Shown here piece by piece: positions 1-64,000 of a DNA stretch of 64,000 nucleotides. The notes beneath the pieces were generated by a model. It did no database searches, was not told the DNA's origin, and saw only the letters and a list, made by a program, of their open reading frames with translations. Position 1 is the stretch's first letter, and each line of letters opens with the position of its first letter. Source of the stretch: Utricularia gibba. Its lineage: Eukaryota > Plantae > Magnoliophyta. Position numbers and translations under genes: made by a program. The DNA lies in contig CM007989.1 of the NCBI GenBank assembly GCA_002189035.1, positions 2,418,001-2,482,000 on the forward strand, read 5' to 3'.

Positions 1-1431
1 AATGGCATCTTCTTGAGTTTGTGTCGAAGATAACCTATCAATCTGCTTCTGCATTTGCTAGTTGGTTTCCACAACTGATTATGGGTGATCCAGGAATGAC
101 AGCATAATAACAGCCAGCAGGCCTGCAGCTCAATGCTACGTGGGTTTGGCCATTTGACCCAGCTTTCATCACCGATACCTCCCATGGAAATTCAGCATCC
201 TGGAGCCGTAAGATTACCAGAATAAAGGGCAATATTACTCCCCGAAGTTTTTTCTCCATATTCATAGCAGTTTAGCATGCAGTATCCAGGTATGATTTAC
301 GTTGACAAACTGTTTCTGAGTTGTTACTTCCCCTGCGATGTTAACATGTTGATCTAATTTATCCTGTCATCAGATTAGAAGTACTTGAATTGAACTTCAT
401 GCTTACTCATGATATTATAGGTTCAGTTTGTTGATTGTAAATCATAGATCCATCAAAATATCACATTTTCCATGTATTTTGATGAACTTCGATGAACATA
501 TCATATGAAAACTGACTTGCAGAACAACTATTAGTAGGTCAAGTACAACAACTACCTGATGCCTATGCAATCACTCCTCACGTGGAAGTCCCAACATTCG
601 ACATCATAACCTCACTCCTCAGTCTTCAAGTGCAACTGCCTTCCTTGTACTGTTTATCCCGCTTGGCAGCCCTATTTGTCTCAGATTTGAGGCTGAGGGG
701 CGTTTCTCTATCAGCATCTGCATATCTCTTATAGAACCTGCTCCTTGCAACTCGGAGGAGCTTCTGTCATTAAGGCGTGCCGTGCATTTTGCACCGAACC
801 AATCATCAGGATCACCTCGGCAACACCAAATGGGATCCTACATCATGTATTCCCGGATGTTACGTTCAGATTTTGAAAATCAATGTACTTGTGTCGTGGG
901 AGCAGCCATTCCTTCGCTTACCAGACCCTTTATCGACCCAAGTACAGAGGGCACTTATTACCAGTACCTGCGCAGCTAGAAGAAAGGAAAAGGAGATCAC
1001 CCTGAGGAATGTTGACACCTCTGAGGTGTAAGAACAATAGTTCTCAGTTCCATCAATTCACCTTGGGGATGTTCAAAATGTTGCAGAATTGACATGTACT
1101 GTAGATCAGAAGCATGAACTCACACCAGATCTTTTCTCTTTCTGCAATGAAAGCAGGGTCCAGGGATTCCAAATCCAACGCAAAAACACTCAACAGGGGA
1201 TTGGAGTTAAAGAAGTTAAAGTCTGCGTGAATCAGGATTGAGCATTTGGTTTTTTTAATAAACTGTATCCATCTACCATTGCTTACCGATCATCAAATAA
1301 TTTAGTCAAAATATTCAACTGGCAAGAGACTTTTTAAAAATTGATTCTAAATCCAAGACATTCTAAGCCTACAATGCTTCATACTACAGATTGGGAAAAC
1401 AGTATATCTTTTTTTATTATTATAAGCATAC

Positions 1432-3456
1432 TTATGGTAGCTGAATCAAACTGTTTGCAGGAGCTTTTACAAGTCCAATGCCATCCATCAGGAGCCTGAC
1501 TTTCTCTGCATCATCAAACCTTCCAACTGCAGAATAAATATTTCCCAGAAGCACATAGTTTCCTGTATTTGTTGGTTCCAACTTAAACAGCTTCCTGGCT
1601 GCCAATTCGCCAAGCTCGAGGTTTTCATGTACCACACAGGAGCCAAGCAGTGCACCCCAAACAGCAGGGCAAGAATCATAAGGCATGTTCTTGATCACCG
1701 TGTATGCCTCATCGAGCCGATTAGCGCGTCCAAGGAGATCAACGATGCAGGTATAGTGTTCACTTTGTAGACATTTTTTATGATTCTTCTGCATGAAGTT
1801 AAACAAGTCAAATCCCTCGTCCACTAGACCTGCATGCCCACAAGCATGCAGTACGGAAGTAAGGGTTACTTCATTTGGTTTAACTCCGGACTGAACCATC
1901 TCCTTGAAAAGAGACATAGCAACCTCGCCATGGCCATGCTTCCCATAACCAGCGATTATCACACTCCATGATACAATGTCTCTGTACCTCCCTGAGAGTG
2001 TATCAAACAGCTTGTGAGCATACGGCATATTTCCACTTTTTGAATATATATCCATCAAACCAGTAATGATATCAGGTTTCCTGATAAATCCTGATCTGAT
2101 CACATAACAATGGATATTCATAGCATGATGCAGATCTGCCATAATGGCATATGCAGGAAGTAGGCTTTTCCAAGTTGCGTCGTTGAGTTTCACTCCCATA
2201 AGAAGCATTTGCTTGAACAATTCTACTGCTTCTGTGACCAAATTATTTACCAGGCACCCCGAAAGAACTGCATTCCAGGGCACTGTCCTCTTCCGGCAAG
2301 TCTTTGAGAACAACCTAAAGCTTAAATGAACAGAGTTGCATTTGGCGTAGAGGTCAATTAAAGAGGTTTCAACGTTAACATCACACTCGATGAAATGGCG
2401 AATAGCCCAGCTGTGCAAGCATTTCCCAAGCCTCAAATTGTATGAATTACCACACACTGTTAAAAGCAAAGCCAGCGTAATCTCATTAGGCTTCACGCCC
2501 TTGGAAATCATCAATCTGCACAGTTCAAACGCACCTCCAGCATCTGCACTTAAAACATAGCCATTAATCATGGAAGTCCAGGAGACCACATCCTTCTCCA
2601 TCATACCATCAAAAACACAACGAGCTTTGTCCATTCTTCCACATTTCAAATACATATCGATTAAAGCGTTTTCAACAGCGAGGCTTCTTACAGCAATGTT
2701 CTCCTCAACTATTTTCTGTACTTCATTACCTGATTTCAAGTCCTTCAAATACCCACAAGCAGGTAAAATGGAGAGAACTGTCGCCGAGTCAATCCCCACC
2801 CCACTTCCCACCATTCTCCTAAATATCCTCAAAGCATCTGCAGCGCTCCCATTCCTGAAGTTTCCACTAATCATTGTATTCCATGAGACAACGGTTTTCT
2901 CCTCCATACCAGAAAAAACTGCTTCAGCACCTCGTCTGTCGCCACAATTCATGTACATTGCAAGCAACGAGTTCCCTAAAAAACAATTCATTCCAACCCC
3001 ACTCCTAACAATTAGTCCATGAACCATCATTCCTAAATCAAGTAAACCCAACTCTCCACATGCTCGAACAACAAACGGATATGTGTAGTGATCTGCCACA
3101 CAGGAACCCGACTCATGCATTTCCTCAAACAGTTCCAGCGCCATCCTAGGGAACCCATTTGAGGCATACATTTGTATCATCCCATTATACGCCACTACCG
3201 TTCGTTTAGGCAATTCATCGAACACCCTGCAAGCGTCCAGAACTTGGCCGCACAGAGCGTAAGCAGACGTCAATAAAGACAGGAAATGATTCGAGAGAAG
3301 TTCGGAGGTAATGCAACGCGCGTGAAGCTTCTTGGTCGTCCCAAGGGACTTGGTCGTGGTGGCGCAACGAAACAGCAGCGACTCGCACTGCGAAGCGGCA
3401 GTTGAGAAGAGGTGATTCAGCGCGCGAGACAACGGTAACGGCGAACATTGGCCCAT
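1432..3456 (-). CDS. PLS-class pentatricopeptide repeat protein, E subclass (At5g39350-like), intronless
   Basis: 674-aa ORF with repeated PLS motifs (VVSWNTMISG, DVVSWTSMINGY, HYTCIVDLLGRA) and an E domain (VWGALLGSCVVHENLELGELAARKLFKLEP...NYVLLGNIY); no DYW tail. Confidence 0.95.
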   Translation of the reverse strand: MGQCSPLPLSRALNHLFSTAASQCESLLFRCATTTKSLGTTKKLHARCITSELLSNHFLSLLTSAYALCGQVLDACRVFDELPKRTVVAYNGMIQMYASNGFPRMALELFEEMHESGSCVADHYTYPFVVRACGELGLLDLGMMVHGLIVRSGVGMNCFLGNSLLAMYMNCGDRRGAEAVFSGMEEKTVVSWNTMISGNFRNGSAADALRIFRRMVGSGVGIDSATVLSILPACGYLKDLKSGNEVQKIVEENIAVRSLAVENALIDMYLKCGRMDKARCVFDGMMEKDVVSWTSMINGYVLSADAGGAFELCRLMISKGVKPNEITLALLLTVCGNSYNLRLGKCLHSWAIRHFIECDVNVETSLIDLYAKCNSVHLSFRLFSKTCRKRTVPWNAVLSGCLVNNLVTEAVELFKQMLLMGVKLNDATWKSLLPAYAIMADLHHAMNIHCYVIRSGFIRKPDIITGLMDIYSKSGNMPYAHKLFDTLSGRYRDIVSWSVIIAGYGKHGHGEVAMSLFKEMVQSGVKPNEVTLTSVLHACGHAGLVDEGFDLFNFMQKNHKKCLQSEHYTCIVDLLGRANRLDEAYTVIKNMPYDSCPAVWGALLGSCVVHENLELGELAARKLFKLEPTNTGNYVLLGNIYSAVGRFDDAEKVRLLMDGIGLVKAPANSLIQLP

Positions 3457-3587
3457 TCATCCCTCACCGGAACTCTTTGCCAAAGCCTCGACTCTCGCCA
3501 GAGGCACCGGCGACAACCTTCAACAGACCGGGGCCGCCGGAGCGTGAAGCCCATACACATTCCATTAGCCGTTTTGTTATTTTAAAA

Positions 3588-3666
3588 GTGGCCCCAGGCC
3601 CATATGTCTCTTTATCTGGGCCCATAACATTATGGGCGTCCGTACGTTTCCGCTACATGGCCCAGG
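3588..3666. promoter_or_regulatory. Cluster of site II-like (TGGGCC/GGCCCA) elements upstream of the PPR gene
   Basis: Several GGCCCA/TGGGCC hexamers within about 80 bp, 130-210 bp upstream of the PPR ATG. Confidence 0.5.
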
Positions 3667-4231
3667 ATCATTTATCCCATTTCTTATGATAAATAGAAAG
3701 TATTTACACATTGACCCCATTAGTTTAATAAAATTAAAATTCATTCATTTTCTTTATGAATTTTTCCCATGTCCCACAGTACACAAATTTAGTTGTGTTT
3801 ATGCATGACGTGATTGGAACCCCTGACCTAATTAATTAAAATAATGACAAATTAAATATTCTACTTTCTAATTTAGCAATAGATTTTCCTTATTTAACCT
3901 ATGACAGCGTATTTAAAACAGCGTTGACTTTTGAACATGCAGCTAGAACTAGAATGTGATTACGTAAGGGATACCATTTCCTTTCAAAATTAATACCAAT
4001 TTAATTTTAATGAATACCCACTTGATACTATTGAATTTTTTTCCACCAATAATCCGTAAAAATGCATTTTTTACAAAAAAAAAATACCAATTACATGTTC
4101 CGAAGAAATTCTATTAATGATTGGGACGTCGTATTAATCCATCCGACAAATGGATCAAGTTTAGGATATTGTCCAAACCGAACTCAACTCATAATCTATC
4201 TAGTTTTGAATTCGATTTAATTCATTATTAA

Positions 4232-4519
4232 GGGCATGTTATGTTTTTATAATTTTTTGAATTTGTTCTGTTTAATTTTTGAAAATTTTAATTTTTAAAC
4301 GCTCTATAATAAAACCATCAATTTAGATTCTGTAATTAATTTTAAAAATTATTGAACTTATTTAATCTATGTTTCAATGATTAAATAAAAGATTATTAAT
4401 AAAATTTATATTATTTTTTATCTATTATAAAAATATATTTATATTAAACTTAACAATATTTATTTTATAATCTTAAAATTGATTTTATTGTGCACATCTT
4501 CAAATTACATAACATGTCC
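4232..4519. mobile_element. Tourist/PIF-Harbinger-like MITE (about 288 bp)
   Basis: TIRs GGGCATGTTATG (4232-4243) and CATAACATGTCC (4508-4519), 11/12 reverse-complement match; TAA flanks at 4229-4231 and 4520-4522; very AT-rich non-coding interior. Confidence 0.75.
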
Positions 4520-5081
4520 TAAATCAAATCTAAAAATTTATGAATTCAAGTTGAATCGAATCTAACAAACACTTAGGATAGAGTTTGTTTATGATGATAA
4601 GATGCTTGTTTTTATTTTAATGTGCTTTATTGGGGAGTATTATTAAGGAAAAAGAAAACAAAAACTGTATTAGATATAGTTTTGGGGTAAAAATGATATC
4701 TTGATTTTGGTAATGTTGGAAGAGTTAATTGACCTATGCAGCTCGGCAAGGAGGGAAAATAAAGCAATTAAATGAAGAAATCTCAAGGTTCCATTGAGTG
4801 ATTCAGAATGCTGAATAGCAGTAAATGGCGCTGCTACTAGGAGCTTCAGAAAGTCAACAACGGAGGTCTGTAGATTGCTGTGGAACTGTGTTGCCAGTGG
4901 GGATCAGCAAGCTTCGTTTTCGATCAAGTTTAAGAGACCGAAGTTTTGAATGATTTCTTTTCACCACACGGTTCTTTTTATGATGCAATTGCGATTGACG
5001 TCAAAAGTATCGACTTGCTTTTTGATGGGACCTTCTTTTGGATTTCAAAGCTGCAATCTTTGATCCTTATCTGCGAAGAGT

Positions 5082-7301
<2,220 letters not shown>

Positions 7302-7915
7302 AGATGAATGTTCTAGAGGATGATCCAGCAAGGTATGTGTTGAGAAGAAGCCTGTATTTTGTAGATGAGTCCTGGAGAAATGCATCCTGCAAAAACGAAA
7401 CATGCACCATGCAAACTATGGCCCACAATGGTGTGTGGCGGACTGACGGGTTTCTAGAATAAATTCTACTACAATTAAATTATAAATTAATTTTGGATTT
7501 AGTCCAAAAATTTCTATTTAAATTTTAGAAATATTAGCTCATGATATTTTGAAATTTAAAATTCATAACATTGGTTCAATAAATACAAAAAAAACATATA
7601 TTGAAAGTGGGAATAAACCCAAAATTAAAAACCATGTCATAAATATTAATTTGATATACCCAAATATTGTAATGTTTATTTTTAATATTATAAATGTTTT
7701 ATAAAATTAAAAATAAATTATATGTTATTTAATAAATAACTACATAGTTTAGTCAAATTTCAATTGTATACTTCCTACTATATAGAGACATAATAAGATT
7801 TTGAATATATTAAAATCTATTTAACGCACAAAAAATATAGAAATATCGTGGAGCCAATATCTCGGCCGAGAGCCCGCCAGTTTCCTCTTTTTTCCCGCCT
7901 TGGTTCCCCGTTTTA

Positions 7916-7924
7916 AAACCCTAA
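7916..7924 (+). promoter_or_regulatory. Telo-box (AAACCCTAA)
   Basis: Exact motif about 90 bp upstream of the ATG at 8015. Confidence 0.45.
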
Positions 7925-8014
7925 TCACCGACCGCTCTTACTCCAGTCCAGATTCAGTCTTCTCCTGGTCACTAGGGTTCCCCGTTTGTGTCTTCCGTTG
8001 CTTTATTCTTTACC

Positions 8015-8332
8015 ATGAAATCGAGATCTGGGAGCAGCAGGTACTCTAGATCCAGATCCTTCTCCGCGAACGCTGCGTTCTACACGTACCTGAAGCCTGG
8101 GGATCTAGCCCGGCTCAGGGACTCCAAAATCACCGCTAGATCTAGACAAACAGCTGCGCAAGCCGCTCTTGTTTTGATTCAGCTTAATCAGACTTCAGAT
8201 TCGGCGCCGAATTCCCCTGATTTGGCCATGGATGGAGTCCTCTGTTTCAGATCAAGATCCGCCGCGAAGTTTCCTGTATGTATCCAGCGGAAGAAGCTTG
8301 TCGCTGTGGCACCCTTTTTCTCGCAGAGTTAG
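8015..8332 (+). CDS. Small basic plant protein of unknown function (YLKPGxLAxLRD...CxQRKKL type), 105 aa
   Basis: Single-exon ORF with ATG in accATG context; motifs FYTYLKPGDLARLRDSKI and CIQRKKL resemble a conserved uncharacterised plant family (recalled, not searched). Confidence 0.6.
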   Translation: MKSRSGSSRYSRSRSFSANAAFYTYLKPGDLARLRDSKITARSRQTAAQAALVLIQLNQTSDSAPNSPDLAMDGVLCFRSRSAAKFPVCIQRKKLVAVAPFFSQS

Positions 8333-9353
8333 TTGCCGTAGAAGAAAAATTGTTTTATTGAATCGAGAATAAACATGCGTTCAGCAGTTCATTGATGATG
8401 CTGATCTTCCTCTTCGTTTACCGTTAGCTCTACTCTTCAGTTCGTTCTTTCTCTCTTTTGTAATTTTAACCGCTCGAAGAATTCATGGGGAGGTTTTGAC
8501 AAATCAATAAATGTTTCGTTCTTTCACTCTCTTATCTATATACGATCTGCTACGGTTCATCTTGAAATTGAACAGCATACATTGACCGCAGTCGATTGAA
8601 TTATCCTAATCCACGGCCGCCTGTTAACGGCCCGGCGCGTGGTGACGGTTTTTGTCGAAGGTCGAAGTCGTTACCTAGGGGTTGACGATTGCTGCCGGGC
8701 AGGAGTTGGCGCGCGGCGATGGGCGCTGTTGATGGGAGCGCCAGGAGAAAGGCGGTGAATGAATGTAAGTACAATCGGAAGGCCTGAATTTTGGAGTCGA
8801 TGATCCCAATGATTCTATAACAATGAGCCTAAAAAAAAAACCAACAAATTTTGGCGAATGTGTTTTGAGTTTAAATTTAATGGTAAAAATCAATTTATTT
8901 TGAGTGTAGACCTACATGGACATATTTTCTCTTGGATTAATAAATTACAGAATTAAATAATGTATTTGGATTTCAGATAACTATTTACAAATTTTGATTA
9001 TTTAAATGCAAAACTCAACTTTTTTAAAGAGTCAATACGGGTTGACCGTCAATAACCCGTTTTTCGCATTTTTTGTTTTTTATTTATGTGAATCAAATGT
9101 GCCTCATCCAACGATTTTCTTCGGGATAGGTGATCCCATGCTATTTCATTTTCCTTGTTTTCAACGATTCCGCTGCTGCTGCTGCGTATGCGACACTTTT
9201 TTTCCCAAACATTTCCGTATCTGAAATTGGATTTTCGAGATGCATCGGTAATTAGCTGTGTTTGCTGTTTTTTTTGTTCAAAACCCAGTTCCAAAAATGG
9301 ATTATTTCAGTATTCGGTGCCAAAATTTGCTTCCTTGCGTCTCCTCAGATAAA

Positions 9354-11407
9354 ATGGCTGTAAAGGCTGCTCCAGTTTTGGCTTATGGTGGAAGTGGGAG
9401 AGGGATTAAGTCATGCCCTGAATTTTCAGTTCCCGGGTTAATCTATTGCCGATCAAGTTTCTTAAAATTGAGAAATGAGGTGGTAGAATGGAGGTGTGTG
9501 TCTCACAATGCAAACTCCGAATTGAAAGATTTGCAAACCTCCGCGCCTGCTGCTGCTTCCGAGGAGAAGCCGCAGAATGCTTTAGCTGGGACTTTTCGTA
9601 GGGACTTGAATGCTCTCCCAAGTAAGCATCTTTATTATTATGTTGAACCTCCAAGCCGGGTGCCATTCTTTGTTCATGTAGGGAATGATGCTAAGTTAAC
9701 TCTAATCAAATGCAGAACCTTTAACTGCCTCTGATCTTTCCCTTCTTTGAATAATGACAAAAATGCTCGTATCGCATATAAGGTACTTGACATATCCTTC
9801 CACGAAAGTTGGAGACCTTCTTGTGCCAAATACTCATGTTTCACATTTTACAGGGGAATCCAGGAGCATATAGCGAGGATGCTGCTCTGAAAGCATTCCC
9901 AGGGTGCCAGACTGTACCATGTGACCAGTTTGAGTCTACGTTCAAGGTTTTGTTGGTCTCCAAAATGTGGTTGCATTCTTCTCCAGTTTCTTCTTTTTCT
10001 AACTCTGAACTTTATAGGCGGTTGAGTTGTGGCTGGTGGAAAAAGCTGTACTTCCTATCGAGAATTCGGTGGGTGGGAGCATCCACAGAAACTATGACTT
10101 GCTTCTTCGTCATAGACTGCATATCGTAGGGGAAGTAAAATTGAAAATCAATCACTGCCTACTTGGATTGCCTGGAGTTCGAACCAACGAGCTTAAACGT
10201 GTTCTGAGTCATCCAATGGTGATCATTCTTACTAGAACTCATGTTTTCCTGTTGTGTTTTACAAGTCCTGTATAGTAAGCTTAATTTAGATCAACTGCTT
10301 TGTGTAGTTCGAGTTGTATGATCTTATAAGAGGATAGAAAGTTGGAACGTCGAAAGCCGGGTTCTTTAGAACATCTGCATTCTATGCATAGTTGTTCAAT
10401 TTCATGTAGTCTACATATCACAACTCTCTTCTGCCAGGCACTTGATCAGTGTGGGATTGCTCTGATGAAACTTGACGTCGTCAGACTCAATGTGGAAGAT
10501 ACTGCCGGTGCTGCACAGGTAATGTGTTGAAAACCTTGAATCTCTTTGTGTTTCCAGCTCACATAATCTCCTAGGGCAGAGAGTTGCAACAGGAAATGCA
10601 AGAGAAAATGGATGCATAGCAAGTGCTCGTGCTGCTCAACTCTATGGCCTTGATGTTCTTGATGAAGGAATACAGGTTAGCCGAGCCTCTTACCCCTCTA
10701 TCCCTCATCAATCATCTTGGGCGCACGCTTCTTCGTTTGATGATGAACTTATCAGGATGATCCAGGCAACATTACCAGGTTTCTGATACTTGCAAGAGAA
10801 CCAGTGATCCCTGGAACAGACAGACCTTACAAGGTACTGGGTGATCTTCGTTTGATGATGAACTTATCGCATGCAAATGATCATCCTTTGTTCCAGACAA
10901 GCATTGTCTTCAGTCTGGAAGAGGGGCCTGGAGTCCTGTTCAAGGCATTGGCAGTTTTCGCAGTGAGAGACATCAACTTGCTGAAGGTAAACAAACCAAT
11001 ACCAGAACTCATTTTCCTTTCCTTTTTGCTGTTCACATAACGAAGCTGCAGATCGAAAGCCGGCCCTTGAAAATGCGCCCTCTGCGGGTTGTCGATGATA
11101 AAAACCGGGGAAGCGCAACGTAACTGCCATCCCTCTAGCTCTCTCCTTTCCCTTTCTCGGAAAAAAAAACAGAGGCGTTGATGAGATGGCTCTTGCGCAG
11201 ATACTTTGACTACCTTTTCTTCATCGATTTTGAGGCTTCGATGGCGAATCCCTTCGCGCAATCCGCCCTCGGACATCTCCAGGTGAATGAAAGCTTCGTC
11301 ATCTTCACATCTTTCACTGGCACAGCCGATAACCTCTCGTTGATCCACAGGAATTCGCCAGGTTCCTTCGTGTTCTGGGCTCCTATCCAATGGATACTTC
11401 TGCCTAA
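9354..11407 (+). CDS. ADT1: Arogenate/prephenate dehydratase, intron-containing ADT1 type, plastid-targeted
   Basis: Spliced exons give [94 protein letters not shown]; stop at 11405-11407. Confidence 0.92.
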
Positions 11408-12356
11408 GATGTATTTATTCCAATGGTGTATTCTTCATTATTCTAAAAAGATTTTTGCATTATATTCAAGATTTTTAATTTAAAAAAATTAAAAAGAAAA
11501 TAAGTCCCCAAATAACTATTTACATAATTTTTTATTATTAAATACGAATTATTCTTATTTTAAAAAAATCATTTTTTATTTTTTTAAACTATAGAATATT
11601 AATTTTTTCTTTTTCAAAATTCTTCTTAAAAAGTGATTTTGAAAAATTATACCAAATAAAGTCGACCATTTGTAAAAGGGGCATAGAATTGTTCTTGTGA
11701 TATTCATTTTGGATTAGGTATATTCATTTTTTCTGATAAGTATTCTGCATCTAATTCCATAAAGATTTATTCTTATGATATTTATGATAATCATTTTTAT
11801 CTCTATTTATTTATTTATATTTATGATATAATCAGCCTACTTTACGAAATGTCTCATCCGTCATTTGCACAATAATTGTATCATTTAAAAAATGATTATT
11901 TATCATTCCAATTATTCATATTAATGACAGTTGCAAAGCAAGTACGGAACGCTAATATGGAAATTACACTCTTGACCAGTCTCAAATAGTTAATGACAAC
12001 ACTGTAAAATTTTCTGGCTTACGGTGAGAGAGGCTATTTTGGGAAACGGAGTTTTGGAAATGACCATGGCAATGGCAGCTGCCATCCGCCTGCGCCTCGC
12101 AAAGGTTTGCAATGGTTCATTAAAGGAGTAAGAAAGGAAGAGGAAGGAATAAAGTTTGCGCCTTTTCGTGAAGGGGGTAACAAATAAGTTGCATGAATTC
12201 TAGGGAATAAAACAAGGAGAATATTGGTATATTCTGTTGTGCTGTTAGCACGTCCACAATATATGTTGTGGACGGGCGCGGATCGATCGGATTAGGGGAA
12301 GAAGATACGAGTGAAGAGGGTGAAGAATACAGCTGAAGTTCACAGGGGAGAAGAGA

Positions 12357-14277
12357 ATGTCGGAAAAAGGCAAGGAATTCAGTGAGCCCATCAAAGTTTT
12401 TCATGATAAATCAATGCGCATTCATGAATTGATTGTAATTTTAAGATGATTGTTGGCTTGGATTTTAGGGTCAGTGAGGGATTTCCTGTCTTCAGCTGTG
12501 GAAGTTGCTAAAATGGCTGGGGAGGTACCCATCCAATCAAATTCCTCCGCCTTTTATTCTCTTTGGTTTCATCATGTGTTCTGGCTGTTCCTCTCAGATT
12601 ATCCGCTCTGCGTTCTATGAAACAAAGACCGTGGAGCACAAGGGCCTGGTAACTTCTCGGCTCATCAATCTTTTTTTTTTTGTATCAATCATGATGCTTC
12701 GACTTTTCAAATTGATTCTCTCATTCTGGGCCTCTTCGTTGTGATGTTTATGAAATGTTTTTGATTGTTGTCGCGGTGGATTACTCTTTATTGTCTCGAA
12801 ACGGTAACTCTCACCATCAAGACTTTCAAAAGTAATAGTTGTGTGGTTTTTTGTTATAATGGCTTGGAGCTGATTTACTATCACAGCAAGAACAAACATA
12901 TTTGCATTTACTATTGTAGGTGGATTTGGTGACAGAGACTGATAAAAGATGTGAAAAGGTCATCTTCGAATTTCTGAAAAGAGAGTATCCTGATCATAAG
13001 GTCAGTTCCGATGTTTACAGTGTGAGCTTGGGCCGAATCAGAATTGACTCCATTATGAAAATGTTTCAGACACCATGTTTTGTATTTTCAATGTAATTGT
13101 TCGTGTGCTTGGCATACGTGTTGCTGATTTTAGTTCATTGGGGAAGAAACCACTGCTGCTTATGGTGCTACTGAGTTGACAAATGAACCAACTTGGCTTG
13201 TCGATCCTGTCGATGGAACGACTAACTTTGTACATGGGCACGTATTCTAAATGTTTTCAGTTGTTGATGAGCAAACCTCCATGCTGTCTATTTGAAAGGA
13301 AACAAAAAAATGCAGGTTTCCATTTGTTTGTGTATCCATCGGCTTCACCATTGACCGAATACCAACAGTCGGTGTTGTCTATAACCCAATCATCGATGAG
13401 GTAGGATGATTGTGCTTGTTTTGTTCCTCAACATGATTTTGGATCAAAACTTTCATGGTCTTTCTTCTGCACATAGCTCTTCACTGCAGTTCGGGGAGAA
13501 GGTGCTTTTCTCAATGGGAAACCAATCAAAGGTGCTTTGTTTGTATACATCTGAAATATTGGAGTCTGTTTCTATACTTGTTTAAAACTTGGAATTCCTC
13601 AGCATCATTGCAGAAGGAGCTTGTAAAATCCCTACTTGTCACAGAGGTGAGTACTACGTTACTGCAGAATGAATGCATCTGCAGGAGGCTAATACAGCTT
13701 TCATCTTCCCAAGGTGGGGACGAACCGTGAAAAAGCCACTGTGGATGCCACAACGAACAGGATCAACAGCCTACTCTACAAGGTGAATCTTCTAATGACT
13801 CCCACTTGTGTTTTTGCATTGTGGTCTGAAAAAAGATCATCATCTTGGGCAGGTGAGGTCGATACGAATGTGCGGCTCGTGCGCATTAGACTTATGTAGC
13901 GTTGCTTGTGGACGCATCGACTTGTTCTACGAACTCGGTTTCGGTGGCCCCTGGTAAGTGTTCTCCCAGCCTGCACCCACACCAGGAACCTTCTCCATCA
14001 ATCCATAAACAAGGTTCATGCCTTCAGGGACGTGGCTGCTGGTGCACTTATTGTTACTGAAGCAGGAGGCCTTGTATTCGACCCGTGAGTAACACGATCA
14101 CAACACCTTACTTTCTGATTGATGAAGCTATTACCAAGCTAAGCTCATTGTTTCGACATTTGTTTCCTTTCCGACAACAGCTCCGGTAAGGATTTCGACA
14201 TCACCTCTCAGAGGGTTGCAGCCAGCAACGGTGAGTTGAAAGACAAGTTCCTTGAGGCTTTGAGAGACGCAGAATGA
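12357..14277 (+). CDS. VTC4: Inositol monophosphatase / L-galactose-1-phosphate phosphatase (IMP/VTC4-like)
   Basis: Exons encode [66 protein letters not shown] and [10 protein letters not shown]; stop at 14275-14277. The ATG at 12357 is inferred from a short first exon. Confidence 0.9.
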
Positions 14278-14888
14278 GTGACGGCTGCCCCCAGATATCA
14301 ACACGCCAAGGGTGCTGAGTACTGATAAAAACAGTCCACACTTTCCAGTGAATTTCAGACAAGCATTCATGAAATTGATACAATTTATCATGATTTTATC
14401 ATAAAAAATGTATTGATTCAACTTCCATGTCCGGTTCAACCGGCGAAGCCATAGTATCATTTACAAAAGTGATCATCGAGTTGAAATAGATTTCCATCAT
14501 GTTCAACTCGAATTCAGAATTTTTTGAATTCGGGTTCAATAACCATTGTAAAAAATTTAAAAAATCTAAAAAAATGAAAATAATTCAACCCAAAACCACG
14601 GATAATCTATAGCATGAATTCAATCCGATTTTAAAACATTGGTTTACAATGTACATCTCCTCATTCATCATGTTATAATATTAAATTAAATAAATTGCAT
14701 CTGTATAGTAAACATGAAATTATTTTATATAACATTCAAAGTACTTTTATACATATATCCACATAATTAAACATAGATTAATACCCTATGCTCCAACCAA
14801 TAGGGGAGGTGTGGATAGGCTGCTTAGGTTTAAATGCTCCATTTATTTAGTATCCATATACACCAAACAAAGGTGACAGGGATGAGCA

Positions 14889-15092
14889 TCATGTGATTCT
14901 ACAGGAGTTGGCATTCTCAGGACTGAAAAAATCCTCGATCTTTGAGAGCGCATCGTTTCTCTCCTCCAGTAGCGTTGCTTCTATCTGGCGCGGCTGCGGC
15001 GCCGGGGCCGGGGCCGGTGCCGGCGAAGGCGGCGGTGCTGCCGGCTCTGCCTCCGCAGGCTTCTCCTTCTCAGATGGTTTGTCTTCGGACAT
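14889..15092 (-). CDS. 67-aa Pro/Glu-rich microprotein with HIPP-like C-terminus (FFSPENANSCRIT), copy 1
   Basis: GC-rich intronless ORF in AT-rich DNA; TATA-like TATTATAAAT about 45 nt upstream of the ATG; frame conserved with the two paralogues. Confidence 0.75.
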   Translation of the reverse strand: MSEDKPSEKEKPAEAEPAAPPPSPAPAPAPAPQPRQIEATLLEERNDALSKIEDFFSPENANSCRIT

Positions 15093-16110
15093 GTCTTGGT
15101 TGTGTTAGGGGCGTAATTGGCGTCCGGAAGCCCCCGAATTTATAATAATACGAAGGGGAAAAGGTGCATGTAATATGATGTGGTAAACATGAAAGGTATA
15201 TTATGAGGATGCAACATCTAGAAATAAATAATGGGGATTTTGTATCCCTAATTTTATTTATTAATTTGTCTTTTTATAACTTTTTTTTGGATTCTTTTCA
15301 GTTTTACTACTGCATTATCGAAAAATTAAAAAAAAGGTTATAAATATGTAATTTTATTTAATTTAATAAATCAAGTGGAAATTATCCTCTTAGAATCTGG
15401 GATCCATATCTAAATTCTACCCATTATTACATTTTCACCCGTTTCTTCTTTTGAGATCTCATGGAGCATCAATTCTATAGTTTTTGTTTTCTGTTCGATT
15501 TCATAAATAAAAGGATTCTTTTAATCTCATACAAAAGAAACATGTGTACTAACATTTGATATTAAAATAAAACTTGAGCACAAAACAATGGTGGGAAAAA
15601 GTGCAAATGAGGATATTGAATAATTAAATGAAAAAGAATATTATATAACATATTTTTCAGAAATTAAAAGGCATAAAATCGTAAAAATTGGATGTGTAAA
15701 ACGAATAAAATCATATAATAGTAATATTAATATATTTTTTTTCTTATTTGTTTGGTGTGTAGTTCTTCTTGAAACATCAATTTAGACTGAGGTTTTTATT
15801 TCTTTGTTTGCTTTTTTTTTTATTGGCACAAGATTATCTAAAATAACTTATTTCATATCAATAAGGTTGCAGATACTTTATTTAAAAAGTTTGATGTTCA
15901 CCATGAATTGTTTAACAAGACGGCAAGCAAATTATCTAAAAATCCCTAAATCCACATTTATTTCAATTCATGTATCAAATGTATCATATTTTAAATCTAA
16001 ATAAATTACGTCAATATAATAAATACAAATTACTTTTCAAATACTCAACCTATTTTATATATTCCATTTATATATGATCCATATACACACAAAGGTGACG
16101 GGAACGAGCA

Positions 16111-16329
16111 TCATGTGATCGTACAGCAGTTGGGATTTTCAGGATGCAACTTGTTCTCAATCTTTGATAACATATCGTCTCCATCCTCCCACATTGATGG
16201 CGGATACCGGCTCCGCTGCACTTCCGCCGCAGGCGCAGGCGCCGGCGCCGGCGCTGGCTTGTCCTCCTCCGCAGGCTTGTCCTCCTCCGCAGGCTTCTCG
16301 TTCTTAGGAGATGTTTTGGTTTCCGACAT
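16111..16329 (-). CDS. 72-aa Pro/Glu-rich microprotein with HIPP-like C-terminus (LHPENPNCCTIT), copy 2
   Basis: Same promoter and stop context as copy 1; length differences preserve the frame; ends in CaaX-like CTIT. Confidence 0.78.
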   Translation of the reverse strand: MSETKTSPKNEKPAEEDKPAEEDKPAPAPAPAPAAEVQRSRYPPSMWEDGDDMLSKIENKLHPENPNCCTIT

Positions 16330-17063
16330 ATCTTGGTACTGTTAGAAGTGCAATTGGCGTCCCTGAAGCCCCCCAATTTATAATAATACGAAAGGGAAAA
16401 GGTGCATGCAATATGATGCGGTAAACATGATATTATATTATGAGGATTTCATATTTTGCTAAAATTCCTAGCACTAAATAATGGGGATTTTGTATCCCAA
16501 ATTTTATTTATTAATCTGTCTTTTTATAATTTTTTCGATTCCTTTCAATTTTATTACTGCATTGTAGAAAAACAAAAAAAATTATAAATGTCTAATATTA
16601 TTTAATTTAATAAGCCAAGTGGAAATTATCCTTTTCGAATTCAGGATCCATGTATCTAAATTTTACCAGTTATTATATTTTTAACCGTATCATTTTCATT
16701 CTCGTTGAGATCTCAGGAAACATTAATTCTATGATTTTTTTTGTTAGATTTCGTAAATAAAAAGATCCTCTTAATCTTATATTATGTATTTTCATCAAGA
16801 GGAAGAAATATAAAATCATGATTGAATATTCAAAATGGTATCATACTAGAGTGTCGGACACGTACCAAACAAATAGTACATAACAGTATGTGTAAATTTA
16901 ATAAATTAATATTAAAACTATACAATTTATTAATATGTAACTTTTTTCTATATCCAAAAATACTTAATTAATCCTAATCGACTTTATCTCATCCTATAAA
17001 TAATATAATTTTGGAAAATTTTATTATATAATAATAATATTTATTATTATTATTAAAAATATG

Positions 17064-17083
17064 ATATATATATATATATATAT
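17064..17083. repeat. (AT)10 microsatellite
   Basis: Perfect AT run in the spacer between copies 2 and 3. Confidence 0.85.
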
Positions 17084-17705
17084 CCTATAATAGAATAATT
17101 TATACTTCGATGTATACCATATCCATATATTAATGTGTCTACATATAATATATTCATCAACTTACATATTATACAAAAGTCGATGGGACGTAACATTTAA
17201 TATTAAAACAAAACTCGAGCTCATGACAACAATGGAAGAAAGGCCACTTAGTGAGGATATTGAATAACATAAAACTGTAAAAAATGGATTTGTAAAACGG
17301 AAAATATCATATAATTATTACGTTAATCTTAATATTTTTCTTGTTATCTGTTCAATGTGTAGTCTTTCTTGAAACATCAATTTTAAAAACGTAGATTGAG
17401 GTTTTTATTTCTTTGTTCGCTTTTTTTTTTATTGGCACAAGATTGTCTAAAATAACTTATTTCATATCAATAAGGTCACAAATGCTTTATTGAAAAAGTT
17501 TGATGTTAGCCATGAATTGCTTCATAAGATGGCAATTAAATTATATAAAAATTCCTAAATCCACATTTATTGCAATTCATATATCAAATGTATCATATTT
17601 ATAATCTAAATAAATTACATCCATATAATAATTACAAATTACTTTTCAAATACTCAACATATTTATATATGATCCATGTACACCCAAAGGTGACAGGGAC
17701 GCGCA

Positions 17706-17876
17706 TCATGTGATCGTACAGCAGTGGGCTTTCTCAAACTTGTTATCAATCTTTGATACCATTTCATCTTCATCCCCCCACGGTGGTGGCGCGGGCTGGC
17801 GCGGCTCCTCAGCCGGCGCTGGCTTGTCCTTCTTCGCAGGCTTCTCCTTCTTTCGAGATGTTTTGGCTTCGGACAT
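17706..17876 (-). CDS. 56-aa microprotein, copy 3 (MSEAKTSRKKEKPAKKDKPAPAEEPRQPAPPPWGDEDEMVSKIDNKFEKAHCCTIT)
   Basis: Translated by hand (below the ORF-track size cutoff); homologous start, stop and TATA context. Confidence 0.72.
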   Translation of the reverse strand: MSEAKTSRKKEKPAKKDKPAPAEEPRQPAPPPWGDEDEMVSKIDNKFEKAHCCTIT

Positions 17877-18240
17877 ATCTTGGTACTTTTAGGGGTGCAA
17901 TTGGCGTCCCTGAAGCCCCGCCAAATTTATAATAATACGAAAGGGAAAAGTGTATGCGATATGATGTGGTAAACATGAAATTATATTATGAGGTTTCCCT
18001 ATTTTGCTACAATTTCTGGCACTAAATAATGGGGATTTTGTATCCCTAATTTTATTATTTAAATAATAAATCACTATATATTATTAATTTACCATTTATT
18101 TGCTCCTACATGGGCCTCATGCTGTCTTAACTGACGGAAAGCAGGCCCGTGAGGAAAATCTATCAGGCCCAGGTTGGAGAGAATGTTGGACGGCGCCGTT
18201 TTGATGACATATATATCTCCTTGGATCATGGGGATTAGGG

Positions 18241-18249
18241 TTAGGGTTT
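18241..18249 (-). promoter_or_regulatory. Telo-box (TTAGGGTTT on + strand) upstream of the OB-fold gene
   Basis: Exact motif about 60 bp upstream of ATG 18307, preceded by an extra TTAGGG. Confidence 0.45.
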
Positions 18250-18306
18250 CAACATCAAATCAGTTTTGGGCAATTACTGGCGTCGGAGTCTTCCCATTTT
18301 ACTCAC

Positions 18307-19113
18307 ATGGAATCCAAAGCACCGACGGCGACGACGTCTCAGCGAAACGGTGAGCCCGCCCCCACCAACAAGCGCAGCCTGCGGAAACCGGTTTTTGTGA
18401 AAGTCGAGAGCCTGAAACCAGGGACGAACGGGCATACGCTGGTGGTAATGGTGTTACAATCAAACGCAGTTTCGAGCAAGAAGCCTAGGTCCCAGAATTT
18501 CCGTGGATCTCAAAATCAAAACGCTAAAATTGCGGAGTGCCTCGTCGGTGATGAAACTGGAACCATCCTCTTCACCGCTCGAAACGAACAAGGTTTGAAA
18601 TTTTCATGCCCTATTTTTTAAATGTTTGTATGTTGGATTTATTTCTCACTTCGAATCAACTAATTGTCCATGCCTGGAAGGATTCCGAGGGAAAGTGGCT
18701 CTTTTGGATCCTTCCTTTTACTTTGCCCGAGGAAAAGAGTTTTTCATTTTAGTTTACCCTCGTAGCGTAGTGCTACAGCCTTTTTGTTCTTCAAACAAGT
18801 GTTCAATTCGCCCCTTGCACCCTGCTCCAACCCAAGTAGCAAAGAGATGCGTAGATGAGTATATCTATCTTGCCGATCATAAATCCCCTGGTTTGATGCT
18901 TAGAAGTACTCCATGTTTGCAGTTGACCTGATGAAGCCCGGAAGCACGGTGATACTCCGAAATGCAAAGATCGACATGTTCAAGGGGTCGATGAGGCTGG
19001 CTGTGGACAAATGGGGTCGCGTTGAGGTTGCAGAACCAGCGACCTTTGTTGTCAAGGAGGACAACAATCTATCATTGGTGGAGTATGAGTTAGTGAACGT
19101 TGAAGACTCTTGA
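18307..19113 (+). CDS. Small OB-fold nucleic-acid-binding protein (At4g28440-like), 2 exons
   Basis: LRKPVFVKVESLKPGTNGHTL...AECLVGDETGTILFTARNEQ / VDLMKPGSTVILRNAKIDMFKGSMRLAVDKWGRVEV; one GT-AG intron. Confidence 0.9.
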
Positions 19114-19542
19114 AGAGAGAAAGGAAGTTCATGGTATTGGGGTTTCAGTTGTGTTGTCTTTAGGGTTTTAACATGGTATACCACAAACTTTGTTCGGGTA
19201 TACATGTTTAAGATTGGCTGCTCGGTTGATGTATCGAATATCACTTTCAAGCATGCGTATTATTATGTTTATGGGGCACAGGCTCTTACAAACTCCTGAA
19301 TCCTAGCAGAAAACTGAGGCCCTGTTTGCAAGGCACTCCTCTACTGAAACCCAAGACAGGGGCATGTGATAAAGACAACAGGCAGAAACAACTGCTGATG
19401 CATTATAAGATACAATGAAATGACAAGATGAAGCCAGATTGTCACAATGATTATCCCAAGCATTAAATTGCTTGTGCTCGCAGAAAGAATGGGAAGTGAC
19501 TCTGAGACACAAAAGAACTCTGCTGGAACCACCCAAGAGTCT

Positions 19543-20247
19543 TCATAGATCATCAAGGGCATCTGATGAATACCAAACATTAGCGTGATGTTTGTCAAAG
19601 GTTATCCATCGCCAACTGTTGCTGAAAACAATGGAAAGGAAAATCTTCCACAAATTCCATCCCACAGAAGCTTGAAAAACAAACACCAAGGAAAGCCACA
19701 CGTTGAATTACTTGAACTACTGCATAAACCTCTCTAGTAGCATATTTGGCCTACAATGTCTATAGGGAACTATAACTTCTTCTACATGATGGTGCATCTC
19801 AATTATCCAGACACAAGAGAATTCGTCTTAAAGTAAGCCCCTTTCAGGTTAGATTTTAAATCAGCGAGAGAAAGAGGTTTACCTTGGATATGCCAAACAT
19901 GGCCACTAGGGGCGCGTGAGAGCAAAGAGGTAAGCACGGCGGAGGCGGCAGCACTGTGGTATGGCAATAGAGAGACGGCGCAGACTCTACTCATCTCCAC
20001 TGGTGACCTAATTTGAGGCAGCGCCACAATACGATGAAATGTAAAGAAATCAGCCGTATTATTTATCACTAGTATCGAATTCTCAGCACTAAAACCTGGA
20101 AATGCGCGTCCGCAGCGGATTTCGAGAGGCGATGCCAAGTGGAGAGGGAGCGGCTCTCGGCTTTAAGCCAGACGAAATCGTTGTTGCGGCGCCGCGACAA
20201 GAAGATCCAGCAGAGCGAATGAGCGTTCTCGCGGCGACGGCGGCCAT
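19543..20247 (-). CDS. NFD6: NUCLEAR FUSION DEFECTIVE 6-like small organellar protein
   Basis: Exon 1 20247-20096 is an Ala/Ser/Arg-rich presequence; exon 2 20007-19883 encodes SPVEMS...LLPYHSAAASAVLTSLLS; short terminal exon at 19750-19734 or 19562-19543. Confidence 0.8.
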
Positions 20248-20849
20248 GACGGGCGACCGGCAATCGGCTACAGACAAAAGGGCTTTGCGTGGGTTTGGAT
20301 GCTCTCATGCTCCACTGCAGTTCCCTTATTCCAGGTTTGACGTAGAGGCGAGTGCGAGCTGGCCCAGCTCCCATAGAAACAGGCCAAGACCGAAGGGAGC
20401 GGCTCAGCCCAGACAGGCGCCGTAGACAAGATAGAGCCTTTTTTTTTTGTGATTTAAGATAAGTTTGGTATAATTTCAAAAAAAAATTCTAAAAAAACAA
20501 TTCAATTTTTATTAAAGTTGAAAGATGCAATTGGGTTCTGTCGAAATTACCAAAAGCCCACTCCAGTTCTAGTCGAGCATGCGAAATTATTCTGTGATAA
20601 ATGTAATTTCACAAAGACTCTTAACAGACAAACACTTGGGAGTCCTTGCGATGTCCAGAACAAGAGCAGCATGATAGCAGCCATGGTCAAAAATCACATT
20701 GTAAAAAGAACCAGATGAGAGCATCATTACATTGTAAAAGGCTCTCTTTTTGTCTGACATACATACATGCACGTATAGTATATATATATGATGATGAAGA
20801 TGATGATGATGACACAATGAAGGCAGATGATGATGCATTCTCCCACTTG

Positions 20850-23002
20850 TTATGCGGATTTCAGTTTCTGCAAAGGAGAATCTCAATACTGTTAGAGCCT
20901 CCATCAGGGCTGAGGAAAGCTGGAAGGGTCAATGGAGAAGAGAGCTTACCCGTTTCTCTTCCTCTATCTTGGCCTTGATCACTGAGTACATCGCCACTCC
21001 TGCTATGGCAATGCATGTCCCGATTCCAGTTTGCAGAGAAATCTTGTTACCGAAGACGATGATGGAGAATCCTATGACAAACACACGCTTCAGCACGTTC
21101 CCAACAGCGTGAGTTAGTGGAGCTACCCTCTCCAGTGTGTTGGTGGCGAGCTGAGGCAGAGATGTTTTTCAGAATGAGTGAAGTTGCAGGTATGGGATGT
21201 GGCTTGTCAGGCCATGGTGTACTGACCTGGTTGTAGAGATGGTAAAACAGACCAACCCACAGGAGATCAGTGACGAACTTGGTCAAGCCAACCTTGGCAA
21301 TCGCATCACTGAAGCCGTGTTTCAAGAGTTGAGGCCCTTCAACCTGTATCGTAGTGTTCAGATATCATCAAGCAACGAAACCAGGTAATGTAAACCAGAA
21401 GGATTATGTTTGCTGGAAAGAGACTCACAATAACGGCTGGAGGAATGCAGACAATAAGGGCAATAATTGAAATGTATGCATACAAGTTAGTGCTATCCAA
21501 GTCAGTCTGCAAGAATAAGCAGATGATGAGCGAAATGATTTGAAAAAAAAAGGATCCAGTAAATAAGATAGGAACAAACCATGGCTTTCTTGGAGTATAT
21601 GCTCCTGTAAGTGAAGGAGATATTGGAAATCATGGCACTGATGAAGCCAGTCCAGTTAAACGACAGTTCAGTCAATGAAGCCATCGAAACACCTGCAATT
21701 ATCTCAAAGCTTCAAAAAATGAAAAAGGGTCTGACGCTACTTCAAGATCATTACACACACTGAGCTGAGTTACTCAAGTTTCTACAGTTGTTGTGGAACA
21801 CAAAAATGTATGCTTGAGAGAACTTTCCTTCGAAATTTAAACAGAAAACAACATATTCTTGCTAGCATCTATCTTGCCTTCAGTAGATATGATTCAGTGG
21901 GTATTAGAGAAAGGCTTACCGATAACGACAGGGGCGAGTGAAAGCCATAACGTGAATGGAATCTGCTGCCCAAGGACAAACTGAGAAGCCGCAGCATTGA
22001 AGAAAGGCTCCAACGCTGAATCCACAAAAAGAAGTCAGATGTTAAACAACTACCCCTAAAGAAAACGAGAAAAATCCTGAGATCCTGAACCTTTGATGGT
22101 GTGAGTGAAAGAAACAGCAACTGCAGCAAAAGAGACATTGCTGGTTATATGGCCGATAGCATGACAAACAGCAACTGGGATCAAAAGCTTTAACAGGTTT
22201 GAATCGATTGGCTGCAGTTAAAAATCAGAGAACAAAAATTCAAATAAACACTTGATCCACAAAAAAAAAAAACGCTTAAATAAAGAGAACACTCACAGCT
22301 CGTTTTGGGAGGCCAACTGCCCAAGAAATCAGACAGTACACAACTCCCACAAACAAGTGAATAGCAGACACAAAGCTGCAAACATCAGTAGCAAAATTAA
22401 TCAATCGCAAAAGCAAACCATTTTTGTATTAAATGATAAGCGGGCTCTTACTAAGGATAAGGGAAGTAATTGTAGATCTTCTTGTTGATAATGTTGAAGA
22501 TGACGTTAAGAAAATACCTGGAAGCAGTAAGAAAGTAAATTTTTCATTCCAAAAAAAAAAGCCATTTGGAGTAAAAGAGCAACGAAACATACCACATGAA
22601 GAAGAAGAATCCGGTTACAAGAGCCGGGTATTTCTCCAAAAACCCAACTTTCGCGCTGCAAAGAAACAACTCCGCCTTAGGTAAAAACCGAAAAGCTCGA
22701 AACGGATCGGGGCGTAAGAAACGGACCTCACCCGGAAGAATCGCTGCCTTCGGCAGGGGAGGAAGCCGCGGCGAAGCAAGTGGTAATCTTTCTGTTGCTA
22801 ACATCTGAGGGAGCGACGGCGATAGACTTGGGAGCCCCCAGCAGGACTGCCGGTGGTTTCAGCTGGCACCGCATTGCCAAATGCCCATTACCCTCGACTT
22901 CCGCATTGCGCGATAACGCGGCTAATCTGAAGACCCCGCCGCCGGCTTGGGAGGAAGCGCGATGCCGCGGGTGGTGGCGCCGGAGAGCATGCGTGACTCC
23001 AT
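20850..23002 (-). CDS. TPT: Plastid triose phosphate/phosphate translocator; exon 1 carries an apparent 1-nt frameshift
   Basis: [10 protein letters not shown] start; [91 protein letters not shown]; terminal KLKSA* at 20850. Confidence 0.9.
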
Positions 23003-24139
23003 TTCGACGAGTAGAGAGTTGGGGCTGTGGATGGAGCAGAGAATAGTGAAACCCCCGAGACGTTATCCTCAGGATCCACTCCGCATCCTTAATCCTAATC
23101 CATTTCCTATCCCCAGAAGAAATGAGAGGCTGGTATTCGCCATAGCTGGATTTGGGCGCTATCTTCTCCCACTAAAGAGGTCACCATTTTCCATACAACA
23201 AATTTTATTTTTAGAATTAATCAATTTGCTTTTATTAATTTATATATTGATTTTCAACATAAAAATAATATATTTTTATTTCATCAAAAAATTTAAAATG
23301 GATAGTAATTCCAAAAATAGCGTATCATAGATTACTTTATTAGGAGTGAGCCCACCATACATAATTAGGGGGCTTCTAATTACCCTATAATTGCATGCTT
23401 AAAATAGAATGTTAATATGAATATGGCATGACGCAACACTGAGGCCATTTGATATTTTTTAATGTAATTTATGTAGGCACACATCATATGATTAAAATTA
23501 AAAATATATTTTATATATACATTCTATAAATATGTATTTAAAATAATACTATATTTAGTACACGTATTTAAATAAATGAGAAAAATAAACCAATAGGAGT
23601 ATTTCATAAATCAAAATAACACATTTAGCTTTTATGGAAACATGTACTTAGAGACATAAACAAGACTAATTACTTAACAAAATAAAATATGGGCAAGCAA
23701 TATTGGATTCTACTTATAATACTTTCTCCTAGAAAATGGGATGCATGCCATCATTGATTTTACACATATTTTGGTAAAAAAAATAGCATGGATTGTACGG
23801 AAAAAGGGAGACATGGAAGAGCAAACTCAATTGTGCGTTAGTGGCATCATGTCTTGCCTAATAACATATTTAATGATTTTTTGAAATGATGACATATATT
23901 TTTTTATTGAGTTTATATGAGAAAACAGAATTTTACGAAAGTAATTTTCGTAATATAGAGTTTACTCAAATTAATTATTTATATAAAAATAAAAGTGATT
24001 TTTAGAAAATCATGTCATTATTTATGTAAATGACTAAAGATGATCTAATACAAATATACTCTAACACAAAGATGAAAATAAAATTACACGGAGTCAAACT
24101 TCATACAACGCATCTTCAGATCAAGGGGTAGCCATAACG

Positions 24140-24499
24140 TCACAGCCACAAAGCTCTGGCTTTCCTCAAACTGGACACCAACTCACCGGAGATGTGTGCA
24201 CGCACGAGATCCTCCAACCCTCCGAACAGTTCGCCGCCGACGAACAGCACCGGTAGGAGTGACGCCGCCACCGGCCTCTCACCCACGATCCTCGTCAGCT
24301 CCGATTCCACATCGCCCTCATTCTTGTCGTCCACGTCGAACAAGGCCGGGTTGACGCCGTGGCAATTGAGAAGCAGCTTCACCACGTAGCACAAGCAGCA
24401 GCCCCGCCTCGCGAACACGACGACGGCATTGTCCGCCACCGCCGTCTCCACGGTGGACTTGGCCGGAAAGGGATCACCCAGAAGCGCTTGATGATGCAT
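24140..24499 (-). CDS. CC-type glutaredoxin (ROXY family, GRXC9/GRX480-like), intronless
   Basis: CCLC active site in VVVFARRGCCLCYVV, LPVLFVGGELFGG, and a C-terminal ALWL motif; likely start 24499, but the ORF is open from ATG 24625. Confidence 0.9.
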   Translation of the reverse strand: MHHQALLGDPFPAKSTVETAVADNAVVVFARRGCCLCYVVKLLLNCHGVNPALFDVDDKNEGDVESELTRIVGERPVAASLLPVLFVGGELFGGLEDLVRAHISGELVSSLRKARALWL

Positions 24500-24689
24500 G
24501 GAAACAAATTGTGATGATGATGTAGCGGTGAGGAGATGGGGAACCCTCCCTCCTTGTTCGTTAAAAAGGATGGTGTCGTCAGCGGCGTGGGGTAATACGT
24601 CACCGGCTGCTGCCGGCAATGGCATTTATTGTAATAATAAAATATGGGTGGATGATTGAAGAAGATACCAAATTGCAAATTGCAATTGT

Positions 24690-24712
24690 CACGTGGGTGC
24701 CCCCCAGCACGT
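24690..24712. promoter_or_regulatory. Two G-boxes (CACGTG) upstream of the glutaredoxin
   Basis: CACGTG at 24690-24695 and 24707-24712. Confidence 0.5.
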
Positions 24713-25288
24713 GGCTCTGGGTAAATACAACATTGGCCCCATAATTTATATTTTATTATATTTCGTCACTGTCGAAAATATGAAATGTTTTTAAATTCAT
24801 GTGGGACAAGTTTACCCCTGGTGAAAAGTGAAAACACTGAGTAGGAGTAGGGGCAGCAGTGACTTCAAATTTTGATTGGGCTGAACCGGTGGACCGGTGT
24901 GACTGGTCCGAATACCTGCCACGTAACTAAGTTTTTTTTTAAATATTATTAAAATGGAATCTTGTAATTGTTAATAAAATAAATCGGTAATTCATTATTT
25001 TTTTAAAAAAATATTTTATTATAAAAAATCATATTTATTAAATTATAATATAATTATAATAAAAATATGATTAAATCCCGATATTTAAAACAAAAACGAG
25101 ATGAGGCACAGTGAATGAAAGGGCACGCAGGAACGTTGTCAAACACCTGGCGTGCATAAGTATGAAGGAGAAGATGGGTTCTTGGGCTGGGAAGCTCATG
25201 TTGGTTCTGTTTGAAATTAAAGCACTGACGGAAGGGCAACCCAGAAACATTATGACTTGAATGAGGTTGATGATGATATTCGGGTCAC

Positions 25289-25499
25289 CTCTGTTGGCCA
25301 GCGGTATCCCAAATCTGGGCTTTGATTACCTTGTCGTCGACTTCGATGGAACGCTCGCGAGGTCAACCCCGATGATGGATTTGGAATTGGAGCTGAACTC
25401 GTTCTTGGTGAACCGCGACAAGGGATTTGATTCCCTCACCCCGGAGTCGCCGATTCAATAGAGATAATCGTAATCCTCATCCGCCCTGTAAACTCCCAT
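25289..25499 (-). pseudogene. RabA (Rab11-like) GTPase pseudogene, exon 1 only
   Basis: [35 protein letters not shown]...; after a frameshift [18 protein letters not shown] and a GT donor at 25288; TGA at 25457-25455, KVVL lost, degraded P-loop, no exon 2 found. Confidence 0.85.
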
Positions 25500-26176
25500 G
25501 AGATGATCAGGATGCTTCTCACTCTACCAACCTCTTGCATCAGTTTGAGTTTTTTGGTGGTGCCAGTCTCGCTGGACGCAACCCCACTACATGTAATACC
25601 ACATGTGGATTGGTAATTTGAGTGTACGATGATACATCATCACTGCTGGCGATGAAGTACATGAAACATGTCTCGGTGGAGCTTGGTGGTGGTGGGGCTG
25701 AGGAAGACCTCACTTTTCAAGAAGTCATTAGAAATAGAAGCTATCTTGGGTCCGGTTTACTATTAAAATTTACCTATAGTTCGATGTTTACTTCATGATT
25801 TTACAGTTGAGTCTGCCAATCATCTGTTGAATTGCCCACCTGTTTATGGCTTGATCAGGTTTCATGATGGGATATTATTAGCCGTAGTGGTGGATAGAAT
25901 TATGTGTGTTTATTTGATGATGGGTGGTTGATATTTACAGTTTGCTGGTGATTTCAGGTGTTGAAGAACAGAGCACAGCTGCATTTGTATGCAAACTACA
26001 GCCTCAGGATCCGCGCCATTATGGGCAGCGAGGAACACAGAGAGCTCGGTAATAACGTCTCGTTTTGAATGGCAATTGTGATTTCATACAACAAAGAAAG
26101 AAATCATGGAGAGTGTGATCCAGATAGCTTTTTACTCATTGCTCTGTACATACATCAACATCTCTGTAGCTTTTAT

Positions 26177-27538
26177 TCATGAAGATAAGCATGAGGAATC
26201 CATGGAGGAAAAACGCCTTCTCTTCTGAGTATAAAGGAGCTGCTGATCAAATTCTGCAGATGCAGATATGCTATTGAGGATGCCATTGAATGCGCTACGG
26301 ACAGAAAACTTCATAGCTTCCCAAGACTCAGCATTGTCGCACTGATCCCTAAACAACAGCACGCTCTTCACCCTGCCTCCCAATGTGGATACCTCACACT
26401 TGAGAACCATCAAACCGAGTTCATGCACTGCTTTCCGAATATGCGACATCAGATCATGCCGGTAGTCGCAGCAAAGGGAAGCCTTCATCAGCAGTGTCCC
26501 TTCATCTTCCACAATGTCTACTTTCACCTCATCAGAGTCCAGTGGAATGTGCGTGTCTTTGCAGGCTTGTGTTGCACTTGTCTTTAGGTGCTTTACTTGA
26601 TTGATCACTTCAGCCAACAAAGTTGCCTTGTCCATCTGTTAACCCATAAACCACAAAGTTGAAGAAGCTTGAGCTAGAAGAGAACAAGTCAAACCATCAA
26701 ATAAACACGCAGATAAACTTGCAACTTTGCTTTCATGGGGAAGGTTGCACTTAATGAAGGACAAGTAGCAGTTAAAGAAAGGGATATTTGGTAATAAACT
26801 ACGAACACACCGAGCTAGAGTCTATTCAAGTTGACAATCAGCCTATAGAACACATAGAAATTACACAGAAGTTGACTTTGAAAAACAAGATAATATAGTT
26901 TAAATCCTTGTCTTCTCTTGCATTAGTTGATCAACATTTAGAAGTTATGTACCAGGATACCATCAAGATTCAAGCTTGTTTTCATTTCTTTTGATCCCAA
27001 TGCTCCCCTATCTTACACATGCATTAGTTGATACCAATTCCAAGGAAGAAGAGTGCCCTATAAATTATCAAGTGCATGTTGGAAACCCCACCTCCATCAG
27101 AGACCAGCAACCAGTTGAAGTGCATAAAAAAGGATAAAGCATGCTGTTTTGATTAAAAATTTTAATGTGATTTGTTTGCTTTTGCGATATTGGATGGTTT
27201 TCGACTCATTGTACGCCTCAAAAACAATGTCATAAGCAAGATTGAACTCACCTTTTCATCGTGTGGAACGAGATCTCTGAGAGTAGCTAGATGGGCATTG
27301 ATCCTTTCTCTTCTTCTTCTCTCCGCCTCACTATGGCTTTTCAAAGCAGCTCTACTCTTGGACTCCAAAGAAGCACCCCCATCTTCTTTTCGTTTGTAGC
27401 TCCAGACCCCATAACCAGATCCTCTTTCTCGTCATCCAACACTAATGATTCATCAGCGGCTAAACCACTTCCCCAGTTTTCGCTAAACTTTCCAAAACTC
27501 AAGTCACAAGCAGCAGCAGCGTCCCCGCAATACATCAT
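26177..27538 (-). CDS. bHLH transcription factor (bHLH30/32/106/107-like, with ACT-like C-terminus), 2 exons; apparent 1-nt frameshift in exon 1
   Basis: AALKSHSEAERRRRERINAHLATLRDLVP / MDKATLLAEVINQVKHLK, SLCCDYRHDL, EVSTLGGRVK; intron 27251-26636. Confidence 0.88.
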
Positions 27539-28954
27539 GCTAAGTATGATTTCGTGATGATAAACGAAAGCTTAAGAAACCCTTTTCAATCTAGACACAT
27601 AGCTCACACACTCCAGGAGGCCACGTAGCAAGGGAAAGCCAGAAAGAAAGCCTCTCTGGTCGAGTTGCAACACGAGGGAACTTGGAAACGATGAACGAGA
27701 TCATGATACCAAAAACACAGACGCGATTCTTAGAGGAACGAGTCATCAAAATGAAAGGAACAGCTTGAACTTCAACCGCATCACTTTCCTACTTGAACCA
27801 GAAGCGTTGATGGGTTTCAAGTGGATGCAACGCGTGCCTTCCCTTCCTCTTTATAGAACGGAAAACTCCCCCCCATCTTATGTCAAAACCTGGTAAAACT
27901 CAAACCCAATTGCAGTGAGAAGGTAAGTTCCCAGAAATTACCGCCTGATAAGCTCATGACCGTGAGTTCCTGGCTGGGAGAGGTACCGACAAGATATCCT
28001 TTTCAGCTCATAATGCACGAAATAATTGATTCTCCTTTCTTTAATGCAAGATTGTTTGACTTGTGAGATTATTGGGTAGCCTTGTCCTGGTTCATTTTAT
28101 CTTGTCTGGAACAACCCAGGAAGCTTCCTTGCATGCCAAAACCTTTATATTTTATTGCAATATGATTTTTTTTTCTTATAGAGAAAGTGATGTTGATGAG
28201 CACAACTTTGTAAATTGTGGTTGAACATAGTTATGATTAGATTATATAGTTTTTATCCATTAAAAAATAAGGAAAAAATAAGAAAATTGAGAATTTTGTT
28301 TTCAATAGTAAATTAAAATTAATAAATAATAAAAATTCTTTGATGATAAGAATTGATCACTTGAATTAAATGTTGATTTCAAAATTAATTTGAGATTTAA
28401 ATGCAGAACATGATAAGTATATAGATGAGTGTGTACCAATTTTTATAAATCGATTAAATTCCACTCATTAGTTTATTAATGGATTTTGATTAAATCATTT
28501 TGAAAAATGAGAAATATAAATAGTAAATTATTTTTTATAATTCAATTTAGTAAATGAAAAAATATAAATATGTATACACATTTTAAAAACTATTATAACT
28601 CAAAATTATATAGAAATATTCAAATATTATTATAAAATATATTTAAAATTTATGTAATATTTAAAAACATAAAAAAAAAACACAAAAAATAAGTTTCTCT
28701 GAGCTTGCGCTCCAAATCGTCGTCGAGAAACTCCAGCAAGAAATGGACATATTGCCGGCGAAAGCTGGGTCGGGATCGTCTCCGCGTTGGTGGGCGGAGC
28801 TCGAAATCCTGTTCGTCGGGGCTGCCTGATTCAAACCGGGGCGGTGACCCGCCCTTCATTTCTGTATTCTGGTTATGGATTTCTTGTCACAGACTGACAG
28901 TTGCGTCGTAACGACGCTCTCCCGGAGAAGAAAGACACTACTACAGTTCAAGAT

Positions 28955-31900
28955 TCAAGCTCCCAATCTCATCTCCTGCAAGGAGTACTTGAGGACTCTC
29001 TTCAGCGTAGCAACGACGTCTTTGATCTCGATTCTTTCACGAGGGTTTGCCATGGAACAGCGCAACGCCAAGTTCATCACTGAAGACAAGCAGTCCATTC
29101 TGACGGCCACGTTCGGACAGTTGCGCTTCAGCAGCCTTCCATCCACTGCCTCCATTGCTCCGTCAGCAACGGAATGCCTCACCCAATCCCTCAGGGTTAA
29201 CTCCTCTGAAAACTCCTCGGCCGTGGGTCTTTTCCCGGTGAACACTTCCATCAACAAAATGCCAAAGCTGTAGATGTCGCACTTGGTTGACACCAGGCCT
29301 TCACAGCCGTATTCTGTGCAACAAAAAGTCATGAAAGTCCTGAACTTTCCACAGGGGAAGGTTCAAAGGAGAAGAAATTACCTGGTGCGATGTAGCCCAA
29401 TGTAGCCATGGTAGCCGTTTGGGAGCAATCCATCCCTTCCAGTAGCTTAGCAATCCCAAAGTCACTCAGATGTGCAGTCATATCCTCATCCAAAAGTATG
29501 TTGCTTGGTTTGATATCACAATGGACGATCGGAGTTATGCAGTGCTCATGAAGATACTCGAGTGCACAAGCAATGTCGGTTACGATCGATAATCTCTGAA
29601 GGAGGTTCAAGAAATGATCTTCCCTGTGAAGCCATGTCTCCAGACTGCCCTTGGGCATGTACTCCATGACAATTGCTTTGATATCAGCATTAGAACAAAC
29701 GCTGATTACTCTGCAGAGGTTTCTATGGCGCAGGCTGCAGAACATTTGGCATTCTACATGGAAGCTTCTCAAGGCTCTTTCAGTTTGTACGTTGAATACC
29801 TTAACTGCAGCTATTTGTCCATCCATGAGAAGTGCTTTATAGACAGAACCATATGCTCCCCTGCCAATCAGGAGACCATTGTGGAGATTTGCAGTTGCCC
29901 GAATAAGCTCATAGTGTGATATGCGAGTCGGGCTTGCGACTAGAGGGAGCTCTTGCTCGACAATGTTCCTTGTGCGCCGCGAAGTCCATCTGTAGGCCAG
30001 GAACAGGACACATAACACACAAATAGCTGATACCAAAACAGAGACGGAAATGGCTATTCTTGGGATGTGGTTCCGGGGGTTTCTTGGTCTTTCCGTTGCA
30101 TAAGGAAGACAAGGAGGAAGCATTTGCCCCCCACAAAGACCCGGGTTACCAAGAAAACTATATGCTGTAAAAGTAGAGAACTGGCCCCCAACAGGGATAG
30201 GCCCTGAGAGAAAATTGTGTGCAACGTTGAACGTCGACAAGAAACTGAGTTCAGCCAAAGAAGATGGGATGCTTCCAGTCAAATTATTGAAAGACAAATC
30301 CAAACTTTCCAGGCTCTTCATTTCGGACAATGTGTCTGGAATAGGACCAGATAGGCTATTATGCGTTAAATCGAGAACATGCAACTCCTTCAGATTTCCA
30401 AACTCGGACCAGATGGATCCGTTAAGATGATTGTATGCAAGTGCCAGTGTTGGAGGAAACATTAAAAATCGTCTATAATAAAGAGCAGTTGTGTTCCGTC
30501 TCTTAAAAATAGGGAAGCCTGAGGAAACATCTTCACGCCTGATTACATTACCATTTATGAGGCTCTCCATTTCGGTAAGTTCAACAGGGATCTCTCCGGA
30601 CAACCTGTTAAAAGACATGTCTAAGTAAAAGAGTGATGACATGTTGCCAAACCAAGTTGGAATTGAACCAGTTAACTTGTTCACTGACAAATCTAACAGC
30701 TGCAAGTTCCTACACCTATTCAACCACTCAGGAATATGACCATGTAGATCACAGTCTGCAAGTACAAGTATCCTGAGTTCAGGGAACTGCAAACTGTTAC
30801 TACTTGGCATTTTCTCATCCCTGAAGTTCAGAGTAAGGAGTAAGGTAGTCAGATTTCGACAGTGCTGGAAGATCTCCAAGGCTCCAGTAATGTTAGTTAC
30901 ACTAGAATTCGAGAGAGAGATGGAAGAAAGGCTAGAAAAATTCTTGAAACTCTCAGGGATTTGCCCAGAAAAATTGATCCTTGCAAAGTTTATACTTCTT
31001 AGCAGTGGACAATTAGAAAGAGTTTCAGGAATCGGCCCATGAAAGCGATTAGTAGCCAAATTAAGCGAAACAAGTTTAACCATAGCTGAACAGTTAATAC
31101 TGATAGTACCATTCAGGGTATTGTTTCTCAGTGTAAGAGATGTAATTGTCTTAGAGTTGGCCAATGAACCCGGTATTCCACCTGTTAAACGGTTGGACTG
31201 AGCCGCAAAGTTTTCCAACTGCTCAAATCTGTGAAACACATCTGGAAGATGTCCAGAGAAGCGATTCAGAGACAAATCAAGGTTCACAAGCTTAGACAGA
31301 TTCCCAATACCAAAACTCAGCTGCCCTGAAAATTGATTCTCATGCAAATACAAGTCCTCTAACCAATGCAGCAGAAACAGATTTTCAGGCAGTTCACTGG
31401 TGAGAGAATTTGAGCCGATATAAAGTCTTTTTAATGAAGTGCAATTCCCAACTTCAGGAAAAAGTATCCCACTGAAATAATTGTCAGTCAAATCCAAAAC
31501 AGAAATACTGGATGAATTGATGCAGATACCAGCAGGAATTTGGCCGACGATTCGGTTCCCAGAAATATTGAAAATCTTGATAGATTGCAGGTTCATGGCC
31601 CTGGGTAACGGCCCGACTATGGAATTTGCGCTCAAATCCAAAATCTGCAACTTGGGCAAATGCAAAACCGAGACAGGAATCGACCCATTGAACATGTTTC
31701 TGGAGAGATTGAGAACTATAAGCTGATCCAGCATCCCCAACGATTCAGAGATGTTACCGGAAAGCCCTCTATTTCCAAGCTCCAGTCTTGCCACCCTACT
31801 GGAGTTGTCGCAATTGATACCCGGCCAAGAGCAGCAGTCGCCCAAATCAAAATCCCATTCAGAAAAACGACTCCTCGAATCAAGTCGCTCATTGAAACGC

Positions 31901-32004
31901 CTCAGGGAACTTAAGTCGGTGGCATGACATGCTGAGTTCGGGGCTTGTGAGGCAGAAGAAACCCAGAAGCCCATGAAAACCACGCACAGAACCAGCACAC
32001 TCAT
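28955..32004 (-). CDS. LRR receptor-like kinase with a PSKR1-like ectodomain and an LRR-XII-type non-RD kinase (about 993 aa; exons 32004-29382 and 29313-28955)
   Basis: Signal peptide, Cys-pair N-cap, LRRs with an island domain, GNPGLCG cap, TM helix, kinase with HCDIKPSN and DFG; 68-nt GT-AG intron at GYIAP/EYG; the spliced length of 2982 nt is in frame. Confidence 0.92.
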
Positions 32005-35000
32005 ATTGCACCTCTCTACAATCAAAAAATGGGATACAATCATTACCAAAATGAAGTTCTCTCATTGTTCTTTCACTGGAGTTCAGAAGTCTTGTCAACC
32101 AATCTGACCAGCTGACGGCACGGCGATAATGAATGTTTCAAATTGTGGAGACGTACGCTTTCAAATCCCGTTAATGCGTAGAATCGGTCGAAGTCCGGTT
32201 CGGCTGGGAACCGGAGTCAACACACATAATACCATTCTTTTAAAAAACAAAATCAAATATTTTTATTCTTAAATTGAAATGTAATAAATCATTATTTTTA
32301 TGTTCCTTCATATCATTAAACAACTAAATCACCAAATAACAGACATAAAAAAACCATATTAGCACTAAATAAATATTAAGTATTCATATAAGTGTATAAG
32401 CATCCGGTAAGTGATTTAAGATTTTAAATATATGATGTAAGATAAAATATATTTTATAATTTTAGATTTAAAATATATTTGATAGATGAATGTATATGTC
32501 TTATATTTTATAATGAAAAAATATTTGACTTATGTTTTTAAATGATTGGTTTTATATTTATTTTGAAATGAAATTGGGGGAAGGATAAATTATGAATTTT
32601 AATATATTTTAAATCAATTTTAAATTAAAATGACGTAATATCTTTAAAACCATTACATATAAATGTAGAATAAAATTCGTTCTAAACTTATCCGTGGAGC
32701 CATAAACGGCCTTATCAAACACACATTTAAATGAAAGACACTTCAAAAATACTATTAAATCACCCTAGGGCTTTAGGATTTCGAGCCAAGTTGAGTTTTA
32801 GCATTTTAAAGCTTAGATTCTACGAATTTTCATATACTCCTTTGAATTGAATTGTCGATTGATCTATGCGCATAAAAGCATGTATTTGAGTCGTGTTTAC
32901 GACACAAGTAGACCTTATTGTAAAAAACTTGCAGAAGTGAATCATTAGCTGCTCTTTTAATATTGTCATCTCAATTATTTGTTTGTGATTTTTTAGCTGG
33001 GGATAGATTACGTTGTTCTAACAGGATTTAGTGTTGGTCCCCATTGTTTCCCTTTGTCGGAAAGCAAAACACAGGTGCAGCTTATCTTATTCTGCTCACG
33101 GGTTGCAAGGAGTTGCGCACCGATGCCCCCACAGCGTCGAGAACTGGCGGAAGATGGAAGCCATGTGTTCTGCGTTGTCACAGGTTGATGAAGGGGCTGG
33201 TGAAATCCTTCAATTCTTGAGTTGCTCTTCCAAAATCTGTGGGGTTTTCGAAATGGAATGTCTGAATGATTGAGAGACAGTTAGTTGTCTGAGCTGATGT
33301 TTTCAAACCTCGACTGAAAACCAGTCACTCGATCATGGAGGCGCAACAGGGTTGTAGACATGGACACAGCAATGCTCGTGAATTGTGATACAACCAACAA
33401 GAGCAACGTCTGTCCCCACAAGAACATGCTCCTCGTTCTTTCCAGTCAATTGAGGCGTTGGAGAGAGCCCCATGGAAATCATTCATAGGGATTGTGGTGT
33501 ATGCAAGCAATCCTCTTTCATGTGATGCGTTTCCCATATTGAAAACATGTAAACTTTCCACTATCATAATAGCTTTTCCTGATAAAGCTCACACCTTTTG
33601 GTGCTACGGTCGAGATCTTTAGGGTTTTCGATTGACCCACCCAATTTCCATTGACCCGAAAACCAGTATACCATTTGGGTGACCCGATATCCCATCACCT
33701 TCACCTTTTTGTAGATCGACAATCCGGATTTTTGTCTTAACCAGCACACGTGTTTTTGTCTTAACCAGATTGCCTTGTCTGCTTTCGATACTTCAAAAGC
33801 ACTTGTGCATGCTGGCATTTTCTTTCTTCAATAGTCCCTTGTTCGGAGAAGAAGGTGGGGTTTTGGAGTAGCAGGGTCCCATCTGTAATTAGAGACAAAT
33901 GCGGGGGGTGATTTGCAATAAAACAAAATAATTCAATAATTAAATGGAGCACCGAATCAGCCAATCATTGTGTCGTTCTCATTAATTTAAGGCACGCATA
34001 TTCTTCACTAGTTGGGAGCCACGTGCCCAACAACACAACATAAAGTGCCCTAAATCACCCTGTCAGCACCACCCTTCAGCCCTAATTGCCCTTTCACATG
34101 CCAATAAAACACGTCTCAAAAGCATCACGCGCAATATCATTAATCAACGATTAATACAAAAAGTGATTAAATAAATCATAGGGTGTACGTTGCATGACAC
34201 CTGGCGCTCTACGATTGGTGCTCTAGTACATCACGCTTAGTTCTCTAGGGGCGGGCCCTACCACGAGATTCGAGAGGCACCCATCCCGGTTCACGTCTTC
34301 CTCATCTCGTGTTGTTGCACCTAGCTTTCTTTATGCACAAAATTAATGGTGATTAATATAAATAATTATAAATTATATCTACATTAAATATTGCGCTCCT
34401 GGTTTTTAATCTGGAAAATTCCAAATTTAGAAAAACGCGATAAGCAATAAAAAAATAATCAAAATCATTGATGACTCATTCATATCCTCAACGTCAACTG
34501 TTCGCTAATTACAGGTCATTTTTTAATTAAGTATGCTCACTTTTTTTCACACAGTCAAAAAAGGATCACTAGATATGTAACAAATTCAAAATGATAATGG
34601 TGGGATTAGGCGTATACAGTTAAATCATTCTCATTATAATAATCTAATTCTTCTAAATTAATTTTTATAATGATTAACGAACAAAAACCTATATATTAAA
34701 GATGATTTTAATGTAAATTGTATGATCTGTATGTTATAATTCAAATATATTATTAATTAAATCACGATACTTTAATCTCTGGACTTAGTAGAAGAATATT
34801 GTTGAAATCTATGCTTTCAAGCAACGGTTGATGTTGTGATGGGTGGATTTTGATTCATAAACTTAAGCCCCAATTCACCTTTGGAATATGAATAGACCTT
34901 CGAAATTCGATAACTCAAAATCATTAATTGTCATTAAAACAACATAAATTGACCAAATAATTTCTTTATTTATTTGGGAATGTATTTTATAAATGTTGCA

Positions 35001-36451
35001 ATCATGCATTAAAAAACACATTGAAAAAAATATATTTTTTAAAGACATGGATTCTGACTGTTCGGGTGAACCGGCCCCAGATACCCTCGGATTCAACCCG
35101 GGAACCACCGATTTGTGGACGGCTTAATATTTTTCTTGTAGGTTTGACTATTATTAATTAAATTATTCTAATGTTTTATGTATTAAATAGCTATTAAATA
35201 TAAAGTATTTCAATAATTACATATATAAAAACAACTGGATAATTGGCCATTGCGTAGGTTTGAACGCCTTATAATTTGTTTTTTAACTAATATTTAAAAA
35301 AATGGGGTAGGCGCATGCGAAAAAAGGTCGTTAATTTCATGAAATTATGGCTAGTTTTATAAATTAGAAAAATATTGGGACCGAATCGGAATTATTCATT
35401 CTATAAAGCGTTGTATTTTTATAAAATAGCGCGGCTAGTGTTCTTAATTCGTACGCCCTTTAGTGATCTGGGCGGCGCCACCGCAACCGTGCCGCTTCCT
35501 CGCTTCTCTCTCAAGTCTCCGTAATCCAACCACGGAGACTTTCCTGGAAGTTTTTTCTTTCTTTCTGTCTGGTTCCCGTTGAATTTCATACATTGTAACA
35601 CGTTTTTTTTCCTGAAAAAATGTACATACTTTTCGCGTAAAATTTTGTGGACAGTTGACAAATACGGCTGCCAGTTCGTTCCCGAGGGGCTTAAGGGTGA
35701 TCTCTTCGTTATTGATCTTTGATTAAGTATTTGAAGATTATTCGGAGATCTGTTGAAGTCGCGTTTGCTATTTCCAAATCGTTGCCATTTTGTTTTTCTT
35801 TCTTTCAAATGGGGATTTTCTTGGATTTTTGCGAGCACGGGAACAGAATCTGTGGAAGGGAAAGATTATTTACCGCCTTGATCATTCTGGTGATTGGTAA
35901 ATCCTTTATGCTGTACGGTGAAGCTAACTCTACCATGGGAGCTGTGTGTAAAAACTAGCTCTTTACGTTTATCAAGGAAATATTTTGGTTATGATCAAGT
36001 GCTTTTAGACGAAGGACGGCGCGGTAACTGCACCTTCCCGATTTGGGGAGAGGTTCACGTTTCAGCATCTCTTTTCTAGTGATGCTCTCCCAGTCTTCAG
36101 GTTTTTCTAGTTTCTGTTGTTCTTTCTTGTGTTTTTATAGTTTCAGACTTTGGATTTAGCATATCAGTATTGGGGAAAATAATTTCAGCTGCTTGGTCTA
36201 TTTTCAAATTCATTTTGATGTCCTGTTTGCCTCTAGTTTCCTTTTTGTAGGTTTCTAATTTTATGGCTGTACACTTGCTAATTCTCTTACTTTTCTTCTT
36301 GAATTTGTTTGGCAGATTTCAGTGACGAACCTCTCGTTGCATGAGAAGGTAGAGTAGTTGGGTTTTGTGAGAGCCTGTTGAGAGCAAGGTTTGGGACTGC
36401 TATTGCAATGTTGAAAGGCGACATCAATGTGGTCTAATTCGCACAGTTCAG

Positions 36452-38762
36452 ATGGATGTATGCGAGCCAAAGCAAGTATTGCACAAGCAGTCTACATCTG
36501 CTGCAGCAAGAAAACCATTAATTTCTGCTGAAAACAAAAATGGATTTGCGCATGACTCTCGAACCACAGAAGCCACTTCAAGGCATTGGTCACCTACATC
36601 ATCTGTGGGCTCTAGTCAAAAGCGATATCCTTCACCAAATACAAGTAATATGTCATTTCCTTCTACTACATCAACACCATGTAGGGCGGCATCAGTTGAA
36701 AGAAAGCGCACTGTGAGGCAATCTTCGTCTACCCCAGTTCAGGATGCAACTGAAGGTGAGTTGTTTGTAAGGAAGCAATCCAGCAGTAAGTTACCAGAAT
36801 CCTTGTGGCCATCCACTATGCGGAGTCTGACAGTTTCATTCCAATCGGATGCGTACACTCTTCCAATTGGCAAGAAAGAGAAGCCTATTTCTCATGCGTC
36901 TTATGATCGTATGACGAGACAGCCATCAAATGTGACACATAAACAGGCAGAGACTACCAAGAAGTCCACTGCAGAGAGGAAGATGAGTCCACTCAAGGGA
37001 AAAGATTTTATGGATCAGCTGGAGAATTCAAAACCTGTTGATAACTTGCCACCTCATCTGGCAGATCAACAACTGTGGCGAAGCAGAACAAGTGGGAAAC
37101 TGTTAAATGCTCTAAATGGAAATTTTGAACTCATTGAGAAAACTTCAAAAATTCCATCATTATCATCATCAGTGGTTGGCTCCTCTTCACGGAGGAGATT
37201 CTCTTTGGATGGAACAACTAAGCCGCTATTTAAATCCTCCCGTGATTCGTTAATGCAGCTCCCTACTGATGACAATCCACACCCAAGCAAGAAGCTTGGC
37301 TCTTCAATGTCATCTGATAGGTTACGCTTGGGCAATGCTGCTGCTAGAGCTCTATATTCCCACACTTCTAGAACGCGCTCTCCTTCACCCTCTATATCTA
37401 GAGGTGATAATCCATCTCAATTTTGGGCTGCCGCACCACACAAGGGATCCCATACTACTAGGCTGAGGCAACCCAGCCCATTTCGGCAGTTTCAGCTTTC
37501 TAATTCTGTGTTAAGTTTTATTGTTGATATGAAAAAAGGAAAGAAAACTGCAAATCACATTGATGATGCTCATCAATTGCGGATGCTGTACAACAGATAT
37601 CTGCAATGGCGGTATGTAAATGGTCAAGCTGACGCTGTATTGCAATCCCATAAAGTGAAAGCAGAGGTTTGATCTCAATTTTTTTTTTTTTTTTCTGAGG
37701 CGTTCATTACTGTGAAATAATTTCACCTTTTGTTAGCATGAATTCAATGTGTCCTTGATTTCCATGTAATTTCATCTTTTAAATCTACAGAAGATGCTCT
37801 GCTCTGTCAGATGGCTAATTGCTCTTCTCTCAGACACGATACTACAGAAAACAATGCTTCTTCAGCAAGTGCATCTAAAATCGAAGCTTTACTCAATTCT
37901 GAATAATGAAGTAATATCCCTTTAGTTCATTCCAATTCTCTTGGTTCGAACATCCTGTTTTTTTTTTTTCATCTGCCTTTGTTGGTTACATTCTGCATTT
38001 TCAAACTTATATTGTGACACTTGTAGAGAATTCGTTTTTGTCTTTTCATATCTGTAATTTTATTTTATTGTCCATATCTCAAGAATCTGAAGCTAATCCT
38101 AGTGTTAACATGTTCAGCTAACATCTCTTGATGAATGGGCTTCATTTGAAAAGGATCACATCAGCAATGTATCCTGCATCATACAAGATCTTCAGGCTTG
38201 CACAATTCGCATTCCAGTCATGGCTAGTGCGAGGGTAGCCCTCATTTACTCACATTTGTTTATGTGAGAGGCATTTAAATCAACTAATTAATATTTTCAG
38301 GGAGAAGCCAAAGCCCTCCTGGAAGCTCTTTCCTCCGCCGTTGACATCATGCAGGCAATTGTCACCTCTTTGTGTCCCACACAGCAGAGGGTAACTTTAT
38401 GTGCAAGAATTTTCGCCATGTGTTTAGCTTCTTTAGTTCACCCTGCTGATTCCAAACAACTCAAAACTCTTTTGATTTTCCATTCGATGATTCTGGCCTT
38501 TAAGGTGGAGGAGATGAGCTGCCTTTTGTCTGAGCTTGCGGTTATGGCAGCACATGAAAGAACTTTTCTAAGTGACTGTGAATCGGCTTTGTGCAGCATA
38601 GACACGCTACAGGCAAGACATCATCGAAATTTTTTTCCCATTTTCGCACTGTCCTGCCTTCCCACTGTTTGTTCCATAATCATCTTTAATCTGTGTGCTT
38701 GGCAACAGATAGAAGAGTATAGCCTTACGACTCAGCTTCTACAGCTGAAATCTATCCCCTAA
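36452..38762 (+). CDS. QWRF-motif / AUGMIN8-like microtubule-associated protein, multi-exon
   Basis: Ser-rich N-terminus, LWPSTMRSLTVSFQSD, DAHQLRMLYNRYLQWRYVN, WASFEKDH, IEEYSLTTQLLQ*; the 5' UTR probably begins near 35450. Confidence 0.88.
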
Positions 38763-39148
38763 GGTGATCGGTCCCAGAATTTTTCTCTTTTGGAGCTGGG
38801 AACCAATGAGTCCTGCTAATGAGCTGTTTTTTTCTTTCTAAAATTGTCATTTCTTTCATATAGTTTTATCTACACGTATAGAAATTCTGTGGGAAAAAAC
38901 ATACTCCATGATTGACAATACATTTGTAACATATATGCAATTAAGGCAGGAATAAGAAGCATCATCATCATTGACGCAAATATGCTAAATTTATCTCAAC
39001 AGTGAAGCCAAATTTATCACTTGTTCCTGTTAACTTAAGCCTTTGCTGCTACCAATCAGAAACCCCATTGCATCTGACGCATGTCCTTAATGTGTGTTTC
39101 CAAGTCTGGAAAACACCGTTTGTTCCTGTATACAACAATCCTGACCAT

Positions 39149-40684
39149 CTACCTGAAGCTCCTCTCAAAGGTAGGAGTCCTGAAACCACTGGTTGCCTCG
39201 GCGGCCGCCGGGTAGCTGACAGAAATCGGCATCAGGCATAGGCCTCGAGCTCTTAGTGCTTGTTCTGCTGCTTCATGAGTGCTCTGCATATCTTTGCAAG
39301 GTTGAGGGTTCGATGGCAAAGATGGCAATAGCTTATAAGATTAGAAGCTGATGAGTTCTTGCACCTGGTGGTGCTGATCTGAAGATGCTTCGCTTCTGAA
39401 GTAGGGTGCACTCAGTGCCTGAAATTCGAGCAACCATGGAGCATTTCATATGAATTTGGAAGTAAATCAGTACGTACTTTTACTTGGGCGTGGAGGAACT
39501 TGATGTACTCGATTGCTTCATGGAGGACTGAAGCGGTGTCTGTCTGGAAGAGACCAAATTTTTGGAGTAGATGCAATGAAGTAGAAGCGATCGAAATCAG
39601 AGAAACCGAACCTTTCCAAAAGGTGAAACGAGCTGCTGTAGTGCGGTTACTCGATCACCAAGCTTCGCTTTTCTAACCTGCTTGAACCCAATATGAAGCA
39701 TATGTTACTTTACTCCTTGCAAGAAAATGAGCCCTTCCATGTTTCTGACCTTAAAAGTTGGTAATGGTGAGGGTGTTTCGATTCTTGGGCGCTTCGCCGG
39801 AGCTTCGTTGCCGGAGTTCTTATTGGGTGGCGGAGCTGCTTCACCATGCGTCTGATATGTACAAGGATTTGTATTAGGTCAAGGTAAGAAAACCTAAAAT
39901 CTGGCCGGGAAGAAATATATAAAAGAACACAGAAGTTGAGAAAATCTGCCTGTGAATTGAACTTGGTGTTGATAGATCTTCTGGTGCATTCGTGAAGGAA
40001 CTGGGGTTGCTCTGAAGAGACTAACATGGCCGGGAAATCGACGAACCGCAGAGGATTTTCCGGTAGGCCGGTAGAATGGATGAAACCCAAGTTCCCCAAA
40101 GACGCATCTTGATTCATCATGTAACTTGGATCTCCATCGAGCAAGTTTCCCAACAAGGCATATGGAGATGAGCTGTGTGTGCAAGGGAATTTAGGATTGG
40201 TTTGTTCTAATCCTGAATAATCTGGGCAGGCAGTTTTGGTAGTCGGATCCGCATAGACAGTCGCCATTGTTGTTGACAAGACTATCTCCGATTTCATGGC
40301 GGAATCTTCCATGGTTGCAGCAGTAGAGGTTCCACCTCCATGGCTGCTCTTGCATGATGAACGACTGAATAGAGAAGAAGGTGGGGAAAACATAGTTTTC
40401 AAGATGGTTCCTTTTGCACATGATTACAAAGGAACACACCCAAAAAGAAACCCATTTTTTCTGAAAAGTCATTTGAACCATTAGGGACACGATCATCAAG
40501 TGGGGTCAAGAGTTTGCAACACAACACCAAGAAACAAACAAGACCAAGAAAAGATAACTCACACCAAATCTTGATCCCAACGCGTATCACAAAATGGTCT
40601 GGACGACGGCTTGTCGCCGAAAGAACACGGCGATGGGCGGCCGGAGAAAAAGAGTGCCCTACCAGCTTCGAGTTCTTCAGCCAT
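39149..40684 (-). CDS. bHLH transcription factor (bHLH110/112/123-like)
   Basis: VRKAKLGDRVTALQQLVSPFGK / TDTASVLHEAIEYIKFLHAQ / ALSAPY ... LRARGLCLMPIS...TPTFERSFR*; start MAEELEAG at 40684; exon 2 begins at 40364. Confidence 0.87.
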
Positions 40685-43089
40685 GAATGACCTTGAGGCT
40701 CGTATTTGTGCTCTTCTCAGTTTCTCTTCCTTTGAGTCTTGTTCCGAACTCTTCTCAGATGGCCCCGAAGGGAGATTTTTCCATGGATGACTGTGTTCTG
40801 TACACGTATATAAAATCAAACAAGACACACAAAAGCATTAGCTTCGGATCCCTTTCTCTCTCAAAAATTTCAGCAGCGACCATTCTGCTACTTGCATTTT
40901 AAAAGTATGCACAAATCCAGAACAGCTTTTTTGGCATCTTTCGACGAATTCACATCCATTACATGCATTGCAGAATAAAAAGTATTAACAGAGAATCTCT
41001 GGGCTTCTTCCCTCCGGTTTCCGGAGCACATTCTTGCTGTCCTCCAGGTCTCTAAGACAGTAGAACGCAACGCTTCTCTGTAAAGAATTAGTTATGGTAA
41101 GAATTTCTCGTTAGGGTTGCCCTGGACAGCAGCAAGCAAATTATGACAACTTCAGCAAGAATCACTTGAAGCCGGTCAATGTCTTCCAATAAAGCCATCC
41201 AAGAACAGCCAAGGAATGATAATATTTCATATTGGTTGATTAATTTTTTTAATTATATATGATATCTTTTTATAAAAAAACATAAAATCATGAATATTAA
41301 ATATTAATACATTTTTTCAACATGTGGCTTACGAACAAATCTTTTTATCGACTTTTTTCCGTCCATAATTTCTAGAAATTCTCGTATTCTCAAAATCTAT
41401 ATCATATCTAATATGCTTCATTTGCATTATCTCGTATCAATAGTTTTTTTTTCATCGAAAACTTCGAATATCATCTTATCTGCTAACAAAATAATAATGG
41501 TAACAAAAACCCTGTAAGAATTTTTGTAACCTGGACGAATGGAGCTCGCCAAAATAAAGCATGCTGCAAGTTAGTTGGATATATTCAACAAGTAAGATTA
41601 TTAGACACACAACGAGGAGGAGGCACGCCGGGAACGACTTGGACAACTCGGTCGGAATTTTTGTCCTTTTAAATAATAATATCATAGTGGCTGTTTTTTG
41701 TTCTCATTTTGTACGAGTTTTTTTTTTTGAAAAGAAAACATAAAATCGTAATAATATTCTAATCGTGTTGATTGGAGAAGCAGAACTGACTATTTTACCC
41801 TTTTGCAGTAATGCAGGCTCGTGACCATATAAAGCCCAAAATAGATATTTCACGACCCACGTACAATTAGAAGCCTATGACCTGAAGCCCAAAAGAGCTT
41901 TTTTTGTTTCTCGAACGTTATTATTACAACCTCTTTAAGCATCGAAATTGTGTTTTTGGTTTCAGGAGACACGTAATCGAATGAAGAAGCCTCAAACATG
42001 AGAAAAAACCAAACAAGAGGCTGGAGAGATTGTTTTGCAAAGAAAAATAAAAAAAAAGTAGCTCACTTGTACTTTCATCACCGTATAGGAAGTATTACAG
42101 ATGGCAGTGGATGAAGAACGAGTTGCGAATCGAAGACCGGACGAGCTGCTGCGCTGCTCATCTTAGTGTGTGATAGCAGAGCAGCTGCTGACAAATCAAA
42201 CAACAGCAGGGAATGAAAATGGATTAGCTGTACTAACAACTGCTTTCGTATGATGGTTCTGCAGAGATACGGCCATGAACACCAGGAAGTGTGTGAGTGG
42301 GGTTTGGAATTCGATGACTGCATCTCCAACATAGTTCTCTCGTACACGCCTGTAGTTCCATAGCATCTCATGCCAAAAGGTAATTGGAGAAGAGCACGGG
42401 ACACGCGCAAAGAGAACCATGATCTTCTTTTTAACTGTAAATAGGAACAATCAAGATTCTACGCAAGGAGCCCACATGGAAAACAACTGACCCATGAAGA
42501 AATTTCAAATCTTTTCGACGCTGGGTGAATGAAGATCTAGAAAGAACCCAGCTTCGCTATACGGGTGTTGGAGGAGACGAGAGGAGAGCAGAAGGTAGAG
42601 AGCGTACCTCAAGTTGGAGCAGACATTAAGGAGGGAGGGAGGAGAACTCCAAGCCCAGAAAATTTAATGACAAACGGAGCTGATTTATTTATTTGTCTTC
42701 TGAAGAAACGCGGCTTTGAACAACGGGGAGGGATCGGGAAGAGCGTCTCGCAGAGGCGCAGGCCTGAACCTGAGCTTGCGTGTGGGGAGGCGCCAATACA
42801 CCCCATCGCATGGCATGGCATGCTCCACTTTTCCTCCTTAAAAAGCAATTTTGTGTCATTTTTCTGAAAATAGGAGATGGCTTTTTCCCTTTTTCTTCTG
42901 TGATTTTCTACGTGACAACAAGGATTCAGCTAACACCAACCAAATTGGTTCAACTTCCAACTGTTTTCAAATTTTGGGATGCCAATCTTTCTAAATGATG
43001 CCTGGGGCTATGTATTCCATTCCCTCAAGCTGTCACTGTGTACAATCCAACAGTTTTTCTACATTTTTTTTGGAGCCGAAAGGGACAGA

Positions 43090-45675
43090 TCATCTCCACC
43101 AGGGGGATCCGGCCTCATAACTGTGTTCTCCGTCCTCGTCGTGCCACGAAATGTGGCAAGCTTGGAGGCCAATGCCGGCCGTGGGTTCCTTTCCATGATG
43201 CTTGATCCATTCTTCTATAGCGGCGGTCTTTGCTGCGTCATCGTTGTCGTAGTCTTTCTTGTTCCTCCCGAATGGGTTCAGACCGGGGTTCTCCGATTCG
43301 GCCATTGCTGCCGGCATGTATGTTGAGTCACCGACAAGAGGGGCGCCACAGGCAGCAAGCTGTGCTCGGATCTGCGTGCATCACATGTTGAAAGTGGTTC
43401 ATCTGTGGTTATCATGATGGTGCTAGTTCCGTATGTGATTGAGTACCTGATGGGTGCGGCCGGTTAAGAGGCTGATCCTGCACTCATAAGCATAATCCTT
43501 TGTAGGCCATCCGCAGTCCTGGATGCCATGCGCTTCTTCGGCGAGTGTAGAAGGCCAGTGAACCTTTCTGCATTCGATGACTTCAAGTTGGCAGAGAAGC
43601 CATCCTTTCACGAAATCTGCTAACCATATAGGTTTGGTTGGAACTACTCCCTTACTCAAGTGAACTCACCAGATTATTTGTATGAATCTTGAGGGGAAAC
43701 AAGATATCGAACTAATCAAGTGCCACCAAGATGAAACCGTTCTGGAAACTACGACTTGCTTACCAGGTGAAATGAGCCGTGGTGCAAGGTTAACAGGGCG
43801 CATGTAGTGTGTCATTAACCCCAAGGGTGGGGGTGCAGCAGCAAGGGCAAGATAAAGCTTTTTAACCTGCTTTTCCTGTGCATTAAAAGTCGTTTGTTAG
43901 ATAACGCATTTGAACTATACATCATCACATGCATGTACAGTCCATGCTTACCCGTATTTTTTCATGAAAGATTGAGCAATATTCCTTGTTTCTAGCTAAT
44001 ATGACACTGCAAATCGATAAAAGAAAGTTTGTGAAACTTTATGATTGATGCGTGTCTCACACAAAAACTTGACTCACCAGCCTTCCGTACAGTTATCAAT
44101 CTGGTGTGTCGTCTTCAGAGGGGCATCCAATTCCAGTGCACGAGAAGCAAAAGTAGCACAGGTTTCCTCAATATTGTCGGTGGTTCCTCCAACCTTAACA
44201 AAGTAAACACAAAAAAAAGCTCGTCAGAAAACGAAGTTAAGAAAATTTTGGTGGATACAAGGGTTGATTCAGCGCACAGAATACTTATAAAGCTTCCAAA
44301 AAATCCGAATAACAATCTAAGGCTTCCAAAAAATCTCAAGTATGCATATAAAATGACAAAAAGTTACTACCGTGTACCTTAACAAATAAAAATAAGAACT
44401 CATTACCATATCCAAAGTATTTAGTAAGCTACAGTATGATAGTTATAAATGTTGAGTATGAGTGACATACAGATGTGCCCGCAGGCTTATCTAAGACAAC
44501 ATAATTTGCAGTCACTGCAACAATTCTCGATTTCCAATCAATCTCATAGCATCTGAAGAAAAGATGATAATACCACTGATTTGAAATACAAAACTGAAAT
44601 GAGTCATGAAAAATATTCAAAAAAAGAAAACCTTGGAAAGCGTTTCGGGTGAACATGCACCCTTAAGTAAGTTCCAGCTTCAACGAAATCATCAGGAGAA
44701 GTCACGCGAAATGTTTTTTGTGCTTCTCGTATAGTTTTTCCTTTAAGAGATGATCTTTTTGTTAGAAGAGATGGATTAGTATATTTCTTGAAAGCTTCCA
44801 TTTGCTCAGGTGTGGCCGTTGGAGGAGGCTCTGGGCATACAAGTGCATAGAATACAGCTCCAAAGTGAATGAGGTCTGCAACAAAGCTTTGAAGAGAGGA
44901 AAGTATCAAGTTGGTACTCTCCCAATTCCGCATTTGAAAAGCTACAAAGACTTTAGAATGTATAATGAAACATACAACTTACAGAGGGGAGATGTTCAAT
45001 GTTTGACTGATAAAATCAAGAACAGTCCCTCCTTCTGAGACAACTAAATGTTCTACTCTCGGTGGACCATTCTCGGGCGGGCAAGGAAGCAACCGGCCAT
45101 ATGGAGGATAACTTTCGATATGAAAACATGAGCATTTCGATAGATATTGAAAAAAAAAAAGATAAAAGCTTCCATGCACAGAAATCATAACCCTGAGCTG
45201 GGCTGGTGTCAATGAAAGCTATGTGAAACGCAATATCTTGAAAGGAACATGAGCTAAATTTTCACTTGGTGAGTAAAGCCTTGCTACTAGCCATCATTTC
45301 GATCAAAGCATGATTTACAATTAACAGAGCATAAGTTAGTCCAGATAATTATGAATTTCATCCCACAACAAAAGTCATACCTAAACAAGCAAAATCCACA
45401 ATACAAGGAAGAAAATGTTGATACCTGTTAACAGAACAAGAAACTAATCCTATATCGGAAGACAAAGTGGATAGGCAACAAGCGCCTCTGTTCAAGACAT
45501 TGAATTTAGAGCGCCGACGAGCACTCGTGTACCATGTGCCCGTGGAGCATAATGCGCCGGAGCGGTTGATAGGAGGTGAGAAGCTACGGCAGCAATTCGA
45601 GGCGAAGCAAATCAACGATACAATGCGTCCGGAAGGCAATGTAACGACCGGCGCGGTCATCTCCGCCGGTGGCAT
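43090..45675 (-). CDS. RluA-family RNA pseudouridine synthase 6-like, plastid-targeted, multi-exon
   Basis: VEHLVVSEGG, VADLIHFGAVFYALVCP, TYLRVHVHPKRFP, YVVLDKPAGTS, ISLLTGRTHQ, GLQACHISW...YEAGSPWWR*. Confidence 0.88.
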
Positions 45676-46061
45676 CTAAAGAGAGCGGTGTTTGCAGTAT
45701 CTCCCAGTCAGATAACCAAGAGAGGAGCCCATTGGACTCTCCAGAACGATCAAGCAGCCCGACCCAAAGGCGTGGGCCTTTTGTGGTTTCCAACTTTAGT
45801 GGGTCATTTTGTAGTTTCCAACTTTTTAGAGGGCATAAATGCAAATATTCATGTACTTTTTATTTCAAACGGAAGCGCTTCCCTTGAACTTCTGTACATT
45901 TCCTTGTTGAAATGCAGATGTGAAGTTTGCAGAAGAACAAAAGTGAGATCTCTATATTATACATCCTATAGAACCTGATCTACCAGTTAAAAAAGTATAG
46001 AGAATCTCTAGGATTGTGCAAAAAATTAGCATCTTCAAGTTGAAACCTGGCTTCCCCATGT

Positions 46062-47558
46062 CTATTGATCTGTTGTTTCTGGTTCAGACAAGTCCTCATC
46101 TGTCATGATGGTTAGAAATTCAAGCGCCGTCACAATGTCTGCAATAAGAGGGCGGGTACTCGGCTCATCCTGTAGGCATGTTGCTGCTATGCCAAGAGCT
46201 TGATGAAGGCTTTTCACTGGATAACTTCCTTGCAGCAATGGATCCACCATTGATGTGAAGTTCCTCCTGTCCTTGAAAAGCGGTTGTGCCTGCAAAAGTT
46301 TTGGACTTTCATCATCTATGCGAAAATACAAAATCAGGCAGGGGTTGAACTGCTTTGCTGAATAAGATCATTGAGATGCATTTACCCAAGAAACGAGATT
46401 CTCCTCTTCAAGAGGCTTGGTGTTGTCGACCACTCTTCTTCCGGTGATAATCTGTAGGAGCACGACTCCGAAGCTGTAGACATCAGAGCTTGCTGTCAGT
46501 TGGCCGGTCTGAGCATACTCCGGTGCACAATAGCCATACATTCCCATCAACCTAGTTTCCTCATGGCCTACAAGTCCCGTCTTGGTTTGTCCGAATCCGC
46601 ACAGCTTAGGATTGAATTCATCGTCCAACAAAATGTTTGCTAGTTTCAAGTCCTGGAAAATGACTTGAGGGTTGACAGAATCGTGCAAGTACTCGAGCCC
46701 TTTAGCTGCCCCGGATGCTATTTTCATCCTGGTTTGCCAATCCAGGGGCGTTTTCTCTGGGGACAAGTCTTGAACACACGAAAAACCCGAGCTTCAATAT
46801 GAAGATATTTACATATATGTAAACTACATTGATAAACACTTACCAACTAAGTGATCCTCCAAGGATCCATTGCACATGTATTCAAACACAAGGATTCTCT
46901 GTTGGCCATCCGTGCAGTATCCAACCAAATTGACAAGATTCGGATGATGAATCGAACTCAATGTAACAATCTCAGAAAGGAAATCTTTGTTTCCCGCTGC
47001 CCCATTTCTGTCAAGCTGCTTCACAGCCACTGTCTGAATCCAAAACGAATGAAATGAGCAATTTACACCATGAAATGCTAACCAATTCATCGATCACCAA
47101 GAAAAAGAATTCACTTGATTTGTTCTCCGGATGATTCCCTTGTAAACTTTCGCAAATCCCCCCTCTCCCACAAAAAGTTCAGAACTGAAATTATCCGTCG
47201 CAACCGCCAACTCCCGAAAGGTAAAAACTTGCGCAGAAGGTGTCAAGGATCTATGCCTTAGCACATTTTCCGCAATTAACCGCTGCTTCCCCCGCCTAAA
47301 TAACATCAGCACATCCTCAAATTGACCCACAAACAAACGAACCCCAAAATCAGAACAAGAATGACGATTCTTACAAGTGTTCAACGAAATGCTTCTAGCG
47401 ATAGTCGATGATGCATCGGAATGATCATATTTGTTTGCGGGGGTGGTTCCAAAGATAGAACTCCGGGAAGATTTCAGCATTGTCTTTTTCATTGTCCCCG
47501 TTCTCCTCATCCTGCAACACGTCACCGGAGCTTGCAATGCCTGTTTGAGGATTGACAA
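46062..47558 (-). CDS. RLCK-VII (PBL-like) cytoplasmic kinase, probable pseudokinase
   Basis: [65 protein letters not shown]; start codon uncertain. Confidence 0.85.
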
Positions 47559-47671
47559 AGATCATCAACCTCCTGATTTCCATAGAAAAAAAACAAGAGG
47601 AAGAATGGATGGTCTGATTTGGGGAACAAGCAATGACCGTTAATATTATTAATATAAAGTTTCTTGTTTTA

Positions 47672-47940
47672 TTAATTTTTTGAATTGATTCTGTGTAATA
47701 TTAAAAATTATAATATTTTATATTTTATATTAAAATTAGAAATTTAGATTTTATAGTTAATTTTAAAAATTATTGAATTTATGTTTTAAAAATTAAATAA
47801 TAAATTGATTAGAGAAATTATATTATTTATTTTTTATATATTCTAAAAATACGATTATATTATAATATTAAATTACATAATAATTTATATATTAATATTT
47901 ATAATATATATTTTATTTTATAAATTTTTAATCTAATTTA
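47672..47940. repeat. AT-rich dispersed repeat related to the interior of the MITE at 4232-4519
   Basis: aatttagattttatagttaattttaaaaattattgaatttat (about 47741) versus aatttagattctgtaattaattttaaaaattattgaacttat (about 4320); shared aattttttgaatt..ttctgt start; no TIRs recognised. Confidence 0.6.
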
Positions 47941-48401
47941 ATGTTATCTCATAAAACAGCTTTACGATCTAAAACTTATTTTATTCACATAATTTCAAAA
48001 TTATTCTATCTTACATGATCTAAAGAACAACTTCAAATTGCAAAATAAATATTATATATTCGTTGCTAATTAATTAATTTATTTTTTATTGTGGAATTTT
48101 CATCCTCTGTATTTTGGGTCTTCTTAGTCCCGTCCGGCTGGCTTATGAAGCAACCACGTTGTTGCTAGGCACTCGTTCCGGTCATGGAGCAGATCCGGTG
48201 TCCGTCTCTAGGGACAGGGGCCAACTAATCAAAGCTCACACAATCCCGATCCCACACGTCACTCTCTCTATCGAGTTTCTTCAATTGGCGATCTCTTGGG
48301 ATTTGGGAATCCAGGATCCTATTGGGTTTCTTCTGTTCACCATCAGCTAATCAATTTTGACTTGGATTGTTCTGTGGTTGTGGAGGGCGTTCAGCAGAAA
48401 A

Positions 48402-50665
48402 ATGCCAAGGACGCAATTTATCTTTCTTCCGGCGGCCACCGGAGTCGCTGGGCTGTGGGACGAGATCAATGATTCCGTTGAGTGGCAAGACGGCATATTT
48501 TTCACTCTCTGCGGTGTTTATGCTCTGGTTTCCGCCGTTGCTCTGGTGGGTATTGATTCTCTTGGTTTGGTGACGGTCTACTGGATTTGGTTTCTTTTTT
48601 TATCAGAATTCTTCTAGCTAGGGCTGGGTTTGTGGTTTGGTGTCCTTGAATCTTTTCAAAGAATTTTATTTTTTTTTGTCGTTAGCTGATGAGCATAGGT
48701 TCGCTCATAATGTTGTAACTCTGATTTTTTTTTTTTTTTTTGTAATGTTTGATAGCTGAAAGAGAACGATTTGCTTTTGGGTTCATGACATGATTGTGTT
48801 TTGCCGCTTTTTATCTTAAAAAAACGCTCACTTTTTGCATTTTTTCGAAAATGAAGCTCGTTTGGTGCTCTTACTAGATCAATCTCCTTCTTTGTGCATT
48901 ATGCTCATGATGCGTTTGCTTGCAGTTTCAATACATACGGATTGAGCTCAGGGTCCCTGAATATGGTTGGACCACTCAAAAGGTTTTCCATATTATGAAT
49001 TTCATTGTGAATGGATGTAAGAGAATGTCTCTGAATCTTTTCATCATGTTTTGCGTACTTGCATCGTCTTTATGAAAATTTATTGAATTGCAGTGCGGGC
49101 AGTTGTATTTGGATTTCACAAGCAAGTGTTTCTTTTTCATCCCAAGGTTAGGCTTCCTTAACCTTGTTTCACTTTGCAATGCTTTTAAGTTTAGCTCCAA
49201 TTTTGAACCATGCTTTTCGAAATAACACTACCTTCTCCATTTGGTGCGATATGGGATCCTGTTTTGACATTCTGCCAATTTACCGTACGTTTCAATATTA
49301 CTTTATTTTTCTAATAACAGGTCCTTGCTTTTGTACTGTTGGAACTTCCTGGATTGCTGTTCTTTTCTACATACACGCTTCTTGTACTTTTCTGGGCGGA
49401 GATATATCATCAGGTAAGTGGGCGGTTACAAATTTGAATTGAAAATGCTGGTGTTATCATGTAACTGGTATCCTCCTTTTCCAACAGGCTAGAAGTTTAC
49501 CAACAGATAAACTAAGGCTCTCTTATGTTTCTATCAATGCAGTGATTTACGTCATACAGGTTGGATATGATTTTACATTTATTAAAATAGTCATTGTGTC
49601 TACCTATAACTTTTATAATTATAATAATGTTGTCGCATCAGGTGTGTATCTGGATATACCTTTGGATAGATGATAACCCTGTTGCAGAATTCATTGGAAA
49701 GATATTCATTGCCGGTTAGTTGAGTTCTTTGTTGGTTTCTTTTTTCCTTTATGCTAAGGGAAAGGAAGGCTTCTAATCATTTTCAAAATAATATTCAGTG
49801 GTATCCTTCATAGCCGCACTTGGGTTTTTGCTTTATGGTGGAAGGTAAACCAATAGTTGTTCATTAATTTCTCCTATTCCCTTCTATTCCTTCTTCTCCT
49901 CGTCCATTTAAACGTCTGTTTCATTGTAGATTATTTTTCATGCTAAGAAGATTCCCTATAGAGTCCAAAGGGAGAAGAAAGAAGCTGCACGAGGTTTTTT
50001 TTCCCCCTTATGATGTCTGATAATATTCAGCACTCTTCAGTAATGATTTCAACTGTCTGGCTATAAGTTTCCCTTTTGGATGAAGTTATCACTTTCCACA
50101 ACGTGGTGCAATTATCTTAAGTCTTGAGTAGTTCATGCATGGATTCCTATTGACACCATTTTTTCAGTAGCTTTTTGGGTATCTCTTGAGATAATCTTAC
50201 CTTTTTTTGCAGGTCGGATCTGTAACAGCGATATGCTTCACTTGTTTTCTCATAAGATGCTTTGTGGTAAGTCAGATGTTCCATCTGCTCTACATATATT
50301 GTATTGCTTCCCAGTAATGATAACAGCACCAGACTGATAAAGACGAAGGGGCAGTTTTGCACCCATTTTTCTCCTCATGCTGACTTCCAGAGGTGTTTTG
50401 GGTGCAGGTTGTGCTCTCAGCATTCGATTTAGATGCATCTCTCGACGTTCTTGACCACCCCGTCTTGAACTTGATCTACTACACGGTATGTATGCATTCT
50501 TTCTTCCACCCCCTCCCCAGTATTCTCTGCTACACAGTTTGCTCAAGCTACTGATCTCATTTCGTGACACAGCTGGTTGAGGTTCTTCCGTCGGCCCTCG
50601 TCTTGTTCATCTTACGGAAGCTGCCGGCGAAAAGGGTCTCCGCCCAGTACCACCCCATCCGATAA
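48402..50665 (+). CDS. TOM1: Tobamovirus multiplication protein 1 (multi-pass membrane protein, DUF1084)
   Basis: [97 protein letters not shown]. Confidence 0.93.
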
Positions 50666-51095
50666 TCGACGCCGGAGGGAGGGCCGTGGCTTCTTGTTGA
50701 GTAGCAGAACTTGGAAGAGCAAGCCTGATAAATGATGTATTAAGAAGTTATCAGGCTTGTGTTGTTTGCCTGGTTGGTTTCTTTTGCGTGGTAGCCTTCT
50801 GTGATGCTGATGCTTGTTACTGCAAGGGTATACCGGAAGTGGTGCCTTCAGTCTCTTTAAATATTTTGTTGATGATTATTCAAGTATAAGATGTGAAAAA
50901 TTGGTAACCAAAGTACCAAAAACTAGGTGATAAATCACATGTAAACCGAAATGGTGAATTATTTATCATGTAAACCTGAGGTGTAACCATGGACAGCTCT
51001 CATCTGTCGCCTCCACGGTGTGGCGTTGGACACTTTCCGGGGGGCCGGCGGCGGCCATGCACCAACCATGCTGCAGTGGAGAGAACTCCTCTGCG

Positions 51096-52828
51096 CTACT
51101 GAACGCCGCTCCATCTGGCCCAGTCTACAAACTGCATTCCGCCGTAGATGCTGTTGGCGTATCGAATAGCATATGTGAACGCCTTGGCGACGTCTGGGGT
51201 GCGCCTGACAACCGCCGAGGCGCTCACCAGTCCTTCCAAACCATTTATGATCTGGTAGCGGGTGTTTGAGGACACAGCAAGAAAAGCACCTGAAGACAGT
51301 TGCAAGCTTAGGCAAGTGTGGTCTGAGGTTGATGTATGCAGTCAAATTTGAATCAGTAAAGAGAAGATACCCCAGAGCAATGCGCTTTTGAACAAGGGAG
51401 GTACAGGAACATCGTCTTCTGACTTTCTGGAGCCCCTTCAAGAGAGAGGGAACAATGTTAGATACGCGAGACTGGGCTCTCTTGAATGCAGGGTAAGAAG
51501 AGTTTGCCCTGAAAGAAAAAGAAAGACTAAATTCCATGAACACGATTGCTAACCGTTTGGCATTCATGATCATGTTTGCAATGCTTTGGCCGATAATACC
51601 AAAGCCAAATCCCACAGCGCCGTATAATGTGCCCTGGGGATCAAGATCAGGTGTCAACAGTTATGAAAAATGAAGGACGATATGAACATATTGGTACTCG
51701 TACCATGTAGAAATAAGAGGCTATTCTCTGCTGCAATGAAAATGAAATTCCTGGTTTGTCAGCTTCAAAAACACTGCATCCTCGCGTGGTTAAAATATAA
51801 AGCTACATGTCAGAATAGGAGATCATAGAGCATGCATTTACACATTGAAAAGAGCTGATAGAGAGTGTAAATGGAAGCTTGACCTGCTCGGAAGAGAACC
51901 GCAGGTATGGAGTAGTTGACCGATAAAACCACTAGGGGGTGATTGCTTCCCTATACGAGCATAAGGAGCCAGCAGGGCAACCAAAGCAGCATCGACAACA
52001 ATGCCTACCAAGAGGTCTGCTGCATACAAATCAAACTCAGCCCAAAAATCCTTCCCTCTTTTCTGAACTTCGGCAACTGTCGCACAGAATATACCAGCGG
52101 TCACCTGCAGCATGATGGAACAGCAAATCTGACGACCCATTCACTAGATAAATCAATCATTAAAGAAAATAATTCTTCTCTCTGAAAAACAAACTGCACC
52201 TCTGTCCTAAGTTTGAACAAGAACGAAGCATCTTCAAGCATCCGGTCTCGAACCATTGAGCAATGTCTCATAAGAAATCTTACTAGCCATCCTGAACCCT
52301 GCAATATCAATGAAAAAGATGAATACCACCGGCGCAAAATCATGCATATACCTCAGAGTCATTCAACGAGTTGAAATTTTGGCCTAAAAGTCCCACCTCC
52401 AAATTCAAATAGTTCTCGAATATCGACCGCGGAAGCCCCGAGACTTTTGCTGCATCAAGCATGTCAGCTGGCAGAACCGCACCTCTAGCCTTCAACTCGC
52501 GGAATACCTCGTCGACCTTCATTATGGACGCCGCTTTCGCTTTGCCGCCGTCGCCGTCATGGTCACCCCCACCATCGCCACCCCCTCCATGAAATGGCCG
52601 GTCATTGCCTCCTCCATCTCCTCCGGCACCTTTTTCCTTCAAATGAAACTCAACCGTTTCACTGATGCATTGCAGCCGAATATCACCCCGCGGCCGTTGA
52701 TCAGTCTGTCGGTTCAACTGCGAACACATGAAATGGATACCATTCCCCAGACCACAGCTCCTGCTCGTCGACAGGTGCAAAAGCTCCGTCTTCATAGGTA
52801 CCGCACCGCCGAATACAAAAGACGACAT
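51096..52828 (-). CDS. RETICULATA/RER1-like plastid envelope protein (DUF3411)
   Basis: Gly-rich linker, RDRMLEDASFLFK, CATVAEVQKRGKDFWAEFDLYAADLLVG, SVFEADKPG, SNTRYQIINGLE, IYGGMQFVDWARWSGVQ*. Confidence 0.9.
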
Positions 52829-53127
52829 TTTCCCCAAACGCAGACGTGGACGGCGACGCCAGATATAATGGCGTCACAAGAAAAGAAAACCCTGGAAATA
52901 CGATGTTCTTTCTCAGAGTTTACGTGAATGACATTTTAGTAGGTCACCAGACCGTCAATAACCATCAGTTATTCAGCTCGGGCCAGCCAAGCTTATTGGG
53001 CTTTGCTCACTGACGTAACTATTTTAGAATGGTATCCGTACCATGCTGACAAGCACTGCCAGAAAATTTGTCACCTGATAGAGAGAGAGAGAGGCCCACG
53101 GCGCACATTCGCAATCTAAGAGTCAAC

Positions 53128-54829
53128 TCAACACTCCCCTTCAATTTCCTTTTCCACCTCCAGTTGCAGTTCGGAAATCTCGTCCATCTCCAATTCCACC
53201 TTGGGTTGCTGCAGTTTAGTGTCCTCCTCTTTTTCCAATTCCAATGGCAAAATGTCTGGTAGTGGTTGCTGCAAAATTGGCCGTTGACTAAGAGCGTCTT
53301 GTCCAAGCATGGACGACACACGGACCTCATTTAAAGCCTTCTCTGCATCCTCGCGAAGACTCTTGAGGGTGCTTAGGGTTCTATGTTTGAGTTCTGCTGC
53401 AAGATTAAGATCACCTCCTAGCTCTGCCTTCGTGATCTCCAGAGTTACCCTGTCAATCTGTCAACATTTTCATTATGTCGGACCCATGGGGTGGCTACTT
53501 AAGACAAGATTCTGAGGGTGCCTCATCTTGTATAGTTGATAACCTGGACATGATGTATTTTCCCTCCTCACTCAATTCGTCAAACCACTTCTTCAATGAA
53601 GACAGCTCTCTTTCAATGTCAGGATCGTTGTTCTGATCATATCCAAGAATTTTATCAACCTGCTTAATCCTCGAAGCAATCTCCATATTCAACCTTTCAG
53701 CCGCTGCAACAATGTCAATAGCTGCATCGAAGAAGAAAGAAGAGCAATTGCCAGTAGCTTTTACTTCTTTCTAATCCAAGAATTGTTGAATGACAAGGCA
53801 TGAACTTCCTACCCTCCTGGAAAGCGTCGGTTTCAGTTCCCATCATAATCCGCAATAGTTTGAGCAGCTTCTTTCCTCGAACAAGCCCATGAATCACCAA
53901 AGGCATTAGTAAATCTACGGTGTATGTATAATCTGTCCCAATTCCCCATATGAGCTCCAATATCATAGTTAGCAAACAATTGAGGAAAAACTTACGTCTG
54001 GGAGCACCGACCCTTGAGATTGCAGTCTCAACTGCAAGCCGTAGGCGTTCAAAGGACAGATAGACAGATTGGAAGAGCTCCTTTTCGATGTGATGATTAT
54101 GAGTATAAGCAAAGAGAAGATGCCAGGATGTGGTTGATGAGCTACCATACTTATCTCGGTACATTCTTGCATGGTGTATCAAAGATTCCAAGTGAGTTCC
54201 CAAGTGGGGATCATGCAAATCATGAAGAATCTGCAAAGGTTGATACACAGTAACTTGGATCATTAATGTGATCGAACCTCATGTATCATCATGGATACTC
54301 AATTCCGAGAATGCAAAGACAATCCAAGAAAACCGAAGGGCATAAATGAAACCTGAAGATATCAGTATATACAAATTACACGAGCAACTTAGAAAAAAAA
54401 AATTGAATGAACCTTTGGATTCCTCTGAATGTATATCTCAGTAGCATCGAGAACCAAGTCAGGATATACCCAAGCCTCCATAAATACGTGACGAGCTCGT
54501 CCATCCTCTTGCATTAGAAGAGCTTTCAACAAATGCTCAGGCTCAACTGCAATATTCTTGTTCACTCGTGCTACTTCACGCGATAACAGGATTGCTTGCC
54601 ATGCCTCTTCGCTGAAATCCTGCTCCCTTAACTGGATGACGCATGCACCAAAACACTTCGTGTTACAAAAATCAGAGAACCAGACAGTATGACAAATTGA
54701 GGTATCACTTACGCTGCTCCAACTCCAAGATGCATCACAACGGATAGCGAAGGATCGGTTAACCACGCGGTTGCGCGATTTTGTAGCAAACCTTGATGAA
54801 TCGTTTCTCCCGCGAGATCCACAGGACAT
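53128..54829 (-). CDS. ClpB3-derived protein lacking both AAA+ domains (transit peptide, Clp N-domain, M-domain coiled coil, acidic tail; about 366 aa)
   Basis: Exons 54829-54713, 54631-54413, 54230-53996, 53721-53522 and 53457-53128 join in frame (1101 nt); motifs QDFSEEAWQAI, EPEHLLKALL, IDIVAAAERLNMEIAS, IDRVTLEITKAE..DLNLAAELK; the last intron needs a GC donor. Confidence 0.65.
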
Positions 54830-55540
54830 TTTCGGAGTCGCTAAAATCTGAAGGCTGATCGGTGACTGAGAAGAAGCCGGAATCGGCGGCTCTAATTGGA
54901 GAAAGCATAGTGAAGGTTAAGGAGAGCGCCATTGGAGTGACGAAGGAGATGCCGTCTGTGAAAGATAAAACCTGCCGCCATACACGAGGTGTCAAGAATA
55001 AGTGTTGCTTTCAAACGCAAGTCTTGCGTTCCATGCGTTTGGAAACTGTTTCACACATTAGAAAATAGTTTGACTCTCTCTCCTCTATCAACCAACTTGG
55101 TCTCGGCGGCCGTACTACATTCCGTACTTTAATTTTTGGAACTTATAAAAAATTATATTAAATAATATACATTATATTTAATTTTCCGATAACACTATAA
55201 ATTAATCTTCAAATAAATTTTCTTATTATATTATTTTTTGAAATATTTCATAAAAAAATTAATTCTAAAATATAAATAAGATTTTAAAATAAAAATATTA
55301 TTCTTTATATTCCTATAAATATAATTATGATGTAGAATGGGCCACGTACTCATCCATCATTTCAGGTACCGGGTTCGGTGCCCTAGAGTTGAATTAGATC
55401 AGAATAAATGCCCAATATCGAGGTGAAGGCACAGGGTCCAGGCCTTGCTCTTCATTCTTCCCAACAACACAACTTCAAAGGGAATGATCTCATCGTCTCT
55501 AAAAGGAAAGAAAAGCGCCCCCATGAGGAAGTCAGCGTAT

Positions 55541-58500
55541 TCAGCTACAGGATATCTGCCTTCGCTTCACAATGTTGGCCAGGTTTTGGGACACCAAAGA
55601 GGTGAGATTTGGATCCTCGAAGCTAAGCTCGGCTCCCAGTCTGCAGCAACACAGAGTTTCAAAATGATGAATTTGTGGGGGGCAGTTAAGAGGTGTTTTA
55701 GAGGGTTACTTGGGATCAAGAACCAGTTTCTGAACTTCCTTGATGGAGGAGCTTGCAGCATATAGTGAGATTTTGCGCACCTGAAACATAGAAGGTTTAG
55801 CAGCAGCTTTTATACCTGAGAGAAGAGCATCATCATGTCTAACTGACTGACCTCTAGCACATGAAGCTTCGCATCGTGGTCGTTTGGAAGTCCCCGGATG
55901 TCTTCGGATAATCGCAGAGCTTCTGCGAGGCTTTCTGGAGAAAGGAAGTCTAGTCCCAATTGAACAGAGGACTGAGAGGTAGAAAGAAGAGTGAAATGCA
56001 ATGAGTCACTTTACATGGGCAGCTCCAAAGTGCAGTTGCTCAGGCACGAGCAACTAGAAGTGCTCACCTGAATATGCCGGACTTGAAACGGACATCCGGC
56101 AGGGATGAATATAGCATCACCAAGACGCTGCCCAAATGACCAGGGCTCCACTCCTGAGGAAGAATGTGCATGAACATCTAGCTTTAGATGTACGTGAAAA
56201 GAGTTTCTGTGGGCAATTGAGCAGCAAAACAATGGAACTGAAATTAAAAAAAAAAAAACTTGGCATACCAAATTCTTCCTTCAGCTTGCTTTTGTGATGC
56301 TCATTCATGTATACTACACCATCATAGAGAGGACGAGGTACCTGCAGGGAGACAAGTCTTGAGCTAAACCTGAGAGTATTCCATTTCAAGAATATTTCAT
56401 ACTGAGACTTGTGGCTCACATGGTTATCTATGATCCTGTCCGACATTTGCATCTCCTCCTTGTGAATGCTTATGTAGTTCATAAGCTTTGGTACATCTTC
56501 ACGTCGGAAAACGTCCCAAAATGTTCCGACTGGAACCATTTCCATCCCTTCCTGAGAAGCAGATCTCTTTTGAGAATAATGATCAGTATTGTTCTCTGCA
56601 TCACCATTTTCTTCTGTTACTGGATCACCCTTCTCGTCATCCTCACTTGCTTGGATATCAGCATTACCACCTTCATCCGGTGAGGAGCCTGATGATTTGA
56701 CAGAGTTTAAGAGCATTTCAGGAAGTTCACATTCTTCCATGGTTGCAGATTCTGCCGAGATATTCTGTGTCTCCATTGGTGCACTGTTTACAGCCTTTGG
56801 CTTCGGATCATGCACATGTAGCAAAAGAAACACCTGAGGAAAGGCAGATAAAATGAGATGGAGACATGAAAAGTGAAAATAAAGAGACAGAACACTTTGG
56901 AAGGAAAGGATCTTCGCTCACCATATCTCGCATGTTAAGATGAAGATTGTCCAAGGAATCACTCTGACCAGTGCCTTTTCCATAAGAGATCAATATTTTA
57001 GGACCCACATCATTTTGCAAGGAATAATGGGGAAGTTTAGCGGCAACATTCAGAAGTCCCCACTTGGAGTGGATGAACTCAAGCAAAGGCAGCTTAGATA
57101 TGAAGTCAGGTCTTTGATAGAGTAAAAACTCTTCAGATGAACTTGGTGTAGGCCAATCCTTCAATTTCAATATTTGATGCTCACCATTTTCATCAACTCT
57201 ACCTTCAAAATATCCATTTATGAAATCCTCAAGTTCAATATTGATCTGCAATCAGATTTTGCCAAGAAACACAAACTGCTTGACGTTAAATCAAATGCAA
57301 ATGACTAAGGAAAAACATAATCGAAGATGGGTCTGGAAGAAGGCAAGAAAAGCCAGATCTAACATGAAACAGTGATAGCTGTACCTCAGTCAAGGAGCTA
57401 CGGTTGAAAGCCTTAACTTTTCGGTTTGGGTCTTTCATTTTCTCCTCAGTTGTCTCTTTAATTCCTGACCATATACTCAAAGGATCCCATGCTATGGAAG
57501 AAGAAGTGTCAACGACTTCCTTAACTATAACCGGTCTCCCTCTGGACCAGTGCATTCTGAAGTCCTTGATTCCTTCTTTCTTCAGATCATCTAAAGATAG
57601 TTGAAATAGGAGGTTGCCATCATTTTCACCATCTTTTTCACTGCCCAATTCACCAGAACTCCTCACCTTACAGCCACTAACCATTTCATCCACATTCTTC
57701 ACTAGTTTGGCAACCCAATTGATTTTGAATATCCTCTTCAAAGCAAGAGAGGAAGATCCACAGCCTCCATACACCTTTGGAGGACATGGAATACTTCCAT
57801 CTTCATTGGCTTCCCAGCCAGTAAGTTTTTCAAATGTTTTCAGCTGAACATCTGACAGTTCAGTATGAGAAAACATCATTCCATTGCTCTTACCATCAGC
57901 TACATGGGGAACATCAATTGTTTCATCCTTGATTGCAAGCTTGGATGCTTTCCTGATATCATTGCAGCAACTTAGGCACAGATCATACGAGCAATTTGCA
58001 CAGTGCCGATGATAATCAATGATTGGAACCCTGCAAAAATCACTGCAGAAAAACCACCAGTTAAATAAGAACAATATGATAGCATCCGAAATCCCATCCC
58101 CGGCCCACACCAGGAGAACGGAACAACATATTGGGTTTGGAGCAAGAAACAGATACAAAAAACAAGTCTACTCACCAGCACATCTGCTCATCAGCATTTA
58201 ATTTTGTCCGAGAAAGATCTATATCACTTCCTAAAGGATAAAAGATCAATGTTCTGGTTCAAAGAACCAATTAAATACATACTTTTAAATGACCATGGTT
58301 ATAGCACCTCACCTTGAAGTTTCTTTTCTAGTTCCACCTCGGAGGTCTGTTCAAGATGAACTCGTTTTACAATAGGAAGCACTGCAGACAAGAGACAGTA
58401 GAGGAACTCCAGCTTTTCTTTTGCAGATATTTCACGAATCCTTGCCTTTTCAAGAAAAATTACCCTGTGAGTGATCCAATGGAAAAAAAAAAAACCTTCG

Positions 58501-59759
58501 TACTAAAAAGTTAACTGAAATATACCTTCAACAGATTGTCTCCTCGCATACACATCCGACAACTACATGTACCACGACATGCAGGACAAATCCTTTCGAT
58601 TTCATCCACACTGGTGCCTGGGTAGCTGAGGGAAGGAAGCCTAAACTATGAGACCCTTGATGAAAGAAAATCCATCGTAAAAAAAAAAGTATATTTTCCT
58701 CACCAAGTTGAAATGCAGTTCTCACAATACCCTCTTCTATCACATTTAAGGCACCAAATCACTCTACCCTGACTATTGCTCCGACATTGGTGGCACGGTT
58801 GCCCCCCGGTATCATCAGAGGACTCAGAGGTTCCATTCGAAGTCTCCTGCAAAAAAATGGAAAAAAGCAGCATTTTGGGCAATTAACCAAATATTGAAAG
58901 AAGTCCAATGCATATAAACTGACAGGAACACCATACTCCGTGGCAGGTGACCTTAAAGATAACGCACTCTCTTTTTCACAGAGCAATGGCCTTTTGCAGA
59001 CCTACACCAATTTTTCAATCACTAAACTAAGTACAAAACAGGGATGTTTTAGGACAGCTTATTTGAATGAGCTTCACTATACTAAAACAGAACAGGCATG
59101 CTTTGTATATTGAATGTGCTTTATCAGAACCAGGATTTTGATGTTTCAAGAATCAATCAGCATGAAGGATCTAGAGTAGGCTGCAATGTGCTTTAAATGT
59201 CCCAAGAGAATTTTTAAACAGGAAAATTATTGTTACTCACCGTTACAGGACTAATTTCAAGCGTCTGCTTGTCTGAGTCAACAGCAGACGGAGGCGGTGT
59301 TCTATAAGACCTTCTACTGACTTCATGGTCAGACTCATCTCTATCCATATCATCAGTAGATCGTAAAGAACTTCGACCAGAAAAACTCCTAACTGGAGGC
59401 ACTTCTGGTGAATAAACCGTATGATCTTTGCCTTCTTTGTCCTTCTTTTTCTTCCCAGAAAACCCACTCACCTCCCCGAATTGTGAGCTGAGTGTTATGT
59501 CCATGTCATCACTCTTGCTTTCCAAGTATATTTCAGTATCTCCATCACACTTCCTCTTTGCTTTCTTTATACTTGCACGCATTGCAGAATTCGCAGCCCT
59601 TTTCTTTGCTTGAATGTAATGCTTTTCACATACTGTTTTGTCAGGCATAGACATGGCTGTGCATCTCCACTGCTTTCCATCAGACCTCTTGCACCGCAAA
59701 TCGTCAGGAATCTCAACATTGTCATCAACGCCTCCAGATATTGTTCTTGAATGATCCAT
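55541..59759 (-). CDS. JMJ24: JMJ24-like WRC / RING-like Zn-finger / JmjC protein
   Basis: IPDDLRCKRSDGKQWRCTAMSMPDKTVCEKHYIQAKKRA (WRC), CHQCR...CLKCDRRGYC, HRHCANCSYDLCLSCC, LKLKDWP, GTFWDVFRREDVPKL, LGDAIFIPAGCPFQVR; stop at 55543-55541. Confidence 0.92.
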
Positions 59760-60869
59760 ACAGAAAAAAAGAATACCACCAAACTACAACGCTACCAAAA
59801 CATCAAAGATATCACATTTTTAACCTGCGAACACAAGAGGCGAACAAGAAACAGTTAAGCAACGTAAAAATCAAACTTTGCACATTCAGTAATCAAGGCA
59901 CGGTACAAAAAAAAAATCAAATCTTGCTTCCTAGTTGAATACCCAGTTGCGAAAACTTGCAAATTAAGAGAACCTACAGTTCAAGATCACCAATTCAACA
60001 ACCTTGAGAGGAATATAAATACAAATTAATACAAACAAAAATTATTGAATGCATTAACGAACCGTGTGCCGTCACGCGGCACGGCGATTCAGAATCTAAC
60101 AAATTATAAAAAGACAAGTCCTCAGAGCCTCTTGCCAATTTTTTATCCCTAGTTCAATGCTGAAGATCTTTCAGTTCGGTGTGAGAAGAAGAGCAGCAGG
60201 GGGTGAAGCATGAAACGACGACGCTTTGCCCCCATAAATTTTCTTGGCTTACTTTTTTAAATACATGTATCATGCATAATAAATTTGTAAAAATATACTT
60301 TTTTCACTTCCCAAAATATATTATTATTTTAAAAATATTATAAGTTACATGTATTTGCGCAATAACACCCAAAAATGTTATTCTTTTTTAGTAGTTACTA
60401 ATGTTGAATACTTGACTTGACGTATTGGATGATGTTATTTAATATTAATTTGTACATTTTAATTAATAATGTTTTTCAATCACCAATATATTCAAAAGTC
60501 ATTTATACAGAATAATGCCGTTTAGAAATATTGGTGACGAAAATTTTTAATATATGTTATTTTAATTTATTGTTAAAATAAAAGATAATTAAATAAAGAA
60601 ACTTGTTAAATACATTTAAAAATAATTAAACCGCATTTCAAAAAATACAATAAAAAGTAATAAATATACAATAGTTAAGATATGCAAATTGTATTTTACA
60701 AAATTCGATAAAAAGAACCAAGAATTTGTAATTGCCAATTTTTTATTTTTTAATTAAATGGATTTTTCCAGAAACTTGGAATTTTTTTATATTTTATATA
60801 TAAAAAAGCGTTAGAATTCTGTAATCAACATTTAACATGCATTAATCAAAAGAGAAGAAATGAGCATCA

Positions 60870-61859
60870 TCACTTCCAGAGCTCCTCCATCGGAATCCCA
60901 CGCTCCTCCGCGACTTGCTCGAATTGCCTCATTTTCTGCACCGCAATAACCGTCGCCCTCGCGTTGTTCAGAGCATTGTTGCTACCGAGCTGCTTCCCCA
61001 GAGCATTCTCCACTCCGGCCATTTCCAGAACTATTCGTACAGCCCCTCCGGCAATCACTCCGGTACCGGGGGCAGCTGGTCGGAGCATCACCTTCGCGGC
61101 GCCGTAGTCCGCCTCCGATCTGCTCCAGGCCAGTGCAAAATGAATACTGTATCCTACGGTATAAAACTTATAATGGCGCTTCTAATTCGCTTATATTAAT
61201 GGTACTCACCGATGAGGAAAGGTCTTGTATTTGGTCATCGGCACGGAGATGATGTTTCTGCGGGCATTGACGGCCGATTTTTGCACGGCGGAGACGACTT
61301 CTTTCGCTTTACCAACACCAACTCCGACATTCCCCTGCCTATCGCCAACGACCACAATTGCCCTAAAATGAAGCTGTTTCCCTCCTTTGACAACCTTGGT
61401 AACCCTCCTCACCTGAACGACTCTCTCATCAAAACCATCCTTCACCTTCTCCTTCTTCGCCGTTCCCAAACCAGAAGATTTCTTAATCTTCGAATTCATC
61501 ACATACACGTCGTTTCCCAGGAAACTCTCGCCACTATATGCAGGACCGTACAGTTCCTCATACGCCAGAGCGATTTCATCCTCCGTTTCCACCGGGCCAT
61601 CATCGATCGACGGAGTCCGTACATATATTTCCGGCGATTCTTCGGAATCTACGCCCTCGACTTGGTCTGGGGCATCGATCCCAGAGCCAGATCTCGGCGG
61701 AGGCAATTTCTGAGGTCGCGCGGTGTGTACGACCAGGGGAAACTTTGATGCCGTAATGGAAATACCGCAAGGCGAGAATAAAGGTGAACTCCGGCGGCGA
61801 TTGTCGACTGAGAGAGCCGATAGGGCGGCCGTGAGGAAACCAGCGGCGGTGGCAGCCAT
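60870..61859 (-). CDS. PRPS5: Plastid 30S ribosomal protein S5, 2 exons
   Basis: [29 protein letters not shown] ... [38 protein letters not shown]; N-terminal transit peptide. Confidence 0.95.
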
Positions 61860-62773
61860 AGGAAGTCGACGACGGAAGCGATAAGAATGAGAGAGACTCG
61901 ATGGATCTCCGGTATATGGACCTTATTTTGGGCCTTATATCCATATTGGGCCCATCATATTTACCTTATTGGGCTGCCCTTTCAATTGGACCCAGACAGA
62001 CACAGTGACTCCGTGTGTCATGATAAACATTTTGTTCCATTGCACGGTATGTTAAGTTTGTTTATGATGGAAAAATTGATCAATATAAATAATACCTCAG
62101 CGTGAAAAATGCAATAAATAAAAAATAATAATAACTATCATTTATGATATTATATTTTTAGTCATAAATATGTCAATCGAAATAACAATATTTTAAATCA
62201 TAAACTATTTATATAAACGATTTATAATTTAATTATAAATCAAAGTATGATTGAACTACTAGTTTTTTTAAAATAAATCTCTAAAAAAATATTAAATTAT
62301 GATTAAATATTAATGTAAAAAGATTTAAAGATTTGAATTTAATTAATTGTTATTATTTATGATTCAAAACGATTTAATCTTATTTTAATGATTACTTTTT
62401 TACTTCCTATGAAATAAAATGTTCGCAATGTCCAAACAAGATAATATTGTGTATGTTTCTTGGTTTTATTCCTGATTTTACTCACAAAATCGGGAGAGAT
62501 GATGTGCATTTTGACAAGGAATTCTAAGAACGTTTTGAGTGGTAAAAATTCATTAATTTTTCATATAAAATAAGAAAAAGCAGATTTTGTCTGGTTTCTT
62601 ACTTTTTGCGTGTTCTCCGATGATTTTCAGCTGATCATCGTAATCCCAACTCCACAATCTGGATTCTCTGCGTATATCCACTCTTGATTTTCTTTCAAGT
62701 TATCACAAAATGCGTTTAAAGCTTACAGACTCAATTCTCTTTTTTCTTCATTTTCTCGGCTATAAATAAGGTG

Positions 62774-63505
62774 ATGAATTCTTCAGAGAAAGTGGCCATG
62801 GATTCAGGGAAAGGTGTTGGGTCCTTTACGACGGCGGAGAGGAATCGGCCGGTTAGGTCGTCACCTGGGAATTTCCGGGAGGATCGCTTGAACTGCCAGC
62901 CGCCGCTGCCGCAAAGTTGCCCGAGGTGTAATTCAGGGGACACTAAATTTTGTTACTACAACAATTACAGCCTCGCCCAGCCGCGCTACTACTGCAAGGC
63001 TTGCCGGCGGTACTGGACTCACGGAGGAAGTCTACGGAACGTCCCGATCGGCGGGGGGAGTAGGAAGAACAAGCGAGGGAAACCTACCGCCGAATGTGAG
63101 GTTCCGCCGACTTCGTCGCAGAGTCTGATGGGGTTGCTACCTGGGGTGCCGTCGATAAGGCGGTTGCCTGCGGCGGTGCCCCCGGTCGGGAACTCTTTCT
63201 TCGCCGGTGGAACGCACATGTCGTTCCCCGCCGTGCCCTCGTTAATGAACCAATCGGTGAAGCTTCTGTACGGCCAGAATATGGGCTTTTTGCAGAGCAC
63301 GAACCTCTGTTTTCGAAATACACCGGCAACGCAGTTTCAAACTCCGGCACCGGATCAGTATACCCCATGGGCACACGAAGGGTATATGGCCTCCGCCGGA
63401 GCCGCCGCTTCGGCAGGTTGCAATTCCGACGCCGGTGGGAATCATGCAAGCTCTTCGTTCATTGCAAATCAGTGGCCTGATTGCGATCATGGGTTCAATC
63501 CTTGA
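62774..63505 (+). CDS. Dof zinc-finger transcription factor
   Basis: [47 protein letters not shown]; first ATG at 62774 (a small upstream exon cannot be excluded). Confidence 0.93.
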
Positions 63506-64000
63506 TAATATTTTTCATTTTATTTTCCCTATTTCCGTTTATTTTAATTTAGGGTTTTTTTCCCCTTTGCTGCTTAATAAATTGTAGATGCTACATTAGT
63601 ATATAATTACTTTATTTTCCATATTGTATTTTAAGTATTAAATTTTGGATATTTTATTATCAAAAATATATTGTGTACGGAAATCATAAGAAATGGCTTC
63701 GTTAATTATCTCAAGTCAGGAGATTAACTACAAATTATTATGAATTAAAAGAAATTTAGTAAATAATTATGGAAAAGCATCATTCCGTTTTATGGTGCAG
63801 AGTGCAAACGCGAAGCGCTGGGAATGCCGGAAGGATTGGATAGGGTTATGGGATCCAAGAAAACTGCATCCCTTCTTTATTGTGTTGCTTTTGTGAGAAT
63901 AAGAAAATGCATCCAATCCAATGCAGCCATTCGTTGATCGTCCATTGTTCGTTTGAGTTTCCCAATACGGGTGTTCATGGCGGCTGTTGCATCCATCGCC

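Follow-up and report, generated by a model that had tools for sequence, protein, structure and literature searches.

The question raised by this locus is whether three short ORFs on the minus strand of the 64-kb window (the whole stretch of DNA analysed here) encode stand-alone microproteins that keep the lipid-anchored tail of a HIPP and have dispensed with its HMA domain. The ORF listing of the window contains three intronless, ATG-started frames of 67, 72 and 56 aa, referred to below as copies A, B and C.

14889-15092, minus strand: copy A ORF, 67 aa, C-terminus FFSPENANSCRIT, 6/9 against the anchored HIPP motif
16111-16329, minus strand: copy B ORF, 72 aa, C-terminus LHPENPNCCTIT, 5/9 against the anchored HIPP motif
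17706-17876, minus strand: copy C ORF, 56 aa, C-terminus FEKAHCCTIT

All three ORFs open with a Lys/Glu-rich N-terminus (MSExK.S.K.EKPA) that runs into a Pro/Ala stretch, and their GC content is 0.54-0.60 versus 0.23-0.25 in the spacers; the ORF list and translations bear out the description of these frames, including their Pro-Ala linker and C-termini, given in the initial annotation. All three copies retain a common ATG and a common stop, while copy B has gained an 18-nt tandem duplication (KPAEED twice) and copy C has lost segments of 42 nt and 6 nt, all in frame. The ORFs sit within tandem duplicates of 1.2-1.5 kb, in which whole units were duplicated with their AT-rich spacers included, and the window holds only these three copies.

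The C-termini are the reason for considering HIPPs at all. HIPPs carry the motif FSDENPNA directly before the CaaX box (PMC1929074) and typically have a Pro-rich region that links the HMA domain to the prenylation site (PMC10459601). In exact C-terminal register, identities to the anchored pre-CaaX motif number 6/9 in A, 5/9 in B and about 2/9 in C, from which most of the motif has gone; a score of at least 5 was reached by none of ~55,000 ORFs from 200 shuffled windows. Judged by sequence, the likeness of the tail to the HIPP pre-CaaX motif exceeds what chance would give in this 64-kb window. Cys at -4 and Ile at a2 are present in 3/3 copies (CRIT in A, CTIT in B and C), and position X is Thr in all of them versus the canonical Met of HIPPs. 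Each copy also has a PAPAPAPAP or PAPAEEP stretch in mid-ORF, which is of low complexity and hence weak evidence for the HIPP Pro-rich region. The proposed HIPP-tail identity stands in part: the register-exact likeness of A and B and the Pro-rich stretch speak for it, and Thr at X and the eroded motif of copy C against it.

The same ends could belong to an ORF family of orphan or de novo origin that has no kinship with HIPPs. The GC-rich ORF would then have arisen locally, and its ENxN-C-x-I-T terminus would resemble the HIPP tail through coincidence or because it converged on a prenylation context; we regard this reading as quite improbable. Consistent with it, an exhaustive profile search across 1.84 billion protein representatives matched only three repetitive low-complexity proteins and revealed no HIPP with significant similarity over the whole sequence, the protein language-model neighbours of copy A are bacterial low-complexity proteins (below the reliable score), and about one 6/9 match would be expected by chance genome-wide, an estimate that extrapolates the shuffles to ~1,600 windows and is not a measurement. 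What argues against it is that the two better paralogues hold complementary parts of the motif (F and S in A, P in B), pointing to a fuller ancestral match, and that the exact C-terminal register is preceded by a Lys/Glu/Pro-rich region that also fits HIPPs. In addition, the nearest language-model clusters of copy B are plant proteins named 'HMA domain-containing', although their scores of 0.76-0.77 lie below the reliable score and this HIPP link is a lead only.

Other searches for relatives likewise returned nothing. A word-based protein search with copy B as query gave no match, nor did metagenome scans with peptide patterns and with a 24-mer that is invariant among the three upstream blocks. 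Synteny was followed through the neighbouring OB-fold gene, one of two plus-strand genes that flank the array.

13601-14420, plus strand: last exons of an inositol-monophosphatase-family gene, transcribed and spliced, RNA positive control
18243-19292, plus strand: Ssb-like OB-fold gene with an intron at 18591-18920, transcribed, spliced and polyadenylated, RNA positive control

Exon 1 of the OB-fold gene leads to Lamiales orthologues at ~70% identity. At four such loci (one of Genlisea aurea, the others on three Logan contigs) the 0.35-3.1 kb upstream of the gene contain no trace of the array; a telo-box before the OB-fold gene is the sole upstream feature shared. Profile, word, metagenome and synteny searches all failed to supply the mini-ORFs with a relative.

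The claim that the ORFs lack an HMA domain is well founded, as Pfam returned nothing for the three proteins, HMA included (E up to 10), and a six-frame search of the whole 64-kb window found no HMA-like CxxC exon, upstream of the ORFs or elsewhere. These results also bear on the idea that the ORFs are final exons belonging to one or several ordinary HIPP genes, with the HMA exons further upstream. A candidate acceptor AG does occur 10-12 nt before the ATG in B and C; it is absent from A, and there is therefore no conserved splice acceptor at this position. An in-frame TAA lies 15 nt 5' of the ATG in 3/3 copies, the next gene upstream is on the opposite strand, Pfam detects no HMA signal anywhere in the window, and none of the spliced contigs of four RNA runs extends into the array. 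The terminal-exon reading is close to refuted by the in-frame TAA, the lack of an HMA exon in the window and the lack of a spliced contig, and the earlier statement that no convincing acceptor precedes the ORFs is upheld.

Conservation around the ORFs extends into the following blocks.

15093-15265, minus strand: copy A proximal upstream block, with the invariant 24-mer at 15225-15248; 86% identity to the B and C blocks
16330-16515, minus strand: copy B proximal upstream block, with the invariant 24-mer at 16475-16498; 92% identity to the C block
17877-18062, minus strand: copy C proximal upstream block, with the invariant 24-mer at 18023-18046
14839-14888, minus strand: copy A 3' block following the stop, conserved, with AATAAA ~45 nt 3' of the stop
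15710-16110, minus strand: copy B 3' flank, used as a neutral yardstick; ~89% identity to the matching flank of copy C
17300-17705, minus strand: copy C 3' flank, partner of the copy B flank

A 16-nt TATA element, CGTATTATTATAAATT, is identical in 3/3 units (15137-15152 in A, 16375-16390 in B and 17924-17939 in C), with 0.01 expected by chance. Counted by hand on the sequence, the distance from the end of TATAAAT to the ATG is 45, 46 and 48 nt in the three units, in agreement with the conserved TATA-like box that had been placed about 45 nt before each ATG. In layout units A-C look like genes, with a TATA box, a short leader, an ATG, an ORF, a stop and an AATAAA. An RY-like CATGCA adjoins the TATA box in copies A and B and hints at seed expression.

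A promoter of this kind could also serve a non-coding RNA. In such a family of snRNA-type genes, a USE-like element would stand about four helical turns before the TATA box and the ORF would be incidental. The element TTTACCACATCAT matches the plant USE consensus at 8/11 positions with a spacing roughly that of Pol II snRNA genes (PMC9845283), and the upstream block and first 3' block have outlasted the ORF in conservation. However, by our own estimate about one in three such promoters would hold an 8/11 match by chance, an Rfam scan at E = 10 returned chance hits only and no family match, the folding energy of two units is no better than that of shuffles (z = -0.5 and -0.9), and no RNA was seen over the array in the four RNA runs. 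Plant snRNA-type genes combine a USE and a TATA box with a structured, conserved RNA, and the units offer a USE-like match at 8/11 only; we consider a non-coding RNA family very improbable.

For transcription, four same-species RNA runs that cover both neighbours at a depth of 20-450 contain no contig over 14570-18061; these data are contigs of small runs, tissue not given, which show presence and not absence. The flanking genes are both covered and spliced in the same data, and the result leans against transcription of the array without deciding the matter.

The comparison of copies is similarly two-sided. The CDS diverges by 19% between B and C and by 32% between A and B, versus 11-16% in the flanks; codons at the N- and C-terminal ends, although they align well, are no more conserved than the flanks, and the ORF is less conserved than the upstream block and the first 3' block. 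Across ORF pairs dN/dS is 0.47-0.60 (p = 0.06-0.24), with no pair significantly below 1. Neutral evolution had been named as an outcome that would count against functional microproteins, and with the ORFs outpacing their flanks and dN/dS not significantly below 1 the data lean towards it, again not decisively. On the other side, each of the four ORF indels has a length divisible by three (3, 12, 42 and 6) versus 2/14 in the flanks, dN/dS in a six-frame comparison is lowest in the reported frame (tied with its codon-complement frame), differences between B and C by codon position follow the order third > first > second (18/11/7), and when neutral change was simulated at the divergence seen among the ORFs, all three frames stayed intact in <1% of trials. 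The unbroken ORFs, the in-frame indels, the lowest dN/dS, the codon-position pattern and the simulation are signs that point to coding. They are weakened because the copies are young, because two of the ORF indels fall in 6- or 18-nt periodic repeats, and because other frames of the ORF DNA are also open: one antisense frame has no stops in 3/3 copies and another sense frame has 0-1. Among the frames open in this GC-rich DNA, an ATG start is confined to the reported one.

Expression of mini-ORFs A-C or their upkeep by selection is not supported, no sign of either having been seen. Since the ORFs change at least as fast as their flanks, the motif erodes and no transcript was seen, we favour, with a probability of roughly 0.5, the reading that the units are young, whether proto-genes or relics, and that little or no constraint acts on the protein. 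They would be silent or have a narrow expression, and their ORFs would be lineage-restricted and similar to a HIPP linker and tail. We propose that a gene-like unit of 1.2-1.5 kb was doubled twice in tandem within one Lamiales lineage, probably by unequal crossing-over. In that unit a TATA box and a leader of ~20 nt precede the ATG of a GC-rich ORF, and a poly(A) signal follows the stop. The ORF resembles the final portion of a HIPP gene, with a Lys/Glu/Pro-rich linker and an FSDENPNA-CaaX tail but no HMA domain. The most likely origin, as far as the sequence suggests, is a HIPP last exon that was copied in part and gained its own ATG and promoter. After duplication the three ORFs have stayed open but have changed at least as fast as the non-coding surroundings, and each copy erodes the HIPP-like motif in its own way. 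If translated, the products could be farnesylated at the C-x-I-T end by protein farnesyltransferase and so be tethered to a membrane.

Such a tether is central to the reading in which the units are functional genes, encoding HMA-less farnesylated HIPP-tail microproteins that sit on membranes or plasmodesmata and rival full-length HIPPs for tail partners or for the prenylation machinery. We consider it unlikely, with the farnesylated microprotein role itself a putative one that we hold doubtful. The gene-like anatomy of the units, the intact ORFs with their in-frame indels and lowest dN/dS in the reported frame, and the HIPP-like tail are all in keeping with function. As farnesyltransferase substrates C-T-I-T and C-R-I-T remain candidates, Ile at a2 being favourable and Thr at X tolerated (PMC3017772, PMC12609287, PMC10320760), and the targeting of HIPPs to membrane and plasmodesmata requires the isoprenylation motif (PMC12835825). 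The neighbouring Cys in B and C may be S-acylated as well. Against this stand the four RNA runs without a transcript, a rate of protein change at or above that of the flanks, the near loss of the motif in copy C, the change from Met to Thr in all copies and the lack of a homologue among the 1.84 billion representatives; for a decoy role there is no evidence at all. That the units are expressed in an unsampled tissue or condition, with HMA-less farnesylated tails (those of B and C possibly doubly lipidated) taking up membrane or plasmodesmal sites or HIPP-tail partners and thereby modulating full-length HIPPs, seems rather unlikely. The initial annotation had added that standard annotation would miss these ORFs. 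On present evidence, leaving them out until a transcript is seen is probably right.

Among known systems, the mini-ORFs share with HIPPs the Cys at -4, the Ile at a2, an ENxN-type motif just before them in the register of FSDENPNA-CaaX, and a disordered Pro-rich, Lys/Glu-rich stretch preceding the tail. Unlike HIPPs, they have no HMA domain, carry Thr in place of the usual Met at X, show a partial motif (6/9, 5/9 and about 2/9), would give products of only 56-72 aa and have no significant whole-sequence similarity to the family. They resemble young orphan or proto-genes in tandem arrays in being lineage-restricted, short, disordered and fast-evolving, with no homologues detected and no or narrow expression, but they carry the motif of an old family, which suggests partial duplication and not birth from non-coding DNA. 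On present evidence the array is an example of a promoter-bearing partial gene copy that was amplified and then drifted, of modest interest for gene birth and death.

Plant microProteins, truncated paralogues that interfere with larger relatives, offer another parallel: the mini-ORFs are small, form a single module that echoes part of a multi-domain family and probably originated by partial duplication. They differ in that the retained module is a lipid-anchor tail with a linker and not a known dimerisation or interaction domain, and in that their expression and interference are putative. The literature searched contained no description of a lipid-anchor-only microprotein class. Should the products prove to be expressed and prenylated, they would demonstrate independent action of the HIPP tail, provide a natural tool for finding binding targets of the FSDENPNA-CaaX tail and represent a new type of microprotein consisting of a lipid anchor and a linker. 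Small CaaX proteins such as the heterotrimeric G-protein gamma subunits AGG1 and AGG2 are short and attach to membranes through a prenyl-Cys, with an adjacent Cys that can be S-acylated. The mini-ORF products would likewise be short, depend on a C-terminal prenyl-Cys for membrane attachment and possibly be S-acylated at an adjacent Cys, but they have no sequence or fold relation to G-gamma and lack its coiled coil, one short helix being all that is predicted. AlphaFold places this helix at residues 44-61 of copy B and leaves the remainder disordered (mean pLDDT 64, low confidence); any peptide translated from these ORFs would be disordered apart from a single short helix.

The array consists of three small open reading frames (copies A, B and C), bordered on both sides by plus-strand genes:

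14889-15092, minus strand: copy A ORF, ATG start, 67 aa
16111-16329, minus strand: copy B ORF, ATG start, 72 aa
17706-17876, minus strand: copy C ORF, ATG start, 56 aa
One side of the array, plus strand: last exons of an inositol-monophosphatase-family gene
Other side of the array, plus strand: Ssb-like OB-fold gene

The initial annotation had described these ORFs and read their ends as the tail of HIPPs, the plant isoprenylated proteins with an HMA domain and a CaaX end. Its description of the sequence is confirmed: the minus-strand ATG ORFs, their shared ends and the anatomy of the units were all found again. The three products are alignable over their entire length, with a common N-terminus (conserved MSExK.S.K.EKPA), a Pro/Ala-rich middle, a conserved SKI(E/D) segment and an invariant C-x-I-T end; the G+C content of the ORFs is 54-60% versus 23-25% in the surrounding spacers. 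They sit in whole-unit tandem duplicates that include the AT-rich spacers (start-to-start spacings 1237 and 1547 nt), and no fourth copy was found within the 64 kb window. No other part of the repeat unit changes as fast as the ORF middle, which resembles an unstable triplet-periodic microsatellite; in copy B an in-frame 18-nt tandem duplication (window 16246-16281, minus strand) encodes KPAEED twice. The predicted model of copy B has one helix (residues 44-61) in an otherwise disordered chain, with a mean pLDDT of 64.

In HIPPs the CaaX box is immediately preceded by a conserved FSDENPNA (PMC1929074), and a Pro-rich region separates the HMA domain from the prenylation site (PMC10459601). When identities to FSDENPNAC anchored at -12 to -4 were scored for all window ATG ORFs of at least 30 aa, copy A scored 6 and copy B 5; no other ORF among the 432 in the window exceeded 3, and in 200 composition-matched shuffles, with about 55,000 ORFs in all, a score of 5 was never reached. 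The F and S of the motif are kept in A and the P in B, E-N-x-N and the Cys are present in both, and in copy C two codons are gone and little of the motif is left. The ancestor probably matched the HIPP motif better than A or B. In a language-model comparison, copy B had as neighbours plant clusters with HMA protein names (scores 0.76-0.79, a lead only), and copy A had bacterial low-complexity proteins. An exhaustive profile search returned three repetitive proteins only and no HIPP, the expected outcome for a motif of ten residues; homology to HIPPs is therefore not proven. By extrapolation to about 1,600 windows read from this genome, roughly one 6/9 match could arise by chance genome-wide. 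What stands of the HIPP-tail proposal is a resemblance that, judged from the sequences, is real at motif level in A and B, and descent of the units from the 3' part of a HIPP gene seems likely.

The possibility that the ORFs are part of a HIPP gene was rejected. As the initial annotation had stated, the products lack an HMA domain (Pfam), and a six-frame search of the window gives no HMA-like CxxC exon. Upstream extension is blocked by an in-frame TAA 15 nt before the ATG in each unit. The absence of a convincing upstream splice acceptor was likewise borne out: the sole candidate AG, located 10-12 nt ahead of the ATG, does not occur in copy A. None of the spliced RNA contigs extends into the array.

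The three units look like genes. A 16-nt element, CGTATTATTATAAATT, is identical in all of them, and its TATAAAT ends 45-48 nt before the ATG as counted on the sequence, in agreement with the TATA-like box reported at about 45 nt. There is no upstream ATG in the presumed leader of any unit, a 30-nt block spanning the stop codon is conserved, and AATAAA signals lie downstream in each. One alternative considered is that the units produce a non-coding RNA from an snRNA-type promoter, to which a USE-like element, TTTACCACATCAT, about four helical turns upstream of the TATA box would point. This element, TTTACC(A/G)CATCAT on the minus strand (~15165-15177, ~16403-16415 and ~17951-17963), agrees with the plant snRNA USE consensus RTCCCACATCG (PMC9845283) at 8/11 positions and lies ~39 bp centre-to-centre upstream of TATAAAT, near the four-turn Pol II snRNA spacing. 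Because the units have no Rfam match and fold no better than shuffles, the USE-like match is probably due to chance. Some 135-170 nt upstream of each ATG lies the 24-nt element GGGATACAAAATCCCCATTATTTA, which is invariant among the copies and contains the palindrome GGGAT...ATCCC (15225-15248, 16475-16498 and 18023-18046; 3 observed against 0.00 expected). Between USE-like element and TATA box, copies A and B have an RY-like CATGCA (~15155-15162 and ~16393-16400, both minus strand) that is mutated in C. Elements of this kind mark seed-expressed promoters, a lead to seed as the place to seek transcripts.

A run search listed no RNA data set as containing the array. Four same-species RNA runs were compared against 13600-19400; their RNA nature is evident from GT..AG joints in both neighbouring genes and a poly(A) end at 19292. 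The neighbours are compact (visible introns 67-96 nt and 330 nt) and covered at word depths of ~20-450, and no contig falls over 14570-18061. These contigs come from small runs of tissue not given, and the negative is therefore real but weak. At 14287, within a stretch of Cs in the inositol-monophosphatase-family 3'UTR (stop codon 14274-14276), every one of the four runs has a C more than the assembly, which probably contains a homopolymer error there.

Neither a word-based protein search nor metagenomes yielded a relative of the mini-ORFs. In the literature, a limited search turned up no account of HMA-less HIPP-tail proteins. With exon 1 only as query, the best relatives of the OB-fold gene are from Lamiales (Phtheirospermum, Sesamum, Paulownia, Rehmannia and Genlisea, ~70% identity), which places the source plant in that order. 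DNA upstream of the orthologous gene in Genlisea aurea and three Logan contigs (loci L001-L004) shows no trace of the array, the sole element common with the window being a telo-box (AAACCCTAA repeat) that immediately precedes the OB-fold gene (window 18225-18251; L001 1195-1219; L002 253-270; L003 267-284; L004 3049-3075). A single tissue-specific transcript or conserved orthologue would sharply raise the interest of the array.

The initial annotation had further proposed prenylated microproteins, possibly acting as decoys. Arabidopsis farnesyltransferase has little selectivity for the last residue (PMC3017772), Thr being among the tolerated X residues (PMC12609287); in yeast, substrate choice is restricted mainly against charged residues at a2 and against Lys, Pro or Arg at X, and Ile at a2 is favourable (PMC10320760). 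The CTIT and CRIT ends pass these published rules, which makes their farnesylation plausible. HIPPs depend on their isoprenylation motif to localise to membranes and plasmodesmata (PMC12835825).

Several features of the divergence speak for coding. The same ATG and stop are retained in 3/3 copies, indels are in-frame in 4/4 cases inside the ORFs (3, 12, 42 and 6 nt) versus 2/14 in the flanks, the reported frame has, jointly with the codon-complement frame, the lowest dN/dS of six (0.47-0.60), B-C differences at codon positions 1/2/3 number 11/7/18, and neutral simulation at the ORFs' own divergence left all three intact in <1% of trials. On the other side, no pair has a dN/dS significantly different from 1 (p = 0.06-0.24), 2/4 ORF indels fall in 6- or 18-nt periodic repeats, and other frames are also open. 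The ORFs outpace their flanks (B-C 19% vs 11-12%; A-B 32% vs 14-16%), and even at the ends, where the alignment is good (first 15 and last 21-23 codons), conservation is no better than in the flanks. The copies are young, and three ORFs staying open at the flank rate is not very surprising (a chance of about 0.1, roughly estimated). Strong purifying selection is therefore unlikely, and weak or no constraint fits best. On two points that the initial annotation had itself named as refuting its proposal, absence of transcription and neutral evolution, the results lean against function, and the functional claims (expressed, selected, prenylated, decoy) find no support; the prenylated-microprotein reading is unlikely. 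The reading we favour, at a probability of about 0.5, is that a HIPP-3'-end-like unit was copied in tandem and that the copies are young, restricted to one lineage and under little if any constraint at the protein level. Transversions exceed transitions in the ORFs (20:13 and 40:25), whereas in the flanks transitions predominate, as is usual (28:16 and 27:15).

What the first reader, a model, noticed from the sequence alone, without database searches (positions are those of the whole stretch)
28955..32004. Natural chimeric receptor: phytosulfokine-receptor ectodomain fused to an LRR-XII (EFR/XA21-type) non-RD kinase
Seen: the ectodomain follows PSKR1 linearly, from RVARLELGNRGLSG through ESFKNFSSLS and QHCRNLTTLLLTLNF, the island ...FPIFKRRN...FPPT and IWSEFGNLKELHV, to GGQFSTF. 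After the GNPGLCG cap (about 30127-30150) the protein switches type: RISHYEL..AT, AVKVFNVQ, RSFHVEC, LRHRNL, HCDIKPSN (non-RD, 29523-29515) and one intron at GYIAP/EYG. Established: PSKR1/2 (LRR-X) have intronless coding regions and RD kinases (HRDIKSSN), whereas non-RD kinases with this intron position typify LRR-XII immune receptors. Inference: recombination at the shared GNxxLCG cap produced an intact receptor that could route a PSK-like ligand (growth/damage peptide or pathogen mimic) into immune-type signalling. I know of no described natural example.
Basis: partly seen in the sequence, partly recalled or inferred. Interest (0 to 1): 0.9.

Follow-up and report, generated by a model that had tools for sequence, protein, structure and literature searches.

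The report
Natural PSKR1-ectodomain / LRR-XII-kinase chimeric receptor
This compact Lamiales genome (probably a bladderwort) has an intact, transcribed receptor gene that joins the outside half of the phytosulfokine growth-peptide receptor to the membrane anchor and kinase of an EFR/XA21-type immune receptor, which is a natural version of a domain swap so far known mainly from engineered constructs.

Summary
The minus-strand gene at 28955-32004 has two exons and a 68-nt intron and encodes an intact 993-aa LRR receptor kinase.

- **Ectodomain (residues 1-632):** it is PSKR1-type. It is 63-65% identical to Lamiales PSKR1, sister to Genlisea PSKR1 (support 100/99), and its model matches PDB 4Z64 at TM 0.91.
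- **Rest of the protein (from about residue 633):** the linker, membrane helix, juxtamembrane segment and kinase are LRR-XII. The kinase is non-RD (HCD), sits inside a Lamiales XII clade, and has the XII-specific phase-1 intron at GYIAP|E.
- **Not an assembly artefact:** independent DNA and RNA runs bridge the breakpoint, and three RNA runs show the splice.
- **Kept intact:** alleles about 1% and 3% divergent keep the reading frame. 157 of 165 near-invariant PSKR1 positions and 84 of 88 near-invariant XII kinase positions are retained.
- **Origin:** a paralogue 81% identical over part of the ectodomain (ending in a canonical PSKR1 cap) indicates a lineage-specific duplicate.
- **Uniqueness:** three database searches found no other protein with this combination.

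Function is inferred, not shown. The likely mechanism is that a PSK-like ligand recruits a SERK co-receptor and activates XII-type (immune-like) output.

This is a new variant of a known kind. The scan had not noted it before.

The parts
28955..32004 (-). Whole coding region of the chimeric LRR receptor kinase (993 aa, 2 exons)
   Evidence: ORF and splice model. RNA contigs cover 28749-32114.
29382..32004 (-). Exon 1 (residues 1-874 plus the first base of Glu875)
   Evidence: The splice joint 29313/29382 is seen in three RNA runs.
29314..29381 (-). Single 68-nt GT..AG phase-1 intron at GYIAP|EYG, homologous to the LRR-XII kinase intron
   Evidence: A 68-nt skip is seen in RNA runs X1, X2 and X4. 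The position and phase are identical, and the donor (CCAG|gtaa) nearly so, in the Erythranthe and Abeliophyllum XII genes.
28955..29313 (-). Exon 2: kinase C-lobe (subdomains VIII-XI) and the stop codon
31945..32004 (-). Predicted signal peptide (residues 1-20)
   Evidence: Hydrophobic N-terminus read from the sequence. The AF2 model has low confidence over residues 1-22.
30109..31944 (-). PSKR1-type ectodomain (residues 21-632): N-cap, LRRs, island, last four LRRs and C-cap
   Evidence: The AF2 model matches 4Z64_A at TM 0.91/0.96, rmsd 1.9 A.
30448..30543 (-). Island domain (about residues 488-519, FPIFKRRN...FPPT), the PSK-binding strand region
   Evidence: Aligned to the AtPSKR1 island D502-Q517. 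F500, R502 and R503 correspond to At F506, K508 and R509. Low pLDDT over 490-514, like the apo island loop.
30085..30132 (-). Breakpoint interval (residues 625-640); most likely at or just after LPPC (30109-30120)
   Evidence: The cap Cys-Cys spacing is PSKR-type. The linker length is XII-type. G[LV]PPC occurs in both families.
29890..30108 (-). XII-type extracellular linker, membrane helix (about 29989-30054) and short juxtamembrane segment ending in RISHYEL
   Evidence: Alignment with Lamiales PSKR1 and XII proteins.
29382..29889 (-). LRR-XII non-RD kinase, N-lobe to activation segment. All catalytic motifs are present: G-loop, AVK Lys, alpha-C Glu, HCD, DFG, APE
29515..29523 (-). HCD (non-RD) catalytic-loop triplet

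Best explanation
SHOWN:
- This is one real, intact, transcribed and correctly spliced gene.
- Its product joins a PSKR1 ectodomain (signal peptide to the second cap cysteine, residues 1-632) to the extracellular linker, membrane helix, juxtamembrane segment and non-RD kinase of an LRR-XII receptor (residues about 633-993).

INFERRED (origin):
- A lineage-specific duplicate of PSKR1, made after the split from Genlisea, was fused at the DNA level to the 3' part of an LRR-XII gene.
- Candidate mechanisms are illegitimate recombination, gene conversion or a deletion.
- The junction lies at or next to the short G[LV]PPC motif that both families share.
- The XII intron was retained, so the donor was genomic DNA and not a retrocopy.

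INFERRED (mechanism of action):
- The ectodomain still binds PSK or a close sulfated-peptide relative on the island and inner LRR surface.
- Ligand binding orders the island, and the last four LRRs recruit a SERK/BAK1 co-receptor. Both parent families use SERK co-receptors.
- The RD kinase of the SERK then trans-activates the non-RD XII kinase.
- Output is therefore XII-type (pattern-triggered-immunity-like: RLCK, ROS, MAPK) rather than the PSKR1 growth output.

My confidence is above 0.9 for the structure and origin. It is about 0.45 for the ligand and output part.
For: Gene model and intact ORF.

Ectodomain is PSKR1:
- Best hits are Lamiales PSKR1 at 63-65% identity.
- phmmer against PDB gives AtPSKR1 4Z63 at E 1.4e-188, colinear over residues 23-632.
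- In the maximum-likelihood tree it is sister to Genlisea aurea PSKR1 (100/99), nested in core-Lamiales PSKR1.
- The AF2 model (pLDDT 87.9) gives 4Z64_A as top Foldseek hit, TM 0.91/0.96. The next fold class scores 0.6-0.7.

Kinase is XII:
- Hits are At3g47570/Xa21-like.
- The tree splits PSKR from XII at 100/100, with the query inside a Lamiales-only XII subclade (81/98).
- The kinase has HCD.
- The phase-1 intron is identical to those of two Lamiales XII genes, whereas PSKR1 loci are intronless.
- The membrane helix, juxtamembrane segment and linker are XII-like.

Not an artefact:
- RNA contig X1 29887-30534 (0 mismatches) and the 2013 DNA contig X5 29645-30163 bridge the breakpoint.
- The splice is seen in three RNA runs.
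- A copy about 97% identical in run X11 has pieces at 30005-30153 that also bridge it.

Constraint:
- The reading frame is intact in alleles about 1% and about 3% divergent. One of these carries an in-frame 9-nt deletion.
- 157 of 165 near-invariant PSKR1 ectodomain columns are kept; the canonical Genlisea protein misses 9.
- 84 of 88 near-invariant XII kinase columns are kept, within the normal XII range.
- Kinase pN/pS is 0.19.

Ligand and co-receptor sites (residue roles from PMC7918699 and PMC10834447):
- At R300, R349, D445, F506 and R509 are kept, and K508 is replaced by R.
- SERK contacts F596, S598 and T619 and the QxxT motif are kept.

Paralogue and age:
- An X11 contig is 81% identical over 30169-30789 and then continues as a canonical PSKR1 cap. 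Genlisea is 64.6% identical on the same stretch.

Precedent that such swaps signal:
- The kinase domain encodes output specificity.
- An engineered BRI1-XA21 chimera triggers immune signalling on brassinolide (PMC5879659).
Against: - No binding, phosphorylation or signalling data exist.
- Two positions that matter in AtPSKR1 are changed in a way no other PSKR1 in the alignment shows.
  - At N424 (a sulfate contact; N or S in 42 of 42 others) is Asp417 here. A negative charge faces a sulfate.
  - At S623 (a SERK1 contact; S in 41 of 42 others) is Tyr615.
- Polymorphism in the ectodomain is mostly non-synonymous (14 non-synonymous to 3 synonymous, pN/pS about 1.4). This fits relaxed constraint or a shifting specificity as well as it fits PSK binding. 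The counts are small (Fisher p = 0.039).
- Both halves sit on long branches: ectodomain 0.59, against 0.32 for Genlisea; kinase 0.85, against a median of 0.16.
- The fusion mechanism is not observed.
  - No parental XII gene or TE lies in the window.
  - No synteny was found to either parental locus type.
- The paralogue is known only from one 1-kb contig.
Confidence: 0.6

Rival explanations
1. The fusion is real and expressed, but the ectodomain no longer perceives PSK. It is drifting or being selected towards a different ligand, such as a microbial or prey-derived peptide or a PSK mimic. In that case the gene works as a new pattern-recognition receptor built on a PSKR scaffold.
For: - Ectodomain polymorphism is 14 non-synonymous to 3 synonymous (pN/pS about 1.4), against 4 to 6 in the kinase.
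- The sulfate-contact Asn/Ser is uniquely replaced by Asp417, and a SERK-contact Ser by Tyr615.
- The ectodomain branch is 1.8 times longer than that of Genlisea PSKR1.
- A canonical-looking paralogue could keep the PSK function.
Against: - Six of seven PSK-contact positions are kept or conservatively replaced.
- 157 of 165 near-invariant PSKR1 columns are kept, no worse than canonical Genlisea PSKR1.
- The island has the normal core-Lamiales length.
- SNP counts are small and come from contigs of one other accession.
Confidence: 0.2
2. The fusion is an evolutionary accident that is transcribed but has no signalling role of its own. It could be neutral and on its way to loss, or a dominant-negative or decoy receptor that titrates PSK or SERKs.
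For: - Man et al. 2020 (PMC7318236) found that fusion genes are mostly young, confined to single taxa and probably short-lived.
- Overall pN/pS is about 0.6.
- Both branches are long.
- A sister species' transcriptome shows ectodomain homologues but not this kinase.
Against: - The 993-codon frame is intact in three alleles up to about 3% apart, and the only indel seen is in frame.
- Every catalytic motif and 84 of 88 near-invariant XII kinase positions are retained.
- Kinase pN/pS is 0.19.
- It has diverged 19% in nucleotides from its paralogue without a single disabling change.
- It is expressed and spliced in four RNA runs from two studies.
Confidence: 0.15
3. The chimera is an assembly artefact that joins a PSKR1 gene and an LRR-XII gene.
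For: No positive evidence was found. It was only a general concern because the two families share LRR and cap motifs.
Against: - Contigs from independent studies bridge residues 612-790: RNA X1 29887-30534, overlapping RNA X2 pieces, DNA X5 29645-30163, and X11 30005-30153.
- A divergent allele (X4) shows the same structure.
- The reading frame runs through the junction without a break.
Confidence: 0.02
4. This is not a fusion but an old, separate receptor family, or a PSKR kinase that converged on the non-RD state.
For: None beyond the long branches of both halves.
Against: - The ectodomain is nested deep inside core-Lamiales PSKR1, next to Genlisea.
- The kinase is nested inside a Lamiales XII subclade, separated from PSKR kinases by a branch of 1.62 with 100/100 support.
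- The XII-specific intron, membrane helix and juxtamembrane segment are present.
- GC3 differs between the halves, 0.446 against 0.554.
- No similar protein was found elsewhere.
Confidence: 0.02

Closest known systems
PSKR1 (LRR-RLK subgroup Xb; AtPSKR1/DcPSKR1, PDB 4Z63/4Z64/4Z5W)
   Same: - The ectodomain is colinear, with an island before the last four LRRs.
- It is 50-52% identical to the solved structures and 63-65% identical to Lamiales orthologues.
- Most PSK- and SERK-contact residues are kept.
- The predicted fold matches at TM 0.91.
   Different: - There is no PSKR membrane helix, long juxtamembrane segment or RD kinase.
- The gene has an intron.
- Asp replaces the sulfate-contact Asn/Ser, and Tyr replaces a SERK-contact Ser.
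LRR-RLK subgroup XII (EFR/XA21/FLS2 class; At3g47570-like Lamiales clade)
   Same: - The kinase is non-RD (HCD) and is placed inside XII in the tree.
- It has RISxxEL, KSF..EC-type and LRHRNL-type motifs.
- It has the phase-1 intron at GYIAP|E.
- The linker is short and basic, and the membrane helix and juxtamembrane segment are XII-type.
   Different: - The ectodomain is not XII-type. It has an island and the QxxT motif, and it groups with PSKR1.
- The kinase sits on an unusually long branch.
Engineered BRI1-XA21 chimera (cited in Hohmann et al. 2018, PMC5879659) and other ectodomain/kinase swaps
   Same: - It also joins an island-bearing Xb growth-hormone ectodomain to an XII immune kinase.
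- The engineered version gives immune signalling on hormone perception.
- This shows that the kinase sets the output and that SERK-dependent activation is interchangeable.
   Different: - The engineered chimera is man-made and uses BRI1 rather than PSKR1.
- The gene here arose naturally, is kept intact in diverged alleles, and takes its membrane helix and juxtamembrane segment from the XII parent.
Maize Zm00001d023611 (Man et al. 2020, PMC7318236): RLK domain converted by a member of another LRR-RLK lineage
   Same: It is a natural LRR-RLK whose two domains have different phylogenetic histories.
   Different: - The maize gene has a new start codon and a pseudogenised remainder of the LRR domain.
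- Both of its parents lie within clade XI_XIIb.
- The gene here is full length and crosses from subgroup Xb to XII.
PSKR-like LRR receptor-like proteins (kinase-less PSKR ectodomains; Ngou et al. 2024, PMC10834447; about 680-710-aa hits)
   Same: They show that the PSKR ectodomain has repeatedly been uncoupled from its own kinase at about the same boundary.
   Different: Those proteins end after the membrane helix. This one acquired a different kinase.

Membership tests
PSKR1 / LRR-RLK Xb | Ectodomain groups phylogenetically with PSKR1 | tested here: met
   Sister to Genlisea aurea PSKR1 (100/99), inside core-Lamiales PSKR1. Best hits are all PSKR1.
PSKR1 / LRR-RLK Xb | Island domain placed before the last four LRRs, and a PSKR1-like fold | tested here: met
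   Colinear with 4Z63 over residues 23-632. The AF2 model matches 4Z64_A at TM 0.91/0.96.
PSKR1 / LRR-RLK Xb | PSK-contact residues (At R300, R349, N424, D445, F506, K508, R509) | tested here: inconclusive
   Six of seven are kept or conservatively replaced. N424 is Asp417, a state not seen in 42 other PSKR1 sequences. Residue roles come from PMC7918699.
PSKR1 / LRR-RLK Xb | SERK-binding C3 region (QxxT/S motif; At F596, S598, T619, S623) | tested here: met
   GQFST is present. F588, S590 and T611 are kept, and only S623 is changed, to Tyr615. The motif is defined in PMC10834447.
PSKR1 / LRR-RLK Xb | RD kinase of the Xb clade (HRDIKSSN) | tested here: not met
   The kinase has HCDIKPSN and falls inside XII, 100/100 away from PSKR kinases.
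PSKR1 / LRR-RLK Xb | Intronless coding region | tested here: not met
   One 68-nt intron is present. PSKR1 is intronless in Erythranthe, Paulownia and Genlisea.
PSKR1 / LRR-RLK Xb | Binds sulfated PSK | not testable with these tools
   Needs a binding assay.
LRR-RLK XII (EFR/XA21 class) | Kinase groups phylogenetically with XII | tested here: met
   Inside a Lamiales-only XII subclade (81/98), and the XII versus PSKR split is 100/100. 84 of 88 near-invariant XII columns are kept.
LRR-RLK XII (EFR/XA21 class) | Non-RD catalytic loop | tested here: met
   HCD at 29515-29523.
LRR-RLK XII (EFR/XA21 class) | Conserved phase-1 intron at GYIAP|EYG | tested here: met
   Same codon and phase, and the same CCAG|gtaa donor, in Erythranthe P0246 and Abeliophyllum P0164. 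Only two XII genes were checked.
LRR-RLK XII (EFR/XA21 class) | XII-type ectodomain (continuous LRRs, no island) | tested here: not met
   Identity to XII ectodomains is only 24-54% per 40-residue window (group means) and is always below the identity to PSKR1. An island is present.
LRR-RLK XII (EFR/XA21 class) | Triggers pattern-triggered-immunity outputs | not testable with these tools
   Needs ROS, MAPK or defence-gene assays.

The most novel reading that the evidence does not exclude
A plant lineage that has lost much of its immune-receptor repertoire naturally rewired a growth and damage peptide signal to an immune kinase.
- The endogenous peptide PSK, or a microbial or prey-derived sulfated mimic, would be read by a PSKR1 ectodomain.
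- That ectodomain is hard-wired to a non-RD LRR-XII kinase, so binding would trigger PTI-type defence instead of growth.
- This would be a naturally evolved counterpart of synthetic ectodomain/kinase swaps.
- It would also be a direct example of a receptor changing from development to immunity in one recombination step.
Probability: 0.3. Interest if true: 0.85.

Novelty: new variant of a known kind. Interest (0 to 1): 0.66.

Why it matters
- Work with engineered chimeras has established that the ectodomain sets the input of an LRR receptor kinase and the kinase sets the output.
- Comparative genomics has proposed 'modular evolution' of these receptors (PMC10834447).
- Clear natural cases are scarce. 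What is missing is an intact, expressed receptor that crosses from a developmental subgroup (Xb) to the immune subgroup (XII).
- This gene is such a case.
  - Its breakpoint is mapped to about 15 residues.
  - A probable unfused paralogue is available for comparison.
  - It sits in a small genome.
- It gives a directly testable system for three questions.
  - Can one recombination event convert a growth-peptide receptor into an immune-type receptor?
  - Can a non-RD XII kinase be driven from an island-type ectodomain in nature?
  - Which parts (linker, membrane helix, juxtamembrane segment) have to travel with the kinase?
- It may also guide the design of synthetic immune receptors.

Tried and rejected
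- **Chimeric relatives.** I searched three ways and found none.
  - A junction-spanning search (residues 540-790) returned only XII proteins at 48% identity or less.
  - A motif scan of 355 retrieved proteins found no genuine island plus non-RD combination.
  - A full scan of 1.84 billion representatives was checked by hit. Every hit with a PSKR-like C-terminal ectodomain (at least 40% identity) has an RD kinase or no kinase at all.
  - Caveats: only the top 120-150 hits are visible, clusters are collapsed at 50%, and Lentibulariaceae proteomes are poorly represented. The window's own protein is not in the database.
- **Synteny.** I looked for synteny that would identify the recipient locus.
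  - ORFs flanking Erythranthe PSKR1, Erythranthe XII and Paulownia PSKR1 have no match in the window.
  - The DUF3755-PSKR1 pairing conserved in Erythranthe and Paulownia is absent here.
  - The result is uninformative given how rearranged this genome is.
- **A donor XII gene, TE or repeats next to the gene.** None was found.
- **The fusion in relatives.**
  - Organism C has ectodomain homologues only.
  - Organism D has almost nothing.
  - Organism B has a near-identical 254-nt piece that stops at the cap.
  - Short contigs mean that absence is weak evidence.
- **Divergence-based dN/dS against Genlisea.** I rejected this because nucleotide identity is only about 65%, so synonymous sites are saturated.
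- **Earlier scan notes.** A search for a canonical PSKR in this genome returned none.
Full report
**Observation**

The minus strand of 28955-32004 carries one long ORF followed by a short one. Reading the sequence gives this model:
- Exon 1 runs from the ATG at 32004 to 29382.
- A canonical GT..AG intron of 68 nt follows (29381-29314). It splits the Glu codon of GYIAP|EYG after its first base.
- Exon 2 runs from 29313 to the TGA at 28957-28955.

The spliced product is 993 aa with no stops. Pfam finds an N-terminal LRR cap, many LRRs and one protein kinase domain split by the intron.

**Two halves of different type**

- Residues 1-640 retrieve only phytosulfokine receptor 1. The closest matches are Lamiales proteins (Handroanthus, Rehmannia, Paulownia, Sesamum, Penstemon, Genlisea) at 60-65% identity.
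- Residues 660-874 retrieve only LRR-XII kinases (At3g47570-like, Xa21-like, 'FLS2'-named) at about 50-62% identity.
- Windowed identity to nine PSKR1 and eight XII proteins shows PSKR1 ahead over residues 1-620 and XII ahead over residues 690-993. Both are low in between.
- All 98 kinase-bearing proteins among the ectodomain hits have an RD catalytic loop. The kinase hits have HCD, like the query.

**Phylogeny**

The ectodomain tree has 39 rows and follows the species tree of asterids and Lamiales.
- It places the query as sister to Genlisea aurea PSKR1 with 100/99 support.
- The query's terminal branch is 0.59, against 0.32 for Genlisea.

The kinase tree has 44 rows.
- It separates PSKR kinases from XII kinases by a branch of 1.62 with 100/100 support.
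- It places the query within a subclade made only of Lamiales XII genes (81/98).
- The query sits on a long terminal branch of 0.85, against a median of 0.16.

The genome is a Lamiales one. It is most likely a Lentibulariaceae (bladderwort) species, given the sister relationship to Genlisea and the very compact gene structure. This identification is my inference, because run and organism names are coded.

**Structure and functional residues of the ectodomain**

- The ectodomain aligns colinearly with AtPSKR1 (4Z63) over residues 23-632 at E 1.4e-188.
- An AlphaFold2 model built on 27 PSKR1 sequences has mean pLDDT 87.9. Only the signal peptide, the island loop (490-514) and the C-terminal tail (635-640) have low confidence. 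A flexible island loop is what is described for the ligand-free receptor (PMC7918699).
- Foldseek ranks the seven PSKR1 chains first (4Z64_A: TM 0.91/0.96, rmsd 1.9 A). Other LRR receptors follow at TM 0.4-0.7.
- I mapped the AtPSKR1 residues named in PMC7918699 onto a 43-sequence alignment.
  - R300, R349, D445, F506 and R509 are identical.
  - K508 is Arg, as in 16 other PSKR1 sequences.
  - The SERK contacts F596, S598 and T619 are identical.
  - The QxxT motif for SERK binding (PMC10834447) is present as GQFST.
- Two positions are unique to this protein.
  - The sulfate-contacting N424 (Asn or Ser in all 42 others) is Asp417.
  - S623 (Ser in 41 of 42) is Tyr615.
- Of 165 columns that are nearly invariant in PSKR1 ectodomains, the query keeps 157. 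This is the same order as the canonical Genlisea protein, which misses 9.

**The kinase**

All catalytic signatures are present: Gly-rich loop, AVK lysine, alpha-C Glu, HCD, DFG and APE. The query keeps 84 of 88 columns that are at least 95% conserved in 80 XII kinases. Ordinary XII kinases miss 1 (median) and up to 6.

**Breakpoint**

An alignment of the cap-to-kinase region with seven PSKR1 and six XII proteins shows the following:
- The cap still has the PSKR spacing between its two cysteines (LCG-x5-PC) and ends in LPPC. Genlisea and Erythranthe PSKR1 end in GLPPC.
- The following extracellular linker has the short XII length.
- The membrane helix lacks the PSKR GxGxG pattern.
- The helix is followed by an XII-like LAY..RR stop-transfer and a short juxtamembrane segment that leads into RISHYEL.
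- XII proteins also carry G[LV]PPC at the same place.

The crossover therefore lies at or just after this shared pentapeptide. That is residues about 625-640, or 30085-30132, most likely 30109-30120.

GC3 differs between the halves, 0.446 against 0.554.

**Gene structure as evidence of origin**

- PSKR1 is intronless in Erythranthe, Paulownia and Genlisea.
- Two Lamiales XII genes have a phase-1 intron at exactly the same Glu codon, with the same CCAG|gtaa donor.
- The 3' part therefore came from genomic XII DNA and not from a processed transcript.
- The junction lies inside a continuous exon, so this was not intron-mediated exon shuffling.
- No XII gene, transposon or repeat flanks the gene. 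Its neighbours are ordinary genes: a bHLH-ACT gene downstream and a QWRF gene upstream.
- No synteny with PSKR1 or XII loci of other Lamiales was detectable.
- The exact mechanism remains open. The candidates are deletion between neighbouring genes, ectopic recombination and gene conversion.

**Reality and expression**

Nineteen public runs were found, eleven of which (all labelled organism A) hold a fifth or more of the sampled words of 29300-30700. Laying contigs on the gene shows the following:
- RNA contigs cover 28749-32114.
- One RNA contig (X1, 29887-30534, no mismatch) spans the breakpoint.
- Overlapping contigs in X2, and X4 contigs that abut within 10 nt (29950-30133 and 30143-30589), cover the same stretch.
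- A DNA contig from an independent 2013 run (X5, 29645-30163) also spans it.
- The 68-nt splice is present in three RNA runs.
- X4 represents another accession with 28 substitutions and no indel.

At 80% stringency:
- A 2019 DNA run (X11) carries a copy about 97% identical. Pieces at 30005-30153 again bridge the breakpoint.
- One X11 allele has an in-frame 9-nt deletion in an RNPRN repeat of the linker.

**Selection**

Against the X4 allele there are 9 synonymous and 18 non-synonymous differences, giving pN/pS of about 0.6. They are unevenly spread:

| Region | Non-synonymous | Synonymous | pN/pS |
|---|---|---|---|
| Ectodomain | 14 | 3 | about 1.4 |
| Kinase | 4 | 6 | about 0.2 |

Fisher's exact test gives p = 0.039. 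The kinase is under purifying selection. The ectodomain is either relaxed or diversifying, as is usual for immune receptors. The numbers are small.

**Age and paralogue**

- Run X11 also contains a 1-kb contig that is only 81% identical to 30169-30789. Beyond 30169 it continues as sequence that reads ...PNSSFAGNQD on the coding strand, which is the canonical PSKR1 cap.
- On the same stretch the query is 64.6% identical to Genlisea PSKR1. The duplication that produced the fused copy therefore post-dates the split from Genlisea.
- The transcriptome of a related species (organism C) has matches at 80-87% over the ectodomain (30169-32004). These share substitutions with the X11 paralogue.
- Organism C has nothing over the membrane helix and kinase except a 37-nt catalytic-loop motif. 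This suggests, weakly, that the fusion is restricted to the organism A lineage.

**Uniqueness**

- A junction-spanning search returned only ordinary XII proteins at 48% identity or less.
- An exhaustive HMMER scan of 1.84 billion cluster representatives gave no protein that combines a PSKR-like C-terminal ectodomain with a non-RD kinase.
- Kinase-less PSKR-like proteins of about 680-710 aa are common (PMC10834447). The PSKR ectodomain has therefore been separated from its kinase many times near this boundary.

**Mechanism (inferred)**

- Both parent families are activated by ligand-dependent recruitment of SERK/BAK1 co-receptors.
- Swap experiments show that the kinase domain encodes output specificity. 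A BRI1-XA21 chimera elicits immune signalling on brassinolide (PMC5879659).
- A PSKR1 ectodomain with intact island, C3 region and QxxT motif, placed on an XII membrane helix, juxtamembrane segment and kinase, is therefore expected to be signalling-competent from the moment of fusion. It should convert perception of PSK, or of a related sulfated peptide, into XII-type output.
- An earlier first-reader note (unchecked) reports a PSK precursor gene elsewhere in this genome.
- Lentibulariaceae have unusually few XII, RLP and NLR genes (PMC9579050). This makes an extra XII-kinase receptor proportionally more significant.
- Against a simple PSK receptor model stand Asp417, Tyr615 and the excess of non-synonymous ectodomain polymorphism.

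**Comparison and novelty**

- By ectodomain this is a PSKR1. By kinase, intron, membrane helix and juxtamembrane segment it is an LRR-XII. It fails a defining feature of each family and should be filed as an Xb/XII hybrid.
- The kind of event has been reported. Man et al. 2020 (PMC7318236) describe a maize gene whose RLK domain was converted by another lineage, but that gene is truncated. Ngou et al. 2024 note that 5.3% of 'island plus four LRR' receptor kinases are not Xb by kinase, without describing them.
- I found no description of an intact PSKR-ectodomain/XII-kinase receptor.
- Verdict: a real feature and a new variant of a known kind. The function is not yet demonstrated.

Noticed in passing
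window 30066-30082 (deletion reported at 30074): In DNA run X11, one of two alleles lacks 9 nt in the RNPRN direct repeat of the extracellular linker. This is an in-frame three-residue length polymorphism just outside the membrane helix.
   Followed up: partly
window 30134: A minority variant in RNA run X4 (depth 6.5 of 15.7, near a contig end) would change the conserved first cap cysteine (Cys624) to Tyr. It may be an error or a defective allele.
   Followed up: no
window 46086-47300 (-): A second protein-kinase gene lies here, about 30% identical to PSKR and XII kinase domains. No LRR region was detected next to it.
   Followed up: no
window 5082-5861 (+): An ORF with a protein kinase domain (Pfam Pkinase, E 1.4e-44), unrelated to the receptor.
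   Followed up: no
window 32219-32264 / 32517-32562: An AT-rich 46-nt inverted repeat (78% complementary, 252 nt apart) lies 215-560 nt upstream of the start codon. It could be a MITE-like element in the promoter.
   Followed up: no
L001 4104-7744 and L005 1-8129: A DUF3755 gene lies immediately upstream of PSKR1 in both Erythranthe and Paulownia, so this micro-synteny is conserved. No DUF3755 homologue is present anywhere in the 64-kb window.
   Followed up: partly
proteins P0048, P0073, P0088, P0096, P0101 and others; P0383, P0394, P0398, P0415 and others: Many eudicots (mostly rosids, plus a few Asteraceae) encode proteins of about 680-710 aa with a PSKR1-like ectodomain and no kinase. They are about 46-54% identical to this ectodomain.
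   Followed up: no
window as a whole: Gene density is very high and introns are tiny: PPR, kinase, glutaredoxin, bHLH, receptor, QWRF and Dof genes all fall within 64 kb. This fits a miniaturised genome.
   Followed up: no

Follow-up and report, generated by a model that had tools for sequence, protein, structure and literature searches.

A ClpB-derived locus without ATPase modules in Utricularia gibba that may still encode a non-catalytic protein

A minus-strand locus at 54829-53128 of the window, by which we mean the whole 64-kb stretch of Utricularia gibba DNA that was analysed, contains collinear pieces of a ClpB gene, and both AAA+ modules of ClpB are absent at the level of the DNA and not just of a transcript. 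With a probability of about 0.45, the locus is a rearranged paralogue of an organellar, cyanobacterial-type ClpB gene (of the ClpB3/ClpB4 kind) that would still encode a live, non-catalytic protein. A still-encoded protein is taken as the most likely reading because the frame appears to have been kept open by selection.

ClpB homology and the missing ATPase modules

A profile HMM of 872 positions was built from 62 full-length cyanobacterial ClpB proteins, the clpB loci of which had been found by a degenerate-pattern search for the peptide DLVDEAAAKLKMEIT, and was searched against all 3,502 stop-to-stop segments of the window on both strands (E ≤ 1). Four of the 3,502 segments were matched, all within the locus and all collinear with the profile. 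These correspond to four of the five exon-like blocks described below, namely E2 (profile positions 7-78, N-domain repeat 1, E = 3.5e-12), E3 (82-144, N-domain repeat 2, E = 6e-5), E4 (386-440, the start of the M-domain, a weak match at E = 0.006) and E5 (480-528, M-domain motif 2, E = 1.5e-5). The derivation of the locus from ClpB is real and far beyond chance.

The initial annotation had described a Clp N-domain joined to an M-domain without AAA modules; the profile and Pfam searches agree with this as far as Clp_N in E2, pieces of the M-domain (by the HMM) and the absence of AAA are concerned. Exon by exon, the Clp_N family (PF02861) was found by Pfam in E2 only (36.9 bits, E = 4e-9, above the gathering threshold of 20.7), the second repeat in E3 scoring below threshold. 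E2 was also matched by positions 1-68 of the NCBIfam ClpB equivalog TIGR03346 with 23.5 bits; the cut-off of that model, 1232 bits, is set for whole proteins and was not reached by our exons, which were scored singly, and the exons other than E2 gave no match to it. Among the PDB sequences, E2 aligns end to end with the N-domain of the apicoplast ClpB (4xbi, residues 5-75, E = 3e-4), and E3 weakly with the second N-repeat of 4iod (E = 0.37). Thus, the two diverged N-domain repeats assigned initially to two exons were both recovered, repeat 1 by Pfam and by our HMM and repeat 2 by our HMM only.

E4 and E5 have no match in Pfam, in NCBIfam, in a phmmer search of the PDB or against E. coli ClpB, and they were matched by the cyanobacterial HMM alone, so that the M-domain assignment rests on that profile. 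It should be noted that E. coli ClpB is too distant as a comparator, as only E2 aligned with it better than shuffled sequences (z = 5). The M-domain that had been proposed to follow the N-domain is present in its start and its motif 2, but it is incomplete: the match fades after the first helix, and about 24 residues at profile positions ~441-465 are absent. Furthermore, these M-domain pieces have no NBD1 to sit in.

No HMM match to NBD1 (profile 145-385) or to NBD2 together with the C-terminal part (529-872) was found in any frame of the 64 kb at E ≤ 1, none of the exons matched an AAA family in Pfam, and no Walker A or Walker B pattern was detected in any frame of the locus, which confirms the absence of these motifs observed initially. 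The 64-kb window contains no N and no assembly gap. A ClpB is defined by two AAA+ modules bearing Walker A and Walker B motifs, and these are therefore lacking. A product of the locus cannot be a disaggregase, because the NBDs are indispensable for binding ATP, for assembling the hexamer and for threading.

Candidate gene model, splice sites and starts

Five exon-like blocks with a total length of 1101 nt (E1 to E5) were placed at 54829-53128 on the minus strand, to which all features of this section belong. Reading the locus and placing its splice sites reproduced the coordinates and phases of the original model, and the anatomy as described here is very probably correct. E1 (54829-54713) has 39 codons, and its translation includes ten Ser, seven Arg and two Asp but no Glu. 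The block has no family match in Pfam, and the composition of this putative leader is transit-peptide-like; the ...RCDAS-like motif at its end is one that we take to be shared with plastid ClpB3. Intron 1 (54632-54712; 81 nt, GTAAGT...CAG) is stop-free and in frame, and is followed by E2 (54631-54413) with the 73 codons of N-domain repeat 1 and by intron 2 (54231-54412; 182 nt, GT-AG, 43% T). E3 (54230-53996; 78 codons and 1 nt) carries the strongly diverged N-domain repeat 2 and ends at the phase-1 donor GAC|GTAAGT. Intron 3 (53722-53995; 274 nt, GT-AG) occupies the place of NBD1.

E4 (53721-53522) opens with 2 nt that complete the codon begun by the last nucleotide of E3, so that the phase-1 join of the two blocks is in frame, as initially claimed, with a split codon for Pro. 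The 66 codons that follow comprise the M-domain start (IDIVAAAERLNMEIAS...) and a diverged middle, and it is here that the ~24 residues are absent. Intron 4 (53458-53521; 64 nt) is of the GC-AG type, with the donor GAG|GCACCC, 47% GC and 23% T, whereas introns 1-3 have good GT-AG sites, and introns 1 and 2 contain 38-43% T. The last block, E5 (53457-53128), has 109 codons and a TGA: the first 48 codons (53314-53457) hold M-domain motif 2, which is the best-kept part of this domain, and the tail (53128-53313) consists of 61 acidic, Gln/Leu-rich codons and the TGA. The tail, considered novel from the outset, had no detectable relative in the cluster-representative and word-index searches. An imperfect 45-nt tandem duplication with 71% identical copies was observed within it (53165-53243), suggesting that part of the tail was born by local duplication.

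The intact frame of 1101 nt emphasized in the initial annotation holds in that the blocks sum to this length, but it depends on the poor, T-poor GC-AG intron 4 of 64 nt. If this intron were retained, the frame would stop at a TAG (53500-53498) and the product would be made without E5. A canonical, in-frame GT-AG alternative exists, however, which leads from the donor CAG|GTTATC (53543) to the AG before 53449 (94 nt) at the cost of ten residues. A further peculiarity concerns the 5' border of E4. The alignment of this block with ClpB begins about eight codons 5' of the acceptor (SFFFDAAIDIV vs. RFLPDKAIDLV), and therefore the AG at 53723-53722 probably lies inside former coding sequence. The E4 acceptor is thus probably a new site within old coding sequence rather than an old exon border, which speaks against the clean exon loss proposed initially; the evidence is moderate, as a pyrimidine tract easily translates into residues of this kind.

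Intron 3 is stop-free in the E3 frame over all 93 codons, and only 30 out of 20,000 shuffled sequences were equally open. The optional symmetric phase-1 exon suggested in the initial annotation was located within it as a candidate cassette of 102 nt (53813-53914, phase-1/phase-1, AG/GT-flanked), with a coding-like score of 0.18 bits/codon; were it included, two shorter introns of 81 nt and 91 nt would take the place of intron 3. On visual inspection, the cassette is reminiscent of ClpB NBD1 near NLLKPMLARGELR, but this resemblance is not significant. We also considered intron 3 as a compacted relic of NBD1 with Walker-A-like and sensor-like islands visible by eye, and set this aside as unproven, as both local and chained alignments failed against shuffled sequences.

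Five ATGs were found within 300 nt upstream of the model ATG. One of them, at 54932, opens an upstream ORF of 57 codons (54762-54932; MALS...) that is in another frame and overlaps the model ATG. It sits ~67 codons before the ...RCDAS motif, which is about as long as a complete transit peptide should be, and may be the ancestral start, now out of frame. Inside the same ORF there is a phase-0 donor (AAG|GTTTGC) that could splice in frame to the phase-0 acceptor of E2, thus providing an alternative leader.

Divergence of the copy and constraint on its reading frame

Divergence was measured at the 80 aligned positions where the 62 cyanobacterial ClpBs agree to 90% or more. The locus retains 44 of these near-invariant residues and has replaced the other 36 (45%), so that the copy is not young, at variance with the young duplicate considered in the initial annotation. 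Retention differs among the exons (E2 12/18, E5 12/15, E3 7/17, E4 13/30) and is highest in repeat 1 and motif 2, with p = 0.05 in a chi-square test and p = 0.012 for a split into two groups that was chosen post hoc; repeat 2 and motif 1 of the M-domain have suffered heavy erosion.

No stop or frameshift was found within ~330 codons, and each of the four homologous segments falls within an open frame, 91-187 codons long. Disruptions of homologous segments, as used to recognize a pseudogene, are therefore absent from the locus. We simulated neutral change by mutating the exon codons at random, with no indels, until amino-acid identity had fallen to ~0.54. The 265 homologous codons remained stop-free in 0.2% of the runs (p ~0.002, indels ignored) and all 365 codons in less than 0.1%. 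The earlier argument that an open frame combined with high divergence favours selection thus survives simulation, and neutral decay since the duplication is rejected.

The frame was also preserved by three rearrangements, namely the E3/E4 junction, the ~24-codon gap in E4 and the 61-codon tail. The codon usage of the five exons in their proposed frames scores 0.11-0.31 bits/codon, compared with 0.17-0.22 for real genes of the window, and exceeds that of the other frames, of the non-coding flanks and of intron 2. Taken together, the simulation, the frame-preserving rearrangements, the codon usage and the uneven retention indicate that selection kept the frame coding for most of the history of the copy; the test concerns that history and is silent on present selection.

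Relatives, rival readings and a possible role

The locus resembles organellar ClpB (ClpB3/APG6 and ClpB4 of plants, and cyanobacterial ClpB) in its N-domain repeats, M-domain start and motif 2, which are homologous and collinear, and differs from it by the loss of both AAA+ modules and ~24 residues of the M-domain, by a new tail and by replacements at 45% of the near-invariant positions. Another comparison is offered by ClpT1 and ClpT2. The ClpT proteins derive from the N-domain of ClpC, lack an M-domain, bind the ClpPR core and show conservation throughout the plants. A product of the locus, if expressed, would likewise be ATPase-less, based on a Clp N-domain and probably located in the plastid. 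However, unlike ClpT, the locus is ClpB-derived, with the N-domain of ClpB 4xbi as its best full-length match and only partial and weaker PDB matches to ClpC N-domains; it contains motif 2 of the M-domain, and the searches gave no orthologue for it. The M-domain pieces argue against membership in the ClpT family.

Truncated plant HSP100-like loci are already known, for example rice Os08g15230, which has only a truncated ClpN (PMC2829514), and Arabidopsis ClpB2, which lacks ClpB_D2 (PMC11595012). Like these two, the Utricularia locus is a partial Clp/Hsp100 paralogue missing defining domains, and such paralogues are usually set aside in family surveys (PMC2829514, PMC11595012). What is unusual here is the combination of N-domain and motif 2 in a frame evidently maintained by selection: unlike those truncated loci, N-domain and M-domain pieces stand in one open, spliceable frame, and its maintenance is statistically supported. 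A shortened form of ClpB is also made naturally in E. coli, where ClpB80, annotated in the E. coli record, arises from an internal start and modulates the full-length protein. It represents the opposite truncation, keeping both ATPase modules and the M-domain and losing the N-domain.

Among 1.84 billion cluster representatives, E5 matched only a spurious repeat protein of 3,022 residues, and word-index searches with E5 and with a 146-codon ORF gave no match. Neither this ORF nor the Dof ORF next to the locus has an exact counterpart in the protein collection. As negatives the cluster-representative and word-index searches are weak, because the M-domain part scores too low for a database of that size and a length filter hides proteins of ~366 residues. 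The first exon of plastid rpS5 in the same window (61209-61859, minus strand) is 63-69% identical to its best Lamiales orthologues, with no identical protein on record, suggesting that the protein collection contains neither this species nor any close relative and weakening every no-relative result. Within 10 kb of rpS5, no ClpB-like relic was found in Sesamum or Erythranthe, where the gene order differs anyway. In Erythranthe nasuta, an annotated AAA_2 gene of 838 residues lies 4 kb from plastid rpS5 (positions 2158-5740 of that locus). It is 31-43% similar to the NBD2 region of ClpB, thus only distantly ClpB-like, has no match to the exons described here and may be SMXL-type.

On one side of the locus, a RETICULATA-like gene (PF11891; 50000-52837, minus strand) starts ~300 bp below the stop, so that the 3' end of the ClpB-derived locus and the RETICULATA-like promoter overlap or are very short. 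On the other side, a WRC-domain gene ends ~1.3 kb above the locus start, followed by plastid rpS5 and a Dof gene. The locus is bracketed by neither inverted nor direct repeats. Capture by a transposon was considered and rejected, as terminal inverted repeats are lacking and no direct repeats occur at the flanks.

A dead or dying ClpB duplicate, deleted piecemeal in a compact genome, is a serious alternative, to which we assign somewhat less than an even chance. Such a copy would have been coding for a long time, either in the short form or as a divergent full-length gene, and would have been disabled too recently for stops to accumulate. Its lesions could be intron 4, with its GC donor and unusual composition, the upstream ATG that is out of frame and the acceptor within old coding sequence, and the same reading would account for the erosion of repeat 2 and motif 1, the loss of both catalytic modules and the lack of an orthologue or annotated relative in the cluster and word-index searches and at two Lamiales rpS5 loci. 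Truncated HSP100-like loci set aside as non-members provide a precedent for it. Several of these features were equally weighed against a live protein, including intron 4 with its weak donor, all five upstream ATGs, the position of the E4 acceptor, the eroded segments, the tail without relatives, the lack of a copy near rpS5 and the ATG of the next gene just 300 bp below the stop. Nevertheless, no single lesion is decisive, and the canonical in-frame splice offers a way to E5. The frame that stayed open in spite of the divergence, at p ~0.002 under neutrality, implies that any death of the locus must be very recent, and decay does not readily explain three independent rearrangements that all kept the frame or a codon usage that is gene-like.

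Two further explanations appear considerably less probable. The locus might be a non-coding by-product, either serving mainly as promoter or 5' sequence for the RETICULATA-like gene or giving a uORF-laden transcript from which the model protein is not made. The very short gap between the stop at 53128 and the ATG of the next gene at ~52830, as well as the several upstream ATGs, would fit this, whereas short spacers are general in the window, and the long open frames, the coding-like codon usage and the frame-preserving rearrangements would be left unexplained; we consider it rather improbable. An assembly artefact, in which the NBD exons of a true full-length ClpB3 had been collapsed out, was named beforehand as an outcome that would overturn the original interpretation, and it is very improbable. 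The window is free of N, the missing parts are not flanked by direct repeats, ~24 further codons are absent inside E4, and with 45% of the near-invariant positions changed and repeat 2 below the Pfam threshold, the retained parts are too diverged for an essential ClpB3.

If the locus does encode a live protein, the product would have ~265-400 residues, according to the splicing of introns 3 and 4. It would retain a short leader, a two-repeat N-domain with a good repeat 1 and a degenerate repeat 2, the first helix of the M-domain, motif 2 and an acidic tail. A protein of this composition could act only by binding, putatively to unfolded clients through the N-domain and to the organellar Hsp70 through motif 2, and could compete with full-length ClpB or bridge to it. 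The tip of motif 2 of ClpB contacts the ATPase domain of DnaK/Hsp70, and motif 1 of one subunit meets motif 2 of its neighbour in a head-to-tail contact (PMC4023160). In the locus, motif 2 is near-complete, with the 12 of 15 near-invariant residues counted for E5, and the position equivalent to E. coli Tyr503 is occupied by His. For a protein that is made and imported, the simplest role would be binding, in competition or as a bridge, with organellar Hsp70, clients or the M-domains of full-length ClpB as partners. A more specific version of this role, the adaptor or decoy proposed initially, is unlikely: a plastid-directed, ATPase-less ClpB derivative, under selection for its substrate-binding N-domain and its Hsp70-docking motif 2, might serve as a stoichiometric brake or bridge on cpHsp70-ClpB3 disaggregation, a counterpart of ClpT born by the deletion of both motors.

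Should the locus be dead, it would provide a snapshot of a compact plant genome dismantling a duplicated gene through in-frame deletions. Should the protein be made, it would represent a natural experiment on those ClpB parts that work by binding rather than by ATP-driven threading. With the motor removed from the N-domain and from the half of the M-domain that binds Hsp70, it would offer a handle on the tuning of the plastid Hsp70-ClpB system and an example of a regulator created by the deletion of catalytic modules.
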